Of a stretch of DNA of 64,000 nucleotides, positions 1 to 64,000 are shown one piece after another. A model generated the notes under the pieces. That model made no database searches and was not told where the DNA came from. It was given only the letters and a program-made list of their open reading frames with translations. Position numbers and translations under genes: made by a program. Source of the stretch: Desulfobacterales bacterium. GTDB lineage: Bacteria > Desulfobacterota > Desulfobacteria > Desulfobacterales > JALSRD01. The stretch spans positions 9,410 through 73,409 of the forward strand of contig JALSRD010000006.1 of the NCBI GenBank assembly GCA_026984935.1. Reading direction: 5' to 3'. Every line of letters starts with the position of its first letter. Position 1 is the stretch's first letter.

Positions 1-1
1 G

Positions 2-316
2 GTGGCTTTTAGCGGCAACCCGGGGCAGGCCAACTATGCGGCTTCCAAAGCCGGTATTGCGGGACTCACGCGGGCGGTGGCGAGAGAACTGGCCTCGCGC
101 GGGATCACCGCCAATGCGGTGGCCCCCGGTTTTGTGGAAACAGATATGACAGCCGGGCTTTCGGAAAACGCCAGGGCTGCCATGGTCGACCAGATTCCGC
201 TGGGGCGTGTGGGAACACCGGAGGATGTCGCCGCCGCGGTGACATTCCTGGCTTCGGACCAGGCGGCGTATATTACCGGCCAGGTCATACATGTCAGCGG
301 TGGTATGTACATGTGA
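2..316 (+). CDS. fabG: 3-oxoacyl-ACP reductase, C-terminal part (truncated by window start)
   Basis: SDR motifs [39 protein letters not shown]; directly upstream of acpP-fabF. Confidence 0.95.
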
Positions 317-338
317 AACGCGAAAGGAGAACCAACCC

Positions 339-569
339 ATGTCAGTTGTGGACAAAGTCAAAAAGATCATTGCAGAAAAGCTCAGCGTGGATATCGAAGA
401 AGTCGTACCCGAGGCCAGTTTCGTGGATGACCTGGGGGCGGATTCGCTGGACCTGGTCGAATTGATTATGAGTATGGAGGAAGAGTTCGATATCGACATT
501 CCGGACGAGGACGCCGAAAAAATGCTGACCGTAAAGGATGCCATCGAATACACGGAAGCGCATCTGTAA
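339..569 (+). CDS. acpP: Acyl carrier protein
   Basis: [13 protein letters not shown] phosphopantetheine motif; ATG at 339 after AAGGAG RBS (ORF-track start 291 looks over-extended). Confidence 0.97.
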
Positions 570-638
570 ATAGCGATGGCCGCATGGCCGCGATGCTGGC
601 ATCAGCATCGCGTGCACATGCGAGAAGAGGAGGAGAAG

Positions 639-1883
639 GTGAACAGGCGTGTGGTCATAACCGGCATCGGCCTGGTGACCCCACTGGGAATCGGTGCCGC
701 CGAGACCTGGGCGGCGCTGTGCGCGGGAAAGTCCGGCATCGGACCCATCACCCGCTTTAACGCGTCGGCTTACGATACCCAGATTGCAGGGGAAGTCAAG
801 GAATTCCAGGCGGTTGATTTTCTGCCGCGCAAGGAGGCCCGGCGCACTCCGCGCTTTATCGCCTATGCCGTGGCGGCCGCGCGCATGGCCCTGGAAGATT
901 CCGGCTTGAAAGTGGACGACCAAAACGCCGACCGCATCGGGGTGATGACCGGCTGTGGTATCGGCGGCCTGTCCGTGCTGGAAAGAAACTACAAGGTACT
1001 GCTGGAACGGGGCCCCAAACGGGTGAGCCCTTTCCTGATCCCGATGATGATCGGCAATATGGCGCCGGGCATGATTTCCATCCAGCTGGGCGTGCGGGGA
1101 CCCAACACGTCCATCGCCACGGCCTGTGCGGCCGGCTCGCACGCCATCGGGGATGCCTTCAAACTGGTCCAGAGCGGCCGGGCGGACGCCATGATCACAG
1201 GTGGTGTGGAATCGGTGATTACACCGACCTGCATTTCCGGGTTCAACGCCATGAAAGCGCTGTCGACGCGCAACGACGCACCGGAAAAGGCATCCCGTCC
1301 CTTCGATCGCGATCGTGATGGCTTTGTGGTCGGCGAGGGCAGCGGCATCATGGTGCTCGAGCCGCTGGAAGCCGCCCGCGAACGTGGGGCGCGGATCTAT
1401 GCTGAAATCGTCGGCTTCGGTATGAGCGGCGACGGCTACCACATGACGGCACCGGCGCCCAATGGCGATGGGGCCGCCCGCTGCATGCAGGCCGCACTGG
1501 ACGATGCACAGGTCCCCTACCGCAGCGTCGGCTATATCAACGCCCATGGCACCTCTACCCAGCTCAACGACCTCTACGAAACGCGGGCCGTGAAAACGGT
1601 GTTCAAAGAGCAGGCGGCCAGGATTCCCATGAGCTCGACCAAGTCGATGACCGGGCACCTGTTGGGCGGTGCCGGAGGCATCGAAACGGTTTTCACGGCG
1701 CTGACGCTCAAAGAAGGAATTATTCCGCCTACCATCAACCTGGACAACCCCGGTGAAGAATGCGACCTGGACTACGTGCCGCACGCGGCGCGCCGCCTGG
1801 CGGTAACCTATGCCATGACCAATTCGTTCGGATTCGGCGGGACCAACGCCTCGCTGCTGCTGAAGGCATACGGAACCACATAG
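639..1883 (+). CDS. fabF: Beta-ketoacyl-ACP synthase II
   Basis: RRVVITGIG start, TACAAG catalytic Cys, NAHGTST, GHLLG, NSFGFGG; GTG start at 639 after GGAGGAG. Confidence 0.96.
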   Translation: MNRRVVITGIGLVTPLGIGAAETWAALCAGKSGIGPITRFNASAYDTQIAGEVKEFQAVDFLPRKEARRTPRFIAYAVAAARMALEDSGLKVDDQNADRIGVMTGCGIGGLSVLERNYKVLLERGPKRVSPFLIPMMIGNMAPGMISIQLGVRGPNTSIATACAAGSHAIGDAFKLVQSGRADAMITGGVESVITPTCISGFNAMKALSTRNDAPEKASRPFDRDRDGFVVGEGSGIMVLEPLEAARERGARIYAEIVGFGMSGDGYHMTAPAPNGDGAARCMQAALDDAQVPYRSVGYINAHGTSTQLNDLYETRAVKTVFKEQAARIPMSSTKSMTGHLLGGAGGIETVFTALTLKEGIIPPTINLDNPGEECDLDYVPHAARRLAVTYAMTNSFGFGGTNASLLLKAYGTT

Positions 1884-1959
1884 CCCCGATAGCTGTGCCT
1901 GTCCGTGCGGAAGGCCCGTTGCCGCCGCTTGAACACTTTGCCGTACCGGAAAAACGCTT

Positions 1960-2424
1960 ATGACTATCGATCGATCACCCATGATTATCGGAAGCGATCA
2001 TGCCGCCTTCGGGCTCAAGGAAACCATCCGGGCCTATGTCGCCGCCAAGGGGATCACCATCGAAGATGCCGGCACCTTCAGCCGGGATTCCAGTGATTAT
2101 CCCGATTTTGCCATTAAAGTCGCCCTCCGGGTCTCCCGGGGGGAGTACACCCGCGGTATCCTGATGTGCGGCACGGGCATCGGCATGTCCATGGTGGCCA
2201 ACAAGTTCCCGCACGTGCGGGCGGCGCTGTGCAACGACCTGTTTGCGGCCAAGATGAGCCGTCGGCACAACGATGCCAACATCCTGGTCATGGGCGGGCG
2301 GGTTGTCGGTGAGGCCCTGGCCTGTGAGATCGTGGATACCTGGCTGGCAGAACCCTTTGAGGGCGGCCGGCATCAGCAGCGCATCGACAAGTTCGACGGC
2401 CTGTCAACCATTGAACTCCCTTGA
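1960..2424 (+). CDS. rpiB: Ribose-5-phosphate isomerase B
   Basis: [33 protein letters not shown] motifs. Confidence 0.95.
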
Positions 2425-2501
2425 TCGCTGACGGCGGGGGCCGTCCGCGCGGCACATGTGCGCTGACCGTTCTTGCCGCGGAAAGGGGAAATGGCCACAT
2501 A

Positions 2502-2978
2502 ATGGTGAAAGAGACACGCCCCTCGTGGGAAACCTATTTCATGGAAATTGCCCTGCTGGTGGCGCGTCGCTCCACTTGCACGCGGCGTGCCGTGGGCGCG
2601 GTGATCGTCAAGGACAAGCGCGTGCTGGCCACCGGATACAACGGTGCGCCCTCCGGTGTACGGCACTGCGTTGAAACCGGCTGTCTGCGCGAGCAGCTCA
2701 AGGTGCCCTCGGGAGAGCGCCATGAGCTCTGCCGTGGGATTCATGCCGAACAAAACGCCATTATCCAGGCCGCATTCCACGGCGTCTCCATCCGGGATGC
2801 GGTGCTGTTCTGCACCAATCTGCCCTGCTCGATCTGCTCCAAAATGATCATCAACGCCGGTATCCGGCGTATCATTTACCGTTCCGGGTACGCGGACAGC
2901 ATGTCCGAGGATATGCTGCAGGAGGCCGGTGTCGAGCTTATTCAGATACGCGGCGACGACGGGGGGGAAAAGCGATGA
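2502..2978 (+). CDS. Cytidine/deoxycytidylate deaminase family protein (dCMP deaminase-like)
   Basis: RSTC, TGYNG, HAEQNA, PCSIC zinc deaminase motifs; start chosen at MVKETRPSW. Confidence 0.9.
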
Positions 2979-3430
2979 AATGTCCGTTTTGCGGGGAGAT
3001 CAACAACAAGGTCATCGATTCCAGGCTGAGCAAGGACGGCGATGTCATTCGCCGGCGCCGGGAATGCATCCTGTGCAGCCGACGGTTTACGACTTACGAG
3101 CACATTGAAGAAATCCCCATTATGATCATTAAAAAGGACGGACGGCGGGAGGTTTTCAGCCGCGAAAAGGTACGTTCCGGCATTCAGCGGGCCTGTGAAA
3201 AACGGGACATCAGCATGAACGTCATCGATGCCATTGTGGACGAACTGGAGCGCGACCTGCGGGAGACCGGGAAAAAAGAAATTCCCTCGCGTGATATCGG
3301 TGAACGCATCATTAACCGGCTGCACGAGCTGGACGATGTGGCCTACGTGCGTTTTGCCTCGGTTTACCGGGAATTTAAAGATGTCAATGACTTCGTGTCC
3401 GAACTCAAATCGCTGCTGAGCCAGCAGTAG
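2975..3430 (+). CDS. nrdR: Transcriptional repressor NrdR
   Basis: MKCPFC...RRRRECxxC..RFTTYE zinc ribbon, ATP cone, [11 protein letters not shown]. Confidence 0.97.
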
Positions 3431-3447
3431 TGCGAGTTTTTCCCGTC

Positions 3448-3507
3448 GGCTTCGGCACAGGCGCCCAACCCCTTGAAGGGGTCTGCCTCGTGCCCGGAGC
3501 CTTTTTT
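3448..3507 (+). terminator. Long imperfect hairpin followed by T6, intrinsic-terminator-like, between nrdR and ribD
   Basis: GGCTTCGGCAC-AGGC...ACCCCTTGAAGGGGT...GCCT-CGTGCC-CGGAGCC then TTTTTT (3502-3507). Confidence 0.55.
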
Positions 3508-3565
3508 AATGGTTTGGCCGGCAATCAGTCGATCTGGTGACGCAAGTTTTTTGGAACTAGGAAGC

Positions 3566-4669
3566 ATGGACGATCGTTATTTCATGCGGCGGGCGCTTTC
3601 ACTGGCCGCCCGCGGACAGGGTTACGTGGCCCCCAACCCCATGGTCGGGGCCCTGGTGGTCCAGTCCGGGAAGGTGGTCGGGCGGGGGTACCATCGCGCT
3701 GTCGGCCAGCCCCACGCCGAGGTCGAGGCCCTTGAAGATGCCGGCCCGGCCAGCCGCGGGGCGACGCTGTACGTCACCCTGGAACCGTGCAACCACACGG
3801 GCCGCACGCCGCCCTGCACGCAAAAAATCCTGCAGGCCGGTATCCGCCGTGTGGTCATGGCCATGCGAGACCCCAACCCGCACGTAGACGGCGGCGGCAC
3901 GGATTTTCTGCGCCGGCAGGGCCTCCAGGTGACCTGCGGCGTCTGTGAGGCCCAGGCCCGCCGGTTGAACGAAGTTTTTGTCAAGTATGTCACCACCGGA
4001 CGGCCCTTTGTCATGCTCAAGTGCGCGGCCACGCTGGACGGGCAGATCGCCACGCGCAGCGGTGATGCCCGCTGGATCAGCGGGGAGGCGTCACGCCGCT
4101 ACGTGCATGAACTGCGGCATATGGCCGATGCGATTCTGGTGGGTATCGGCACGGTGCTGGCGGACGATCCGAGCCTGACCACCCGTCTCGAAGGCGGTGT
4201 GCACGGCCGCCCCGGGCGGGACCCCCGGCGCATCATTCTGGACACGCACCTTTCCATCCCGGAAACCGCCAGGGTCTTGCGGCAGGCATCGGATTCTGAT
4301 ACGCTGATAGTTGTGGGACCCGGGGTTAGCGCGGAAAAGCGCGCACGCCTGACGGCCACCGGCGCCGGAATTATCGAAAGCCCGCTGAAGGATGGATGGG
4401 TGGATCTGCAGGCGCTGATGGAACAGCTCGCCCAGAGGAGCATTACCAGCCTGCTTATCGAGGGCGGCGGCCGCGTCTGCGCCTCGGCCTTAAAGGCCGG
4501 GGTCGTCGATAAAATCTTTTTTTTCTTTGCGCCCAAACTGCTGGGCGGCAGCGATGGGGTGCCCATCTGTCATGGTCCGGGGGTCGCGCTTATGCGGGAC
4601 GCCTTGCCGGTTAAGGATATGACGGTAAAACGTTTCGGCGATGATGTCCTGATCGAGGGCTACCTTTGA
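3566..4669 (+). CDS. ribD: Bifunctional diaminohydroxyphosphoribosylaminopyrimidine deaminase/reductase
   Basis: PNPMVGA, HAE, TLEPCNHTGRTPPC, DDPSLT, IEGGG; start chosen at MDDRYFM. Confidence 0.96.
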   Translation: MDDRYFMRRALSLAARGQGYVAPNPMVGALVVQSGKVVGRGYHRAVGQPHAEVEALEDAGPASRGATLYVTLEPCNHTGRTPPCTQKILQAGIRRVVMAMRDPNPHVDGGGTDFLRRQGLQVTCGVCEAQARRLNEVFVKYVTTGRPFVMLKCAATLDGQIATRSGDARWISGEASRRYVHELRHMADAILVGIGTVLADDPSLTTRLEGGVHGRPGRDPRRIILDTHLSIPETARVLRQASDSDTLIVVGPGVSAEKRARLTATGAGIIESPLKDGWVDLQALMEQLAQRSITSLLIEGGGRVCASALKAGVVDKIFFFFAPKLLGGSDGVPICHGPGVALMRDALPVKDMTVKRFGDDVLIEGYL

Positions 4670-4714
4670 TTCGAATCCGCGCCTGGTCCGGCGTGCGGCA
4701 AACGGTTGAAGTCC

Positions 4715-5374
4715 ATGTTTACGGGAATCATAGAAGGCTTCGGAACGCTGATGCGCCTGCGGCCCGCGGACGGGGGCCTGCGCATGGTCGTGCGTGCGGA
4801 TTTTGACCTGGACGGCAGCCGCATCGGAGACAGCATCTGCGTAAACGGCGCCTGCCTGACGGCCGTGGAAATCGCGGGCCGGACCTTTACGGTGGATGTC
4901 TCTCCCGAAACACTGTCGAAGTCGACGTTCAGGCGGGTGGTCGCCGGTGAGATCGTCAACCTGGAACGGGCCTTGCGCATGGGCGGCCGCATCGACGGCC
5001 ACCTGGTATCAGGACACCTGGACGGTACCGGCACCGTGGCCGGCATACAGGCCGCCGGCAACGCGCGCATTTTTCAATTTCGTGCGCCGGAGGCCATTAC
5101 GCGCTATATGATTCAAAAGGGTTCCGTGGCGGTTGACGGCATCAGCCTGACCGTCAACGCCGTAAACCGCCTGGATTTTGCCGTCAGTGTCATTCCGCAC
5201 ACGGCGCAGGCGACGACGCTGGGACATAAGAAGGCCGGCGACAGCGTCAACCTGGAAGTCGACATGATCGGCAAATACGTCGAACGCTTCATGGCGCAAT
5301 GCGGCCGGGCCACGGCTCAAACGCCGCCGGCCGGCGCCGTCAACCGGGAGTTTCTGGCGCGCCACGGCTTTTGA
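4715..5374 (+). CDS. ribE: Riboflavin synthase (alpha chain)
   Basis: MFTGII N-terminus, GDSICVNGACLT, VNLERA, GHLVSGH, KGSVAVDGISLT. Confidence 0.96.
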   Translation: MFTGIIEGFGTLMRLRPADGGLRMVVRADFDLDGSRIGDSICVNGACLTAVEIAGRTFTVDVSPETLSKSTFRRVVAGEIVNLERALRMGGRIDGHLVSGHLDGTGTVAGIQAAGNARIFQFRAPEAITRYMIQKGSVAVDGISLTVNAVNRLDFAVSVIPHTAQATTLGHKKAGDSVNLEVDMIGKYVERFMAQCGRATAQTPPAGAVNREFLARHGF

Positions 5375-5462
5375 AGCGGGCAGCACCGCAAAGCGTGTAC
5401 GTTTTTAACCGGCGGCTCGAAGCGGCCGTCGTTTTGGGGCAACAGGAGAGTTTTGCAAAATC

Positions 5463-6677
5463 ATGCCAATTATATCCATTGAAGAAGCCATCCGGCAGAT
5501 CAAGTCCGGCCGCATGGTCATTCTGGTCGATGATGAAGACCGCGAAAACGAAGGCGATCTGACCATTGCCGCCCAGTTCGTCACGCCGGAGGTGATCAAT
5601 TTCATGGCCAAGTACGGCCGGGGGCTGATCTGCCTGGCCCTGACCGCTGAAAAGGTGGATTCCCTGGCCCTGCCGCCCATGGTGGAGCACAACACCTGCC
5701 GCTTTTCCACGGGTTTCACGGTGTCCATCGAGGCCCGCAGCGGTGTCACCACCGGTATCTCCGCCGCCGACCGCGCCACCACCATTCAGACCGCCATCGC
5801 CGATGATGCCAAGCCCGAAGACCTGGTGCGGCCGGGCCACGTGTTCCCGCTGCGGGCGGTCAACGGCGGCGTGACCGTGCGGACCGGCCAGACCGAGGGA
5901 TCGGTGGACCTGGCGCGCCTGGCCGGGCTCAAGCCGGCCGCCGTGATCTGCGAGATCATGGACGAGGACGGCACCATGGCGCGCATGCCCTCGCTGGAAA
6001 AGTTCAGTGAAAAACACGACATCGGCATCTGCACCATCGCCGATCTGATTGCCTACCGCATGCGCACCGAATCGTTTGTGCACCGGATCGTGGAAACCGT
6101 GATTCCCACGGCGCACGCCGGGGAATTCAAAATCATCCTCTACGAAAACGACATGGACAGTTATCAGCACATCGCACTGGTGAAGGGTGCAATCGACCCG
6201 GATCAGCCGATTCTGGTGCGTGTGCACTCCGAGTGTCTCACCGGTGACATTTTCGGCTCCATGCGCTGCGACTGCGGTGACCAGCTGCATACCGCCATGA
6301 AGATGATGGATGCAGAAGGAGCCGGTGTGCTGCTCTACATTCGCCAGGAGGGCCGCGGCATCGGTCTGGCCAACAAGCTCAAGGCCTACTGCCTGCAGGA
6401 TCAGGGCCTGGACACCGTGGAGGCCAATGTTAAACTGGGCTTCAAGCCGGACATGCGCAACTACGGCATCGGTGCTCAGGTGCTGGTGGACCTGGGAGTC
6501 AAGAAGATGCGCCTGATCACCAACAACCCCAAGAAAATGGTGGGCCTGCAGGGTTATGGTCTCAGCATCGTGGAACAGGTGCCCATTCAGATCGAACCCA
6601 ATGAGTTCAACCGCTGTTACCTGGAGTGCAAGCAACTCAAGATGGGGCACCTGCTGAATCTGGACGCCAAGCCCTGA
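5463..6677 (+). CDS. ribBA: Bifunctional DHBP synthase / GTP cyclohydrolase II
   Basis: [50 protein letters not shown]. Confidence 0.97.
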
Positions 6678-6724
6678 GACGGCGCTGGGGAGCGGAAATC
6701 GCCAAAATGGAAGGAAAGTCGAAG

Positions 6725-7198
6725 ATGCCCAAAATAATTGAAGGCAAACTGCTGGCCAAAAACAAGCGCTTTGCGGTTATCGCCAGCCGTTTCAACGATT
6801 TTATTACCGAGAAACTGGTCGATGGAGCGTTGGATGCGCTGCTGCGCTCCGGTGCCGCTGAGAAGGACATCGACATTATCAAGGTGCCGGGAGCTTTTGA
6901 GATTCCGCTGGTGGCCAAGAAAGTGGCGCAAACGCACGCCCATCACGCCGTGATCTGCCTGGGGGCCGTCATCCGCGGTGCGACGCCGCATTTCGACTAC
7001 GTCAGCGCCGAAGTTTCCAAGGGCATCGCCGCTGTGGGCCTGGAAGCGGAAGTGCCGGTAATTTTCGGAATTTTAACCACCGACAGCATCGAACAGGCCA
7101 TCGAACGCGCTGGTACCAAGTCCGGCAACAAAGGGTGGAGCGCCGCCATCAGCGCCGTGGAGATGGCCAACCTGCTCGAGGTGCTGGAACCATCCTGA
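6725..7198 (+). CDS. ribH: 6,7-dimethyl-8-ribityllumazine synthase
   Basis: [39 protein letters not shown]. Confidence 0.97.
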
Positions 7199-7200
7199 TC

Positions 7201-7821
7201 ATGGGCAGTCGACGCCAAGCACGGGAGCTGGCCATGCAGGCCTTATTCTATATGGATGCGGACGGCGGCGACTGGCGGGAGGAACTCGCCCGCTTTCGTG
7301 ACTGTTTCTGCCCGCACAAAAAAGCGCTGCCCTTTTTTATGCAGCTCGTCGAGGGAGTCGTTGCCGCCCGCACCCGGATCGATCACCTCATCGAAGGCTG
7401 CTCCAGCAACTGGAAGATCGGGCGCATGTCGGGGGTCGACCGCAATATCATGCGTGTTGCGGTCTACGAACTGCTCTATTGCGGAGATATTCCATCCAAG
7501 GTTTCCATCAACGAGGCCATCGATATCGGCAAGAAATACGGCACCGAAGATTCAGGCGCTTTTATAAACGGCATCCTGGACAGTATCCGGGCGGCCATGG
7601 ACAGCGGTCAAATCGACCCTGCGGCCGAGCCGGCCACGCATGAGGACGAGGTCCGGGAAGCCGCCGGGCCAAAGACGCCCCCTGCCGGCGTAAAAGCCCC
7701 GCCAGACGAACCCCGGGCCGCAAGCAGGCCGGACGAAGTGGAAAAACCCGCCGTGCAGCGGTCGGTGGCTCTGTCGCCGAGGATCAGGAAGCGGCCTGCA
7801 AACCGCAATAAGGCGTCCTAA
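7201..7821 (+). CDS. nusB: Transcription antitermination factor NusB with C-terminal low-complexity extension
   Basis: RRQARELAMQALF, DRNIMR, INEAIDIGKKYG, FINGILD; follows ribH. Confidence 0.93.
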   Translation: MGSRRQARELAMQALFYMDADGGDWREELARFRDCFCPHKKALPFFMQLVEGVVAARTRIDHLIEGCSSNWKIGRMSGVDRNIMRVAVYELLYCGDIPSKVSINEAIDIGKKYGTEDSGAFINGILDSIRAAMDSGQIDPAAEPATHEDEVREAAGPKTPPAGVKAPPDEPRAASRPDEVEKPAVQRSVALSPRIRKRPANRNKAS

Positions 7822-7851
7822 TTGATTAATCAAAGCAAGGAGAAAAGCATC

Positions 7852-9228
7852 ATGGAAGTCCGTAAAGTTCTGTTGAGCGAAGACGAAATGCCGCGCCAGT
7901 GGTACAATATCCTGGCGGACATCAAGATGAATCCGCCCCTAGGGCCCGATGGGCAGCCGGTTAAACCGGAGATGCTGGCGCCGGTCTTTCCCATGAACCT
8001 CATCGAACAGGAGGTTTCCACCGAACGCTGGATCGACATACCGGAAGGGATTTTGCAGATCCTGAAAATATGGCGCCCCTCTCCCCTGGTACGCGCGCTT
8101 TTTCTGGAAAAGGCTCTGGATACACCGGCCAGGATTTATTATAAAAACGAAGGCGTCAGCCCCCCCGGAAGCCACAAACCCAACACCGCCGTTGCCCAGG
8201 CCTATTACAACAAAGAGTTCGGCATCAAAAAAATCACCACCGAAACCGGTGCCGGACAGTGGGGCAGCGCCCTGTCTTTTGCCTGCTGCCAGTTCGGGAT
8301 CGAATGCAAGGTCTTCATGGTGCGCGTCAGCTTCGACCAGAAACCCTACCGCAAATCCATGATGGAAGCCTGGGGTGGACACTGTGTGGCCAGCCCTTCC
8401 ACGGAAACCGAGGCCGGGCGCCAGGCGCTGGCCAAAGATCCCGAGACACCCGGCAGCCTCGGCATCGCTATCAGTGAAGCCATCGAGGCGGCTGTTTCCG
8501 ACAAAAGCGGCACCACGCGCTACTCTTTGGGCAGCGTGCTGAACCACGTGCTGCTGCACCAGACCATTATCGGGCTGGAAGCCAAGAAACAGTTGGAAAA
8601 GATCGGTGAATACCCGGATGTGGTCATCGGTTGTGCCGGCGGCGGCAGCAACTTCGCCGGGCTGGCCTTCCCCTTTGTGCTCGACAAGATCAACGGCCGC
8701 GACCTTGAGATTTACCCCGTCGAGCCGGCGGCCTGCCCGACCATGACCCGGGCGCCTTTCGTCTACGATCATGGCGATACGGCCCGCTATACGCCGCTGT
8801 TGCCCATGCACAGCCTGGGGCATGCCTTTGTGCCGCCGCCTTTTCACGCCGGGGGATTGCGCTATCATGGCATGGCACCAACTGTTAGTCAGCTGGTCAC
8901 CGAGGGGATCATCTCACCCAAGGCCGTGCGCCAGCTGGAGGCCTACAAGGCCGGTGTGCAATTCGCCCGTACCGAAGGGGTGATCCCGGCGCCCGAAACC
9001 ACCCACGCGCTGGCCTATGTGGCCCAAGAGGCCCGCAAGGCCAAAGAAGAAGGCAGGGAAAAGGTTATCCTGGTCAATTTCAGCGGGCACGGGCTGCTGG
9101 ATTTTGCCGGCTACGACAAATATTTCAGCGGCAAGCTGGACAACTATGCACTGTCCGATGAGCAGCTGGCTGAGGCGGAGAGCGCTTTTGCCGATTTTCC
9201 CAAACCCCAGCACTTGAAAAGCCGCTGA
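7852..9228 (+). CDS. trpB2: TrpB-like PLP enzyme (TrpB2, stand-alone tryptophan synthase beta)
   Basis: [52 protein letters not shown]. Confidence 0.92.
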
Positions 9229-9244
9229 AAAGGCGACCGCTGAT

Positions 9245-9523
9245 ATGGATGTAAGCAAAGACAGATACCGCCGGCGCTGCCCGAAGCTCGGCGGCCCGGT
9301 CGCTTTTTCCTACTGCCGGAGCAGCGGAGCGTCGGAACTGCCCTGCCACAAAATCATGGACTGCTGGTGGGAAGTTTTCGACATCCATGCGTTTTTAAAA
9401 CTAAACTATGCGCCGGAGCAGCTGCAAGCCTTTGCCCGGCGCAGCATACCGGAACCCAAGATCAGCAGCCTGGTCGACCTGATTGCAAAAGCCCGGCGCA
9501 GCAGCGGAACGGATGACGTCTGA
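9245..9523 (+). CDS. Small hypothetical protein with four Cys (CPKLG...C...PC...DCWW)
   Basis: 92-aa ORF filling the gap between trpB2 and the MBL gene on the same strand; protein-like composition. Confidence 0.7.
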   Translation: MDVSKDRYRRRCPKLGGPVAFSYCRSSGASELPCHKIMDCWWEVFDIHAFLKLNYAPEQLQAFARRSIPEPKISSLVDLIAKARRSSGTDDV

Positions 9524-9596
9524 CCATGCGGGACCCGACCCGCTTTCTCAGGGCGCGGCGGTTCCCGCAGTGCATGAGCCGAAGAGGAGATTTCCA

Positions 9597-10223
9597 TTGA
9601 TCATTAAAAAGTTATCCGTGGGGCCGCTGATGGCCAACTGTTTCATCGTGGGATGCAAAGAAACCGGAGAAGCTGCAGTGATAGACCCGGGAGGTGAAGC
9701 CGACCGGATCCTGATGGCGCTGGCGGAATCCAAACTGACTGTAAAATACATCCTCAATACCCACGGGCACTTCGATCACGTGGGTGCCAACGCCCGCCTG
9801 AAGCAGGCTACCGGGGCGCAGCTGCTGATCCACCGTTTGGATGCCCCCATGCTGGACCAGGTGCTGGCGGCGGCCTCCACCTTCGGGCTTGCCGCCGAAA
9901 ATTCACCTGCTCCCGACCGCACCATAGAAGAGGGCGACACGGTCTCGTTCGGCAGGCTCACGTTCGACGTGATCCACACGCCCGGCCATACACCGGGGGG
10001 CGTGTCATTTCACAGTGACGGGCATGTTTTCGTTGGTGACACCCTCTTTGCGGGCTCCATCGGCCGTACGGATTTTCCCGGCGGCGATTACGCAACGCTG
10101 ATCGCCAGCATCCAGCAGAAGCTCTTTCGACTGGACGATGCGGTCACGGTCTACAATGGCCACGGACCGGAAACCACCATCGGCGTTGAGAAGCGCACCA
10201 ATCCCTTTGCGCGGATTGTGTAA
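9597..10223 (+). CDS. MBL-fold metallo-hydrolase (glyoxalase II-like)
   Basis: THGHFDHVG, TPGHTPG, GDTLF, GRTDFPGG, GHG; TTG start at 9597 after GAGGAG. Confidence 0.92.
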   Translation: MIIKKLSVGPLMANCFIVGCKETGEAAVIDPGGEADRILMALAESKLTVKYILNTHGHFDHVGANARLKQATGAQLLIHRLDAPMLDQVLAAASTFGLAAENSPAPDRTIEEGDTVSFGRLTFDVIHTPGHTPGGVSFHSDGHVFVGDTLFAGSIGRTDFPGGDYATLIASIQQKLFRLDDAVTVYNGHGPETTIGVEKRTNPFARIV

Positions 10224-10287
10224 TGCAAGGCGGCATGTGATTCAGGACGGCTGGTCAACGGCAGCGATCTGTCTGCCTGGTTCGCAA

Positions 10288-10507
10288 GTCGGGTTTCAGG
10301 TGTCAAAACGGGGGTGCAGGCGCGCGTGCCGGGCTGCCCGGACACGGGAAAAAGGCCAACCGCTGGCAGGGGCGTAATGCACGGTGGTTGCTTTGCGGTT
10401 TGAAATTCGATATTGGCGGAAATCAAACCACGCAGGCCTAATTTCCGGGAAATGTCGAACAATGATCCCGGCACCTGATTGCCAAACGTCAGCCGCTGAA
10501 ACCCGAC
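10288..10507. repeat. 220-bp intergenic element bounded by a perfect 12-bp inverted repeat, with internal hairpins
   Basis: GTCGGGTTTCAG (10288-10299) / CTGAAACCCGAC (10496-10507); inner stems near 10326-10345, 10394-10434, 10445-10471. Confidence 0.5.
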
Positions 10508-10716
10508 ACCCGGCCCACCCTTTCGTTCCCCGTTTCAGCCAAGCGCTAACTTTTTTTAAGCCGACTGCCGGCTTTTCCCGACGCCTGCCGCGCGGCAGTC
10601 CCTCAACGCCCTACAGCGCCCTCGCGCTCCCCATTTCTGCCAGCTACCGACTGGTACGTTGCCGACACCCCGCGTCCATCATAAAGCCGCGGCTTCGATG
10701 CACATCCCCGGCATGG

Positions 10717-12123
10717 TCAGGATGGCCGCAGAGGATAGCTGACGTCCCGGTGCCTGAGGATATCGTAGTAGATGCGGATTTTTTTGACGAAAGCGATGGG
10801 CTCGGATCCGCGGCAGTACCCGTAGATGGCATCCTGGAAGTATTTTTGGCGGCTCAGCAAAGGCAGTGTGCGCATCAGTGATTCCCAGCGGTTGGGGTCG
10901 AGGTTCTGTCTGCGGGCCAGGTTGCGGGCGTCCAAGATGTGGCCCTGGCCGATATTGTAGGCGGCCAAGGCAATGTAGAGCCGGGCCGGATAGGCGGCCT
11001 TGTCGTAGAAAGCATAGAAGTTCATCAGGTGCCGTACGCCGGCCCGGATGTTTTCAGCCGGGTTGAAGATATCGCTTACGCCGAATTTGGCGGCGGTTTC
11101 AGGCATCAGTTGCATGAGGCCCAAGGCGCCGGCTGTACTGACGGCGCGTGGATCGAAATGCGATTCCTGGTAGATCAGGGCGGTCAGCAGGCGCCAGTCG
11201 AGGTTGTAGCGCACGGCGGTTTCCTGGATGATGGCCCGGTAGCGCGGCAGCCGTTCCCGGATGAGGCGGTAAAAGGCGTCGATGTCGGTGGGATCGTAGA
11301 GGTCGACATTGGCATAGTAGCGGTTGTAGATTTTGTCGAAAGTGCCGTTGCCGCGGATGGTGTCGAAAAAGCGGTTGGCTTTTTCAATAAGCGCGTGTGC
11401 TCCCGGATGAAAAGCCCAGCCGAGCACCTGGCGGCCGGAAATGGCCCCGGCGATACGCACTGCGGGATAGTAGCGGCGGTTGAGTTTGGCGATGTTGCTG
11501 TCGGCAATGGTGGCCTCGATTTTGCCTTCGGCAACCTGCCGGATCAATTCTTCGGTGGGGGTGTCCACGTGCAGCCGTATGCCGACGGCAATGCCGTGCT
11601 GCCTGAGGATCTCCAGCTGACGCTGGTAGGATGTCCCCGTGCGCACGTCGACGATCCTGCCGGCGAGGTCCGCGGCGGTCTGGATACGGTGGTTTTTGCG
11701 CTGCACGATGATCTGCTGCTGAATCTGCATGTAGCCTTCTGAAAAGCGTATGCGACGTTCTCTATGGGGCGTGATCGTCATGCTGGCAGCGATGAAATCG
11801 CCCTTCCCACCGAGCAGATCCGGAATCATCTGGTCCCACCTGTGCGCTACGCGCACCTGCAGGGCAACTCCCAGAAAACGGGCAAAAGCCTTGGCCAGAT
11901 CGTATTCGAACCCCATCGGCCGGTCCCTGTAAAGGTAGTAGCAGTGTGCGTTGTTGCGTGTAATGACGGTGATTTTACCTGCGCGGTAGATGTCCTGCAG
12001 GGAGCGGTAAGGCGGTTTTTCGTGGCAGGCGCCGAGGATCAAGGCGGCGGCCAGCAGCAGGCCGCCGACAGCCCATAAAGCCCGGCGGGCATGAACGCTA
12101 TGCGCAGAAAGGGGCTTTTTCAT
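10717..12123 (-). CDS. mltF: Membrane-bound lytic murein transglycosylase F
   Basis: N-terminal SBP-like domain (GFEYDLA) plus SLT domain (YQESHFDP, GLMQL, AAYNIG, YGYCRGSEP); start uncertain. Confidence 0.9.
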   Translation of the reverse strand: MKKPLSAHSVHARRALWAVGGLLLAAALILGACHEKPPYRSLQDIYRAGKITVITRNNAHCYYLYRDRPMGFEYDLAKAFARFLGVALQVRVAHRWDQMIPDLLGGKGDFIAASMTITPHRERRIRFSEGYMQIQQQIIVQRKNHRIQTAADLAGRIVDVRTGTSYQRQLEILRQHGIAVGIRLHVDTPTEELIRQVAEGKIEATIADSNIAKLNRRYYPAVRIAGAISGRQVLGWAFHPGAHALIEKANRFFDTIRGNGTFDKIYNRYYANVDLYDPTDIDAFYRLIRERLPRYRAIIQETAVRYNLDWRLLTALIYQESHFDPRAVSTAGALGLMQLMPETAAKFGVSDIFNPAENIRAGVRHLMNFYAFYDKAAYPARLYIALAAYNIGQGHILDARNLARRQNLDPNRWESLMRTLPLLSRQKYFQDAIYGYCRGSEPIAFVKKIRIYYDILRHRDVSYPLRPS

Positions 12124-12220
12124 GGGTGCACAGGTACACACCGGGCGCCCGCACCGCCGGCGATCCGGCGCAGCAGGCATCCCGACGGCGGTTTGCGGGA
12201 GTAAACATGCAGTTTTATAT

Positions 12221-12249
12221 TTGAATTTGGTTTCACTTTGCCCTATACT
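12221..12249 (+). promoter_or_regulatory. Sigma70-type promoter for ispG-proS-rel
   Basis: TTGAAT-N17-TATACT about 40 bp upstream of the ispG start. Confidence 0.6.
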
Positions 12250-12288
12250 AGTAATTTTGGGGAAATGCTAAATCTCTAAAGGCCTCTA

Positions 12289-13404
12289 ATGCAAAACAAC
12301 ATCATACGCAAAGCCACGCGCCAGATCAAGGTCGGAAAGGTGAAGGTCGGTGGGCAGGCGCCCATCGTCGTTCAGTCGATGACCAATACGCCGACCCAGG
12401 ATGTGGCTGCAACGGTCCGCCAGATTAAAGATCTGGAGGCCGCCGGCTGCGAAATCGTCCGCGTTGCCGTACCGGACAGCCAGGCGGCGGCCGCCCTAGC
12501 GGCCATCAGGGCGCAAATCACGATTCCGTTGATTGCCGATATCCACTTCGACCATCGCTTGGCCATAGCGGCGGCCGAGGCCGGCGCCGACGGCCTGCGC
12601 ATCAACCCCGGCAACATCGGCAGCCACCGCCGTGTGCAGGCGGTGGTCGACTGTGCCGGCGCACACCGGATTCCCATTCGCATCGGAGTGAATTCCGGAT
12701 CACTGGAAAAGGACATTCTGGCAAAACACGGCGGCGTTACGGCCCAGGCCATGGTGGAAAGCACCCTGCGCAACATCGATCTGGTAAAGTCCATGGGGTT
12801 TGAGGCCATCAAGGTCTCCCTGAAGGCCTCGGACGTGCAGCGTACATTGGCGGCCTACCGGCTGCTGGCTGCAAAAACCGACGTGCCCCTGCATGTCGGG
12901 GTGACCGAGGCCGGCGGGCTTTACGCCGGCATCGTCAAGTCTTCGCTGGGTATCGGGATGCTGCTGGCCGACGGCATCGGCGATACGCTGCGGGTCTCCC
13001 TGACCCGGGACCCGGTCGAGGAAGTGCGTGTGGCCTATGAAATTCTGCGAGCGCTGGATATCCGACACCGTGGGCCGGAGATTATTTCCTGCCCCACCTG
13101 CGGGCGCACGCGCATCGACTTGTTCGATATTGTGGCACGGATCGAACAGGCGCTTTTAAAAAAGACGGTGCCGGTTAAAATCGCCGTTATGGGTTGTGTG
13201 GTCAACGGTCCCGGCGAGGCCCGCGAAGCGGATATCGGCATTGCGGGCGGCGACGGCAAGGGGGTTTTGTTCAAACGCGGCAGAATCGTCAAATCGTTTC
13301 CCCAGAAACAGCTGGTGCGTGTCCTGCTCGAGGCGGTGGAAGATTTTGAACGCGAGGGGGCGGACAGCGCCCAAAAGCATTCCGAAGGCAATAAAAATAA
13401 ATGA
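12289..13404 (+). CDS. ispG: 4-hydroxy-3-methylbut-2-en-1-yl diphosphate synthase
   Basis: VQSMTNT, ADIHFD, RINPGNIG, GIGDTLRVSL, SCPTCGR, MGCVVNGPGEA. Confidence 0.97.
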   Translation: MQNNIIRKATRQIKVGKVKVGGQAPIVVQSMTNTPTQDVAATVRQIKDLEAAGCEIVRVAVPDSQAAAALAAIRAQITIPLIADIHFDHRLAIAAAEAGADGLRINPGNIGSHRRVQAVVDCAGAHRIPIRIGVNSGSLEKDILAKHGGVTAQAMVESTLRNIDLVKSMGFEAIKVSLKASDVQRTLAAYRLLAAKTDVPLHVGVTEAGGLYAGIVKSSLGIGMLLADGIGDTLRVSLTRDPVEEVRVAYEILRALDIRHRGPEIISCPTCGRTRIDLFDIVARIEQALLKKTVPVKIAVMGCVVNGPGEAREADIGIAGGDGKGVLFKRGRIVKSFPQKQLVRVLLEAVEDFEREGADSAQKHSEGNKNK

Positions 13405-13449
13405 GAAGCGCGCCGGGTGCAAGGCGCTGCAACAGGAAGGAATTGAAAG

Positions 13450-14967
13450 ATGGCAAAACAATCAAAGTCAGCCATTGAACCCACCCGCGAACAGGATTAC
13501 CCGGAGTGGTATCAACAGGTGGTCAGGGCTTCGGACCTGGCTGAAAAATCACCGGTGCGCGGTTGCATGGTGATCAAACCCTGGGGGTATGCCCTGTGGG
13601 AGAACATGGTCCGCATCCTGGACCGCATGTTCAAGGCCACGGGGGTCAAAAACGCCTATTTCCCGCTCTTTATCCCCTTGAGTTTCCTTGAGAAAGAGGC
13701 CCAGCACGTCGAAGGTTTCGCCACCGAGTGCGCGGTGGTTACACATCACCGGCTGGAAAAAAGCCCCGACGGACTGGTTCCGGCCGGAAAACTGCAGGAA
13801 CCGCTGATCGTGCGGCCCACGTCTGAGACCATCATCGGAGATGCCTTTTCAAAGTGGGTCAGCAGCTACCGGGACCTGCCGCTTCTGATCAATCAATGGG
13901 CCAACGTGGTGCGCTGGGAGATGCGTACGCGCATGTTTCTAAGGACCAGTGAGTTCCTCTGGCAGGAGGGGCACACCGCCCACGCCAGCGAGGCCGAGGC
14001 CGTTGAACGGACACGCCAGATGCTGGATGTATATACCGATTTTGTGGAAAACGAACTGGCCATCCCGGTGATCAAGGGCCGCAAAACGGCGGCGGAAACC
14101 TTTCCGGGGGCTGTGGATACCTTCTGCATCGAGGCCATGATGCAGGACCGCAAGGCCCTGCAGAGCGGGACTTCTCATTTCCTGGGGCAGAATTTTGCGC
14201 GTGCCTCGGGCATCAAATTTCAATCCCGGGATGAAAAAGAGGCCTATGCCTGGACGACCTCCTGGGGCGTGTCCACGCGCCTGGTGGGCGGCATCATTAT
14301 GAGCCACGGTGACGATGACGGCATTATCCTGCCGCCGCGGGTGGCTTCCGCGCATGTCGTACTGCTGCCCATTTTGCGCAAAAATGCGGATGCGGCGGCG
14401 GTGATGGAGTATACCGGCAAGCTGGCGGATGCCTTGCGCCGGGTGCGCTACCATGGCCGCTTTTTGACGGTTGAAATCGACGACCGGCCTGTGGGCGGCA
14501 GCCGCGGCTGGGACTGGATCAAAAAGGGGATTCCGCTGCGGGTGGAAATCGGGCCGCGCGACATTGCCCAAAATGCCGTTTTCGTCGGCCGCCGGGACCG
14601 CGCCGTAAATGCAAAAACATCGCTGAGCAGGCGGCAGTTCCTGGATACGGTTTGCGAAATTTTGGATGACATTCAGCACAACCTGTTCGAGCGAGCGCGC
14701 GCTTTCAGAAAAAGGCACACACTGCCCGTTGACGACCGGCGCGAGTTTTATGATTTTTTTACGCCCGCCAACCCCGCGCGGCCTGAAATCCACGGCGGTT
14801 TCGCCCTGTCGCACTGGTGTGGTGCGGCCGACTGCGAAGCCAGGATCAAAGAAGACCTGCGCGTGACGATTCGCTGTATCCCCCTTGAAAACCAGGACGC
14901 CGCCGGGAACTGTATCTGCTGTGGCAAGCCCTCGCCGCAGCGGGTGGTTTTTGCCAAAGCCTATTAG
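13450..14967 (+). CDS. proS: Proline-tRNA ligase, archaeal/eukaryote-type (no INS editing domain)
   Basis: HVEGF, RPTSETII, QWANVVRWE, FLWQEGHT, TSHFLGQNF, SWGVSTR, C-terminal Zn Cys and terminal AKAY. Confidence 0.96.
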   Translation: MAKQSKSAIEPTREQDYPEWYQQVVRASDLAEKSPVRGCMVIKPWGYALWENMVRILDRMFKATGVKNAYFPLFIPLSFLEKEAQHVEGFATECAVVTHHRLEKSPDGLVPAGKLQEPLIVRPTSETIIGDAFSKWVSSYRDLPLLINQWANVVRWEMRTRMFLRTSEFLWQEGHTAHASEAEAVERTRQMLDVYTDFVENELAIPVIKGRKTAAETFPGAVDTFCIEAMMQDRKALQSGTSHFLGQNFARASGIKFQSRDEKEAYAWTTSWGVSTRLVGGIIMSHGDDDGIILPPRVASAHVVLLPILRKNADAAAVMEYTGKLADALRRVRYHGRFLTVEIDDRPVGGSRGWDWIKKGIPLRVEIGPRDIAQNAVFVGRRDRAVNAKTSLSRRQFLDTVCEILDDIQHNLFERARAFRKRHTLPVDDRREFYDFFTPANPARPEIHGGFALSHWCGAADCEARIKEDLRVTIRCIPLENQDAAGNCICCGKPSPQRVVFAKAY

Positions 14968-15054
14968 ATGATATCCGGGGCGGCGCACGGCAGCTTTTCG
15001 AAGACATACGCTGCAGGCAAACGGCAGGGCGCAGAGGCCGGTTGAAGATATCTG

Positions 15055-17202
15055 ATGATCCGCATCAACGACATCATTGAAAAGGTAGTGGCACACAACC
15101 CGAAGGCCGATGTCGACCTGATCAACCAGGCCTATGTATATTCGGCCCGGGTGCATGCCGGTCAGGTGCGTCTCAGCGGCGAGCCTTACCTTTCGCATCC
15201 GCTGGAGGTTGCCCATATCCTGGCTCAGATGAAGCTCGATACCGTGAGTATCGCCGCCGGACTGCTGCATGACGTGGTTGAGGATACGCACGCCACGGAG
15301 GTGGAAATCGGCGAGATCTTCGGCTCTGAAGTGCAGCATATCGTTGCCGGTGTCACCAAACTGAGCACATTGACATTCGCCAGTTCGCGTCAGCGCCAGG
15401 CCGAGAGTATCCGCAAGATGCTGTTGGCCATGGCCGACGATATCCGGGTCATTTTGATCAAGCTGGCCGATCGGCTGCACAACATGCGTACGCTGCGTTT
15501 CCACAGCCAGGAGGGCAAACGCCGGAAAATCGCCCAGGAAACCCTCGACATTTACGCCCCCATCGCTTCGCGGCTCGGTATCTACTGGATCAAGAGCGAG
15601 CTTGAAGACATCTCCTTCATGTACCTGCAGCCGGAAGCCTATGAACGCATCAAAGGACTGGTGGCCAAGGACCGTGAGCAGCGGGAGGCCTACATCCAGG
15701 AGGTCAAGCAGCTGATCAAGGGAAAGATGGCGGAAAACCATCTGGAATGCAGCGTGACCGGGCGTTACAAGCGTTTTTACAGCATTTACCACAAGATGCT
15801 CAGCCAGAACCTGGATTTCGAAGAAGTCTATGACATCATTGCCTTTCGGATCATTCTCGACACCATTCCGCAGTGCTACGAGGCCTTGGGTCACGTGCAC
15901 GCCATGTGGAAGCCCATCGATTACAAATTTAAAGATTACATCGGGCGGCCCAAGCCCAACATGTACCAGTCCCTGCATACTACGGTGATCGGTCCCCGGG
16001 GTGAACGTGTGGAAATCCAGATCCGCACACACGAAATGGACCGGGTCGCCGAATCCGGAATCGCCGCCCATTGGAGTTACAAAGAGGGCCGAAGCATCGA
16101 TGAAACGGCCAGCCAGCGTTTCGCCTGGATTCAGAGCATCGTCGAAAACCAGGAGAACATCCGCGATCCCAATGAATTTCTGGAAAATGTGCGCATCGAC
16201 CTCTTCCCGGACGAGGTCTACGTCTTCACGCCCCAGGGCGACATCAAATCCCTGCCCAGGGGGGCCACACCGGTGGATTTTGCCTACCTGATCCACACCG
16301 AGGTCGGCCACCGGTGCACCGGGGCCAAGGTCAACGGCCGCATGGTGCCGCTGAAGTATGAACTCAAGACCGGTGATATCGTGGAGATTCTTACCGCCAA
16401 AAATCACCATCCCAGCAAAGACTGGATCAAATTCGTCAGGACCGTCAAGGCGCGTTCCAGGATCCGGCAGTGGATCAAAATCCAGGAGCGGCAGCGCAGC
16501 CTGACGCTGGGGCGCGAGATGTGCGAAAAGGCCTTTCAGAAAGAGGGTCTCAGCTTCAATGCCTTTCTGAAATCGGAAAAACTGCCGGAGATTGTTCAGA
16601 GCCTGGGTTTCAAGAGTGCCGACGACCTGATCGCCAGCGTGGGATACGGCAAGAACACGCCGCTTCAGATCATCCGCAAGTACATGCCCAAACCCGGCAG
16701 CGCGGATGACGGGAGTTCCATTTTTAACAAACTGATCGGAAAGGTCCGCCGGAAAAAGGCTAGAGACGGCATACTGGTCAAGGGCCTGGATGACATCCTG
16801 GTAAAGTTCGGAAAATGCTGTCGTCCGGTTCCCGGCGATCCGATTACCGGCTATATCACCCAGGGGTTCGGGGTGACGGTGCACCGCAGCAGTTGCAAAA
16901 ATGCGCTGAAGATGAATCCCGAGCGGCAGATCGAGGTGCAGTGGAGCGATGCGGTCACCGACACCTATCCCGTCAAGATCAGGGTCAGTTCTTACGACCG
17001 CATGGGCCTTTTGGCCGACGTCGCCGCCGCCATTGCCAAGCACAACGCCAATATCTTGAATGCCAACACCTCGGTACGCGACAACAAGGTGGTCGACAGC
17101 CAGTTCACCATTGCCGTCAAAGACACGGCGCATCTGAACCAGGTGCTGGCCGAAATCAGGAAGGTCAAGCGGATTCTGGATGTGAAGCGGCTGGATATCT
17201 GA
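15055..17202 (+). CDS. relA: Bifunctional (p)ppGpp synthetase/hydrolase (long RSH, Rel)
   Basis: HD hydrolase (HPLEVA, LLHDVVED, KLADRLHNMRT), synthetase (YQSLHT, EIQIRT), TGS, CC motif, ACT. Confidence 0.95.
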   Translation: MIRINDIIEKVVAHNPKADVDLINQAYVYSARVHAGQVRLSGEPYLSHPLEVAHILAQMKLDTVSIAAGLLHDVVEDTHATEVEIGEIFGSEVQHIVAGVTKLSTLTFASSRQRQAESIRKMLLAMADDIRVILIKLADRLHNMRTLRFHSQEGKRRKIAQETLDIYAPIASRLGIYWIKSELEDISFMYLQPEAYERIKGLVAKDREQREAYIQEVKQLIKGKMAENHLECSVTGRYKRFYSIYHKMLSQNLDFEEVYDIIAFRIILDTIPQCYEALGHVHAMWKPIDYKFKDYIGRPKPNMYQSLHTTVIGPRGERVEIQIRTHEMDRVAESGIAAHWSYKEGRSIDETASQRFAWIQSIVENQENIRDPNEFLENVRIDLFPDEVYVFTPQGDIKSLPRGATPVDFAYLIHTEVGHRCTGAKVNGRMVPLKYELKTGDIVEILTAKNHHPSKDWIKFVRTVKARSRIRQWIKIQERQRSLTLGREMCEKAFQKEGLSFNAFLKSEKLPEIVQSLGFKSADDLIASVGYGKNTPLQIIRKYMPKPGSADDGSSIFNKLIGKVRRKKARDGILVKGLDDILVKFGKCCRPVPGDPITGYITQGFGVTVHRSSCKNALKMNPERQIEVQWSDAVTDTYPVKIRVSSYDRMGLLADVAAAIAKHNANILNANTSVRDNKVVDSQFTIAVKDTAHLNQVLAEIRKVKRILDVKRLDI

Positions 17203-17387
17203 GGCGCCGGCGGGGGATGCGGACAGGATCAAAGCGCGCAGGCAAAAAAACTGCAAGTCGGGCTGCCGTAAATTGCGTCCGGCCGTATTGGGAATCCACA
17301 ACCGGGCGGCGTCTTGGTACGTGTGCACCTGCCGTGCGGGCGTGGCAACGGTAGCGAAAAGGGAGGATCTACGGCGGCGGGAGTCCC

Positions 17388-17579
17388 CTAGGGCGCTTTG
17401 ACCACACGGCCGGACTTGATGCAGCTGGTGCAGATCACGATTTTTTTGACCTGCCCGTCGCGCAGCGTCCGAACGCGCTGCAGGTTGGGTTTAAAGCGGC
17501 GTTTGTTTACATTGTGAGCATGACTGACGTTGTTCCCGGTAAGCGGCTTTTTGCCGCAGATTTCACATATTCTGGACAT
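17388..17579 (-). CDS. rpmB: 50S ribosomal protein L28 (Zn-ribbon form)
   Basis: [30 protein letters not shown]. Confidence 0.97.
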
Positions 17580-17715
17580 GTTGGCGACTCCTCATCCGAA
17601 ACACGGAATTTCCCGTATTTTCCGCATATATTCAAAAGGTGGCCTTTTACCGCAATTTTGCGTGTGTGTAAAGCTTTTTCCCCGGGCGGCAGAGATTTTG
17701 TTTTTTTCATGACCC

Positions 17716-18429
17716 CTAGCTCTGGTCGTCCGCCAGCACAGCCTGGCACAGACGGATATACCGCAGGGCTTCATTGTGATAGCCCACATCCGGGAACTTC
17801 GTCAGCACGGTTTTGAAGCGGTGCAACGCGGCGCGGTAATGTTTGGCTTTATAATAGAACTTGCCCACATATACCTCATGTCCGGCAATGCTTTTCAGGC
17901 ATTTGCTGATATGCGGTTGCGCCCGGATGGCGTAGACATTGCCCGGGAAACGGCTCGTCAGGCGTCTGAATATCTTTATCGCTTTGCGGGCAGGTGTCTG
18001 ATCGCGGTCCACGGTGTCGATTTGCTCGAAATAGCACATGCCCGCCTGATAAATGACATAGGGGATGGCTTCGTTGCGCGGGTGCAGGTTTTCAAAAGAC
18101 TGGTAGGCGTACACCGCTTCTTCGTAATTTCCCAGCTTGTAGTTGGCGTCGGCGATTTTCAGCTCGGCAAGCATGGCGTACTTGCTGAAAGGGTACCAGT
18201 CCTTCAAGTGTTCGAAGGCTTTGATGGCATCCTTATAGTTCTTGCTCTTGTAGGCATCCATCCCGTCGCTGGCAAGCTCGGGGGCAGACTTTTCGATGTC
18301 GGGCCGGAACCAGGAACAGCCCGCCAGTCCGAACAGGACTGCGATGACCAAACCGGCGGCGACAGTTGACGCGCATCGCCGTGCGGCTTTTGGCCGGTCG
18401 ATAGGGGCAGCTGGCGGTGCAATCGGCAT
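17716..18429 (-). CDS. bamD: Outer membrane protein assembly factor BamD
   Basis: Lipobox LAGC, YPFSKYA, HPRN, DRDQT, FPGNVY TPR pattern; ATG at 18429 after AAAGGA. Confidence 0.9.
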   Translation of the reverse strand: MPIAPPAAPIDRPKAARRCASTVAAGLVIAVLFGLAGCSWFRPDIEKSAPELASDGMDAYKSKNYKDAIKAFEHLKDWYPFSKYAMLAELKIADANYKLGNYEEAVYAYQSFENLHPRNEAIPYVIYQAGMCYFEQIDTVDRDQTPARKAIKIFRRLTSRFPGNVYAIRAQPHISKCLKSIAGHEVYVGKFYYKAKHYRAALHRFKTVLTKFPDVGYHNEALRYIRLCQAVLADDQS

Positions 18430-18592
18430 TTGAATTCGTCCTTTCGGTGGCAGGTACCGGAACGCCATCGGAGGGGGCAGCGGTTTTTGCGGCTCCGGGG
18501 AATCATTGCCGGATGTCCGCTTCCCGGGCGGACCGTGTGTCACGGGCGTGCAGTGCGCGCAACCGGTCCCGGATGGTTGCAACCTGCCGAAA

Positions 18593-18919
18593 TCATAGCA
18601 GGTTGTTCAATGTTTCCTCCAATTTTGATTTGGCCACGATTCCAACGATCTGGTCCTGGAGTTTGCCGTCCTTGAATACAATCAGCGTCGGGATGGCCTT
18701 AATGCCGTATTTGCTCGGTGTGACCGGGTTGTCGTCCACATTGCATTTCACGAATTTAACTTTGTCACCAAAGCTGCCGGCCAGATCTTCTACCACCGGT
18801 CCGATGGCCTTGCAGGGGCCGCACCAGGGCGCCCAGAAATCGACCAGCACCGGCTTGTCGTGCTGCAGAACCTCGGATTCAAAACTGCTGTCATCAATTT
18901 CGACTACATTCTTTGCCAT
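18593..18919 (-). CDS. trxA: Thioredoxin
   Basis: DFWAPWCGPCK, IPTL; 108 aa from MAKNVV. Confidence 0.97.
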   Translation of the reverse strand: MAKNVVEIDDSSFESEVLQHDKPVLVDFWAPWCGPCKAIGPVVEDLAGSFGDKVKFVKCNVDDNPVTPSKYGIKAIPTLIVFKDGKLQDQIVGIVAKSKLEETLNNLL

Positions 18920-18962
18920 GGCGGTGCCGTCCTTTCTATGGGAAGTGTAAACAGTAAGTCGG

Positions 18963-18991
18963 ATTATAGTTACCGTCAAAGGGATTGTCAA
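18963..18991 (-). promoter_or_regulatory. Perfect-consensus sigma70 promoter for trxA-bamD
   Basis: Minus strand TTGACA (18991-18986)-N17-TATAAT (18968-18963). Confidence 0.85.
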
Positions 18992-19027
18992 CCTTGCCGG
19001 CCGCCGCCGGCCGCATTGATTCGCGGT

Positions 19028-19056
19028 TTGACATCTCCAGGTGCTTCTGCTATTTA
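19028..19056 (+). promoter_or_regulatory. Possible sigma70 promoter for the purN-led operon
   Basis: TTGACA-N17-TATTTA preceded by extended -10 TGn. Confidence 0.45.
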
Positions 19057-19158
19057 ACACACTAAAGATGCTTGTTATTTTGACAGTGTCCGGACCCTCG
19101 CGCGCCTTGAAATGCACAGGGGAATAGTAGTTGCCGGGCGGGAAGGGGGATTCTTTAT

Positions 19159-19971
19159 TTGGCCGCTTCTTTACGTATCGGCGTGCTGCTGTCTGGCAGC
19201 GGGACAAATTTCAGGGCCATTGCCGAGGCCTGCCACAACGGCGCCATTGACGGGCAGGTGGTTTTCGTGGGCTCCGATAATCCGCGAGCGAAGGGACTGG
19301 ACTACGGGCGCCGGTGCGGCATTCCGGTGTTTACGGTGGACTACCGGTCTGTGATCCGCCGGGTGTGTGACGGTACGACCCCGACGGGGCCGTCTGATTT
19401 TGTGTTAGATGACGTGCAGGCTAAGCAGTCACTGATGCCTGCGCACAGCGATCCCGGCAAACTGAAAAGCTTTTTGATCTCGCGGGCCGCAGCCGAGGCG
19501 CAGCTGCTGGAAAAGATGGCGGCCTACCCCTTTGACCTGCTGGTATTGGCGGGTTTCATGCGCACCCTGACGCCCTATTTTCTCGACCGGGTGAATGTCG
19601 CGCCCCGACAGCTGCGCGTCATGAACATCCATCCGGCCCTGTTGCCGGCTTTTCCGGGGATCGACGGCTATGGCGACACCTTTCGCTACGGCTGCAAGGT
19701 GGCCGGGTGTACGGTGCATTTCGTGGACTACGGGGAAGATACGGGCCCCATTATCGCCCAGCGCGCCTTTCCAATCCGGGAAACAGACACCCTGGAATCG
19801 ATCCGCAAAAGAGGTCTGCAGCTTGAATGGCAGCTGTATCCGGCATGCATCCAGCTGTTTGCCGAGGGCCGGCTGCGTCTTGTAAAGACCCGTTTGCAAC
19901 CGCCGGTTGGGCAGCAGACCAGCCGGACGGTTGTCAGAATTGCACCTGACGGACAGACCCAGGCACCGTGA
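19159..19971 (+). CDS. purN: Phosphoribosylglycinamide formyltransferase with internal insertion
   Basis: LSGSGTNF, LAGFMR, NIHPALLPAFPG, GCTVHFV, DTGPII. Confidence 0.92.
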   Translation: MAASLRIGVLLSGSGTNFRAIAEACHNGAIDGQVVFVGSDNPRAKGLDYGRRCGIPVFTVDYRSVIRRVCDGTTPTGPSDFVLDDVQAKQSLMPAHSDPGKLKSFLISRAAAEAQLLEKMAAYPFDLLVLAGFMRTLTPYFLDRVNVAPRQLRVMNIHPALLPAFPGIDGYGDTFRYGCKVAGCTVHFVDYGEDTGPIIAQRAFPIRETDTLESIRKRGLQLEWQLYPACIQLFAEGRLRLVKTRLQPPVGQQTSRTVVRIAPDGQTQAP

Positions 19972-21155
19972 TGGACAAAATACTCATTGTTGACGACAGT
20001 GCCACCATCCGCAAGCTTCTCCTCTTCCATCTGAAAAACGAGCCCTATGTGCTGCTGGAATCCTGCGACGGTCTGCAGGCACTGGATGCCTGCCTGCGTG
20101 AACATCCCGACCTGGTGATCTCCGATATCCAGATGCCGCAACTGGACGGCTATGGTTTGTGCCGTCGGCTCCAGCAGGACCCCCGCACGCAGGATATCCC
20201 GATCATCTTTTTATCCGCCAGGGCCGAGGCGGCGGACAAGATCAAAGGCCTGGAGCTGGGGGCGGTGGACTATATCATCAAACCGTTCGACAGGGGCGAA
20301 ATCCTGGTGCGCATCCGCAACCAGTTGAAAATCCGGCACCTGACCCGCTCGTTGATGGACGCCAACCGTCAGCTCAGGGAGAAACAGCGGCGTATCGCCG
20401 CCGACCTCGAAGCCGCCGCCCAGATTCAAAAGAGCCTCCTGCCCGCAGCGGTGCCCAGATTCTCGCATGTGGGGGTGGCCTGGCGCTTTTTCCCCTGCGA
20501 GCAGGTGGGCGGCGATGTCATCAATATTTTCCAGTTGGATGAAGAGCACCTGTCGGCTTTCGTGCTGGACGTCAGCGGCCATGGGGTGCCGTCGGCCATG
20601 GTTACGGTTTCGGTCTGCCAGGCGCTTTTGTCAAAAAGCGATTCCATTCTGAAACGGCCGATATCTCACGCACCCTTTTACGAGCTGGCGGCGCCGGCCC
20701 AGGTGCTTACACGGCTGGATCAGGAATTTCCCTTTGAGCGTTTCGAGAAGTACTTCACCATGGTTTACCTGGTATTGAATATCCGCAGCGGGCGGGTGCG
20801 GTACTGCAATGCAGCACACCCCAGGCCGGTGCTGCTCCGGGAAGACGGCCGTCTCGAGATGCTGGAGTCCGGCGGAACGGTCATCGGCATGGGAACGGGT
20901 GTGCCCTTTGAAGACAGCGAAGTCTGCCTGCAGTCCGGCGACCGGATTTTTCTGTACACCGACGGGATTGTGGAGTACGCTGATCCGTCGGGTGAATTTT
21001 TCGGCGAAGAACGCTTCTGCCACAGGCTTCAGGAAACCCGTACGATATCGCTGGATGCCGTTTGCGAATCCGTCATCCAGTCCATGACAGCGCACAGCGG
21101 CGAATTTACTCCCCAGGACGACATCACCCTGCTGGCGCTCGAGTTTCAGGGGTGA
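19968..21155 (+). CDS. Response regulator receiver + PP2C/SpoIIE (RsbU/RsbP-like) Ser/Thr phosphatase
   Basis: REC (VDD, DIQMP, KPF) then coiled coil, then AAQIQ..LLP, VGGD, DVSGHG, LYTDG, DDITLL; overlaps purN stop. Confidence 0.92.
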   Translation: MMDKILIVDDSATIRKLLLFHLKNEPYVLLESCDGLQALDACLREHPDLVISDIQMPQLDGYGLCRRLQQDPRTQDIPIIFLSARAEAADKIKGLELGAVDYIIKPFDRGEILVRIRNQLKIRHLTRSLMDANRQLREKQRRIAADLEAAAQIQKSLLPAAVPRFSHVGVAWRFFPCEQVGGDVINIFQLDEEHLSAFVLDVSGHGVPSAMVTVSVCQALLSKSDSILKRPISHAPFYELAAPAQVLTRLDQEFPFERFEKYFTMVYLVLNIRSGRVRYCNAAHPRPVLLREDGRLEMLESGGTVIGMGTGVPFEDSEVCLQSGDRIFLYTDGIVEYADPSGEFFGEERFCHRLQETRTISLDAVCESVIQSMTAHSGEFTPQDDITLLALEFQG

Positions 21156-21204
21156 GTTCGGCCGCAGCGTTCAGCATGCACGTCATTCAAACAGGAGAGG
21201 GCCG

Positions 21205-21552
21205 ATGCAGATCGAAATCGAAAAACAGGACGGCGTCGCCGTCGTCAGGGCGTTGGAAAAACGGATTGACGCCAGTTTGTCCGGTGAATTCAAGGCCAAA
21301 CTCTTGGAGGCGATCCGGGAAGGCAACAAACGGATCGTACTTGATATTTCGATGGTGGAATTCATCGACAGCAGCGGGCTGGGGGCGATCATTTCCGGCC
21401 TCAAAGCCGTGGGGGAAGACGGTAAACTGGTGGTTTCCGGCAGTACGGAAAACGTGCGCTCCATGTTCAGATTGACCCGCATGGACCGCATCTTTTCCAT
21501 ATATGACACCGAACAGGAAGCCGTGCATGCTCTGACCGCCGATAACGGATGA
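21205..21552 (+). CDS. STAS-domain anti-sigma factor antagonist (RsbV/SpoIIAA-like)
   Basis: LDISMVEFIDSSGLG phospho-Ser motif, FRLTRMD; 115 aa. Confidence 0.93.
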   Translation: MQIEIEKQDGVAVVRALEKRIDASLSGEFKAKLLEAIREGNKRIVLDISMVEFIDSSGLGAIISGLKAVGEDGKLVVSGSTENVRSMFRLTRMDRIFSIYDTEQEAVHALTADNG

Positions 21553-21599
21553 ATGCGCATACCCGCATGTGCTGCCGGCATGCGTGAGGAAGTACGTTT

Positions 21600-24059
21600 A
21601 TGGGATGTGAAAGCGATAGCCGTCTGCCGGAAACCGCGGATGAATTTAAAAACGCCATCTGCCGGCACCTGAAAGACACCCTGGGCCAATACTGGGAGCA
21701 GGCTGCGGACAGGGAACTCTTCTGGGCCGGATCGCTGGCGGTGCGCGACATCCTGATCGAGAAGATGCTGCAGACCGAAGCGCGCTACCGCGATGCCGAT
21801 GCCAAGCGGCTTTACTACCTTTCCATGGAGTTTTTAATCGGTCGTTCACTGGGGAAAAACCTCTATAATCTTGGGATCCTGGCACCGTTTGCCGAAGCCC
21901 TGCAGGCCCTGGACCGCGATCTGGAGAAAATCCGGGACTGCGAACGCGATGCCGCACTGGGAAACGGCGGGCTGGGCCGGCTGGCGGCCTGTTTTCTGGA
22001 CTCGCTGGCAACCATGGATATGCCCGGTTTCGGATACGGCATCAACTACCAGTACGGACTCTTCAAGCAGGAAATCGACAACGGCTACCAGAAGGAGAAA
22101 CTGGACAACTGGCTGGTGCACGGCAGCCCCTGGCAGATTGAGCGGCCGGAGCGCGCTTGTATCATACCGATTTACGGGCGAATCGAACATGCACAGGATG
22201 TAAACGGCGCCTACAACCCCATGTGGTTGGACTGGCAGCTCATCATCGGCGTGCCCCATGACATGCTGATTGCCGGCTACGGCGGCCGCAGTGTCAATTT
22301 CCTGCGGCTCTACTCGGCACGTGCATCCGATGAGTTCGACATGCAGATATTCAACCGCGGGGACTATATTCGCGCCGTGGAACGGAAGGTGGCTTCGGAA
22401 ACGGTGACCAAAGTGCTGTATCCCGCCGATGACATCGAAGCCGGCCGCGAACTGCGCCTGATCCAGGAGTATTTCTTCGTGGCCTGCGCGCTGCGCGACA
22501 TCATGCGGCGCTATACGCAAAAGCATACGACATTTGACCCCTTTACGCACAAGGTGGCCATCCAGCTCAACGACACGCACCCTGCGCTGGCGATCGCCGA
22601 ACTGATGCGCATGCTCGTGGATGAACACCAGGTGCCCTGGGAGGAAGCCTGGCGGATCAGCTGCGGGACCTTCGCCTATACCAACCACACCCTGCTTGCG
22701 GAAGCCCTGGAAAAATGGCCCGTCGAACTGTTGGCGCGTGTGCTGCCGCGCCACCTGCAGATCATCTATGAGATCAACCGCCGTTTTCTGGAACAGGTGG
22801 CGCAGAAATGGCCTGCTGATAACCAGCGCCTGCGGCGTCTGTCGCTCATCGAGGAAAGTTCGCCCAAGCAGGTGCGCATGGCACATCTGGCCATCGTCGG
22901 CAGCCATACCGTAAACGGCGTGGCCGCCCTGCACAGCCGGCTGCTTAAGGAAAACCTGTTTCCGGATTTCAATGCCCTGTGGCCGCAAAAGTTTACCAAC
23001 AAAACCAACGGCATCACGCCGCGGCGTTGGCTGCTCAAGGCCAATCCGCACCTGTCGCGGCTGATTTCAGCACACATTGGCCGGGGCTGGGTGCGTGATC
23101 TGGAACGTCTGCGCGACCTGGAACCACTGGCCGCGGATGCCGGGTTTCGGGCGGACTTCGAGCGCATCAAGCGCCGCAACAAGGAACACTTGGCCGCGGT
23201 GATATTTGAAACCACGCGTGTGCGTGTGGACCCCGGGTCGCTTTTCGACATCCAGGCCAAACGGATCCATGAGTACAAGCGCCAGCTGCTCAAGGTGATG
23301 AGCATCGTGCAGCGCTACCTGGCCATCGTGGAGCAAAGCCGCCTGCCGCAGGTGGTGCGCACGTTCATTTTTGCGGGCAAGGCCGCGCCCGGGTACACGG
23401 CTGCCAAGCGCATGATCAAACTGATCAACAGCGTGGCACAGACCGTGAACCGGGACCCGCGCGTCAAGGGCCTCCTGAAGGTGGTATTTATTCCCGATTA
23501 CCGGGTTTCACTGGCCGAAAAGATCATTCCGGCCGCCGATCTGAGTGAGCAGATTTCCACGGCCGGCAAGGAAGCCTCGGGCACGGGAAACATGAAATTT
23601 GCCTTGAATGGAGCCCTGACGGTGGGGACCCTGGACGGCGCCAACATCGAAATCATGGAAGAGGTGGGGGCCGAGAACATCTTTATCTTCGGCCTGCGAG
23701 CCGAGCAGATCCGGCAGATGCGCGCCCGGGGTACCTACAATCCCTGGGACTACTATTTGGCCGATGAAGATATCCGACAGGTCGTGGACGCCTTTGCCGG
23801 GAAACGCTTCTGTCCTGACGAACCCGGTCTCTTCCGCCCGGTTTTCGACGCGCTTTTGCACCAGGGGGATGTCTATTTTCACCTGGCCGATTTCGGCCCC
23901 TATATTGAAACCGAGCGTCGCATCGATGACGGTTTTGCCGATAAAGCGGCCTGGACGCGCAAGGCCGTGCTGAATGTCGCGCGCATGGGAAAATTTTCGT
24001 CCGATCGCACGATATCCGAATATGCGCACGACATCTGGAATCTTAAGCCCGTCCAGTAA
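21600..24059 (+). CDS. glgP: Glycogen/alpha-glucan phosphorylase
   Basis: YYLSMEF, LGNGGLGRLAACFLDS, QLNDTHP, KRIHEYKRQLL, EASGTGNMK (PLP Lys), FSSDRTI. Confidence 0.97.
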   Translation: MGCESDSRLPETADEFKNAICRHLKDTLGQYWEQAADRELFWAGSLAVRDILIEKMLQTEARYRDADAKRLYYLSMEFLIGRSLGKNLYNLGILAPFAEALQALDRDLEKIRDCERDAALGNGGLGRLAACFLDSLATMDMPGFGYGINYQYGLFKQEIDNGYQKEKLDNWLVHGSPWQIERPERACIIPIYGRIEHAQDVNGAYNPMWLDWQLIIGVPHDMLIAGYGGRSVNFLRLYSARASDEFDMQIFNRGDYIRAVERKVASETVTKVLYPADDIEAGRELRLIQEYFFVACALRDIMRRYTQKHTTFDPFTHKVAIQLNDTHPALAIAELMRMLVDEHQVPWEEAWRISCGTFAYTNHTLLAEALEKWPVELLARVLPRHLQIIYEINRRFLEQVAQKWPADNQRLRRLSLIEESSPKQVRMAHLAIVGSHTVNGVAALHSRLLKENLFPDFNALWPQKFTNKTNGITPRRWLLKANPHLSRLISAHIGRGWVRDLERLRDLEPLAADAGFRADFERIKRRNKEHLAAVIFETTRVRVDPGSLFDIQAKRIHEYKRQLLKVMSIVQRYLAIVEQSRLPQVVRTFIFAGKAAPGYTAAKRMIKLINSVAQTVNRDPRVKGLLKVVFIPDYRVSLAEKIIPAADLSEQISTAGKEASGTGNMKFALNGALTVGTLDGANIEIMEEVGAENIFIFGLRAEQIRQMRARGTYNPWDYYLADEDIRQVVDAFAGKRFCPDEPGLFRPVFDALLHQGDVYFHLADFGPYIETERRIDDGFADKAAWTRKAVLNVARMGKFSSDRTISEYAHDIWNLKPVQ

Positions 24060-24112
24060 TGTCGGGAAGATGATATGCAGGCCGGCCGTAAGGCCGGCCG
24101 GGGAAACGTAGC

Positions 24113-24595
24113 GTGGGATTCAAAGCGCATACCAAGACATCTGTGGCGGCAATTGAGCTGAGCGCCGAACTGGAAATTACCAGCCGTGTGGATGAAGTGG
24201 CCCAGGTGCGGCGCTTTGTCAGGAAGCTCTGCCGGTCACTGCCCGACGGATGCCTGCACCGGGAGCGCATCAGCCAGATCGAGCTGGCCGTCACCGAGGT
24301 GGTGACCAACGTCATCCGGCACGCCTACGAAGGCGCCAGTGACCGCACCATCCACATCGCCGGTCAGGTGCGCGACGGGGTCCTGTCGCTGACATTCTAC
24401 GACCGCGGCAAGCGCTTCGATCCCGCCAGTGTGCCGCCGCCGTGTTTTGACGGTTCCAAAAGCGGCGGATTCGGGGTATATATCATTTCCCAGATTGCAG
24501 ACGAGATCGACTACAGCCGCGATGAAACGGGGCGCAACCGGACGTGCCTGAAAATCAGGCTCGGTGACGTGCAGACCGCTTCGCGAAACGGGTGA
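24113..24595 (+). CDS. Anti-sigma factor-type Ser/Thr kinase (RsbW/SpoIIAB-like HATPase)
   Basis: ELAVTEVVTNVIRHAY (N box), DRG (G1), GGFGVYII (G2). Confidence 0.9.
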   Translation: MGFKAHTKTSVAAIELSAELEITSRVDEVAQVRRFVRKLCRSLPDGCLHRERISQIELAVTEVVTNVIRHAYEGASDRTIHIAGQVRDGVLSLTFYDRGKRFDPASVPPPCFDGSKSGGFGVYIISQIADEIDYSRDETGRNRTCLKIRLGDVQTASRNG

Positions 24596-24613
24596 AAAGC
24601 CGGGGACGTTATC

Positions 24614-25684
24614 ATGGAAAAAGCCTTACGGCCTATGCACCGCCTGCTGGTTACCGGCGGATGCGGTTTCATCGGGACCAACTTTATCCGCTACCTGCTG
24701 CAGGACGCGGATTTCGACGGACAGATCGTCAATGTGGACAAGCTGACCTATGCCGGCAACCCGGAGAACCTCACCGATGTCGCCGCGCAGTATCCCCAAC
24801 GCTATGTCTTTGAACAGGCCGATATATGTGACTCCGAAGCGTTGAAGCGCATTTTCGATCGCTACAGTATCGACAGTATCTGCCATTTTGCCGCCGAGTC
24901 CCACGTGGACCGCTCCATCGTCGCCCCGGACGCCTTCATCCAGACCAACATCGTGGGGACGTTCAATCTGCTCGAGCTGGCACGCGCGTACCGCACACGC
25001 CTGGTGCTGTTCCATCACGTGAGTACAGACGAGGTCTTCGGCAGCCTCGGGGACCACGGTGCTTTCAGCGAAGACACGGCCTACCGGCCCAACAGCCCCT
25101 ACTCGGCCTCCAAGGCGGCCTCCGACCACCTGGTGCGCGCCTATCACAAGACTTACGGGTTGCCGGTGACCCTGTCCAACTGTTCCAATAACTACGGGCC
25201 GTACCAGTTCCCGGAAAAGCTGATCCCCTTGATGGTGCTGAATGCGCTGGCCGATCAGCCGTTGCCGGTATACGGGGACGGCCAGAATGTCCGCGACTGG
25301 CTGTACGTCCGGGACCACTGCACCGCCGTCTGGCGGATCATGCAGCGCGGCCGCGCCGGGCAGACTTACAACGTCGGGGGCGGCAGCGAAATGCGGAACA
25401 TCACCGTGGTGGAGATGGTCTGTGATATTCTCGATGAGCTGGTGCCGCCGCAAAACGGCCGCAGCCGCCGCGAACTGATCACCTTTGTTACCGACCGGCC
25501 GGGCCACGACCGCCGCTATGCCATCGATTTTACACGTATCAGGGAGAAGCTGAACTGGCAGCCCGAAGAGTCTTTCGCATCGGGGCTGCGGAAAACCATC
25601 ACGTGGTATCTGGATCAGCGCTGGTGGGTGGAGCGGGTTAAAAGCGGCCAGTACCGGGAGTGGATCAAACAGCAGTATCACTAG
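24614..25684 (+). CDS. rfbB: dTDP-glucose 4,6-dehydratase
   Basis: VTGGCGFIG, DKLTYAGN, AAESHVDRSI, STDEV, YSASK, QFPEKLIP, DRPGHDRRY. Confidence 0.96.
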   Translation: MEKALRPMHRLLVTGGCGFIGTNFIRYLLQDADFDGQIVNVDKLTYAGNPENLTDVAAQYPQRYVFEQADICDSEALKRIFDRYSIDSICHFAAESHVDRSIVAPDAFIQTNIVGTFNLLELARAYRTRLVLFHHVSTDEVFGSLGDHGAFSEDTAYRPNSPYSASKAASDHLVRAYHKTYGLPVTLSNCSNNYGPYQFPEKLIPLMVLNALADQPLPVYGDGQNVRDWLYVRDHCTAVWRIMQRGRAGQTYNVGGGSEMRNITVVEMVCDILDELVPPQNGRSRRELITFVTDRPGHDRRYAIDFTRIREKLNWQPEESFASGLRKTITWYLDQRWWVERVKSGQYREWIKQQYH

Positions 25685-25708
25685 CCGCAAGCTGACCGCC
25701 GGGAAGGG

Positions 25709-27763
25709 GTGCCGGCAGCGGCAAATTGCAGCGCGGTAGCGCGATGGGAGTTTGAACGACACGTGGAACAGAACGTCAGGTCATTGCTGCCTTCCAGAGA
25801 GCAGGTCGAAAGTGTACTGGGCCGGCGGGTGAATGAGCTGCCCCCTTTCCCCCTGGTCGCGCTGAAGCTGCTGGAAATCACCCGTGACGACCGTAAGTCA
25901 TCCGCCGATATCGCCAGGGTGGTCGAGGCCGACCCCTCCATCGCCGCCAAGACGCTGCGGATTGTCAATTCGGCGGCATACGGCGCACTGCGCCAGATCT
26001 CCTCCATCAAGCATGCGGTGGTACTGCTGGGGGTGCTTGAGATTCGCGCCATTGCGCTGGCCGTCACGTTGTTTGAAAATATCGTGCGGCCCGGACACGG
26101 TGCTGCATTTGACCGTGTTTTTTTCTGGAAGCACTCGATCTGCATGGCGGCGCTTTGCCGGGCCATGGCCCAGGAACTGCGCTTTCCGGATCCCGAGGAA
26201 GCTTACGTCGCCGGTTTGCTGCATGACATCGGCAAGGTGATTATCGATTCCTATGGCAAGGTGCGCTACGGTGCCTTCATTGCCGCCGCCCAAGATCACA
26301 ACGGCGCTCTGGTCGATCAGGAGGACCGCCTGATCGGCCTGCGCCACGACGATGCCGGCGCCTATTTCTGTGATGCCTGGCAGATGCCCGAACGCCTGGT
26401 GCGCGCTATTTTGCTGCACCACCGGCGTTTCGGCCATCTCAAGCTCAACCAGGAAGATGCCACGCTGGTATCCGTGGTGGCGCTGTCCGATTTTATCACC
26501 TGGAACCAGGGTGTCGGGTCGGTCAACACGCCGCGCCAGCCAGTGCTGAGCCCGGAAGTGGCCTCCCACGTACGGCTGGATCAGCTGGATCTTCAGAGCC
26601 TGATGGCCCGTATGGACCGGGAAATGCGGAGTACGGCGGATTATTACGGTTTCGGCTTCCCGTCTTCGGAAAACTTCCGTGAGAGTCTGCTGCGGGCCAA
26701 CATCGACCTGGGCCAGAAAAACGCACGCTATTTTCAGCTGCACGGGAACCTGAAAAAGGAGCTGGAGACCTTTTCACGCCTCAAAGAGAGTATCACCCGG
26801 CCGCATCGCAGCCTGGACCCCAAAGCCATTTTATCCGGCACCCTGGAAACCATTCAGCAGAGTTTTGACTTCGACCGTGTTTTTGCCATGAAAGTGGACC
26901 CGGTCCACCGCCACCTGACGATCGTCCAGGCAATGGACCGCACGAACCTGGATGTCGATCTGGAGCGCCTGCGGATACGGCTGGATTCGTCCGCCAGCGG
27001 ATTTATCGACTGCCTGCGCAGCCACGTCCCCATATTGATCAGCGGCCGTACACCGGACGAGGTCCGGGCGCTGGAGTCGTTAAAAGTCACTGAGCTGGGG
27101 GTGGTTCCCGTTGCCAGCAACAATAAGATCGTCGGTATTATCGGTGTGGACAATGCGGCTTCACAGGATCCGCTGCAGCTGTCCGACCTGTCCGCCGTGG
27201 CCATCGTCACCAACGAACTGGGTATTGCGCTGGCAAACGCCAAAACCGTCGAGGAGATCAAAACCCGCGCCAGTCGCGACGGGCTGACCAACGTGTACAA
27301 CCGGGCATCCATCGACACCTTTCTTAAGGAGGCCTTCAAGGCTGCGCAAAGCGGTGAAACCCGCCTGTCGCTGGCCATGATCGACGTGGACCATTTCAAG
27401 CGTTTCAATGACAGCTTCGGCCACCTGGCCGGGGACAGCATTCTCAAGCTGGTGGCCGGGACGCTGACTAAATTTTCGCGATCCACCCAGATCGTGGGAC
27501 GCTACGGCGGCGAGGAGTTTTTGTGCGTGTTAAACGGCACCGATCTCGAGGCGGCGCTCAATTACGGCGAACGCATGCGCCGCAAAGTAGAGGATCTGGG
27601 CCATCTGCTGATCAAACGCTTTCCGGGTTACCAACTGAGCATCAGTGTGGGTGTGGCGGCCTACGAACCCGAAGTTAAAAGCCCCGCAGCGCTGATTGAC
27701 CGCGCCGACCGTGCCATGTATCAGGCCAAACAGGGTGGGCGTAACCGGGTGATGCAGGCCTGA
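25709..27763 (+). CDS. HDOD-GAF-GGDEF diguanylate cyclase
   Basis: HDOD (LPPFP, DPSIAAKTLRIVNS, GLLHDIGK), GAF-like middle, DGLT, DVDHFK, ND..GH..GD, RYGGEEF; start uncertain. Confidence 0.9.
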   Translation: MPAAANCSAVARWEFERHVEQNVRSLLPSREQVESVLGRRVNELPPFPLVALKLLEITRDDRKSSADIARVVEADPSIAAKTLRIVNSAAYGALRQISSIKHAVVLLGVLEIRAIALAVTLFENIVRPGHGAAFDRVFFWKHSICMAALCRAMAQELRFPDPEEAYVAGLLHDIGKVIIDSYGKVRYGAFIAAAQDHNGALVDQEDRLIGLRHDDAGAYFCDAWQMPERLVRAILLHHRRFGHLKLNQEDATLVSVVALSDFITWNQGVGSVNTPRQPVLSPEVASHVRLDQLDLQSLMARMDREMRSTADYYGFGFPSSENFRESLLRANIDLGQKNARYFQLHGNLKKELETFSRLKESITRPHRSLDPKAILSGTLETIQQSFDFDRVFAMKVDPVHRHLTIVQAMDRTNLDVDLERLRIRLDSSASGFIDCLRSHVPILISGRTPDEVRALESLKVTELGVVPVASNNKIVGIIGVDNAASQDPLQLSDLSAVAIVTNELGIALANAKTVEEIKTRASRDGLTNVYNRASIDTFLKEAFKAAQSGETRLSLAMIDVDHFKRFNDSFGHLAGDSILKLVAGTLTKFSRSTQIVGRYGGEEFLCVLNGTDLEAALNYGERMRRKVEDLGHLLIKRFPGYQLSISVGVAAYEPEVKSPAALIDRADRAMYQAKQGGRNRVMQA

Positions 27764-27837
27764 TGTGCTGCCGGCGGATTGCCCCGGCACAGCATTTTCA
27801 GCTGTAATTTGGCAGGATTTGAAGCACCCGGGAAGGC

Positions 27838-29007
27838 TCAGAGCAGCTTGACGATCAACGGAATGGCCACGAAGGTTCCCAGCGAACTGCCGATGTTGGT
27901 GAAAACGACCACCAGCAGGATGCGCGTAACGTTGTTTTTCCAGAACCCGCGCACCGAGAGGATATCTTCCGGCAGCCTTTCGAAATCCCGGACTTTGGGG
28001 CGGCGCGAAAAGGCCTCGACAAGCCCCGACACCCAACCTGCGGCGATCATGGGGTTCAGCGATGTGAGCGGCGCCGCCACCACCGACGAGAGAATCGTCA
28101 GCGGATGCGCCAGGGCGATCACGGCGCCCAGCCCGGCCAGCGCCCCGTTGGCCACCACCCACCAGACCAGCATGTGCGTGCCGGTGTGGGATCCGCCCCA
28201 GAAAAAACCCAGGCCGAAAAGGGTCAAAATGGCCAGTGGAATGGCCCATTTCAGGACATGCAGCAGTTTGCCGGGCGGCGGTACGCGCTCCAGATCGTCC
28301 ACATTCACGGGTGTTTCCCAATATTTGGCGATGCCGGGCACATGGCCGGCGCCCACAACTGCAACCACCCGTTGGCCGGGTGCTGTGCGGATTTTATACG
28401 CCAGGTAGCGGTCCCTTTCATCGATCAGGATCTTTTTGAGCTGTGGCATGGACTGGCCCACTTCGGCCAGGATGGATTCGAGCATATCCTGCTCTTTCAT
28501 CTTTTCCACGTCTTCGGCCTCGATGTCATTTACCTCGGTAAAGGACAAGAGCAGCTGAAAGAGGAGCTTGATTTTCTGCGTGAAACGCATGCTGCGCCAG
28601 GTGCGTGAGAGGGTCACCCGGATGTCGCGGTCGGCCAGGTGAATATGGGCGCCGATGGCCTGGCCGCTTTCAATGGCCGCCAGCATTTCTTCACCGGGCT
28701 TGACATCCAGTTTTTTGGCGATGCGTTTCTGAAACGAGGCCAGCAGCAGATTGGACAGGAGCAGAAAAGCCTTTTTCTCCTTGATGACCTTGATGATGTC
28801 GGTTTCCTGCCAGGTTTTCTGCTGCAAAATGGCCTCGTACCGTGACGGACACAGCTCCACGCAGACCGTATCCGGCTTTTCGGCATCGATGAGCGACTTG
28901 ACCAGCGTCACGCTTTCGCGCGATACGTGGGCCGTGCCGATCAGAATCACCTGCTGCCCGGCGGGAGTCTTCAGGCGGGTCACATTGCGGTTGTCTGTTG
29001 CACACAT
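27838..29007 (-). CDS. TraB/GumN (pheromone-shutdown PrgY-like) family membrane protein
   Basis: LIGTAHVS, VCVEL, PGEEM, LADR, LIDERD, VVGAGHVPGI, C-terminal TM helices; start set at MCATDN. Confidence 0.88.
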   Translation of the reverse strand: MCATDNRNVTRLKTPAGQQVILIGTAHVSRESVTLVKSLIDAEKPDTVCVELCPSRYEAILQQKTWQETDIIKVIKEKKAFLLLSNLLLASFQKRIAKKLDVKPGEEMLAAIESGQAIGAHIHLADRDIRVTLSRTWRSMRFTQKIKLLFQLLLSFTEVNDIEAEDVEKMKEQDMLESILAEVGQSMPQLKKILIDERDRYLAYKIRTAPGQRVVAVVGAGHVPGIAKYWETPVNVDDLERVPPPGKLLHVLKWAIPLAILTLFGLGFFWGGSHTGTHMLVWWVVANGALAGLGAVIALAHPLTILSSVVAAPLTSLNPMIAAGWVSGLVEAFSRRPKVRDFERLPEDILSVRGFWKNNVTRILLVVVFTNIGSSLGTFVAIPLIVKLL

Positions 29008-29044
29008 TCGGTATATACTCTCTTTAAAATTCGGGTAAACCCAA

Positions 29045-29246
29045 TTGATGATTTCGTAAAAGTTCGGACTTTTCGCCTGCGCAGGCCTTTTCGGGGGCTG
29101 TGCAGCCAGCCGCGTACCGAATTCCGGGAACGGCGTCGTTACGCTCCTCAAAACAGCTTGGGATGGTTGACGCGCAACGATGCGCAGCGCTTTGCGACAA
29201 AAAGCCCTGAAATCCGCTCGAAACCGACTTTTTACGAGCCTGTCAA
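29045..29246. mobile_element. MITE-like non-autonomous element with imperfect terminal inverted repeats
   Basis: Left TTGATGATTTCGTAAAAGTTCG vs reverse complement of right end TTGACAGGCTCGTAAAAAGTCG; CAATTGA at both junctions; nested inner stems; no real ORF. Confidence 0.55.
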
Positions 29247-29356
29247 TTGATATGGACCATAAATTACGGTGGTAGCCCGGTGAACCTATTATACCCCGGC
29301 CTTCAATGCAACCCAAATCGCGGCTGCCGGCAGCCGCTGCGTCCGGGAGGTGTCCC

Positions 29357-30178
29357 ATGACAGGCGGCGCATCCCCTGCGCTGCCCGGCGGTAACTTCAT
29401 TATCGCCGCGGAACCCTACTATCTTGAGACCGGTGATGAGGTGCGCACGTTCCGGGCGGCCGCGGCCGCCCGGCTGCCGGTGATGCTCAAGGGCCCTACG
29501 GGTTGCGGCAAGACCCGTTTCGTCGAATACATGGCCTATCAGCTGAAGCGCCCGCTGATCACGGTGGCCTGCCACGAGGACCTGTTTGCCTCGGACCTGA
29601 TTGGACGCTACCTGCTGAAAGATGACGAAACCGTGTGGATGGACGGCCCTCTGACCCAGGCCGTACGCATGGGCGCCATCTGCTATCTCGACGAAATCGT
29701 GGAGGCCCGCAAGGACACGACGGTGGTCATCCACCCGCTGACCGACAGCCGCCGCTGCCTGAACATCGACAAGAAGGGCGAGGTGCTGCGGGCGCACCCT
29801 GATTTTTTGATGGTTATCTCTTACAATCCCGGCTACCAGTCGGTTTTAAAGGACCTGAAGCAGAGTACACGCCAGCGCTTTGTGGCGCTGCAGTTCGACT
29901 ATCCCGGGCCTTCCCAGGAAGCGGAAATCGTGGCCCGCGAAAGCGGAATCGACACGGGTATTGCCAGGCGCCTGGTGACCCTGGCCGCCAGGATCCGCAA
30001 CGTCCGCGAACAGGGCCTCGCCGAAGGCGTGAGCACACGGCTGTTGATCTACGCGGCCCTGCTGGTCAAAGACGGAATTCCCGTGTCGCGTGCCTGCCGC
30101 ACGGCGCTATGCCTGCCCATTACCGATGATGCGCGCCTTCAGGAAACCCTCGACGATCTGGTCTCGGACCTGTTTTGA
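29357..30178 (+). CDS. CbbQ/NirQ/NorQ/GpvN family AAA+ ATPase
   Basis: [51 protein letters not shown]; ATG at 29357 after GGAGG. Confidence 0.92.
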
Positions 30179-30262
30179 GAAACGGCCGCATGTCTGCCAC
30201 ACGGCAGCCCGGAAAGGATCGCGGCTGCCGGCGTGCCGGGATCCATCGCAGAAAGAACCGCC

Positions 30263-30736
30263 ATGCTGATTTTCGATGATGTGTATGCCTGGGAAGGATG
30301 GGGCGGCGCCTTGCAGCTGCAGGCCGGCCGCTGCCGTTTGCGGATTTTTGATCTGCGCAAGGGGCCTTCCAAAAAAGTGGTGCTTTTCAAGCCTGTGATC
30401 GCACTGGTTTCCGAACTGCCGTCCGAAGCCGGCAAGAAAAAGAACTTTCTCTCCCTGCGCAGCTGCATCGGGCACATTGCCACGCGTGTCAGCGAGGAGT
30501 TCTCGCTGGATCCCCAGCGCACCATGTGGGTGGAGTACTATCCGGCGCGGCATTACGGGCCGAACAATGAAAAATGCATTCCCGAGCGCTTCGACCGGGT
30601 GCGGTTCAGATGGCGGGACGGCAAGGCGCTGCAGCCCGCCTGGGAGCCGCTGGAAGGGCCGCTGCGCGACATGCTGCGCCAGCTGCAGACCACCGGCCGG
30701 CTATCCAACAAACCCAATAACCCAATAACCCAATAA
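30263..30736 (+). CDS. Hypothetical protein
   Basis: Protein-like ORF (MLIFDDVYAWEGWGG...WVEYYP) downstream of the CbbQ-like gene; ends inside the tandem repeat. Confidence 0.75.
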   Translation: MLIFDDVYAWEGWGGALQLQAGRCRLRIFDLRKGPSKKVVLFKPVIALVSELPSEAGKKKNFLSLRSCIGHIATRVSEEFSLDPQRTMWVEYYPARHYGPNNEKCIPERFDRVRFRWRDGKALQPAWEPLEGPLRDMLRQLQTTGRLSNKPNNPITQ

Positions 30737-30763
30737 CCCAATAACCCAATAACCCAATAACCC
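30711..30763. repeat. Perfect octamer tandem repeat (AACCCAAT) x6.6
   Basis: Six exact copies plus AACCC, at the junction of convergent genes. Confidence 0.95.
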
Positions 30764-30782
30764 GGCCCGCCGGAACGGACTT

Positions 30783-31301
30783 CTAAAGTGAGGCACCGTC
30801 TTTCCTGACCCGGTAAACGGCGTGAATCAGGCCGTCGTCCAGCTGTTTCACGTGTGCCAGGCGCAGCGGCATCTCCAACTCAGCGGAAAACAGTGAAAGC
30901 CCCCGGCCGAAAACCAGCGGCGCGATGGTGAGGCGGATTTCATCGATCAGGTGGGCGCGCGCAAACAGTGTATTGATGGTCGCTCCGCCGGCCAGCACCG
31001 CTTGGTGATAGCCCTGTTTTTCAAGATCAGCGAGCAGATTCCGCGGCGCCTGGTTCGTGAAAACCAGGTTTTCCCATTGGGAGCGCCGGGCGGTATTGCG
31101 TGTCATGACGATGTTTTTGCGCCCCGGCAGGGGCTTTCCAATGGTGTCGAAGGTTTTGGAACCCATGATCAGCACCCCGCTTTTGCGGGTGACTTCGACA
31201 AACAGTTTCTTGTCCGCGCGCCCGGTCCAGTCAGGAAAGTGCGCGGCATCGCGCGCGATCTTGCCGTCCGCTGTGACGGCCATCAGCAGAATCAGTTTCA
31301 T
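30783..31301 (-). CDS. Dihydrofolate reductase / RibD C-terminal family reductase
   Basis: MAVTADGKIA, DKKLF, IMGSKTF, KPLPGRKNIV, AGGA, IDEIRLTIAP..FGRG. Confidence 0.85.
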   Translation of the reverse strand: MKLILLMAVTADGKIARDAAHFPDWTGRADKKLFVEVTRKSGVLIMGSKTFDTIGKPLPGRKNIVMTRNTARRSQWENLVFTNQAPRNLLADLEKQGYHQAVLAGGATINTLFARAHLIDEIRLTIAPLVFGRGLSLFSAELEMPLRLAHVKQLDDGLIHAVYRVRKDGASL

Positions 31302-31331
31302 GGGCAACCTTTAGCTTTCGTTAGCTTGCGT

Positions 31332-33695
31332 TCAAAATCCCCCGTGGGCCGTGCGCCGGATGATCTCTTCCTGCAGTTCACGGGTCAGATCCACGAAGTA
31401 GTCGCTGTAGCCGGCCACGCGCACGATAAGGTCACGATATTTTTCAGGCTGTTTTTGCGCGGCCCTCAGTGTGCGCGCATCCACCACGTTGAACTGGATG
31501 TGGTGGCCGTCCAGGCTGAAATACCCCCGTACCAGCTGGGCCAGTTTGGTGATGCCGGTTTCGTCCTTCAGAACGTCCGGCATGAATTTCTGGTTCAACA
31601 ATGTGCCGCCCGTGCGCAAATGATCGATTTTGGCGGCGGATTTGAGCACGGCCGTGGGGCCGTGGGTATCGGCGCCCTGGACCGGCGAGACGCCCTCCGA
31701 AAGGGGTTCGCCGGCCAGGCGGCCGTCGGGCATGGCACCCAGCATGGCGCCGAAGTAAACGTGCACCGTGGTGGGCAGCAGGTTGATGCGATGGACACCG
31801 CCGCGGGCGTCCGGGCGCCCGTTGACGGCATCGTGGTAGGCCGCGAAAACCCGCGTCATGATCCGGTCGGGGTAGTCGTCGTCGTTGCCGTACTTGGGGG
31901 TTTTTGTCAGCAACTGCCGCCGCAGCGCCGCGTGGCCTTCGAAATTGGCATTTAAAGCCCGCATGAGCTGCGGCAGGTCCAGGCGGCGGCGGTCGAATAC
32001 GTGGTAGCGGATGGCCGTCAGCGCGTCGGTGATGCTGCCCAGGCCGACGCCCTGGATGTAGGTGGTGTTGTAGCGTGCGCCGCCGTCGTTGTAATCGCGG
32101 CCCTTTCGGATACAGTCGTCGATGAGCAGCGAGAGAAAAGGCACCGGCAGATACTTGGCGTGCATGCGCGCAATGATGTTGTTGCCGCGGATTTTGATGT
32201 CGACAAAGTGCCTGAGCTGCCGCTGGAAAGCGTCAAACAGGTCGTCGAATGACTTGAAATCTTCGATCCCGCCGGTTTGGGGCCCCAGTCGGCGGCCGGA
32301 AAGGGGGTCGATCCCGTTGTGGAGGGTGATTTCGAGCACCTTGGGCAGGTTGAAATACCCGCTCAGCGTGTAGCTTTCCCTGCCGAATGCGCCGCTTTCC
32401 ACGCATCCGCTGGCACCGCCGCAGCGGGCGTCTTCAATGGTTTTGCCCTGGCGCAGGAGTTCCTGCACGATGGCGTCGCTGTTAAAGACGGACGGCTGCC
32501 CGAAGCCGGTTTTTACGATTCGCAGGGCCCTTTTCAGAAACCGGTCCGGGGTTTTCTTGCTGATCTGCACCATGGCGCTGGGCTGCAGCAGGCGCATTTC
32601 CGCCACCACGTCCAGGATCAGGTCACTGACTGCGTTGACCGCATCGGAGCCGTCCTTTTTCAGGCCGCCCAGGTTGATGAGTGCAAAATCGACGTAGGTG
32701 TTGCTCTCTTTGGCGGTGATGCCCACCTTGGGCGGCGCCGGATGGTTGTTAAACTTGATCCACAGGGCCTGCAGCAGCTCCCGCGCGGTTTCACGGCTCA
32801 AGGTGCCGGCATCGATTTCGCGCCGGTAAAAAGGGTATAAGTGCTGGTCCAGGCGGCCGGGGTTAAAGGCGTCCCAGGGGTTGGATTCGATGATCACGCC
32901 CAGGTGCAGGAACCAGTAGCCCTGCAGCGCTTCCCAGAAAGTGCGTGGCGCGTATGCCGGCACATGCTCGCAGATGCGGGCCATCTGCACAAGTTCACGC
33001 CTGCGCGCGGCATCGATTTCAGATGCGGCCAGCGCGGCCAGTTTGCGGGCGTGGCGCCGGGCATAGGCGATGACGGCGGCGGCGGCGATTTCCATGGCGT
33101 GCAGCTCCGCACGTTTGTCCAGCGCCAGGGGGTCGTTGAAAAAATCCAGTTTGCGGATGCGGCGGCGGATCTGCCGGATCAGATCCTGCAGGCCCATCTG
33201 GAACATTTTTTCGCCCAACACCGTGTGGCCGGGGGCGCGCTGCTCCAAAAATTCCGTAAAGACACCGGCGCTGTAGGCCTTTTTCCAAGCGGCCGGAAGC
33301 TCTGCGAACAGCCGTTCGCGCAGGGACTTGCCGCGCCAGAAGGGGATGATTGTCTCACGGTAGGCCGTTCGCGTTTCCCTGTCCACGGCAAAGGGGGTCT
33401 TTTCGCGGCTGTCCAGGACATCCAGGTCCTGCAGGCGGTGCAGGCAGATTTCCGGATAAGTGGGCACGGCATGGGGGGCCGGGCCGCGTTCGCCCACAAT
33501 CAGCTCCCCGTCTTCGATGCAGATCGACTTGTTTGCCAGCATGTAAGCCAAAATCCGGGCCCGCGCAACGGGGACCGACAGCCCGTCCAGTTTCCCGCTT
33601 TGCCATGCACGCGTCAGCAGAAGGGCCCGTTCGGCCGAAACATGGGGCCGGGCCTCCAGGCTCTTTTGTCTCAGGTGGCCGATTCTGGCATTCAT
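31332..33695 (-). CDS. hypD: Glycyl radical enzyme, trans-4-hydroxy-L-proline dehydratase (HypD)-like
   Basis: RVAGYS glycyl motif, SGCVE Cys loop, and HypD-type motifs TYPEIC, FTEFxEQRAPGHTV, WDAF, PAPPKVGITxKESxTYxDF, LPTTxH. Confidence 0.85.
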   Translation of the reverse strand: MNARIGHLRQKSLEARPHVSAERALLLTRAWQSGKLDGLSVPVARARILAYMLANKSICIEDGELIVGERGPAPHAVPTYPEICLHRLQDLDVLDSREKTPFAVDRETRTAYRETIIPFWRGKSLRERLFAELPAAWKKAYSAGVFTEFLEQRAPGHTVLGEKMFQMGLQDLIRQIRRRIRKLDFFNDPLALDKRAELHAMEIAAAAVIAYARRHARKLAALAASEIDAARRRELVQMARICEHVPAYAPRTFWEALQGYWFLHLGVIIESNPWDAFNPGRLDQHLYPFYRREIDAGTLSRETARELLQALWIKFNNHPAPPKVGITAKESNTYVDFALINLGGLKKDGSDAVNAVSDLILDVVAEMRLLQPSAMVQISKKTPDRFLKRALRIVKTGFGQPSVFNSDAIVQELLRQGKTIEDARCGGASGCVESGAFGRESYTLSGYFNLPKVLEITLHNGIDPLSGRRLGPQTGGIEDFKSFDDLFDAFQRQLRHFVDIKIRGNNIIARMHAKYLPVPFLSLLIDDCIRKGRDYNDGGARYNTTYIQGVGLGSITDALTAIRYHVFDRRRLDLPQLMRALNANFEGHAALRRQLLTKTPKYGNDDDYPDRIMTRVFAAYHDAVNGRPDARGGVHRINLLPTTVHVYFGAMLGAMPDGRLAGEPLSEGVSPVQGADTHGPTAVLKSAAKIDHLRTGGTLLNQKFMPDVLKDETGITKLAQLVRGYFSLDGHHIQFNVVDARTLRAAQKQPEKYRDLIVRVAGYSDYFVDLTRELQEEIIRRTAHGGF

Positions 33696-33696
33696 G

Positions 33697-34524
33697 TCAA
33701 CCTCCCACCGTGACGTTGAATCCTGCGGTGCGAAAAAATTCTTGCATGCGTGAGACGGCCGTTTGCGGAGGCGGTTTCAGCCGGGCCGTTTTATGGGCCC
33801 GGGCCAGGCGCTGGTACTTGCCCTCGGCCGTGGAGTGAAACGGCAGAATGTCCACCTGTCGGATGCCGCCCAGCTGCTGCAGAAAGCGGCGTACCTTGGC
33901 CGGGTTGTCCCGCCGGTCGGTGATGCCGGGAATCAGCGCAAAGCGGATGATCAGCGGGCGGCCTCTGCGTGCCAGTGTTTGTAAATTTTCCAGAACAGGG
34001 CGGTTCGATACCCCCGTATAGCGTATATGCAGGTCTTCGTCCATGAGTTTGAGGTCGAACAGAAACAGGTCGGTTTTGGCGGCGATGCGCTCGATCACCC
34101 CGGCCGGCGCATAGCCGCAGGTATCGACGGTCGTGTGGATGTCTCGCTGCCGGCAGGCGGAGAGCAGTGCTTCCAGAAAGCGGGGCTGCAGCAGCGGCTC
34201 GCCGCCGGAAAAGGTGACGCCGCCACCGGAGGCGTCGTAAAAGATAACATCGTTTTCGATTTCGCGGACCAGTGCAGCGACGGAGGTATGCCGGCCGATG
34301 GTGCACGAAGGGGTCGCACGGCTGTCCGCTGTGCCGGCCGCCTCGATGCAGGGCTGCTGCCCTTCGGGATTGTGGCACCACCAGCATCGCAGCGGGCAGC
34401 CCTTGAAAAATACCGTGGTGCGGATGCCCGGGCCGTCATGGATGGCATAGCGTTTGATTCGGAAAATGGTGCCGATGGATCCCAAGCCTGCGGCGTCCGG
34501 GGCCGATATTCGGGTTGGATACAT
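33697..34524 (-). CDS. Glycyl-radical enzyme activating protein (radical SAM)
   Basis: HDGPGIRTTVFFKGCPLRCWWCHNPE, GGVTFSGGEP, DTCG, FDLK, LPFH; ATG at 34524 after GGAGAG. Confidence 0.93.
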   Translation of the reverse strand: MYPTRISAPDAAGLGSIGTIFRIKRYAIHDGPGIRTTVFFKGCPLRCWWCHNPEGQQPCIEAAGTADSRATPSCTIGRHTSVAALVREIENDVIFYDASGGGVTFSGGEPLLQPRFLEALLSACRQRDIHTTVDTCGYAPAGVIERIAAKTDLFLFDLKLMDEDLHIRYTGVSNRPVLENLQTLARRGRPLIIRFALIPGITDRRDNPAKVRRFLQQLGGIRQVDILPFHSTAEGKYQRLARAHKTARLKPPPQTAVSRMQEFFRTAGFNVTVGG

Positions 34525-34595
34525 GTTGGTGCGCTCTCCGGAAATCAACCGCCGGCAGCTGGCCGATGGATTGGGAGTTTGCATATATCCCAATT

Positions 34596-34624
34596 AAAAT
34601 AGAGCTTTTTTAGGGATTTGTCAA
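34596..34624 (-). promoter_or_regulatory. Sigma70 promoter for activase-hypD-DHFR operon
   Basis: Minus strand TTGACA (34624-34619)-N17-TATTTT (34601-34596). Confidence 0.6.
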
Positions 34625-34645
34625 ATTTTTTGCGTTTTTTAAACC

Positions 34646-34674
34646 TTGACAGCAAGACCCCTTTTCTATATACG
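34646..34674 (+). promoter_or_regulatory. Sigma70 promoter for the LIV-type ABC operon
   Basis: TTGACA-N17-TATACG, back to back with the hypD promoter across an AT-rich spacer. Confidence 0.55.
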
Positions 34675-34754
34675 GAGCACCACATTGTCAAACCGATGGC
34701 CCCGGCTGATGGGTAATGCCGCCGAAGAGGAAAGGGTTTTCTTAACGGGTTATA

Positions 34755-35528
34755 ATGGCTCATCTTGCACTGAAAAATGTATCCAAGAGTTTTGGCGGCC
34801 TTCTGGCGGTAGACAGCCTGGACCTGGAGCTGCCGGCCGGCAAGATCCTGAGTCTGATCGGGCCCAACGGGGCCGGCAAGACGACGGTTTTCAACATGAT
34901 TACGGGAGTCTATCCTCCGACACGCGGGAAAATCATTTACGACGGAAAGACCCTCAACCGCCTGAAGAGCAGCCGTATTGTCGCGCGCGGAATCGCGCGC
35001 ACCTTTCAGAACATCCGGTTGTTTAAATCCATGACAGTCCTGGAAAACGTGGAAGTCGGCATGCACTGCCGCACGAAAAGCGGTGCCGTCAGGGCACTTC
35101 TGCGGACGCCCTTTACCTTGCGTGAAGAGCGCGCCATCGAGAATAAGGCATTGGAAATACTGGAATTTTTCAGTCTGCGGCGTTACAGCAACGAATACGC
35201 CTCCAATCTGCCCTACGGTGACCAGCGGCGTCTGGAGATTGCACGCGCCATGGCCGCCGAGCCCCGCCTGCTGCTGCTCGACGAGCCGGCCGCCGGCATG
35301 AACCCCAGTGAAACCGCCGAACTGATGCAGCTGATCCTGAAACTGCGCGATACCGGGATCACCATTTTACTGGTGGAACATGATATGAAACTGGTCATGG
35401 GAATTTCCGAGATCGTCAGCGTGCTGGACCATGGACAAAAGATTGCCGAAGGATTGCCCGCAGAAATCCAGAAAAACGAAAAAGTGATCGAAGCCTACCT
35501 CGGCAGCGGACGCAAAAAGAAAAAGTAA
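34755..35528 (+). CDS. livG: Branched-chain amino acid-type ABC transporter ATP-binding protein (LivG-like)
   Basis: [49 protein letters not shown]. Confidence 0.9.
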
Positions 35529-35600
35529 AACCGCAGCCCGGCAGTCCATGGTGTGAGTGCCGGGGGAAACGACAACCCACCAAATGAGAAGGAGGGAAGT

Positions 35601-36725
35601 ATGAAAAAAATTGCGATTGTCATCATGTGCGTGGCGCTGATCGCCGGCTTCCACGGCATGGCTGCCGCCAAGACCCTGAAAATCGGGACCCTCAGCCCCC
35701 TCACCGGCCCCTATGCCCAGGACGGCACGGACATCAAACAGGGTGTTCTGACCGCCGTTAAAGTGTTCGGCAAGCTGCCCGGATTTGACAAAGTGGAGGT
35801 TCTTCCCGGCGACTCGGCCTGTGACGGTGGCAAGGCCACCATGGCCGCCAACAAGCTGATCAACAGCGGTGTGCAGGTAGTAGTGGGCGCCTACTGCTCA
35901 TCGGCCACCGAGCCGGCCCAGATTCCGCTGATGGACGCCAAGATCATCATGATCACACCGGCCTCCACCAACGAACGGCTGACGCAGAAAGGTTACAAGT
36001 ACTTTTTCCGCATGCCGCCCAGAGACGATGTGCAGGCCTGGTCCACGGTACAGTTCCTGGAGAAGAAGCTCAAGGCCAAAACCCTGGCGCTGATCGACGA
36101 CAAGCAGACTTACACGGCCGGCCTGACTGCCAACATCACCAAGTTCGCCAAGAAAGACAACATGATCAAGATCGTGGCGCATGAATTCATCACCCCCGGC
36201 GACAGTGACTTTACCGCCGTGCTCACCAAGCTCAAGCGCCTGAATCCGGACGCCATTTACATGGGCGTGTACCAGCCGGAGGGTTCCAAGATGATCCGCC
36301 AAGCCCGCAAGCTGGACATGAAGTCGACCTTCATCAGCGAAGACGCGGTCTATCATCCCAAGTTCCTGGAAGTGGGTGGCAAGGCGGCCGAGGGGGTTTA
36401 CCTGACGTTTGCCAAGGCGCCGGATTCTCCCGAGCGCCGCGCCTTTGAAAAAACCTACAAGAAGATGTGGAACGCCAAGAGCATCGGTTCCTACGCCTAT
36501 TATGCCTATGATGCCGGCATGATGACGCTCGCGGCCATCAAAAAAGCAGGCACCGCGGATCCCGACCAACTGGAAAAAACCATTCGCGAAAACACCTGGC
36601 CGGGCATCACCGGCAAGATCAAGTTTGACAGCAAGGGCGACCGCAAACTGGCACACATTATCTGGGTAGTGAAAAACAACAAGTTCGTGCCCTACTGGAA
36701 TCCGATTACCGGAAAAGACCTGTAA
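35601..36725 (+). CDS. LIV-type ABC transporter periplasmic substrate-binding protein
   Basis: Signal peptide, PLTGPYA, GAYCSS, STN..LT, YAYDA, GITGKIKFDSKGD; ATG after AAGGAGGG. Confidence 0.9.
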   Translation: MKKIAIVIMCVALIAGFHGMAAAKTLKIGTLSPLTGPYAQDGTDIKQGVLTAVKVFGKLPGFDKVEVLPGDSACDGGKATMAANKLINSGVQVVVGAYCSSATEPAQIPLMDAKIIMITPASTNERLTQKGYKYFFRMPPRDDVQAWSTVQFLEKKLKAKTLALIDDKQTYTAGLTANITKFAKKDNMIKIVAHEFITPGDSDFTAVLTKLKRLNPDAIYMGVYQPEGSKMIRQARKLDMKSTFISEDAVYHPKFLEVGGKAAEGVYLTFAKAPDSPERRAFEKTYKKMWNAKSIGSYAYYAYDAGMMTLAAIKKAGTADPDQLEKTIRENTWPGITGKIKFDSKGDRKLAHIIWVVKNNKFVPYWNPITGKDL

Positions 36726-36740
36726 CAGTAAGAAAATAGG

Positions 36741-36770
36741 ACATCCGGCCGGTTACCATCGGCCGGATGT
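36741..36770 (+). promoter_or_regulatory. Stem-loop after the binding-protein gene (mRNA-stabilising or partial terminator)
   Basis: ACATCCGGCCG / CGGCCGGATGT perfect 11-bp stem. Confidence 0.6.
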
Positions 36771-36842
36771 ACATTAACGGCTGGGGAGGTTTGGCGCTGT
36801 TTTCGAAAAGCAGCGGAAGCGGTTCCACGGAGATTTTGTTGC

Positions 36843-37763
36843 ATGACTTCAACCGGTTTCATCCTGCAGCAGCTGGTAAACGCCCTGTTTCTGGGCAGCA
36901 TCTATGCCCTGATTGCACTGGGGTATACGATGGTTTACGGCATCATCGAACTGATCAACTTCGCCCATGGCGAGCTTTTTACCGCCGGTGCGTTCATCGG
37001 CCTGATCGTACTTTCCGCGCTGCAGTCCGTCGGCTGGGTGGACAGCCACTTCATCCTCACCATGGTGATTGTGTTCGCCATGGCCATGGCGTATGTGGCC
37101 GTTTTGGGGGTGGCCCTCGAGCACGTGGCCTATCGGCCGCTGCGGGATGCCTCGCGCCTGGCCGCGATTCTGAGCGCCCTGGGGATGTCCATCTTCCTGT
37201 CCAACGGCATGATGCTCAGCCAGGGCGTATCGGACCGCGCCTATCCATCCATCTTCGGCGCCGAGGGCATCACCGTCATGGGCGCCAAGATCACCAACGG
37301 CCAGATCTTCATCATTCTGCTGGCGGTGGCCCTGATGGTCGCCCTGCAGCTCTTTGTCCACCGCACGCGCCTGGGCAAGGCCATGCGGGCCACGGCCCAG
37401 AACCGCACCATGTCGCGCATGCTGGGCATCAACATCGACCAGACCATCCGCATCACTTTCATCATCGGGCCGGCCTTGGGGGCCGCGGCCGGTGTGATGG
37501 TGGGCCTCTACTACGGGGCCGTGCGGTTCGACATGGGGTTTATCTTCATGATCAAAGCCTTCGCCGCCGCCATCCTGGGCGGTATCGGCTCTATCCCGGG
37601 AGCCATGATCGGCGGGCTGATCATCGGCGGTGTCGAAGTGCTGTGGGCCGCTTTCCTGCCCAGCGCCTGGAAAGATGTGACCACCTTTACCCTCTTGATT
37701 CTGGTGCTGTATTTCAAACCCAGCGGACTCTGGGGACAGGGTGATGTCGAGGTGCGGGTGTAA
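36843..37763 (+). CDS. livH: LIV-type ABC permease (LivH-like)
   Basis: GSIYALIALGYTMVYG, INFAHGE, TRLGKAMRA, KAFAAAILGGIGSIPGA. Confidence 0.92.
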   Translation: MTSTGFILQQLVNALFLGSIYALIALGYTMVYGIIELINFAHGELFTAGAFIGLIVLSALQSVGWVDSHFILTMVIVFAMAMAYVAVLGVALEHVAYRPLRDASRLAAILSALGMSIFLSNGMMLSQGVSDRAYPSIFGAEGITVMGAKITNGQIFIILLAVALMVALQLFVHRTRLGKAMRATAQNRTMSRMLGINIDQTIRITFIIGPALGAAAGVMVGLYYGAVRFDMGFIFMIKAFAAAILGGIGSIPGAMIGGLIIGGVEVLWAAFLPSAWKDVTTFTLLILVLYFKPSGLWGQGDVEVRV

Positions 37764-38995
37764 TGATACGTCAAGAAATCAAGAAACTGGCGGTTTACTC
37801 CGTTTTTCTGGCTATTCTGATTCTTCCCATGGTGGGCTTCCGGACGACGCATTTTGAGGCCGGGCGCGCCTTTAAAGTGCTGGGCCTTTTTATTGCCATC
37901 CTGGTGGCCAATTTTGTTGCCAAAGTCGTGCGCAGCCGGCGGGGGGAAGATCAGCTGCAGAAAGTATCGCTGGGCGACCGCATCAGCCTGCGTTTTGCCG
38001 AAATCCCTAAGATCTACACGCTCGGCCTGCTGGTGGCCGTTGCCGCCGTTTTTCCCCTGCTGGCGGACAACTATATGATTGATGTGGGCATCACCTGCCT
38101 GATTTATGTGACCCTCGGTCTGGGGCTCAACATCGTGGTGGGGCTCTGCGGCCTGCTGGATCTGGGCTATATCGCCTTTTACGCGGTGGGGGCCTACACC
38201 TACGCACTGCTCAATCTCAGGTTCGGTGTCTCTTTCTGGGCGGCGCTGCCGGCGGGTGTGCTGATGGGCATGTTCCTGGGCTGCGTCATCGGCTATCCGA
38301 CCTTGAAGATGCGCGGTGATTACCTGGCCATCGTCACCATGGGGTTCGGCGAAATCATCCGCCTGGTGCTGAACAACTGGGATAAGCTGACCGCCGGACC
38401 CAACGGTCTGTTCGGCATGCAAAAGCCGACGCTTTATTACCCTGGATTTCATGACGGCGGGCTGCACTTGTCGGTCTACTCCATTAAAACCCTGCCGGCG
38501 TTGTACTACATGATTCTGATCATCGCCCTGCTGACACTGGTCGGGATCCGGCGCCTGAATGATTCGCGCATCGGTCGCGCCTGGGTGGCCGTGCGCGAAG
38601 ACGAGACGGCCGCCGAGCTTTCGGGCGTGCCCACCACCTGGCTCAAGCTGCTGGCCTACGCGCTGGGAGCGGGATTCGCCGCCGTGGCCGGGGCGTTTTT
38701 TGCGGCCAAGCTCAGCTATGTCAACCCGAACTTCTTCATTTTCATGGAATCGTGCATCGTGCTGTGTATCGTGGTGCTGGGCGGTTCCGGAAGCATCCCC
38801 GGTGTTATCGTGGCCGGTTTTATCCTCATCGCGGTGCCGGAAATTTTCCGGGAGCTGCAGAACTACCGCATGCTGGCCTTCGGCGCCATCATGGCCATCA
38901 TGATGGTTCTGAAACCCGACGGGCTGATTCCCGCGCGCCGTCGCCGGGTGCAGATGGCAGAGCGGCGCCAGCTGGCAGGGGAGAGCAATGAATAA
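37763..38995 (+). CDS. livM: LIV-type ABC permease (LivM-like)
   Basis: GLNIVVGLCGLLDLGYIAFY, RGDYLAIVTMGFGE, SRIGRAWVAVREDE, VVLGG. Confidence 0.92.
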   Translation: MIRQEIKKLAVYSVFLAILILPMVGFRTTHFEAGRAFKVLGLFIAILVANFVAKVVRSRRGEDQLQKVSLGDRISLRFAEIPKIYTLGLLVAVAAVFPLLADNYMIDVGITCLIYVTLGLGLNIVVGLCGLLDLGYIAFYAVGAYTYALLNLRFGVSFWAALPAGVLMGMFLGCVIGYPTLKMRGDYLAIVTMGFGEIIRLVLNNWDKLTAGPNGLFGMQKPTLYYPGFHDGGLHLSVYSIKTLPALYYMILIIALLTLVGIRRLNDSRIGRAWVAVREDETAAELSGVPTTWLKLLAYALGAGFAAVAGAFFAAKLSYVNPNFFIFMESCIVLCIVVLGGSGSIPGVIVAGFILIAVPEIFRELQNYRMLAFGAIMAIMMVLKPDGLIPARRRRVQMAERRQLAGESNE

Positions 38996-39707
38996 GGCGG
39001 ACGTTCTGGTTCTGAAAAATGTCCACACCTACTATGGCAACATTCACGCCCTCAAGGGTATCGACCTGGCGGTGCCGAAAGGCGGCATTGCCTGCCTGAT
39101 CGGCGCCAACGGGGCCGGCAAATCCACCACGCTGATGACCGTGTCCGGTGTGCTGCGTCCCAGGCAGGGTGAGGTTTTTTTCGAAGGCCGTCCGATCCAC
39201 GGGACAACCCCCGAGAAGGTGGCCGCCCTGGGAATCGCCCAGAGCCCGGAAGGCCGCCAGATATTTCCCCGCATGTCGGTGCTCGAAAATCTCGAGATGG
39301 GGGCTTTCCTGCGCCGCGACCGGGAGGGCATTCAAAAGGACCTGGAGTGGGTGTACAGCCTGTTCCCGATACTGCAGGACCGCAGAAACCAGCTGGGCGG
39401 CACCCTGAGCGGCGGAGAACAGCAGATGCTGGCCATTGGACGGGCGCTGATGAGCCGGCCCTCGCTGCTGCTGCTGGACGAACCCTCGCTGGGACTGGCA
39501 CCCAAAATCGTCGAAACCATTTTCGAGACGATTTTAGAGATCAACAAGCGCGGCACCTCCATTTTCCTGGTCGAGCAGAACGCCCAGATGGCGCTGAGCA
39601 TCGCTGAAATCGGTTACGTCATGGAAACCGGCACCATTGTTCTGACCGATCGGGCGGATGCACTGCTGGAAAACGAGCAGGTCAAAAAAGCCTACCTCGG
39701 AGAGTGA
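38988..39707 (+). CDS. livF: LIV-type ABC ATP-binding protein (LivF-like)
   Basis: GANGAGKST, PEGRQIF, LSGGEQQMLA, LDEPSLGLAP, VEQNA. Confidence 0.92.
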   Translation: MNKADVLVLKNVHTYYGNIHALKGIDLAVPKGGIACLIGANGAGKSTTLMTVSGVLRPRQGEVFFEGRPIHGTTPEKVAALGIAQSPEGRQIFPRMSVLENLEMGAFLRRDREGIQKDLEWVYSLFPILQDRRNQLGGTLSGGEQQMLAIGRALMSRPSLLLLDEPSLGLAPKIVETIFETILEINKRGTSIFLVEQNAQMALSIAEIGYVMETGTIVLTDRADALLENEQVKKAYLGE

Positions 39708-39808
39708 CCGCTGCCGCAGCACCCGGCCGCTGCTTTTAGCGTACCGCACCCTTCCCCCACGACCTTTGAGGCCGGGCGGCGCCTGTTCCCGCAATTGCAA
39801 ATTTCTCC

Positions 39809-39837
39809 TTGAAATGGTGGCGTTCAGTCCCTATCTT
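39809..39837 (+). promoter_or_regulatory. Sigma70 promoter for pncA-pncB
   Basis: TTGAAA-N17-TATCTT. Confidence 0.55.
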
Positions 39838-39896
39838 GGTTGCAGCCGGCGGAAAAACACGGCCGTTTGCCGTGCCGGCCCGCCAAGGAGGGGAAG

Positions 39897-40421
39897 ATGC
39901 CCGGACAGGCACTGATCATCGTCGACATGCTCAATGATTTTGTCGATCCCGCAGGAGCGCTTTACTGCGGCCCGAGCGCGCGCAAAATCATCGGCTTTAT
40001 TCAGGCCCGGCTGGCCGACTGCCGGCGCAGTGACTGTGTCGTGATTTATCTGCAGGATGCCCACGATGAAGACGACGCTGAATTCAAAAAATTCCCCAAA
40101 CACTGCCTGGCACATTCATGGGGCAGCCGGATTATCCCTGAACTTGAGCCCGAACCTCATGAAAAGGTGATTCCCAAAAAACGCTATTCCGGATTTTACG
40201 GGACCGACCTGGCCGCAACACTAGTTGCGGCGGCGGTTTCCGAAGTTGAGGTGGTGGGTGTCTGTACGTCCATTTGCGTCATGGACACGGTAGGCGGGCT
40301 GGCCAACCGCGACTACAAGGTGCGCGTGCCAGTGGCCGGTGTGGCCGATTTCGATGCCCGCATGCATACTTTTTCACTGCAGCGCATGAAACAGATCTAT
40401 GGAGCGGATATCGTTACATGA
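39897..40421 (+). CDS. pncA: Nicotinamidase / isochorismatase-family cysteine hydrolase
   Basis: VDMLNDF, DAH, HC, KKRYSGF, VCTSICV; coupled to pncB. Confidence 0.85.
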   Translation: MPGQALIIVDMLNDFVDPAGALYCGPSARKIIGFIQARLADCRRSDCVVIYLQDAHDEDDAEFKKFPKHCLAHSWGSRIIPELEPEPHEKVIPKKRYSGFYGTDLAATLVAAAVSEVEVVGVCTSICVMDTVGGLANRDYKVRVPVAGVADFDARMHTFSLQRMKQIYGADIVT

Positions 40422-41743
40422 CGCCATTTAAACGCATCGGGCCGCTTTTCACCGACCTGTACGAGCTGACCATGGCCGCCGGTTACCACCGCAACGGGAT
40501 CTTTGAGCCGGCCACCTTTTCACTCTTTATTCGCGATCACCACCGGCAACGGGCCTTTTATCTGGCCGCCGGCCTCGAAGACGTGCTGCAGGAGCTGGCC
40601 GACTTTCGTTTTTCTCCCGAAGAGATCGATTACCTCAGAGAAACCGGTCTGTTTCAAACGGATTTCATCGACTATATCCGCCAGCTGCATTTCAGCGGCG
40701 ATGTATACGCCATGCCCGAGGGCACGGTTTTCTTTCCCGAGGAGCCGCTTGTCGAGATCGATGCGCCCATCGTGGAGGCCCAGCTGCTGGAGACCTACCT
40801 GCTCAACACCATCGGCTTCCAGACCCTGATCGCCTCCAAGGCTGCAAGATGTGTGCAGGCAGCACGCGGAAAAGCACTGATCGACTTTTCACTGCGGCGC
40901 ACCCAGGGCCAGGATGCCGGATTGAAAGTCGCGCGTAGCAGCTACATGGCGGGCTTTGCCGGCACCAGCAACGTACTGGCCGGTAAACTGTACAAAATCC
41001 CCATCTCAGGGACCATGGCGCATTCGTTCGTGACCGCTTTTGACACCGAGCTGGCGGCTTTCGAAGCCTATGCAGATGCCTTTCCGGACAGTTGTGTTTT
41101 GCTGATCGACACCTACGACACGCTGCAGGGTGCCCGCCATGCCGTCACCGTCGGCCGCCGACTGGCGCAAAAGGGCCATTTGTTGAAGGGCGTACGCCTC
41201 GACAGCGGTGACATAGTGGCTTTGAGCCGCGAGGTGCGCCGTATTCTGGATGCCGGCGGCTTGCCGGATGTAAAAATTTTCGCCAGCAGCGGGTTCGACG
41301 AGTTTTCCATCACCCGAGCACTTGAAAAGGGTGCCTGCATCGATGCTTTTGGAGTGGGCACCAAAATGGGTGTTTCGGCGGATGCCCCCTACCTCGATAT
41401 CGTTTATAAAATGGTCCATTTCAACGGCCGCGGGGTGCGCAAGCTGAGTCCAGGCAAGGCCACACGAGCCGGGCGCAAGCAGGTCTACCGCCGTCTGGAT
41501 GGCCGGGAGCGCTACCTTGAAGACACCGTCGCCCTGCGTGAAGAGAGACTCCACGGGATGCAGCCGCTCCTGGAAAAAGTGATGCAGTCCGGCCAAATCC
41601 TGCAACCCATTGCGTCGCTTGACGACCTGCGCCGGCGGGCGGCATCCAATCTGGACGCCCTGGATCCGGTGTACAAAACACCATCGGCCCACAATGGCTA
41701 TCCGGTTTCCATGAGCCGCCGCCTGCTGGAGATTCAGGGATAG
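40418..41743 (+). CDS. pncB: Nicotinate phosphoribosyltransferase
   Basis: TDLYELTM, LRRTQG, GTSN, GTMAHSF, LIDTYD, VRLDSGD, FGVGT; ATGA overlap with pncA. Confidence 0.95.
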   Translation: MTPFKRIGPLFTDLYELTMAAGYHRNGIFEPATFSLFIRDHHRQRAFYLAAGLEDVLQELADFRFSPEEIDYLRETGLFQTDFIDYIRQLHFSGDVYAMPEGTVFFPEEPLVEIDAPIVEAQLLETYLLNTIGFQTLIASKAARCVQAARGKALIDFSLRRTQGQDAGLKVARSSYMAGFAGTSNVLAGKLYKIPISGTMAHSFVTAFDTELAAFEAYADAFPDSCVLLIDTYDTLQGARHAVTVGRRLAQKGHLLKGVRLDSGDIVALSREVRRILDAGGLPDVKIFASSGFDEFSITRALEKGACIDAFGVGTKMGVSADAPYLDIVYKMVHFNGRGVRKLSPGKATRAGRKQVYRRLDGRERYLEDTVALREERLHGMQPLLEKVMQSGQILQPIASLDDLRRRAASNLDALDPVYKTPSAHNGYPVSMSRRLLEIQG

Positions 41744-41927
41744 CAGCCAAGGCCGTTTATTTCCTTCCGATACGCCCGGCATTTCCGGCCGGCGGGATAC
41801 GCTTTGCGATGGGCCGGAGCGGCGGGGCGTCAGGTCGGCGCGCACCCTTCATCCGTCAAATGCAATTGGCCACCGCACACCATAAACCGCAGCCGGTTTG
41901 ATATTTTTGTACGATTCTGATAGAAAA

Positions 41928-41943
41928 CGGCATTAGCGATGCA
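41928..41943 (+). promoter_or_regulatory. Candidate sigma54 (-24/-12) promoter for the TPR operon
   Basis: CGGCATTAGCGATGCA: GG (41929-30) and GC (41941-42) 10 nt apart, about 36 bp before the ATG; imperfect match to TGGCAC-N5-TTGC. Confidence 0.35.
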
Positions 41944-41978
41944 ATGGAGTATCAATCCAGGATGGGAGGCATAAAAAC

Positions 41979-44258
41979 ATGGGCCGACCGAAAGCCATCT
42001 TTCTTTTGTTTGTCGTCGTTTCCCTTCTCGCCACCAGCTGCTCTTCGGATGAGGAGAAAAGGGTCTCATACCTCAAGAAGGGGCAGCAGTATTTCCAGAA
42101 GGGGGAGTATAAGAGTGCAGTGCTGGAGTTCAAAAATGCCATTCAGATTGACCCGCAGTATGCGGATGCCTATGCCGGCCTGGCCGAAACTTTTCTCAAA
42201 CTGGGCAATGCCCGGGGTGCTTTCCAGGCGTATTCCCAGCTGGCCAAGCTAAAACCCCAGGATGTCGATGCGCAACTCAAACTGGCCACTTTTTACATGC
42301 TGGGCAGAAAACTGGATGAGGCCAAAAAACGGGTGGACCTGGTGCTGGCCAAACAGCCGGACAACATCGAGGCCCTCTACCTGCTCGCCGGAATCCAGAG
42401 CCTGGGGAAAAACCTGTACGCATCGGCCTCGGTTTTCAGGAAGATCATCGACCTTGACAGCAAGCAGACGCGCGCCTACCTGGGACTGGCCCGGGTGCTG
42501 ATGCGGCAGGGCAAGCTCCAGGAGGCCGAGAAAAACCTGAAGCAGGCCATTTCCCTGAAACCGGACGACATCCAAGCCCATCTGGCGCTGTTTGGCTTTT
42601 ACGTCAGCACGAAAGCTTTTGCGAACGCTGAAAGAGAGATTCGGCAGACGATTGCGGCCCATCCTGAAAATGTCGACCTCTACCTGGTTCTGGGTAATTT
42701 TTACTTTCGCCGGAAAAAACCGGCGGCCGCTGAAAAAGCCTATCTGACGGCTGTGGATAAGGGGGCCAAGACGGTCAAACCCTATATGGTGGCAGCGGGA
42801 TTTTACGAAGCCAGCCATCAAAAAGACAAGGCCCTGGCCATGTACCGCAAGGCCCTGGCGCTTGAGCCCGCAAACGTGCGGATTAAAAATACCATTGCAC
42901 GGCATTACTTCCGAAACCGTGAAATGGCGCCGGCCACCAGGATCGTCGACGAGATTCTGAAAAAGCGCCCCAATTATTTCCCGACCCGCATGCTGAAAGG
43001 CGAAATTGCCGTTGTTCAGAAAAAATTTGACGCGGCCATCGAAATTTTCAACCAACTGATCAAGGAAGAACCCAATTCCTCCCGGGCGTATTATTTCAAA
43101 GGGGTCGCCTACCTCGGCAAGCACCAGATACGGCTTGCCAAAAACGCCCTGGCCAAGGCCATTGAGCTCAACCCCGACCATGCCAAGGCCCGGCTGCTGA
43201 TGGCCGATATTTATCTGCGGGAACATGATTTCGAACTGGCGGCCAAAGCATGCCGTAAGATCCTGGAAAAATTTCCGCATATTTACCGTGCGCAGCTGAT
43301 TCTGGGCGATGCACTCATGTACCAGAAAAAAGTCGGACAGGCCGCGCAGGTGTTCGAGCGTTTGATCAAAGAAAAACCGGACAATCCCGCAGGCTATTAC
43401 CGATTGGGGCGCCTGCAGCAGATCGAGAAAAAATACGATCTGGCTCTCAAGAGCTTTGAAAAAGCGCTTTCGCTGAACCCCCGGCTCATGGATGTTTTCA
43501 GCAGCGTTGTGCTGCTGCAGGCTTCGCGTGGAAAATTCGAAGATGCCCTTGAGCGTTGCGACCGTCAGCTGGCGGTCGTCAAGAATTCATCGGCGGCCAA
43601 AGCCATTGTCTACACGCTCAAGGGGAGTCTCTTTCTGGCCAGGCACCAAAGAGATGCGGCGGAGGAAAATTTTAAAAAAGCCATCGCTGTCAATCCCAAT
43701 TACCTGCGGCCTTATTACCTCCTGGCGAGAATCTACCTGGCTGAAAAGAAACAGGACCAGGCGATTTCACAGTACGCAGCGGTACTGGCCAAAAACCCGA
43801 AACAGGTGGCCCCCCATATGCTGTTGGGGACCATCTATGACATGCAGAAGCGCTTCGGCCTGTCCGAGAAGCACTACCGGCAGGCCCTGGAGCTCAATCC
43901 CGATTTTGCACCGGCGGCCAACAATCTGGCCTTTCTGCTGGCCCAGAAGAACGAGAAGATTGAAGAGGCCCTCGAGCTGGCCCAGAGGGCCAAGGAGAAA
44001 CTGCCGGAAGATCCCAGCATCATGGACACCCTGGGGTGGGTCTATTACAAAAAAGGGCTATATGACAGCGCCATCGACGAATTTAAAGACAGCCTGGAGA
44101 AACTTCCTGAAAACCCGACGGTCAGGTATCATCTCGGTCTGGCGTATTACAAGAAAGGGCAAAAGGCAAAGGCCAGAACCGAGCTTCAAAAAGCACTGCA
44201 CCTCGACAGAAATTTTGACGGCGCTGATGAAGCCCGCAAAATACTCGCCGCCCTGTAG
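41979..44258 (+). CDS. Long TPR-repeat lipoprotein (PrsT / EPS-export-scaffold-like)
   Basis: Signal peptide ending LATSC, many tandem TPR units, C-terminal AANNLA...DTLGWVYY...YHLG. Confidence 0.88.
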   Translation: MGRPKAIFLLFVVVSLLATSCSSDEEKRVSYLKKGQQYFQKGEYKSAVLEFKNAIQIDPQYADAYAGLAETFLKLGNARGAFQAYSQLAKLKPQDVDAQLKLATFYMLGRKLDEAKKRVDLVLAKQPDNIEALYLLAGIQSLGKNLYASASVFRKIIDLDSKQTRAYLGLARVLMRQGKLQEAEKNLKQAISLKPDDIQAHLALFGFYVSTKAFANAEREIRQTIAAHPENVDLYLVLGNFYFRRKKPAAAEKAYLTAVDKGAKTVKPYMVAAGFYEASHQKDKALAMYRKALALEPANVRIKNTIARHYFRNREMAPATRIVDEILKKRPNYFPTRMLKGEIAVVQKKFDAAIEIFNQLIKEEPNSSRAYYFKGVAYLGKHQIRLAKNALAKAIELNPDHAKARLLMADIYLREHDFELAAKACRKILEKFPHIYRAQLILGDALMYQKKVGQAAQVFERLIKEKPDNPAGYYRLGRLQQIEKKYDLALKSFEKALSLNPRLMDVFSSVVLLQASRGKFEDALERCDRQLAVVKNSSAAKAIVYTLKGSLFLARHQRDAAEENFKKAIAVNPNYLRPYYLLARIYLAEKKQDQAISQYAAVLAKNPKQVAPHMLLGTIYDMQKRFGLSEKHYRQALELNPDFAPAANNLAFLLAQKNEKIEEALELAQRAKEKLPEDPSIMDTLGWVYYKKGLYDSAIDEFKDSLEKLPENPTVRYHLGLAYYKKGQKAKARTELQKALHLDRNFDGADEARKILAAL

Positions 44259-44313
44259 CGCGTGAGATACCGGACGGCTGAAGCCCAGGAAAAGAGGACC
44301 GCTCGGGTGCGAG

Positions 44314-45462
44314 ATGAAATATTTGTCGTTTAAAATTCTGCTGAGCTGTATCCTGCTGCCCCCGCTGCTCTATGTTTTTTCGGTGCAGGGACTGGAAACC
44401 TGGTTGCAGCGCAAGTATACACGCGAAGTCGAGCAGGCCTGCACCGGCGATACCGCCCCGCTGTTTAGCGGCAATCTGCGCCTGAGAGACGCGGTCAGCG
44501 CTAATATCGACCGCTTTCTGCGCAACCGGCGGCTCACGGCATGGGGCGTCCGGATCGGTGTGACGGTAACGACCGCGGGCGGGCTGCTGCTCTACCCGCC
44601 GGTCATCGAGGAGCCGCATGCGCCGCTGGTCTCAGACCCCATGAAAATCGCCGCTGAAAACTACCGCCTGATGCAGGCGGGCCTGCGGGTGAAGGTACAG
44701 GTGACACTGGCGTACAATACGCTGCTGACCAACGCCATTTTGGCCTTTTATATCCTCTTCTTCGGGCTGCTGCTCTATGTTTACTACCGCAAGGGCGCCC
44801 ACCGTGTCCGGCAGGAGGCACTCGAAAAAAATCGCGAAATCGAACGCCTGAAGTCCTACGAGGAAAAGCGCAGCCGGGGGTTGAAAACCCTGCAGACCGA
44901 GCGTCAGCGGCTGTCAGCGGAACTGGAAGGGCTACGCCGGAAAGTAGAGCGGGAAAAAAACCGCGCCAGTCGCAACGAGGACCAGATGATCGAGGAAATC
45001 GTCGCGCTGGAAAAGAAAATTGCGGAAAACATTGCGCTGCAGAACACCCAACAGCGTGAAATCGAGAGCCTGACGGCAAAAATCCAGAGCTATGAAAAGC
45101 GCCGCAAACGCGGGGGAAAACATAAAGCCAAGGCCTCCGATGCGGCGGCCAGACGCTTCAAGGCGCTCTATAAAAATCTGACCATCGGGCGGCGTGCAGT
45201 GGAAGGGTTTGCGGAACTCACCGATGATATGCAGATCAAAGCCGAGGAGATTATCCATCAGCTGAACGAGGAACCGGACAGCGTTCCCATCAAACGCAAG
45301 GTGTTTGGCAAAAAGGGCATGGGAACCTTTTTTGAGGTGCTTTTTGCCTATAACGGCCGGCTGTATTTCCGGAAAGGCAAGGACCAGGGAGTGGAAATAC
45401 TGGCCATTGGCACCAAGAACTCACAGGCCCGGGATTTGGAATTTTTGCGCAACGTGCCGTGA
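44314..45462 (+). CDS. Membrane protein: 2 TM helices, long coiled coil, C-terminal RelE/HigB-like domain
   Basis: Hydrophobic stretches near aa 6-25 and 135-157, charged heptad region, then ...GRLYFRK...ILAIGTKNSQARDL; the CDS is secure, the fold call is by eye. Confidence 0.75.
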   Translation: MKYLSFKILLSCILLPPLLYVFSVQGLETWLQRKYTREVEQACTGDTAPLFSGNLRLRDAVSANIDRFLRNRRLTAWGVRIGVTVTTAGGLLLYPPVIEEPHAPLVSDPMKIAAENYRLMQAGLRVKVQVTLAYNTLLTNAILAFYILFFGLLLYVYYRKGAHRVRQEALEKNREIERLKSYEEKRSRGLKTLQTERQRLSAELEGLRRKVEREKNRASRNEDQMIEEIVALEKKIAENIALQNTQQREIESLTAKIQSYEKRRKRGGKHKAKASDAAARRFKALYKNLTIGRRAVEGFAELTDDMQIKAEEIIHQLNEEPDSVPIKRKVFGKKGMGTFFEVLFAYNGRLYFRKGKDQGVEILAIGTKNSQARDLEFLRNVP

Positions 45463-45482
45463 TCTACGGCCGGCGACATGTC

Positions 45483-47354
45483 ATGTACTGCAAATACTAT
45501 CAACTCAAAGAAAAACCCTTCCAGATTACCACGGACCCCAAGTTCCTGTGGCTGGGGGAAAAGCACAAAGAAGCCTTGTCCATACTCAAGTACGGCATCC
45601 TGGACAACAAGTGGTTTCTGCTTTTGACCGGTGATGTGGGAACCGGCAAAACCACCCTGATCAATGCCCTTTTGAGAAGCCTCGATGAACGGGTGATCGT
45701 GGCCGCAGTCCCCGATCCCGGTCTGGAAGAACTCGACCTGTTCAATTTCATCGCCGATGCTTTTCATATGGACAGGATCTTTTCCTCCAAGGGCGAGTTC
45801 CTGATCCATTTCAAGCGTTTCCTGAATGCCGCCCATGACAGCCATAAAAAAGTCCTGCTGATCATCGACGAGGCCCAACAGCTCACGCAGCAGCGTTTGG
45901 AAACCATTCGCCTGCTCTCCAACATTGAAAGACAAGAAACCAAGCTGATCAACATCTTTTTTGTCGGTCAGAACGAGTTTAACGACATTCTGCGCCGTAC
46001 GGAAAACCGGGCGCTGCGCCAGCGGATTACCATCAACTACAACATCGCGCCTCTCGCGCCAGCGGAAACGGCGGCCTATATTGCTCACCGGCTGAAAGTC
46101 GCCCAGGCGGCAAAATCCATGTTTACCCCCGAAGCCGTTCGCCGCATTGCCATCCATTCCGGGGGGTATCCCCGCCTGATTAACGTCCTGTGTGACTATG
46201 CGCTGGTAACCGGATACGTCAAGGGCATCCATCAGATTGGCCCCGACATTATATCCGAATGTGCCCGGGAGCTGAAAATTCCGGGTCGCAGTCCGGCTCC
46301 ACAACAAGCACTCCCGGACGCACCTGCGCCGACTCCGCGTCCACAATCCGGCCCGTCGCCTTCGGGCCGACGGCCGCCGGCATCCGCCCCGGTGCCGTCT
46401 GCTGCCGCACATGCAGCCGTGATGCCTGCAAAAGCGGGGCACCCCGCCTGGCTGTGGGGCCTGCTGGGCATCTTGCTGGCCGCCGGCGTACTCCTTATGG
46501 GATATTATCTGGGATGGCGCCTGCCAAACCAAAAAGCGCCGATGATTGCCAAGGCCCCTGCCGTACGGACCCCAAAAACCGCTGCAACCGGCGAAATGCA
46601 GGTGTCCACGCAGCTGCCCGAAGTCCATCCGCCCGTGGCGGCGGTTCCTGCAGCCCAGCGGGGCGCTGCCGCCACCCATCTGGAAGGCAGCCAGGCGACG
46701 GGCGGCGGCGGACGTGAGAGCGGGCAAACGCCTTCTGCGAACAGAGAAAATCCGGCCGGCAGTACAAGCGCTGGCCGGCGGGCGGCCACTTCTGCTGAGC
46801 CCGCCGGTTCGAATGCAGCGGCGGGCATGCCAGGGGGGCAGGAAATTTCACGCAACCAGCCTGCTGACAGCGGCGGGCAGCGCAGTGCGCCGCCCCGGGC
46901 GCAATCTGCAACGCCCGTGGGCCCGGTTTTACACAGGGATGCTGCTCTTGCGGTGGACACGGATCTGGAAAAGCGTATTCAGGAACTTGCGCGCAGAAAA
47001 AAAATGGTCGTGTACTTTGGATACGACTCCAACGCGATGAAAGACACGACGCTCAGATCGCTGGATACGCTTTCGGCGTTTATGCAGCGCTACCCGCGGG
47101 CAGAGATCACCATCAGGGGCTACACGGATTCATCAGGGGTATACAGTTACAATCAAAAGCTGTCTGAATTCAGGGCCAACATGGTCAAAAGCTATCTGGT
47201 GGGCAAGGGCACAGATCCAGCCAGGATCAAAACCCGCGGCCTCGGGCCGGCAAATCCGGTGCAGTCCAATCAGTCCGAAAAAACCCGCAGATTCAACCGC
47301 CGTGTAGAAATCGAGATTTTTTTTACCCCCCGCCACAAGGCGACAGCCGGGTGA
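45483..47354 (+). CDS. ExeA/GspA-family AAA ATPase fused via Pro/Ala linker and TM helix to OmpA-like peptidoglycan-binding domain
   Basis: PFQITTDPKFL, TGDVGTGKTT, IIDEAQ, LRQRI, SGGYPRLINVLCD; C-terminal FGYDS, GYTD, NQKLSEFRA, NRRVEI. Confidence 0.9.
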   Translation: MYCKYYQLKEKPFQITTDPKFLWLGEKHKEALSILKYGILDNKWFLLLTGDVGTGKTTLINALLRSLDERVIVAAVPDPGLEELDLFNFIADAFHMDRIFSSKGEFLIHFKRFLNAAHDSHKKVLLIIDEAQQLTQQRLETIRLLSNIERQETKLINIFFVGQNEFNDILRRTENRALRQRITINYNIAPLAPAETAAYIAHRLKVAQAAKSMFTPEAVRRIAIHSGGYPRLINVLCDYALVTGYVKGIHQIGPDIISECARELKIPGRSPAPQQALPDAPAPTPRPQSGPSPSGRRPPASAPVPSAAAHAAVMPAKAGHPAWLWGLLGILLAAGVLLMGYYLGWRLPNQKAPMIAKAPAVRTPKTAATGEMQVSTQLPEVHPPVAAVPAAQRGAAATHLEGSQATGGGGRESGQTPSANRENPAGSTSAGRRAATSAEPAGSNAAAGMPGGQEISRNQPADSGGQRSAPPRAQSATPVGPVLHRDAALAVDTDLEKRIQELARRKKMVVYFGYDSNAMKDTTLRSLDTLSAFMQRYPRAEITIRGYTDSSGVYSYNQKLSEFRANMVKSYLVGKGTDPARIKTRGLGPANPVQSNQSEKTRRFNRRVEIEIFFTPRHKATAG

Positions 47355-47394
47355 GGCAACCGGCCGCGTCTCCTGCGGCAGCATCTTGCAGCGG

Positions 47395-47943
47395 TTAGGC
47401 CGCGACGCTTTCCTGTACCAGCGCCATGCCCAGCTTGAGCGCCTTGCGATTGATGTCGAGAAATCCGGAGGGGATGCGCCGGGTCAGCACCTTTTCGACG
47501 GATGTTTCCGAGATGAGTTCCGTCAGGCCCAGCACCGCGCCCAGCATACAGATGTTAAAAACGATCGGCTTGCCGATCTCTTCCAGTACACGGACGTACA
47601 TGGGGAGTTCAATCTGGCGGGCATCGACTTTACGTTCGGTTTTCACGAAACGGGTGTCGGTGAGCAGCAGCCCTCCCGGACGGATGATGGGATAGAATTT
47701 GTTGTAGGCGGTCTGGGTCAGGCAGATCAGCACGTTGGGCTGAAAAACCTTGGGAAAGTATATTTCGGAGTCGGAGATAATGACATCCGAACGTGTCGCC
47801 CCGCCGCGGGCTTCGGGGCCGTATGTCTGCGACTGTACGGCGTTCAGGTTTTCATACAGCACAGCGGCCTCGGCCAGGATAATGGAGGCGGTGATGACTC
47901 CCTGACCGCCGGAGCCCGAGAATACGATTCGGCACCGTTCCAT
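47395..47943 (-). CDS. korC: 2-oxoacid:ferredoxin oxidoreductase gamma subunit
   Basis: GSGGQGVIT, YGPEARGG, NICMLGA; substrate not determinable. Confidence 0.88.
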   Translation of the reverse strand: MERCRIVFSGSGGQGVITASIILAEAAVLYENLNAVQSQTYGPEARGGATRSDVIISDSEIYFPKVFQPNVLICLTQTAYNKFYPIIRPGGLLLTDTRFVKTERKVDARQIELPMYVRVLEEIGKPIVFNICMLGAVLGLTELISETSVEKVLTRRIPSGFLDINRKALKLGMALVQESVAA

Positions 47944-47945
47944 GG

Positions 47946-48749
47946 CTAATTCCCTTTCATCGCTTTTTCGATGACGTCGTCGTACGCGCTGCAGTATTCC
48001 GTCGTCTCCTTCTGTACGAAGATGCCGCGTTCGATCAGTTCAGGATGTTCACGCTTGGCTTTGGAGCCGATGGGCGTGGTGATTTTTTTAAAGCGCTCCA
48101 CCATGTCCACGGCGCTTCCCAGGCGGTTTTTGCGCCCGAAATAGGTGGGGCACTGGGACATGACCTCCACCACCGAAAACCCTTCGTGGAGGATGGCCGC
48201 CTTGAGCAGATCGGTGATCTGGCGCGCATGATAGGTGGTCGTACGGGCCACAAAGGTTGCGCCCGCCGCCGAGGCCAGATCCACCACGTCGAAGTCGCTG
48301 TCGATGTTGCTGTAAGGCGCGGTGGTGGCCAGGATGCCCTGACCTGAGAGCGGTGAATACTGGCCGCCGGTCATGCCGTAGATGCGGTTGTTCATAACCA
48401 CGGCCGTCAAATCGATGTTGCGCCGGGCGGCGTGGATAAAATGGTTGCCGCCGATGGCCAGGGCATCCCCGTCGCCCATGGGGACGATCACGTTGAGCTC
48501 CGGGCGGCTCAGCTTGACGCCGGTGGCAAAGGCCAGCGCGCGCCCGTGCAGCGTGTGCAGGCTGTGAAAATCAACATAGCCGGATATGCGCGAAGAGCAG
48601 CCGATGCCGGATACCATCACGATTTCGTTTTTACTCAGGCCCAGTGCGTCGATGGCCCGCAGCATGCTGTTCAAGACGATGCCGTGTCCACAGCCGGGGC
48701 ACCACATGTGCGGGAAAAACCGCTCCCTGATGTAATCCTTGACCGCCAT
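47946..48749 (-). CDS. korB: 2-oxoacid:ferredoxin oxidoreductase beta subunit
   Basis: WCPGCG, SGIGCS, LHGR, GDGD...NN TPP motif, YGMTGGQ, QCPT. Confidence 0.92.
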   Translation of the reverse strand: MAVKDYIRERFFPHMWCPGCGHGIVLNSMLRAIDALGLSKNEIVMVSGIGCSSRISGYVDFHSLHTLHGRALAFATGVKLSRPELNVIVPMGDGDALAIGGNHFIHAARRNIDLTAVVMNNRIYGMTGGQYSPLSGQGILATTAPYSNIDSDFDVVDLASAAGATFVARTTTYHARQITDLLKAAILHEGFSVVEVMSQCPTYFGRKNRLGSAVDMVERFKKITTPIGSKAKREHPELIERGIFVQKETTEYCSAYDDVIEKAMKGN

Positions 48750-48751
48750 GT

Positions 48752-49900
48752 CTATACACCCTTTCCCTCGATGATGCGCAGCGTATTACGGATGTCGGCA
48801 TCCGTGATGAAAACACCGTCGACACGGTTTGCCAGAACCACCCGGTCCGGTTTTTCCACGGCCCGTTTGACCTCGAGGACGATCTGGCCCATGTTCATTT
48901 CCACGACCAGAACGAAGCGTGCGCGGGCGCATTTTTCCCGGACCAGGTCGTAGGGGAAGGGCCACAGGGTCTGGAGTTCGAGCAGCCCCAGGCGTTCGCC
49001 TTTTTTGCGCTGGCTCTTAACCACATGCAGCGCCGAACGCGCAGCCGATCCGTAGGAGATGAATATGTTGTCAGCATCTTCCAGGTGGTATTCCTTATAT
49101 CTGGCGATGTGGTTGACGTTGTTGTGGATCTTATCCACCAGGTGCCGGATCAGGCCGTGTACAATGGGGGGGCTGTCCGATGGAAAGCCCCACATGTCGT
49201 GGTACAGGCCGGTAACATTATAGCGGTGAATGCCGCCGAAATCCGCCATGGGCAGCCGGCCGTCCTCACGCGGCAGATAGGGATGAAAATCAACGCCGCC
49301 CTTTACCGCCGTGCGCAACCGTTCGACCAGCGGAATTTCCCCCTTTTCCGGCAGCACCAGGCGCTCGCGCATGTGCCCGATGCCTTCGTCAAAGAGCAGG
49401 ATAACCGGCGTGCGATAGGTTTCGGCCAAGTTGAAGGCCTCTACCGTGATCTGGAAGAGGTCCTGGTGGCTGGAGGCCGTCATGGCAATGATGGCGTGGT
49501 CTCCGTGGGTCCCCCAGCGGGCCTGGTAAACATCTCCCTGGCTACCGTGGGTCGGCAGGCCGGTGGATGGGCCGCCCCGCTGAACGTTGACGATTACACA
49601 GGGGATTTCCGCCATGATGGCGTATCCCAGCCCTTCCTGCATCAGCGAAAATCCGGGACCGCTGGTGGCGGTCATCACCTTGTGCCCGGTCAGAGAGGCC
49701 CCGATGATGGCACAGATCGACGCGATTTCATCTTCCATCTGGATGAACTTGCCACCCTTGCGGGGCAGGCGCTGTGACAGCAGTTCGGCGATTTCGGTCG
49801 AAGGAGTGATCGGGTAGCCGGCAAAAAAATCCAGTCCGGCGTAAATCGCCGCTTCGACGCACGCTTCATTCCCCTGCACAAATTTTATCTGTTTAGCCAT
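48752..49900 (-). CDS. korA: 2-oxoacid:ferredoxin oxidoreductase alpha subunit
   Basis: GNEA, GYPITPSTE, QMEDEI, TATSGPGFSLM, QRGGPSTGLPT, VEMN. Confidence 0.92.
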   Translation of the reverse strand: MAKQIKFVQGNEACVEAAIYAGLDFFAGYPITPSTEIAELLSQRLPRKGGKFIQMEDEIASICAIIGASLTGHKVMTATSGPGFSLMQEGLGYAIMAEIPCVIVNVQRGGPSTGLPTHGSQGDVYQARWGTHGDHAIIAMTASSHQDLFQITVEAFNLAETYRTPVILLFDEGIGHMRERLVLPEKGEIPLVERLRTAVKGGVDFHPYLPREDGRLPMADFGGIHRYNVTGLYHDMWGFPSDSPPIVHGLIRHLVDKIHNNVNHIARYKEYHLEDADNIFISYGSAARSALHVVKSQRKKGERLGLLELQTLWPFPYDLVREKCARARFVLVVEMNMGQIVLEVKRAVEKPDRVVLANRVDGVFITDADIRNTLRIIEGKGV

Positions 49901-49904
49901 GGTT

Positions 49905-50114
49905 TCACTCTGTTTGGGTTTCCACTTCGATTGCAAGATCGGGGCAGCGCAGCTCACACTGCAGGCAGCAGATACAATCCTGGGCTCTTGCCACGGTCAC
50001 CTTGTCCTCGGAATCGAGTTCAAGGACATTGGTGGGGCAAAAGTGGACGCAGATGCCGCAGCCCTTGCACCACTCGCGAATGATATGGTGTGCTTTCAGT
50101 TTTGGTTTGGCCAT
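49905..50114 (-). CDS. korD: 2x[4Fe-4S] ferredoxin, oxidoreductase delta subunit
   Basis: CKGCGICVHFCP and CICCLQCELRCPDLAI. Confidence 0.92.
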   Translation of the reverse strand: MAKPKLKAHHIIREWCKGCGICVHFCPTNVLELDSEDKVTVARAQDCICCLQCELRCPDLAIEVETQTE

Positions 50115-50233
50115 GCAATCTTCCTCCCAACATCCGGGGTATCATGCATTCAGGCTTTATTGGCTTTGATATTGAAAGTCAAGGGAATTCGGGGACCTTG
50201 CTTTGGAACATCCCCCGGCGGATCGGCCGGGCT

Positions 50234-50262
50234 TTGACAAGCCGCCGGGGCTCTGGCATAGT
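50234..50262 (+). promoter_or_regulatory. Sigma70 promoter for mltG
   Basis: TTGACA-N17-CATAGT with extended -10 TGn. Confidence 0.55.
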
Positions 50263-50296
50263 CGGGTGCAGGCGGCTGTACCCGCCTGGGGAAGCG

Positions 50297-51316
50297 ATGA
50301 GCGGAGGACATGTGAAAAAAGGCTGGCCGGTTCTGTTGTTGGCGCTTGCCGTGCTCCTGGGGCTCGGCGTTTACCTCAAGGTCCAGGTGCATGCCTTTCT
50401 GGCACGCCCCTGCGGCAGGCGGAATGTGGAAAAAGTGGTTGATGTCAAGCCGGGCCAGAGCCTGCGGGCCCTGCTGGACGCCCTGCACGCCGACGGTATC
50501 GTCGACAGTCCGTTCCGTTTACGCCTGCTGGCGCGCATCGCCGGCTACGACCGCCGCATCCAGGCCGGTGAGTACCGCCTGTCGGCGGCCATGCGGCCCC
50601 GGGAGCTGCTCGATACCCTGGCCCGCGGGAAAGTGCTGCGCCACAAACTGACCATTCCCGAGGGCTACACGCAATACCAGATTGCGCGGGCCTTTGAAAA
50701 GAGCGGGATCGGATCGGCCGCGGCATTTCTGAAAGCCGCCGCGGACAAGGCGCTATTGAAACGTTTGGGCATCGATGCCCCCACAGCGGAAGGCTACCTG
50801 TTTCCGGACACTTATTTTTTTGAAAAGGGAGTTGCACCGCGAACGGCCGTTGAAACCATGATCGCGCGTTTCTGGGAAACTTTCGATACCCGCTGGAGGG
50901 CGCGCGCCGGAGCCATGGGACTCGGGGTGCACCAGGTGGTCATCCTGGCGTCGATGATCGAGAAGGAAACCGCCGACCCCGACGAACGGCCGCTGATCGC
51001 ATCGGTTTTTTACAACCGGATGAAACGGCACATGCGCCTGGAGAGCGACCCCACGGTCATCTACGGCATCCGGGATTTTAACGGCAACCTGACGCGCAAG
51101 GACCTGGACACCCCCACGCCTTACAATACCTACCGCCGCAGGGGGCTGCCGGCCGGGCCCATCGCCAACCCGGGGGCGGCGGCTCTAAAGGCCGCCTTGT
51201 ACCCGGCTGACACGCGCTTTTTGTACTTTGTCGCCAGGCGCGACGGTACCCACCAGTTTTCCGCCAGCCTGGAGGCCCACCGACGGGCGGTCAGGAAGTA
51301 CCAGCGGCGGCGTTAG
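50297..51316 (+). CDS. mltG: Endolytic transglycosylase MltG (YceG family)
   Basis: N-terminal TM, TIPEG, EGYLFPDTY, LASMIEKE, LESDPTV, YNTY, GPIANPG, LYFV; start 50297 or 50312. Confidence 0.95.
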   Translation: MSGGHVKKGWPVLLLALAVLLGLGVYLKVQVHAFLARPCGRRNVEKVVDVKPGQSLRALLDALHADGIVDSPFRLRLLARIAGYDRRIQAGEYRLSAAMRPRELLDTLARGKVLRHKLTIPEGYTQYQIARAFEKSGIGSAAAFLKAAADKALLKRLGIDAPTAEGYLFPDTYFFEKGVAPRTAVETMIARFWETFDTRWRARAGAMGLGVHQVVILASMIEKETADPDERPLIASVFYNRMKRHMRLESDPTVIYGIRDFNGNLTRKDLDTPTPYNTYRRRGLPAGPIANPGAAALKAALYPADTRFLYFVARRDGTHQFSASLEAHRRAVRKYQRRR

Positions 51317-51348
51317 GGCCTGCCGCTGCATTGGGCGTGAACCGCAGA

Positions 51349-51852
51349 TCAGGTTTTCTTTTTGTGCTTTTTGCGGCGCAGCTTCTGCTTGATTTCCAGC
51401 TGGTATTTGCTGACAGCCTGATAGGAAAAAAAATAGCCGGCAATGGCCAGGGGCAGGCCCAGAACGACACCGCCCACAATCATCATGGTCAGCACGTGGG
51501 GTGTTCTCTGAAGCAGCGCCCAGAGCGTAGAAGTGTCAAGGTAAGGCGGGGGCGTATTTATTTTGGAAAAGCCGCAGATTTTGGCGCCGGTAAGGTAGGT
51601 GATGCTGTAGAGCACCGGCGCCGTCAGGGGGTTGGAAATCCAGACGGCGGCGGCGGCTGAAATCTTGTTGGCCTTAAAGAGCGTGGCAAAAAAGACGGCG
51701 ATCAGCATCTGAAACCCCATGAAAGGTGTCATTCCCACAAAGAGCCCCAGAGCGAAACCCAGCGCAATTTCACGTGGGTGGCCGTGGATTTTGAGAAAGC
51801 GTTCGTAGGCGTCTTTCAGCGATTTGGGCCGTTCGAAACGGGGGAGCGCCAT
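51349..51852 (-). CDS. DUF2062-family membrane protein
   Basis: PREIALGFALGLFVGMTP, WISNPLT; hydrophobic. Confidence 0.85.
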   Translation of the reverse strand: MALPRFERPKSLKDAYERFLKIHGHPREIALGFALGLFVGMTPFMGFQMLIAVFFATLFKANKISAAAAVWISNPLTAPVLYSITYLTGAKICGFSKINTPPPYLDTSTLWALLQRTPHVLTMMIVGGVVLGLPLAIAGYFFSYQAVSKYQLEIKQKLRRKKHKKKT

Positions 51853-52048
51853 ACGGTTCTTACCATGCTGGCAGTTCGTAGCTGCACAATACGTAAAAGC
51901 GCATCGCGGCGGGGCAACCGCACGCGGCATGCGCCGGATCCGGGATCAATTGCACACAAAACGCTTCTATTAGCAGATTGGCGTAAATTTTCAACCGTGG
52001 AATAAGGCCGGCCGCCATTGGGCAGAGTATTGCCCTGCAGAAACAAGG

Positions 52049-52993
52049 TCATGCATCCGGCGGCTGGGCTTGGCGGTCGATTTCAGCCAGCAGGGCGGTG
52101 ATGCGGCCGCGGGCCTTCAGGTCTGCAAGCCAGTCACCGGGAATGGCCGCCGGGCCCAGGTAGGCCCCCAGCACCATGCCGGTCATCAGCCCCCGCGCCG
52201 ACGAATCCCCCCCGGCCATGACGTTTTCAATCAGGGCTGCGCGCAGATCATTTTCGTACTTGGCAATCAGGTGGATGGTGGCTGGAAAAGAGGCCTCGAT
52301 TTCACACATCTGGCCGAATTCGATGATGGTTTTGCGCGTGTCGTCGGCAATGCTGTCCAGCCCCTGATTGACCCATTCCGCTATCGGCGCATTTTCGTAA
52401 GGCCGTCCGGCAGCCGTCCGGATCGCCGCCACCGGCGATTCGCCGCCGAGGACCGATATCGCGACGTGCGCGAAAAACAGCGCACTGGCAATGGTGACGG
52501 GGTGGTTGTGGGTCATGATCGTCTGGCGGCGGGCGGCGTCCAGAAAACGGTCCGGGTCGTTGCGGTAAAGGTAGCCCAAAGGGGCGATACGGGCCGCACC
52601 GCCCAGGTCCGTGGCACCGGTTTCCTCCGAATCGGCACCGGCTTCCAGGGGAGCTTTGCCGGCGGCGAAGTTTTCCAGTGTGGCGGTGGTGGATTTGTCG
52701 ATGTAGCCGTCGTAGTCTTTGAAAAAACGGCGCCAGGCGGCGGCGAAATCATCAATGTCGAATTGCCCCCTGCGAGCCACAGATTCCAACAGCACCAGCG
52801 TCTGATCGCCGTAATGGGTGAATTCACCGCGCTCCTTTGTCGGATGCCAGGATTTGACGATGGGTTTGAGCAGCTTTTCCACGCGGCCGACCTTGCGGTC
52901 GATGACATTGGTGTTGTATATCCAGTGCGCCCCCAGGGCCAGCGAATCGGCGGCAAAAGATGCCATAACCATTGCCTGCGCATTGTCTTTCAT
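52049..52993 (-). CDS. ADP-ribosylglycohydrolase-fold protein, SelJ/J1-crystallin-like subfamily
   Basis: ADSLALGAHWIY, THYGDQ, TH, GGDSSARG, IPGDW; ATG after AAGGAGG. Confidence 0.82.
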   Translation of the reverse strand: MKDNAQAMVMASFAADSLALGAHWIYNTNVIDRKVGRVEKLLKPIVKSWHPTKERGEFTHYGDQTLVLLESVARRGQFDIDDFAAAWRRFFKDYDGYIDKSTTATLENFAAGKAPLEAGADSEETGATDLGGAARIAPLGYLYRNDPDRFLDAARRQTIMTHNHPVTIASALFFAHVAISVLGGESPVAAIRTAAGRPYENAPIAEWVNQGLDSIADDTRKTIIEFGQMCEIEASFPATIHLIAKYENDLRAALIENVMAGGDSSARGLMTGMVLGAYLGPAAIPGDWLADLKARGRITALLAEIDRQAQPPDA

Positions 52994-53248
52994 TGCAGCC
53001 TCCTTGACGGTTTCAGAGTAAAAAACCGGAACGTCCGGTCGTGGCGAAAAGCATACCATGCAATGTAATACCGATGTTTTTGCATGGCAAGCACGATTCC
53101 GAAGCGGCGCGTATGGCGCCATCTCCTCTGGACACAGCGGCGGGCGGGGTGGTAGAGAATTGTCGACTGCAGTCAGGATCATCGCACGGTGTAGCGTGTG
53201 TCAGGTTGCAAAGAGCGCCCAAATCCTGCAGAAAAGGAGGAAAAGGCC

Positions 53249-53656
53249 ATGCGTGTATTGTTCTGGTACTGCAACCGGTTTGCCTGGAAGCCCACCCTTC
53301 AGACCCTGGAAGATGCGCCCGTGGCCCGTGCGGCGGTATATGAAAAGGTGGTGGTGGCATTTGTCCACGTTGAACCGGGTGACACGCAAAAGGGGAGTGC
53401 CGCCGAAACCAAACTGGTCAAAAACGCCAAGTGGCTGGCCCGCAAGTGGGGCATCCGCCAGGTGGTGCTGCACTCTTTTTCACACCTGGCCACAGAAAAA
53501 GCCGATCCGGCCGCAGCCAGAAACCTCATCGAAAACGCCTGTGCGAGGCTTGCGCAGGCCGGCTATGAAACCGTGCAGACACCGTACGGTTTTTTCAATG
53601 ACCTGGAAATCAAGGCTCCCGGGCAGCCGCTGGCGAGGATTTTTAAAAAGTTTTAA
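53249..53656 (+). CDS. Stand-alone archaeal-type threonyl-tRNA synthetase editing domain protein
   Basis: MRVL, VAFVHVE, HSFSHL, TPYGFF, GQPLAR match the archaeal ThrRS N-terminal (DTD-like) domain; AAGGAGG RBS. Confidence 0.85.
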   Translation: MRVLFWYCNRFAWKPTLQTLEDAPVARAAVYEKVVVAFVHVEPGDTQKGSAAETKLVKNAKWLARKWGIRQVVLHSFSHLATEKADPAAARNLIENACARLAQAGYETVQTPYGFFNDLEIKAPGQPLARIFKKF

Positions 53657-53764
53657 CCCGGCACCATCCTGTGCGGCCGGCGTTTTGAATGCAATTGGCC
53701 TGCGCATGCACAGCCGGGATTTCATGCGGACCGGCTGTGCCGTCGGCCCATGTGCGCCCGGGCA

Positions 53765-54700
53765 TCAAAGAAAGACGCCGAAATGATCCCGCAGGCGATC
53801 CTCGAATGCCTCGATAGAGAAACGGTGTTCCTGGGTGCCGGTCTCTTCCACGGCAAAGCTGGCGCAGCAGGCGCCCATGCAGGCGGACTCGAGCAGGGAT
53901 TTTTCCCGGGCAAGACCGGCCAGCAGGCCGGCGCGGTAGGCATCGCCGGCGCCGGTGGGGTCGGCCACGCGGCGCGGTTTCCCGGTGCCGATGGTATGCA
54001 CCCCGCTTCCGCTGTGCAGCACCGAACCGTCTTGGCCGCGGGTGATAATGAGGGCGGTCGTGCGCTGCAGCAGCGCATCTTCGTCGAGACCGGTTTTTTG
54101 CTGGATCATCCCGAGTTCATAGGCGTTGCAGATCAGCAGCCGCGCACCGTCGGTCAGCTCCCTCAGATGCCCGGCGCTGAGAATCGGAATGGCCTGGCCG
54201 GGATCGAAGATATGGGCAATGGCGTGTTTTTTGTAGTAGCGGCTGCAGGCCAGCATGTCGTCCAGGTTGCCCGGCGAGACGATGGCCAGGGTATCTGCAT
54301 CCGGGGGGGGCGCGAAGGCACATCCGGCGGCAACCTGCATGGCGCCCGCGTTGAAGGCCGTGATCTGGTTGTTGTTGCGGTCGGTGACGATGTAGGCACA
54401 GGCGGTGGGTTCTTCCGGCACCTGGCGGATGCCTTCCAGCGGCAGGCCGAGATCGTCCAGCCGCCGGCGGTAACGCTCGAAATCGGTGCCCGCGGACGCC
54501 ACGATCAGGGGCTTTCTGCCCAGCAGCGCCAGGTTGTAGGCGATGTTTCCGGCGGTCCCGCCGAAGCGTTCGCGCACACCCTTGACGGGAAAGCTGACGT
54601 TGAGCATGTGCAGCTTGTCCGGCAGGATATGGTCTTCGAACTTTCCCTCAAATTCCATGATGCGGTCGTAGGCCAGCGATCCGGACACGATCAGACGCAT
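53765..54700 (-). CDS. PfkB-family carbohydrate/nucleoside (adenosine) kinase
   Basis: GSLAYDRIM, FGGTAGNIAY, FDPGQ, DPTGAGDAYRAG. Confidence 0.9.
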   Translation of the reverse strand: MRLIVSGSLAYDRIMEFEGKFEDHILPDKLHMLNVSFPVKGVRERFGGTAGNIAYNLALLGRKPLIVASAGTDFERYRRRLDDLGLPLEGIRQVPEEPTACAYIVTDRNNNQITAFNAGAMQVAAGCAFAPPPDADTLAIVSPGNLDDMLACSRYYKKHAIAHIFDPGQAIPILSAGHLRELTDGARLLICNAYELGMIQQKTGLDEDALLQRTTALIITRGQDGSVLHSGSGVHTIGTGKPRRVADPTGAGDAYRAGLLAGLAREKSLLESACMGACCASFAVEETGTQEHRFSIEAFEDRLRDHFGVFL

Positions 54701-54889
54701 TTTTTTGCTCCTTGCAGGCTACGGTGGGAAAAATCACTCTGGCATGTATACCATTTGCTCATTTTTAGCAATATATGGTGGTGACGAACCTGGTGTCAGT
54801 GTATTGACTCGGCGATGGCGGATGCCAATGTACGTACGGCTTGCGGCATGTGCTCCGGCCATAGATCCGGGTCCATGGGGAATCTGCAA

Positions 54890-55537
54890 ATGAACATCGG
54901 ACGATTCATCAGAACTTTGCAGCGGCACCGGGCCGGCTGGCAGGCGCCGGTGGTGACGCTGGTCGCCAAACGGGGTGCTGCGCCTTTCGAGATTCTGGTC
55001 TCCACGCTGCTGTCGCTGCGCACCAAGGACGAGGTCACCGCCGTGGCCACCCAGCGCCTGCTGGCGGCGGCGCGCACGCCGCCGGCGATGCTGGCGCTGA
55101 CGCAGGCAGACATCCGGCAGTGCATTCACCCGGTGGGGTTCGCGCCCACCAAGGCCCGGCGGCTGCACGAGATCAGCCGCATGCTGCTGGAAAAACATGA
55201 CGGCCAGGTGCCGGACAATCTTGCACAGCTGCTCGAACTGCCGGGTGTGGGGCGCAAGACCGCCAACCTGGTGCTGTCCGAAGCCTTTGGGCAGGACGCG
55301 GTCTGCGTGGACACGCACGTGCACCGCATCAGCAACCGCATCGGCTATGTGCGCACGCGCACGCCCGAAGCCACTGAATTTGCGCTACGCGAAAAACTGC
55401 CGCGGCGCTACTGGCGAGCCTACAATCCGTTGCTGGTGGCCTTTGGCCAGGTCATCTGCCGGCCGATTTCGCCCTTTTGCAGCCGCTGCCCGGTGGTGGG
55501 CATGTGCCCGCGCGTGGGCGTGGGCAAATCGCGCTGA
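54890..55537 (+). CDS. nth: Endonuclease III
   Basis: HhH LPGVGRKTANL, VDTHVHR, FCL motif CRPISPFCSRCPVVGMC. Confidence 0.93.
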   Translation: MNIGRFIRTLQRHRAGWQAPVVTLVAKRGAAPFEILVSTLLSLRTKDEVTAVATQRLLAAARTPPAMLALTQADIRQCIHPVGFAPTKARRLHEISRMLLEKHDGQVPDNLAQLLELPGVGRKTANLVLSEAFGQDAVCVDTHVHRISNRIGYVRTRTPEATEFALREKLPRRYWRAYNPLLVAFGQVICRPISPFCSRCPVVGMCPRVGVGKSR

Positions 55538-55551
55538 GCACCGCGGGCAGG

Positions 55552-57081
<1,530 letters not shown>

Positions 57082-57339
57082 AGACGTTTAGCAGAATACA
57101 CATCGTGTGTGAAAAAGTTATATGCCCGAAACCGGACCGTTAAAGAAGCCTTTGGGAACATAGGCCGACTTTTCCCCTAAACTATACATTTTTGTAGGAA
57201 ATGGCAACGAAAAAGTGGTGGGCCTGCAGAAACCCGCGTTTTTTTGCGAAGTTTCGTGAACGCGTGCGCGGTCTCTTCTCGATAGGTAACGGGCCCTCCA
57301 TCTACGGACGACAAGATACCGCCCGGTTGGTGCGAAAGT

Positions 57340-58350
57340 CTATCCGGGTTTGAAATGATTCCAGCCGCTGGGGGTAAGCGGGGTGCGGCGGCCACCGGCG
57401 CTTTCGATTTCCAGTTTGCCGCTGTCCGTGATCTGGCCGATGACGTGCAGGGGGTTGCCGAACTGTTCGCTGAAGCCCTGCTCGACGGCCTGAAAATGGG
57501 TCGGTTCCACCGTAAACAGGAGGGTGTAATCCTCTCCGCCGGCCAAGGCGTACTCCAGCGCGTCATAGCCGAAATGGTTGCAGAAACGGTGCAGGTCTTT
57601 TGAAAGCGGTATGCGATCGGCGTGCAGGCAGGCGCCCACACGGCTGGAGCGCGCAATTTGCCACAAGTCGGCGCTCAAGCCGTCACTGACGTCGATGGCG
57701 GCGCTGACGGCGCCGCTGCAGGCCAGGAAGCGGCCCTCCGCAAGGCAGGGCCTTGGCAGCACGTGCGCCTGGAAAAGATTTCTAAAGGCAGGCGTTTCGG
57801 GCGTGATGTGGTTTAAAATCAGATGCAATCCGGCCCGACTGTCTCCCAGAAAGCCGCTTACGCAGATATGGTCACCCGGACGGGCACCGTCGCGGCAGAG
57901 CATCTGAGCGGCGGGCACCGACCCGGTGACGGTGATGCTGATGGCGAGATCGCTTTTGGATGCGGTGGTGTCACCGCCCAGGATGTTGACGCCATATTCG
58001 CCGGCCAGTGACTGCATGCCCCGATAAAAATCTTCCAGGTAAGCGAGGCTGCAGCTTTCGGGGACGGCAATACCCACAAAGGCCTGGCGGGCGGTACCAC
58101 CCATGGCGGCGATGTCGCTCAGGTTGACGGCCAGCGCCTTGTGTCCCAGGTTGAAACCACTGGTGGCGGCCTTGAGAAAGTGCACACGCTCCACCAGCAG
58201 GTCCGTTGTCACCAGGACCAGCTCCCCGACCGCCGGTTCGTAGGCGGCGGCATCATCGCCGATGGCCCTGATCACGGATTGCGGCCGAATCAAGCAGCCT
58301 TGTCGGATCCTGTCGATGAAACCAAACTCACCGATGTCTGCCAGCGTCAT
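57340..58350 (-). CDS. thiL: Thiamine-monophosphate kinase
   Basis: GEFGFI, IGDDAA, VNLSDIAAMG, GGDT, DVSDGL, GGEDY, GWNHF. Confidence 0.95.
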   Translation of the reverse strand: MTLADIGEFGFIDRIRQGCLIRPQSVIRAIGDDAAAYEPAVGELVLVTTDLLVERVHFLKAATSGFNLGHKALAVNLSDIAAMGGTARQAFVGIAVPESCSLAYLEDFYRGMQSLAGEYGVNILGGDTTASKSDLAISITVTGSVPAAQMLCRDGARPGDHICVSGFLGDSRAGLHLILNHITPETPAFRNLFQAHVLPRPCLAEGRFLACSGAVSAAIDVSDGLSADLWQIARSSRVGACLHADRIPLSKDLHRFCNHFGYDALEYALAGGEDYTLLFTVEPTHFQAVEQGFSEQFGNPLHVIGQITDSGKLEIESAGGRRTPLTPSGWNHFKPG

Positions 58351-58667
58351 GGGTGCATCTCCCCGGCCCGGCGGATGGTTTTCCGGAGGTCCGCGGCGGC
58401 CTTCCGGGAATCGTCTGCCGCCGCGATGGCGGACACCACGGCCAGGGCCACATCCAGACGGTCGTTGATGATCAGCGGCACCCGGTGCGCTTTCAAAAAT
58501 GCCTGGATGGATCGGGCTTCGGCGACGAATTCACGGGTGCCGGCCGTCTTTTCACGCAATTGCACACAGCTGACACCGCCGGGCACGGCCGCTTGAACGC
58601 TTTCCAGGGTGGACCGGCCGCGGTCGGTCACCAGGTAGCGTGAGTAATCGATGGAAACGGATTGCAT
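58347..58667 (-). pseudogene. thiE: Thiamine-phosphate synthase with large in-frame internal deletion
   Basis: YLVTD, VQLREK, IINDRLDVALAV joined directly to C-terminal AVVSAI; 106 aa, about half of ThiE, missing GVHxGQ, S-H and GGI motifs. Confidence 0.85.
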
Positions 58668-58712
58668 ATCGTGCTGTCCGGCAACAGCCTGCCTGAGTTT
58701 GGGAGGATGCGC

Positions 58713-59525
58713 CTATGTTTCGATTGGCGCGATTTGGGCGCCGGCTTCCAGTTCCTGCGGCGTCAGGCTGTAGAGCGCATCGAGCAGGGCAACCTGGAAG
58801 CTGCCCGGCGCGGCCGCTTTATAGGCGGCTTTCTGGCCGGCCAGGCCGAAAAAAGCCAATGCCGTGGCTGTGGCGGCGACGGGATCGTCGTCCACCGCCA
58901 AAAAGGCTCCTACAACAGCCGAGGCGGTACAGCCGGTACCGGTGACACGGGCCATGAGGGCACAGCCGTTGGCCACCCGCAGGGTCTGGGCACCGTCGGT
59001 CACCAGGTCCACCGGTCCGGTGACGGCCAGTGTCACGCCCAACCGGCGCGCCAGGATGCCGGCTGTGTCGACGGCTTCCTCCACCGCGTGTCGGCTGTCC
59101 ACACCTCTGGCCCCGGACGAGCCACTGCGCAGCGCCAGGATTTCGGAAGCATTGCCGCGGACCACCCGGATGTCCAGAGTGTCGAGGAGTTTTCTGGCGG
59201 AAGCGGTGCGAAAGGCCGTGGCACCGACGCCCACCGGATCGAGCACCACCGGTGTATTCAGCGCGTTGGCCCTTCTGCCAGCGGCAATCATGGCGGCCAC
59301 CCAGTCCTCATTCAAAGTGCCGATGTTCAATACCAGGGCACCGGCCAGGGCGACCATTTCTTCAACCTCTTTTTCACAATGCGCCATCACCGGTGCAGCC
59401 CCCATGGCCAGCAAGGCATTGGCCGTGGTGTTCATGACCACAAAATTGGTGATATTGTGGATGAGCGGGTTTTTTTCTTTCACGGCCACCAGGTTGCGGG
59501 CGGCTCTGGCACCCATATTCGGCAT
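58713..59525 (-). CDS. thiM: Hydroxyethylthiazole kinase
   Basis: PLIHNITNFV, LNIGTL, LDPVG, RGNASEI, VTGTGC, PGSF; ATG after GGAGG. Confidence 0.95.
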   Translation of the reverse strand: MPNMGARAARNLVAVKEKNPLIHNITNFVVMNTTANALLAMGAAPVMAHCEKEVEEMVALAGALVLNIGTLNEDWVAAMIAAGRRANALNTPVVLDPVGVGATAFRTASARKLLDTLDIRVVRGNASEILALRSGSSGARGVDSRHAVEEAVDTAGILARRLGVTLAVTGPVDLVTDGAQTLRVANGCALMARVTGTGCTASAVVGAFLAVDDDPVAATATALAFFGLAGQKAAYKAAAPGSFQVALLDALYSLTPQELEAGAQIAPIET

Positions 59526-59544
59526 GCTTCCTCCCCCTTTGCAA

Positions 59545-59577
59545 TCAAAAGGCCGTTTCCCCAGGGGAAGCGGCCTT
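59545..59577 (-). terminator. Intrinsic terminator forming the riboswitch expression platform
   Basis: Minus strand AAGGCCGCTTCC-CCTGG-GGAAACGGCCTT then TTGA; its 5' arm (TTCCCCTG) can alternatively pair with aptamer 3' strand CAGGGAGAA. Confidence 0.7.
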
Positions 59578-59600
59578 GGCAATCACGCACGGTACTTGCT

Positions 59601-59680
59601 CGTTTTCTCCCTGCGCCGGCATTATCCGGATCAGGTTCGACGGGTATGCTCTCAGGCTGACAGGCCACCCCAGGAAACGT
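59601..59680 (-). ncRNA. TPP (THI-box) riboswitch
   Basis: Minus strand GGGGTG...CTGAGA...ACCCGTCGAACCTGATCCGGATAATGCCGGCGCAGGGA upstream of thiM. Confidence 0.95.
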
Positions 59681-59756
59681 ATGCATTGTTTGTGAGAGCA
59701 CTACAACACGGTGGGCCGCTTTCTGTCAAGCTTAAAGATTCCCGCTGTCGGACCGA

Positions 59757-62048
59757 TCAGGCAGCCGCAAACTCCTCGGCCAGCTTTTTGTCAATGACGT
59801 AGATGCACACTTCCTTGGCACCTCGCTGGGAATATTTGTACTTGCTGATCAGGTTGTCGATGAGGAAATTGACATCATCTCTGATGCGTTTGTCGTAGGT
59901 TTTGAAGTCTTCTTGGCCGTAGTCCTTGATGGCGCGCCGGAAGTTTTCGTTTTCCAGGAAAGGATCCAACACTTTTTCCTTGAGGTTGTACACGTAGCGT
60001 TCGTAAAGCGACTGGTAGAGGCGTGTGGCGGTCACGTCCTTTTCTTCAATGATGATTTCCTGAGGCAGCGTTTCTGCTGTGTATTCGCGCTGGGTGTCAC
60101 GCCGGAAAGCGCGGCGCCTTTCTTTGCCGGCCGTCGCGCCCAGCAGCCGGCTTTCCATGCTGTCTAAAAATTCCTCGCTGATTTCAAGCTTTTCACCGGT
60201 AAAACGGCTGGTCTCCACCGATCCGATTTCGAAATTGATGGCAAACAGGTAGTTCCGGATGTCCCTGGAAATCTGCTCTTCGTTGTAGTAGTAAAGGGAT
60301 TCCTTGACTTCCTGCAGGATCGTGTAGTTGTACATGCGCTGCAAAGACTCCAAAAATCCTTCCGGGATGGACCCTTTGTGCTCTCCGATGAATCTTTCGA
60401 AAAAAGTAAAAAGATCGGTCATGTCAATGAGCTTGTCTTCGCGGCTGTAAATGGAGTAGAATTTGTTGAAGATACGGATGGAGTCGCGGCCCGAGATGCC
60501 CCGTTTGCCCTCGTTTTCCGACTCGGCCAGGATCTTGCGCCGCAGTTTGGCGGTCAGCCGCTTACGGTCTTCCTCCGAGAGCCAGCTGGGAATGACGCCG
60601 GTGTAGATTTCCATTTTCAGCAGCAGCAGGTCCTTGTCGCAGTATAGTTGGTACTTGCGGGGTTCCGGAATCCATTCACGCATGGCCACGGAGGCGGGAT
60701 TCAAACGCGAGGAGATGATGACGCGGGCGAAGTTGCGCAGCACGCGCGGCAGGAAGTTTTCCTCGATGTGGCGCCCGAAAATATTGCGGTAGATCTCCAC
60801 CTCGGTTTGGACATCCATGACATAGGGGATGGTGATGGTTTCGATGCGGTCGGAAAAGGATTTGAAAATTTCGACATTGCGCTTGTCTTCGGGATTCATG
60901 ACGGCCAGCAGCAGCGACTTGACATTTTCCTCGATATCCTCGACCTTGTGCACGCCTTCGCTGATGATGTTGTGCAGTTCGACGAAACGCTCCTTGTTGT
61001 GGGATTTGATGTCCATCAGCGCGTAAACGCCATCGTTGGTCTTGGCGTATTCGGAAAAGATGTATTTCACCAGATTGCTGTTGTTTAAGATGGTGTTGAT
61101 GCTGCGCTGCAACATGGGATTGGACATCACGCTCTGGCGCAGCGGGCGGTCGCCAGGATTGAAGACGCTGATACCTTCCCCCAGCCGCCGGTTGAAGGCG
61201 TATGGCCGTACATAGATCATTTTGAAAATTTTACGCGGCTGGTGGAGCCGCGTCAGCAGGGCATCGTACAGTGAACTGCAGATGGTGCAGGGATTGTCCC
61301 GGAAAACCCACTCGTACTCCTTGCTGTCGGAAAGCTGCCACTTGAATTCGTTGTTTTCGAACAGCTGATCGAAGAAATCCCGGCGATAGGCCTTGGGGAT
61401 CATCAGAATCGGGTTGTCGTGGCTGGGACAGGGAATTTCCAGTAAATCACTGAAAAACGGCCCCGCCGGTTCGTCGTCAAAGCCCACCGGCTCTTCCTGC
61501 CCGTTGGCGTCCAGCAGCCTGGCGAGCTTTTGAACCAGCGGGTTGATCTGGCGGCGGCCAAAGGATCCCAGGATATCCCGATCCAGGCGCCAGACCGTTT
61601 CGTAGCGCATGCCGGCTTCAGAGTTGGCGTATTCGGCAAACCTCATCAGCAGGTTGTTTAAAAAGGTGCTTTTGCCGCATCCCGGGGGACCCTCGAAGAC
61701 ATAAATTTTGTTCTGCTGGGCGCTGCGCTCCAGGGATTCAGCCATGTTGATCAAGCGGTTGGCGAAGATGCGGTCGGCGAAAAACGGATGGTCCGCGCCC
61801 TCCACAAACAGCCGGTCGCAGTCGTAGCATACGAAATGGATGGATTCGGGGTCGTCGGGATATTCTTCGGTTCCCGTTCCCACATAGTGTTTGATCATGT
61901 CGTGAAACAGCTGGAAAATGTTGCGGATCAGGGGCTTGGGCTTTTTCACGAGCAGGTCGAGGTAGTCCTCGAAGGGCATGGCGGTGTACTGATCGCGGTT
62001 GCTGATGTCCTGCGTCAGATGCTCCAGAGCCTTTTTGATCTTTTCCAT
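59757..62048 (-). CDS. PrkA/YeaG-family AAA serine protein kinase (divergent, 763 aa)
   Basis: Walker A GPPGCGKST, CPSHDNP, CTIC, SDRI, IPY, GISGRDS and C-terminal YKYS..GA helix typical of PrkA; next to SpoVR. Confidence 0.78.
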   Translation of the reverse strand: MEKIKKALEHLTQDISNRDQYTAMPFEDYLDLLVKKPKPLIRNIFQLFHDMIKHYVGTGTEEYPDDPESIHFVCYDCDRLFVEGADHPFFADRIFANRLINMAESLERSAQQNKIYVFEGPPGCGKSTFLNNLLMRFAEYANSEAGMRYETVWRLDRDILGSFGRRQINPLVQKLARLLDANGQEEPVGFDDEPAGPFFSDLLEIPCPSHDNPILMIPKAYRRDFFDQLFENNEFKWQLSDSKEYEWVFRDNPCTICSSLYDALLTRLHQPRKIFKMIYVRPYAFNRRLGEGISVFNPGDRPLRQSVMSNPMLQRSINTILNNSNLVKYIFSEYAKTNDGVYALMDIKSHNKERFVELHNIISEGVHKVEDIEENVKSLLLAVMNPEDKRNVEIFKSFSDRIETITIPYVMDVQTEVEIYRNIFGRHIEENFLPRVLRNFARVIISSRLNPASVAMREWIPEPRKYQLYCDKDLLLLKMEIYTGVIPSWLSEEDRKRLTAKLRRKILAESENEGKRGISGRDSIRIFNKFYSIYSREDKLIDMTDLFTFFERFIGEHKGSIPEGFLESLQRMYNYTILQEVKESLYYYNEEQISRDIRNYLFAINFEIGSVETSRFTGEKLEISEEFLDSMESRLLGATAGKERRRAFRRDTQREYTAETLPQEIIIEEKDVTATRLYQSLYERYVYNLKEKVLDPFLENENFRRAIKDYGQEDFKTYDKRIRDDVNFLIDNLISKYKYSQRGAKEVCIYVIDKKLAEEFAAA

Positions 62049-62119
62049 GCTGCGCCTTTCCCGGGAAACGCCCCGGGCCTGCCGGTGTGCTCGAACAAGC
62101 CGGCAGGCATTCCCGCCAA

Positions 62120-63778
62120 TCAGAGAGTTTTCTTGCTCAGTTTACGGTCCCTCATGGTGTACCGCACGCGTTGCCAGGTGACGCTGCCCACATTTTCCTG
62201 GGCATCCGTGGCTGCTGTGCCGGCAGGCAAGTCCTTTCCCTCCGGTGCGCCGATACTGACCACCTCGCTGGTTTCCAGGTGCACCGGTGCGCCCCAGAGA
62301 AACTCGATGCCCAGCATGGTGTTGGCGATAAACTCCTGTACCAGCGGCTTTTCCTCGAAACGGTGTACCAGGTAAAGTTCTCCGTCTTGGCCCTGTTCTT
62401 CATCCACCTCGATGACCGGCGGGTGGTAGAGGCTGTCGAGCACCATCTGGCGATAGTCGTCGGCCTTGCGGCTCTTGACGTAGAACTCCCACACCATGCG
62501 GTCGCGGTTGAGGCGGCGACCGGCCACGAAGAGGTTATTGGCGGTGACAAAGTCCTGGTCCACAAAGTTCTTGATGAACAGGAAGTCGCAGAAGTTTTCG
62601 CGGATGCTGAAGATATATGAACGCCCCCTGCCGGTGGCGCGGTCGAAACGCCGGCGCTGGTCCGCATCCAGAATGCGCTGGAATTCGATGGAGAGCCGGC
62701 CCTGATCGGCCATTTGCTCAATGGCATAGAACAGGCGCATGCCCAGGGCGTAAGGATTCAGCCCCACCCGCGGCATGGCGGTGACACTGGCGTTGACGCG
62801 TGCGAAATCGACTTCGTGCCCGTTGATGCGGTTGTCCTGTAGAAAGAGGGTTTCGTGCCAGTAGCTGGCCCAGCCCTCGTTCATGATCTTGGTCCGAATC
62901 TGCGGCTGGAAGAAAAGCGACGTGTTGCGCACCACCTGCAGCACGGTTTGCATCCACTTGTTCTCTTCGCGATTGAGCATTTCGGAATGTTCGAGCAGGT
63001 ACTGCATCAGGTCAGGCATGTGGACGTGACGGGTTTCGCGATTTCTGCGGTAGAGGGCGTCGAATTCCGGGTAGTCGCGGATGATGTCTGCAAAAAAAGT
63101 CTGCTCACCCTGGTCGCCGAACTGCTGCAGGCAGTCGTTGTAGCGCTTGATCTCCTGCACATAACGGGTGGTGGAGACTTTTTTCTCCTGCTGCAGAAAA
63201 ACATCGAAGTAGTAGTTGACGCGGCTGGAAAAGTCGGCCAGCGGTGTGCGGTCCAGGCGGTAGAGTTCGTGGTGAAACCCCACCAGGTTGTCGATGCCGC
63301 GGGCAAATTCGATGATGTAATCCACCCAGCGGCCCTTCTCCGAGCGCAAGGCCGCGATCAGGCGTTTGTCGGCCAGGGCCTGTCCGTTGAAGTCGTAATC
63401 CCAGGTATGGCGGAAAAACAAATTGTTCTGGAAAAAGTCGATGTGTCCCAGCACGTGGTAGAAAATCATCACGTTGAGCCAGTCAGGGTTGTTGTCGTTG
63501 TAAAAGGATACCGCCGGCCGTGTGTTGATCACGGTTTCGAAGGGGTTGCCCGGGTAAAGTTCATACTTGCCCTTGCCCTTGAGGACTTCTACGTCGTGCA
63601 CCCAGTAGTCATACAGTGTCGGGATCATCACCTTGGGGGACAATTCCAGCAGGTCCCGGTTGGAGACGATATACTCCAGGGTTTCGTCTTCGAAACGCAA
63701 TCCGGCATCACGGGCCCGCCGCTTGCAGCCCTGCATAATCCTTTTGGTATGCTGGTCAATCAGTTCCATGAGCGTCAC
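62120..63778 (-). CDS. SpoVR/YcgB family protein
   Basis: FETVINT, HVLGHIDFFQNN, PQIRTKIMNEGWASYWH, NPYALG, LWGAPVHLET; start 63778 or 63769. Confidence 0.9.
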   Translation of the reverse strand: MTLMELIDQHTKRIMQGCKRRARDAGLRFEDETLEYIVSNRDLLELSPKVMIPTLYDYWVHDVEVLKGKGKYELYPGNPFETVINTRPAVSFYNDNNPDWLNVMIFYHVLGHIDFFQNNLFFRHTWDYDFNGQALADKRLIAALRSEKGRWVDYIIEFARGIDNLVGFHHELYRLDRTPLADFSSRVNYYFDVFLQQEKKVSTTRYVQEIKRYNDCLQQFGDQGEQTFFADIIRDYPEFDALYRRNRETRHVHMPDLMQYLLEHSEMLNREENKWMQTVLQVVRNTSLFFQPQIRTKIMNEGWASYWHETLFLQDNRINGHEVDFARVNASVTAMPRVGLNPYALGMRLFYAIEQMADQGRLSIEFQRILDADQRRRFDRATGRGRSYIFSIRENFCDFLFIKNFVDQDFVTANNLFVAGRRLNRDRMVWEFYVKSRKADDYRQMVLDSLYHPPVIEVDEEQGQDGELYLVHRFEEKPLVQEFIANTMLGIEFLWGAPVHLETSEVVSIGAPEGKDLPAGTAATDAQENVGSVTWQRVRYTMRDRKLSKKTL

Positions 63779-63817
63779 CTCGCCGCGTACATGCCGGTGC
63801 GATAAATCGCCAAAACC

Positions 63818-64000
63818 TCAGGCTTCAACTTTTTCTGAAATCAGGTGCTTGATGCCCTGGATCAGGCGCGATTCATCGGCATCCTGTTCAATGACGTCCA
63901 TCCGCAGCAGGTCGGGTTTTTCATCGATCCATCCCGATTTTTTGATATATTTTTCCACTTCGCTCTGTTTGCCGCCGGCAGAGGCGATGGTGATACCCAC
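63818..64000 (-). CDS. C-terminal end of a CDS truncated by the window, probably DUF444/YeaH-like
   Basis: Open to window edge, stop at 63818; identity inferred only from its position upstream of SpoVR. Confidence 0.5.
   Translation of the reverse strand: MGITIASAGGKQSEVEKYIKKSGWIDEKPDLLRMDVIEQDADESRLIQGIKHLISEKVEA

Follow-up and report, generated by a model that had tools for sequence, protein, structure and literature searches.

What is the fold of a RelE-type toxin doing at the end of a membrane protein encoded among envelope genes? To our knowledge, domains with the RelE/ParE fold are almost solely toxins of toxin-antitoxin pairs or effectors of conflict systems such as Cami1. The question is raised by an open reading frame on the forward strand (44314..45462) of a 64,000-nucleotide stretch of DNA from a Desulfobacterales bacterium, the whole of which is called the window below. 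The frame is genuine, with exactly the sequence given for it in the initial annotation, and encodes a protein of 382 amino acids that comprises two transmembrane helices, a stalk on the presumed cytoplasmic side and a RelE-fold head. Our best hypothesis is that the head represents a putative domesticated toxin fold, by which the state of the envelope is coupled to translation.

The layout initially proposed from the sequence (a transmembrane helix, a loop, a second transmembrane helix, a coiled coil and a domain of ~100 residues) was reproduced by the full-length AlphaFold2 model (mean pLDDT 81.4), in which the stalk appeared to be ~125 residues long instead of the ~110 residues claimed. All segments described here lie on the forward strand. 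The first transmembrane helix (TM1, residues 5–25; 44326..44388), assigned from hydropathy and conservation, is part of a predicted helix spanning residues 6–43. The following loop (residues 26–135; 44389..44718), which is probably periplasmic, was modelled as a small alpha/beta domain (residues 48–132), with helices at 48–51, 57–70, 73–77 and 109–122 and strands at 79–87, 92–94 and 124–132. A single unbroken helix (residues 137–285) then comprises the second transmembrane helix (TM2, about residues 137–159; 44722..44790), recognised by hydropathy and charge and followed by the basic stretch RKGAHRVR, as well as the stalk (residues 160–285; 44791..45168), which has coiled-coil character. The chain ends in a beta-alpha-alpha-beta-beta-beta-beta-alpha domain, the RelE/HigB-fold head (residues 286–382; 45169..45459).

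Averaged over 38 homologs, TM1 and TM2 have mean hydropathies of +1.89 and +1.63, respectively, on the Kyte-Doolittle scale. The net charge of the loop is -3.2, the 16 residues past TM2 include 4.3 lysines and arginines, and the net charges of the stalk and the C-terminal domain are +6.8 and +5.6, respectively. By the positive-inside rule, these values suggest an N-in, loop-out, C-in topology, and support the cytoplasmic side that had been assigned to the C-terminal domain. More than half of the protein's invariant columns (28 of 48) fall within this domain. TM1 is the best-conserved segment outside it (mean majority-residue fraction per column, 0.84), with L14, P16 and Y20 being invariant; in the loop, 11 of the 110 columns are invariant, and the stalk bears a conserved patch, N221-E222...E228, of invariant or near-invariant columns. 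Scans of the protein against Pfam, NCBIfam and PADLOC returned coiled-coil noise and no family. Likewise, the stalk matched weak SMC-type and coiled-coil profiles only, and coiled-coil proteins prevailed when the PDB was searched with a profile of the full-length protein. For the loop, none of the structural matches to the full-length model was specific to residues 26–135, and a search of the ESM Atlas gave nothing usable.

The fold of the head was recognised by structure prediction. Folded alone, the domain reached a pLDDT of 91.5 and a pTM of 0.84, and DSSP assigned (in model numbering) strands at 18–20, 57–60, 68–73, 77–83 and 89–96 and helices at 22–29, 33–48 and 97–108. The model thus displays the beta-alpha-alpha-beta-beta-beta(-alpha) core of the RelE/ParE superfamily, an antiparallel sheet packed on two helices, and is significantly similar to solved members over most of its length. 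Judged by title, the best 25 matches in a wide structural search were RelE, YafQ, YoeB, HigB, ParE and other toxin-antitoxin entries, except for Cami1 (10th) and Txp40 (18th); the Z-scores ran from 9.4 to 5.8 over these matches, and were down to 4.6 by the 27th. Foldseek returned four matches at E ≤ 1e-3, every one of which was RelE, and the structural searches with the full-length model agreed with those using the domain alone. An ESM Atlas search with the domain gave no usable lead (best score 0.77). The predicted structures consequently bear out the claim that the C-terminal domain has a RelE/ParE-superfamily fold.

The narrower label of a HigB-like subfamily was not supported by sequence profiles. 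No Pfam family matched the C-terminal domain encoded in the window at E ≤ 10, and among 42 members of the family PF05973 was detected in two (best E 0.022) and PF05016 in one (E 0.067). By gathering score, the head falls outside the RelE/ParE/HigB families (PF05016, PF05973, PF05015 and others), no significant NCBIfam match was found, and a PDB search with a domain-only profile gave nothing relevant (best E 0.26). In profile-profile comparisons by hhalign, the head was aligned to 22 genuine Gp49 toxins with a non-significant probability of 0.35%; with 144 sequences the alignment to the Gp49 toxins was in the right register, at a probability of 1.5% and a P of 0.035, which is not significant either.

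We used this weak hhalign alignment, for register only, in combination with an alignment of the Gp49 profile to HigB1 to map the residues of the head onto Mycobacterium tuberculosis HigB-TAC. So mapped, E341, R349, K368-N369 and Q371 correspond to E66, R77, K95-N96 and Q98, all of which are among the catalytic residues proposed in the HigB-TAC study (PMC9098466). The same study lists K58, E66, R68, N73, R77, K95, Q98 and K99 as the catalytic and RNA-contact set, and states that R68A, R77A and K95A each abolish toxicity (PMC9098466). The mapped residues and their surroundings are strongly conserved in the family: R328 in 143, K329 in 144, E341 in 142, R349 in 144, Y351 in 143, K368 in 144 and Q371 in 142 of 144 sequences. 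The conserved K327-R328-K329 cluster lies near K58 in the weak alignment. The arginine of the 'ELR' strand, which the initial annotation had regarded as lost, corresponds to R68 of HigB-TAC (K54 in RelE), and its counterpart at position 343 is I, V, L, E, G or D and never a basic residue. K99 has no aligned counterpart; the head has a deletion of ~3 residues where HigB carries K99-T-P, and the position is variable, with K/R373 next to it. Alternatively, the conserved residues of the head could serve protein-protein contacts.

Immediately upstream (41979..44258, forward strand; a junction of 55 nt) lies a gene for a TPR lipoprotein of 759 residues, which scored 406.5 bits against the PrsT model TIGR02917 (cut-off 312.2) and is the sole match of PrsT grade in its genome. 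Its lipobox cysteine, Cys21, is invariant in 29 homologs. At 66 of the 70 testable loci this gene precedes that of the membrane protein on the same strand, at a distance of 3–600 nt, and it is the constant partner. A complex prediction for the TPR protein (residues 22–759) and the loop (residues 26–136) scored 0.30 and 0.01, against a mark of 0.32, and speaks neither for nor against an interaction. We consider that the membrane protein is best explained as an inner-membrane component dedicated to the PrsT-type lipoprotein.

In Haft et al. 2006 (PMC1569441), PrsT is tied to the PEP-CTERM/exosortase system and is proposed to work alongside a membrane sensor. The present locus resembles the PrsK/PrsR/PrsT arrangement in that the upstream gene scores above the PrsT cut-off and the genome holds both an exosortase and PEP-CTERM proteins, whereas the membrane protein beside PrsT is no histidine kinase. 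The exosortase, on contig C35, belongs to the EpsH family (112.4 bits; cut-off 105.55), but with the XrtA-specific model it scored 124.8, below the cut-off of 208. Three PEP-CTERM frames exceeded the cut-off, compared with none in the control genomes; neither they nor the exosortase adjoin the locus. In a sample of 61 genomes of the order, the membrane protein and an exosortase occurred together in 14, the former alone in 4, the latter alone in 8 and neither in 35. An exosortase is thus present in 14 of the 18 genomes with the membrane protein and in 8 of the 43 without it, an enrichment, not a strict match, in which relatedness among the genomes is ignored. No PrsK above the cut-off was found in the genome carrying the locus. 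The idea that the membrane protein stands in for PrsK gained no support from complementarity: of the seven PrsK-positive genomes among the 61 (15 candidates scored per genome), four also hold the membrane protein.

It is plausible, and we propose it tentatively, that the membrane protein is a PrsT-coupled transmembrane transducer, the putative RelE-like head of which acts on membrane-proximal ribosomes or mRNA. The loop, facing the periplasm, would receive a signal from the TPR lipoprotein or be held by it, and the state of the loop would be relayed to the cytoplasmic head by the stalk, which probably dimerises as a coiled coil. The head would then act on ribosomes or mRNA engaged in translation close to the membrane, either by cleaving A-site mRNA via the retained E341, R349, K368 and Q371 or by filling the A site without cleavage. 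As an outcome, the status of the envelope, of exopolysaccharide or of PEP-CTERM sorting would be coupled to translation. With the head restrained by its tether and by the sensor, such a protein would do without an antitoxin.

A different role is suggested by the gene downstream (45459..47354, forward strand), which encodes an ExeA/GspA-like AAA ATPase of 631 residues with a transmembrane helix, a Pro/Ala-rich linker and an OmpA-type peptidoglycan-binding domain (AAA_22, 1.1e-23; OmpA, 1.9e-17). ExeA and ExeB (GspA and GspB) are a secretin-assembly pair, to which MshM-type ATPases offer a related comparison. The downstream protein is like ExeA in its cytoplasmic ATPase, transmembrane helix and periplasmic peptidoglycan-binding domain, and in having a small inner-membrane partner encoded beside it. 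With TIGR03015, the model of the PEP-CTERM-associated ATPase, its score of 250.7 bits, or 253.6 when the whole genome was searched, fell short of the cut-off (324.5) and was surpassed by that of a paralog on contig C78 (287.9 bits). Its start overlaps the end of the preceding gene, or follows it by 21 nt if an in-frame ATG is used. Unlinked ExeA-like copies were seen at two further loci (L115 and L116).

In this reading, the RelE fold would have lost any RNA function and serve as a protein-protein head, and the membrane protein would be, in the manner of ExeB/GspB, the bitopic partner of the ATPase. Together with the TPR lipoprotein, they would form a trans-envelope complex that contributes to assembling an exopolysaccharide or PEP-CTERM export machine or to anchoring it to peptidoglycan. 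We regard such a purely structural role as possible, albeit unlikely. It is consistent with the 25 of 70 testable loci in which the ATPase-OmpA gene adjoins, its start codon frequently overlapping the preceding stop (13 loci have gaps of -4 to 10 nt). It also agrees with the ortholog-grade ATPase (59–62% identical) that three genomes without adjacency, out of five that were searched, encode elsewhere. The lost R68 equivalent, the lack of a significant sequence link to nucleases, and envelope or secretion neighbours at other loci (T2SS-F in L035, an AMIN-domain protein in L071) point in the same direction. Nevertheless, the ATPase gene is not adjacent in the remaining 45 loci, and is thus a facultative partner; the other two genomes searched hold only paralogs of 38–41% identity. 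The conservation of the head is strongest at the counterparts of the catalytic and RNA-contact residues of HigB, which a scaffold would not obviously need. Moreover, the membrane protein has no Pfam homology to GspB/ExeB, and differs from them in its presumably cytoplasmic bulk and its terminal RelE fold. Of the three-gene system envisaged initially, the pairing with the TPR gene therefore holds, whereas that with the ATPase is confined to a minority of loci.

A scheme reminiscent of IRE1/RIDD appears rather improbable to us. In this bacterial parallel, PrsT would inform the loop about the envelope or the exopolysaccharide/PEP-CTERM sorting pathway, and the stalk would switch a putative mRNA-cleaving head that attacks messages on ribosomes active at the membrane. 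If true, this would amount to a post-transcriptional feedback on envelope-protein synthesis, exerted by a domesticated toxin without an antitoxin.

The distribution of the family bears on the readings that involve conflict. Among 8000 candidates scored, 766 homologs were found at E ≤ 1e-3, far above chance, and formed 291 clusters at 50% identity; confirmed relatives came from 295 stretches of species genomes, for the most part of Desulfobacterales; cultivable carriers include Desulfosarcina widdelii (locus L060) and Desulfonema magnum (locus L015). The protein occurs in 18 of the 61 genomes sampled from the order and in 4 of the 151 sampled from the phylum. All but one of the 18 positive genomes gave a single match, and the match was always part of a long open frame (330–481 residues), whereas Gp49 toxins were matched as many as 10 times in a single genome of the order sample. 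In its own genome, which is 99.45% complete, the gene is single-copy. Nicotinate phosphoribosyltransferase and OFOR genes are neighbours in close relatives, and rpsF-rpsR in others. The membrane protein is thus encoded by a single-copy, vertically conserved chromosomal gene, mainly of Desulfobacterales.

The initial annotation had also raised an abortive-infection effector, with the head freed or activated by phage-caused envelope damage and shutting down translation. This is very unlikely, as (i) the gene is single-copy, in conserved synteny with housekeeping genes, (ii) its distribution is clade-wide and not patchy, (iii) none of the annotated frames of the window resembled part of a defence island or mobile element, and (iv) PADLOC gave no specific defence match: the protein itself had coiled-coil-type matches only (E 1.5e-3 to 4.9e-3), and with its neighbours included the matches were generic ones to coiled-coil, TPR, MotB and P-loop models (E 1e-3 to 1e-13).

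Least credible of all is a conventional type II toxin on a membrane anchor, its antitoxin unrecognised nearby or in cis, to which the RelE/ParE fold and the helix at residues 273–285 before the core (with invariant R281 and Y286), by which the core could in principle be masked, would be suited, because no small conserved frame able to be an antitoxin flanks the gene on either side, just as initially stated, the downstream genes vary, and the one neighbour that is constant, a lipoprotein, is exported and so out of reach of a cytoplasmic domain that it would have to neutralise. Among proteins of 61–195 residues, a search yielded 49 matches (50–73% identical) that were all fragments of the same family and no free-standing toxin, and the genome has no Gp49-family toxin. 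Type II modules combine a small free toxin with an adjoining antitoxin and are patchy, often multi-copy and mobile; here we see a 382-residue fusion in one copy and conserved synteny. Being single-copy, in housekeeping surroundings and without an antitoxin, the gene is not a toxin-antitoxin module.

The closest known proteins are the HigB/Gp49- and RelE-type ribosome-dependent mRNA interferases (HigB-TAC, 7nbu; Streptococcus pneumoniae HigB, 6af3; Methanocaldococcus jannaschii RelE, 3bpq). Unlike these, the head is fused to a membrane-anchored N-terminal part of 285 residues, lacks the R68/K54 equivalent and a significant profile match, and is encoded by a single-copy core gene without an antitoxin. 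Cami1 (PDB 8phb and 8phj), a protein of type III CRISPR systems in which CARF and RelE are fused, has a cytoplasmic CARF domain as its sensor, in contrast to the two-helix membrane module, loop domain and long stalk described here, and the context here is an envelope/PEP-CTERM neighbourhood instead of CRISPR. The idea of a membrane-tethered protein acting on ribosomes at the membrane is shared with YqjD, ElaB and YgaM, described as membrane-anchored ribosome-inactivating proteins (bioRxiv 10.1101/2024.08.16.608256); compared by that description only, these differ in being C-tail-anchored and in having no RelE fold, periplasmic domain or lipoprotein partner. A full-text literature search, the coverage of which excludes most subscription journals, found no such protein described.

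As the fold is fixed here in a domain that is tethered to the membrane, strongly conserved and encoded in one copy among housekeeping envelope genes, the data point to a RelE fold that was domesticated for regulation. The membrane protein is a concrete partner candidate for PrsT. If its head acts on ribosomes at the membrane, it would represent a new bacterial route from envelope status to translation; if it does not, the family would clearly exemplify the reuse of a toxin fold for a structural purpose.

The gene at 44314–45462 (+) encodes a protein of 382 aa, identical in sequence to that quoted in the initial annotation. In the full-length AlphaFold2 model (38 homologs, mean pLDDT 81.4), a helix including the first transmembrane segment, TM1 (aa 6–43), is followed by a small alpha/beta domain (aa 48–132), a single unbroken helix comprising TM2 and then a ~125-aa stalk (aa 137–285), and a compact C-terminal domain, hereafter the head. 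Across the 38-sequence alignment, the mean Kyte-Doolittle hydropathy was +1.89 for TM1 and +1.63 for TM2, the loop between them carried a net charge of -3.2, the 16 residues past TM2 contained 4.3 K+R on average, and the stalk and head had net charges of +6.8 and +5.6, respectively. By the positive-inside rule, the protein fits an N-in/loop-out/C-in topology. TM1 is the best-conserved segment apart from the head (majority-residue fraction per column averaging 0.84; L14, P16 and Y20 invariant), which argues for a functional helix rather than a disposable signal peptide. The stalk also bears a conserved polar patch at aa 221–233 (E222 and E228 invariant; N221, I229, L232 and E233 near-invariant), which looks like a candidate binding site or hinge rather than plain coiled-coil filler.

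The head folded alone (residues 272–382; pLDDT 91.5, pTM 0.84) in the order beta-alpha-alpha-beta-beta-beta-beta-alpha. A Foldseek search of this model against the PDB gave four matches at E ≤ 1e-3, all of which were RelE (best 4fxe_E, E = 1e-4), and the full-length model returned the same match list for residues 284–382. The RelE fold proposed in the initial annotation is confirmed, as both models match RelE structures, but the proposed HigB-like sequence family was not recovered. Neither the whole protein nor the head alone matched any Pfam or NCBIfam model. When 42 natural head sequences were scanned singly, two matched PF05973 (Gp49, the HigB-like toxin family; best E = 0.022) and one matched ParE_toxin. 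Aligned by hhalign to 22 bona fide Gp49 toxins encoded by members of the same order, the head reached a probability of 0.35% over 16 columns. A more diverse 144-sequence head alignment gave 76 columns in the right register (P = 0.035, probability 1.5%), which we used for register alone.

Between the Gp49 profile and HigB toxins of solved structure, the alignment is confident (6af3, 6.7e-16; 7nbu_Y, 2.4e-10). The active sites of the RelE/ParE superfamily vary widely. For HigB-TAC, the HigB toxin of M. tuberculosis, the accessible text of PMC9098466 proposes a catalytic pocket of K58, E66, R68, N73, R77, F93, K95, Q98 and K99, equates R68, R77 and K95 with RelE K54, R61 and R81, and reports loss of toxicity in K58A, R68A, R77A, K95A and K99A. 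We mapped these residues by two chained alignments, from the head to Gp49 (the weak hhalign alignment, for register) and from Gp49 to HigB, and counted conservation over 144 non-redundant head sequences. E66 corresponds to E341 (142/144), R77 to R349 (144/144), K95-N96 to K368-N369 (144/144 and 128/144) and Q98 to Q371 (142/144), and K327-R328-K329 lies near K58 (131/144, 143/144 and 144/144). The counterpart of R68, position 343, is not basic, its six commonest residues being I, V, L, E, G or D (124/144). Position 372, opposite K99, is variable, and K or R occupies position 373 in 124/144. On this mapping, about half of the HigB-TAC pocket appears strictly conserved and one residue essential in HigB-TAC is missing, which justifies the earlier caution that catalysis may be lost. 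The main rival to an RNA-directed head is a purely protein-binding role for it within a trans-envelope assembly of the ExeA/ExeB kind.

The lack of an antitoxin, noted from the start, holds: no conserved antitoxin-sized ORF adjoins the gene across the compared loci. The gene is single-copy in its own genome (99.45% complete), in which no Gp49-family toxin was found. A search for a free-standing toxin version among 61–195-aa proteins gave 49 matches (50–73% identical), all of them fragments of the same family. In a sample of 61 genomes of the order, the head occurs in 18 (one match each in 17), every match sitting within an open frame of 330–481 aa; Gp49 toxins, for comparison, were present in 36 of these genomes at up to 10 matches per genome. 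With a single copy, long fused frames, no antitoxin-sized neighbour and no free toxin, we rejected a toxin-antitoxin module. A defence island was also rejected, as the window otherwise carries housekeeping genes (ProRS, RelA/SpoT, glycogen phosphorylase, a PFL-like enzyme, Liv transporter genes, OFOR, MltG, PrkA and SpoVR) and PADLOC gave generic matches only.

Of the three-gene synteny initially proposed, the upstream half stood. A TPR gene (41979–44258 (+) in the window) lies upstream on the same strand, ending within 800 nt, at 66 of the 70 loci whose upstream sequence reaches 1 kb or more (gaps of 3–600 nt; exceptions L022, L067, L071 and L075), whereas the ExeA-like ATPase-OmpA gene (45459–47354 (+)) follows at only 25 of the 70 loci with that much sequence downstream (gap of -4 to 10 nt in 13 of the 25). 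Among five non-adjacent genomes searched, three hold a 59–62% identical ExeA-like copy elsewhere and two only 38–41% identical paralogs. Two Desulfotignum genomes have a gene that is not PrsT-like directly upstream: at L071 (6096–7991) it encodes a 632-aa AMIN-domain protein (E = 5.1e-9), and at L075 it is an ORF of 701 aa. In the window, the TPR gene and its neighbour are 55 nt apart, the ExeA-like gene overlaps by GTGA or starts 21 nt on at ATG, and no plus-strand terminator-like site was found between the three genes, an arrangement that fits one operon. The ExeA-like start is ambiguous (GTG at 45459, overlapping the preceding stop, or in-frame ATG at 45483); homologs align only from residue 4–9.

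Elsewhere, the downstream position is taken by rpsF-rpsR-DUF2232, a GAF sigma-54 activator, a T2SS-F homolog, a histidine kinase or metabolic genes. At 13 of 80 loci, the gene for ribosomal protein S6 comes next on the same strand after 118–592 nt (L007:4294–6204; L008, L011, L013, L014, L016, L020, L023, L037, L040, L046, L049 and L050), with S18 and DUF2232 next in 11 of the 13; this is probably clade-specific synteny, albeit curious beside a RelE-fold gene. The GAF and sigma-54 activator gene starts ~2–5 nt past the gene at L045 (9151–10692), and a protein combining the same domains is encoded ~10 kb downstream in the window on the opposite strand (55552–57081 (-)). At L035 (4601–5809), T2SS-F, a type II secretion/type IV pilus platform protein (E = 1.5e-54), lies ~50 nt downstream. 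The window also holds a 684-aa HDOD, GAF and GGDEF protein, putatively for c-di-GMP signalling (25709–27763 (+)), and adjacent genes for a serine protein kinase of the PrkA type and a SpoVR-like protein (59757–63778 (-)), as typically found in conserved stress operons of the yeaG/ycgB type.

The TPR protein scores 406.5 bits on the PrsT model, above the cut-off of 312.2, and is the sole such protein in its genome; the window ATPase resembles the PEP-CTERM-associated ATPase but scores below the cut-off (250.7 vs 324.5). Another contig, C78, holds a second ExeA-like ATPase, scoring above the window copy on that model (287.9 bits), and TPR proteins with partial PrsT similarity (features at 93361–94161 (-), 99867–100397 (-) and 122646–124178 (+)); this stretch may be the main exopolysaccharide/PEP-CTERM region of the genome. 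The genome also encodes three PEP-CTERM ORFs and, on a contig other than that of the RelE-fold gene, an EpsH-family exosortase. In the 61-genome sample, the RelE-fold gene and exosortase co-occur in 14, with the former alone in four, exosortase alone in eight and neither in 35, an enrichment in counts that ignore kinship. For Proteobacteria, the accessible text of PMC1569441 proposes that PrsT partners the PrsK/PrsR two-component system. In this genome, no PrsK scored above the cut-off; seven sampled genomes are PrsK-positive and four of them carry the RelE-fold gene, so one does not simply stand in for the other.

Among 8000 candidates scored, 766 relatives were found at E ≤ 1e-3. At the 50% identity level there are 291 clusters, almost every one of ~380-aa proteins that share the architecture described above. 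A search of 185,579 species genomes yielded 295 confirmed stretches; among the best 80, nearly every label is Desulfobacterales or that of a relative. The family is rare beyond the order (4 of 151 genomes in a phylum sample, two of the four outside it). The source names listed are all 'hypothetical protein', save for a single fragment whose label is evidently unrelated.

The confirmed observation leaves the functional interpretation of the initial annotation partly supported. In the proposed mechanism, the loop would reach the periplasmic TPR lipoprotein and contact it. The stalk would probably form a dimeric coiled coil that positions and perhaps gates the head, whose targets would be membrane-proximal ribosomes or mRNA. 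A sensor-fused RelE domain reportedly can work without an antitoxin, as in Cami1. The layout of membrane anchor, coiled coil and RNase-fold head presumably resembles RNase Y, and its logic, we assume, IRE1. Membrane-anchored ribosome-inactivating proteins exist, according to the accessible text of bioRxiv 10.1101/2024.08.16.608256. With architecture, fold, conservation pattern, PrsT linkage and antitoxin absence established, this is a family of domesticated, membrane-tethered, antitoxin-less RelE/HigB-fold proteins tied to PrsT, with a putative function. For the toxin-antitoxin field such a family comes as a surprise, and it offers a handle on PrsT.
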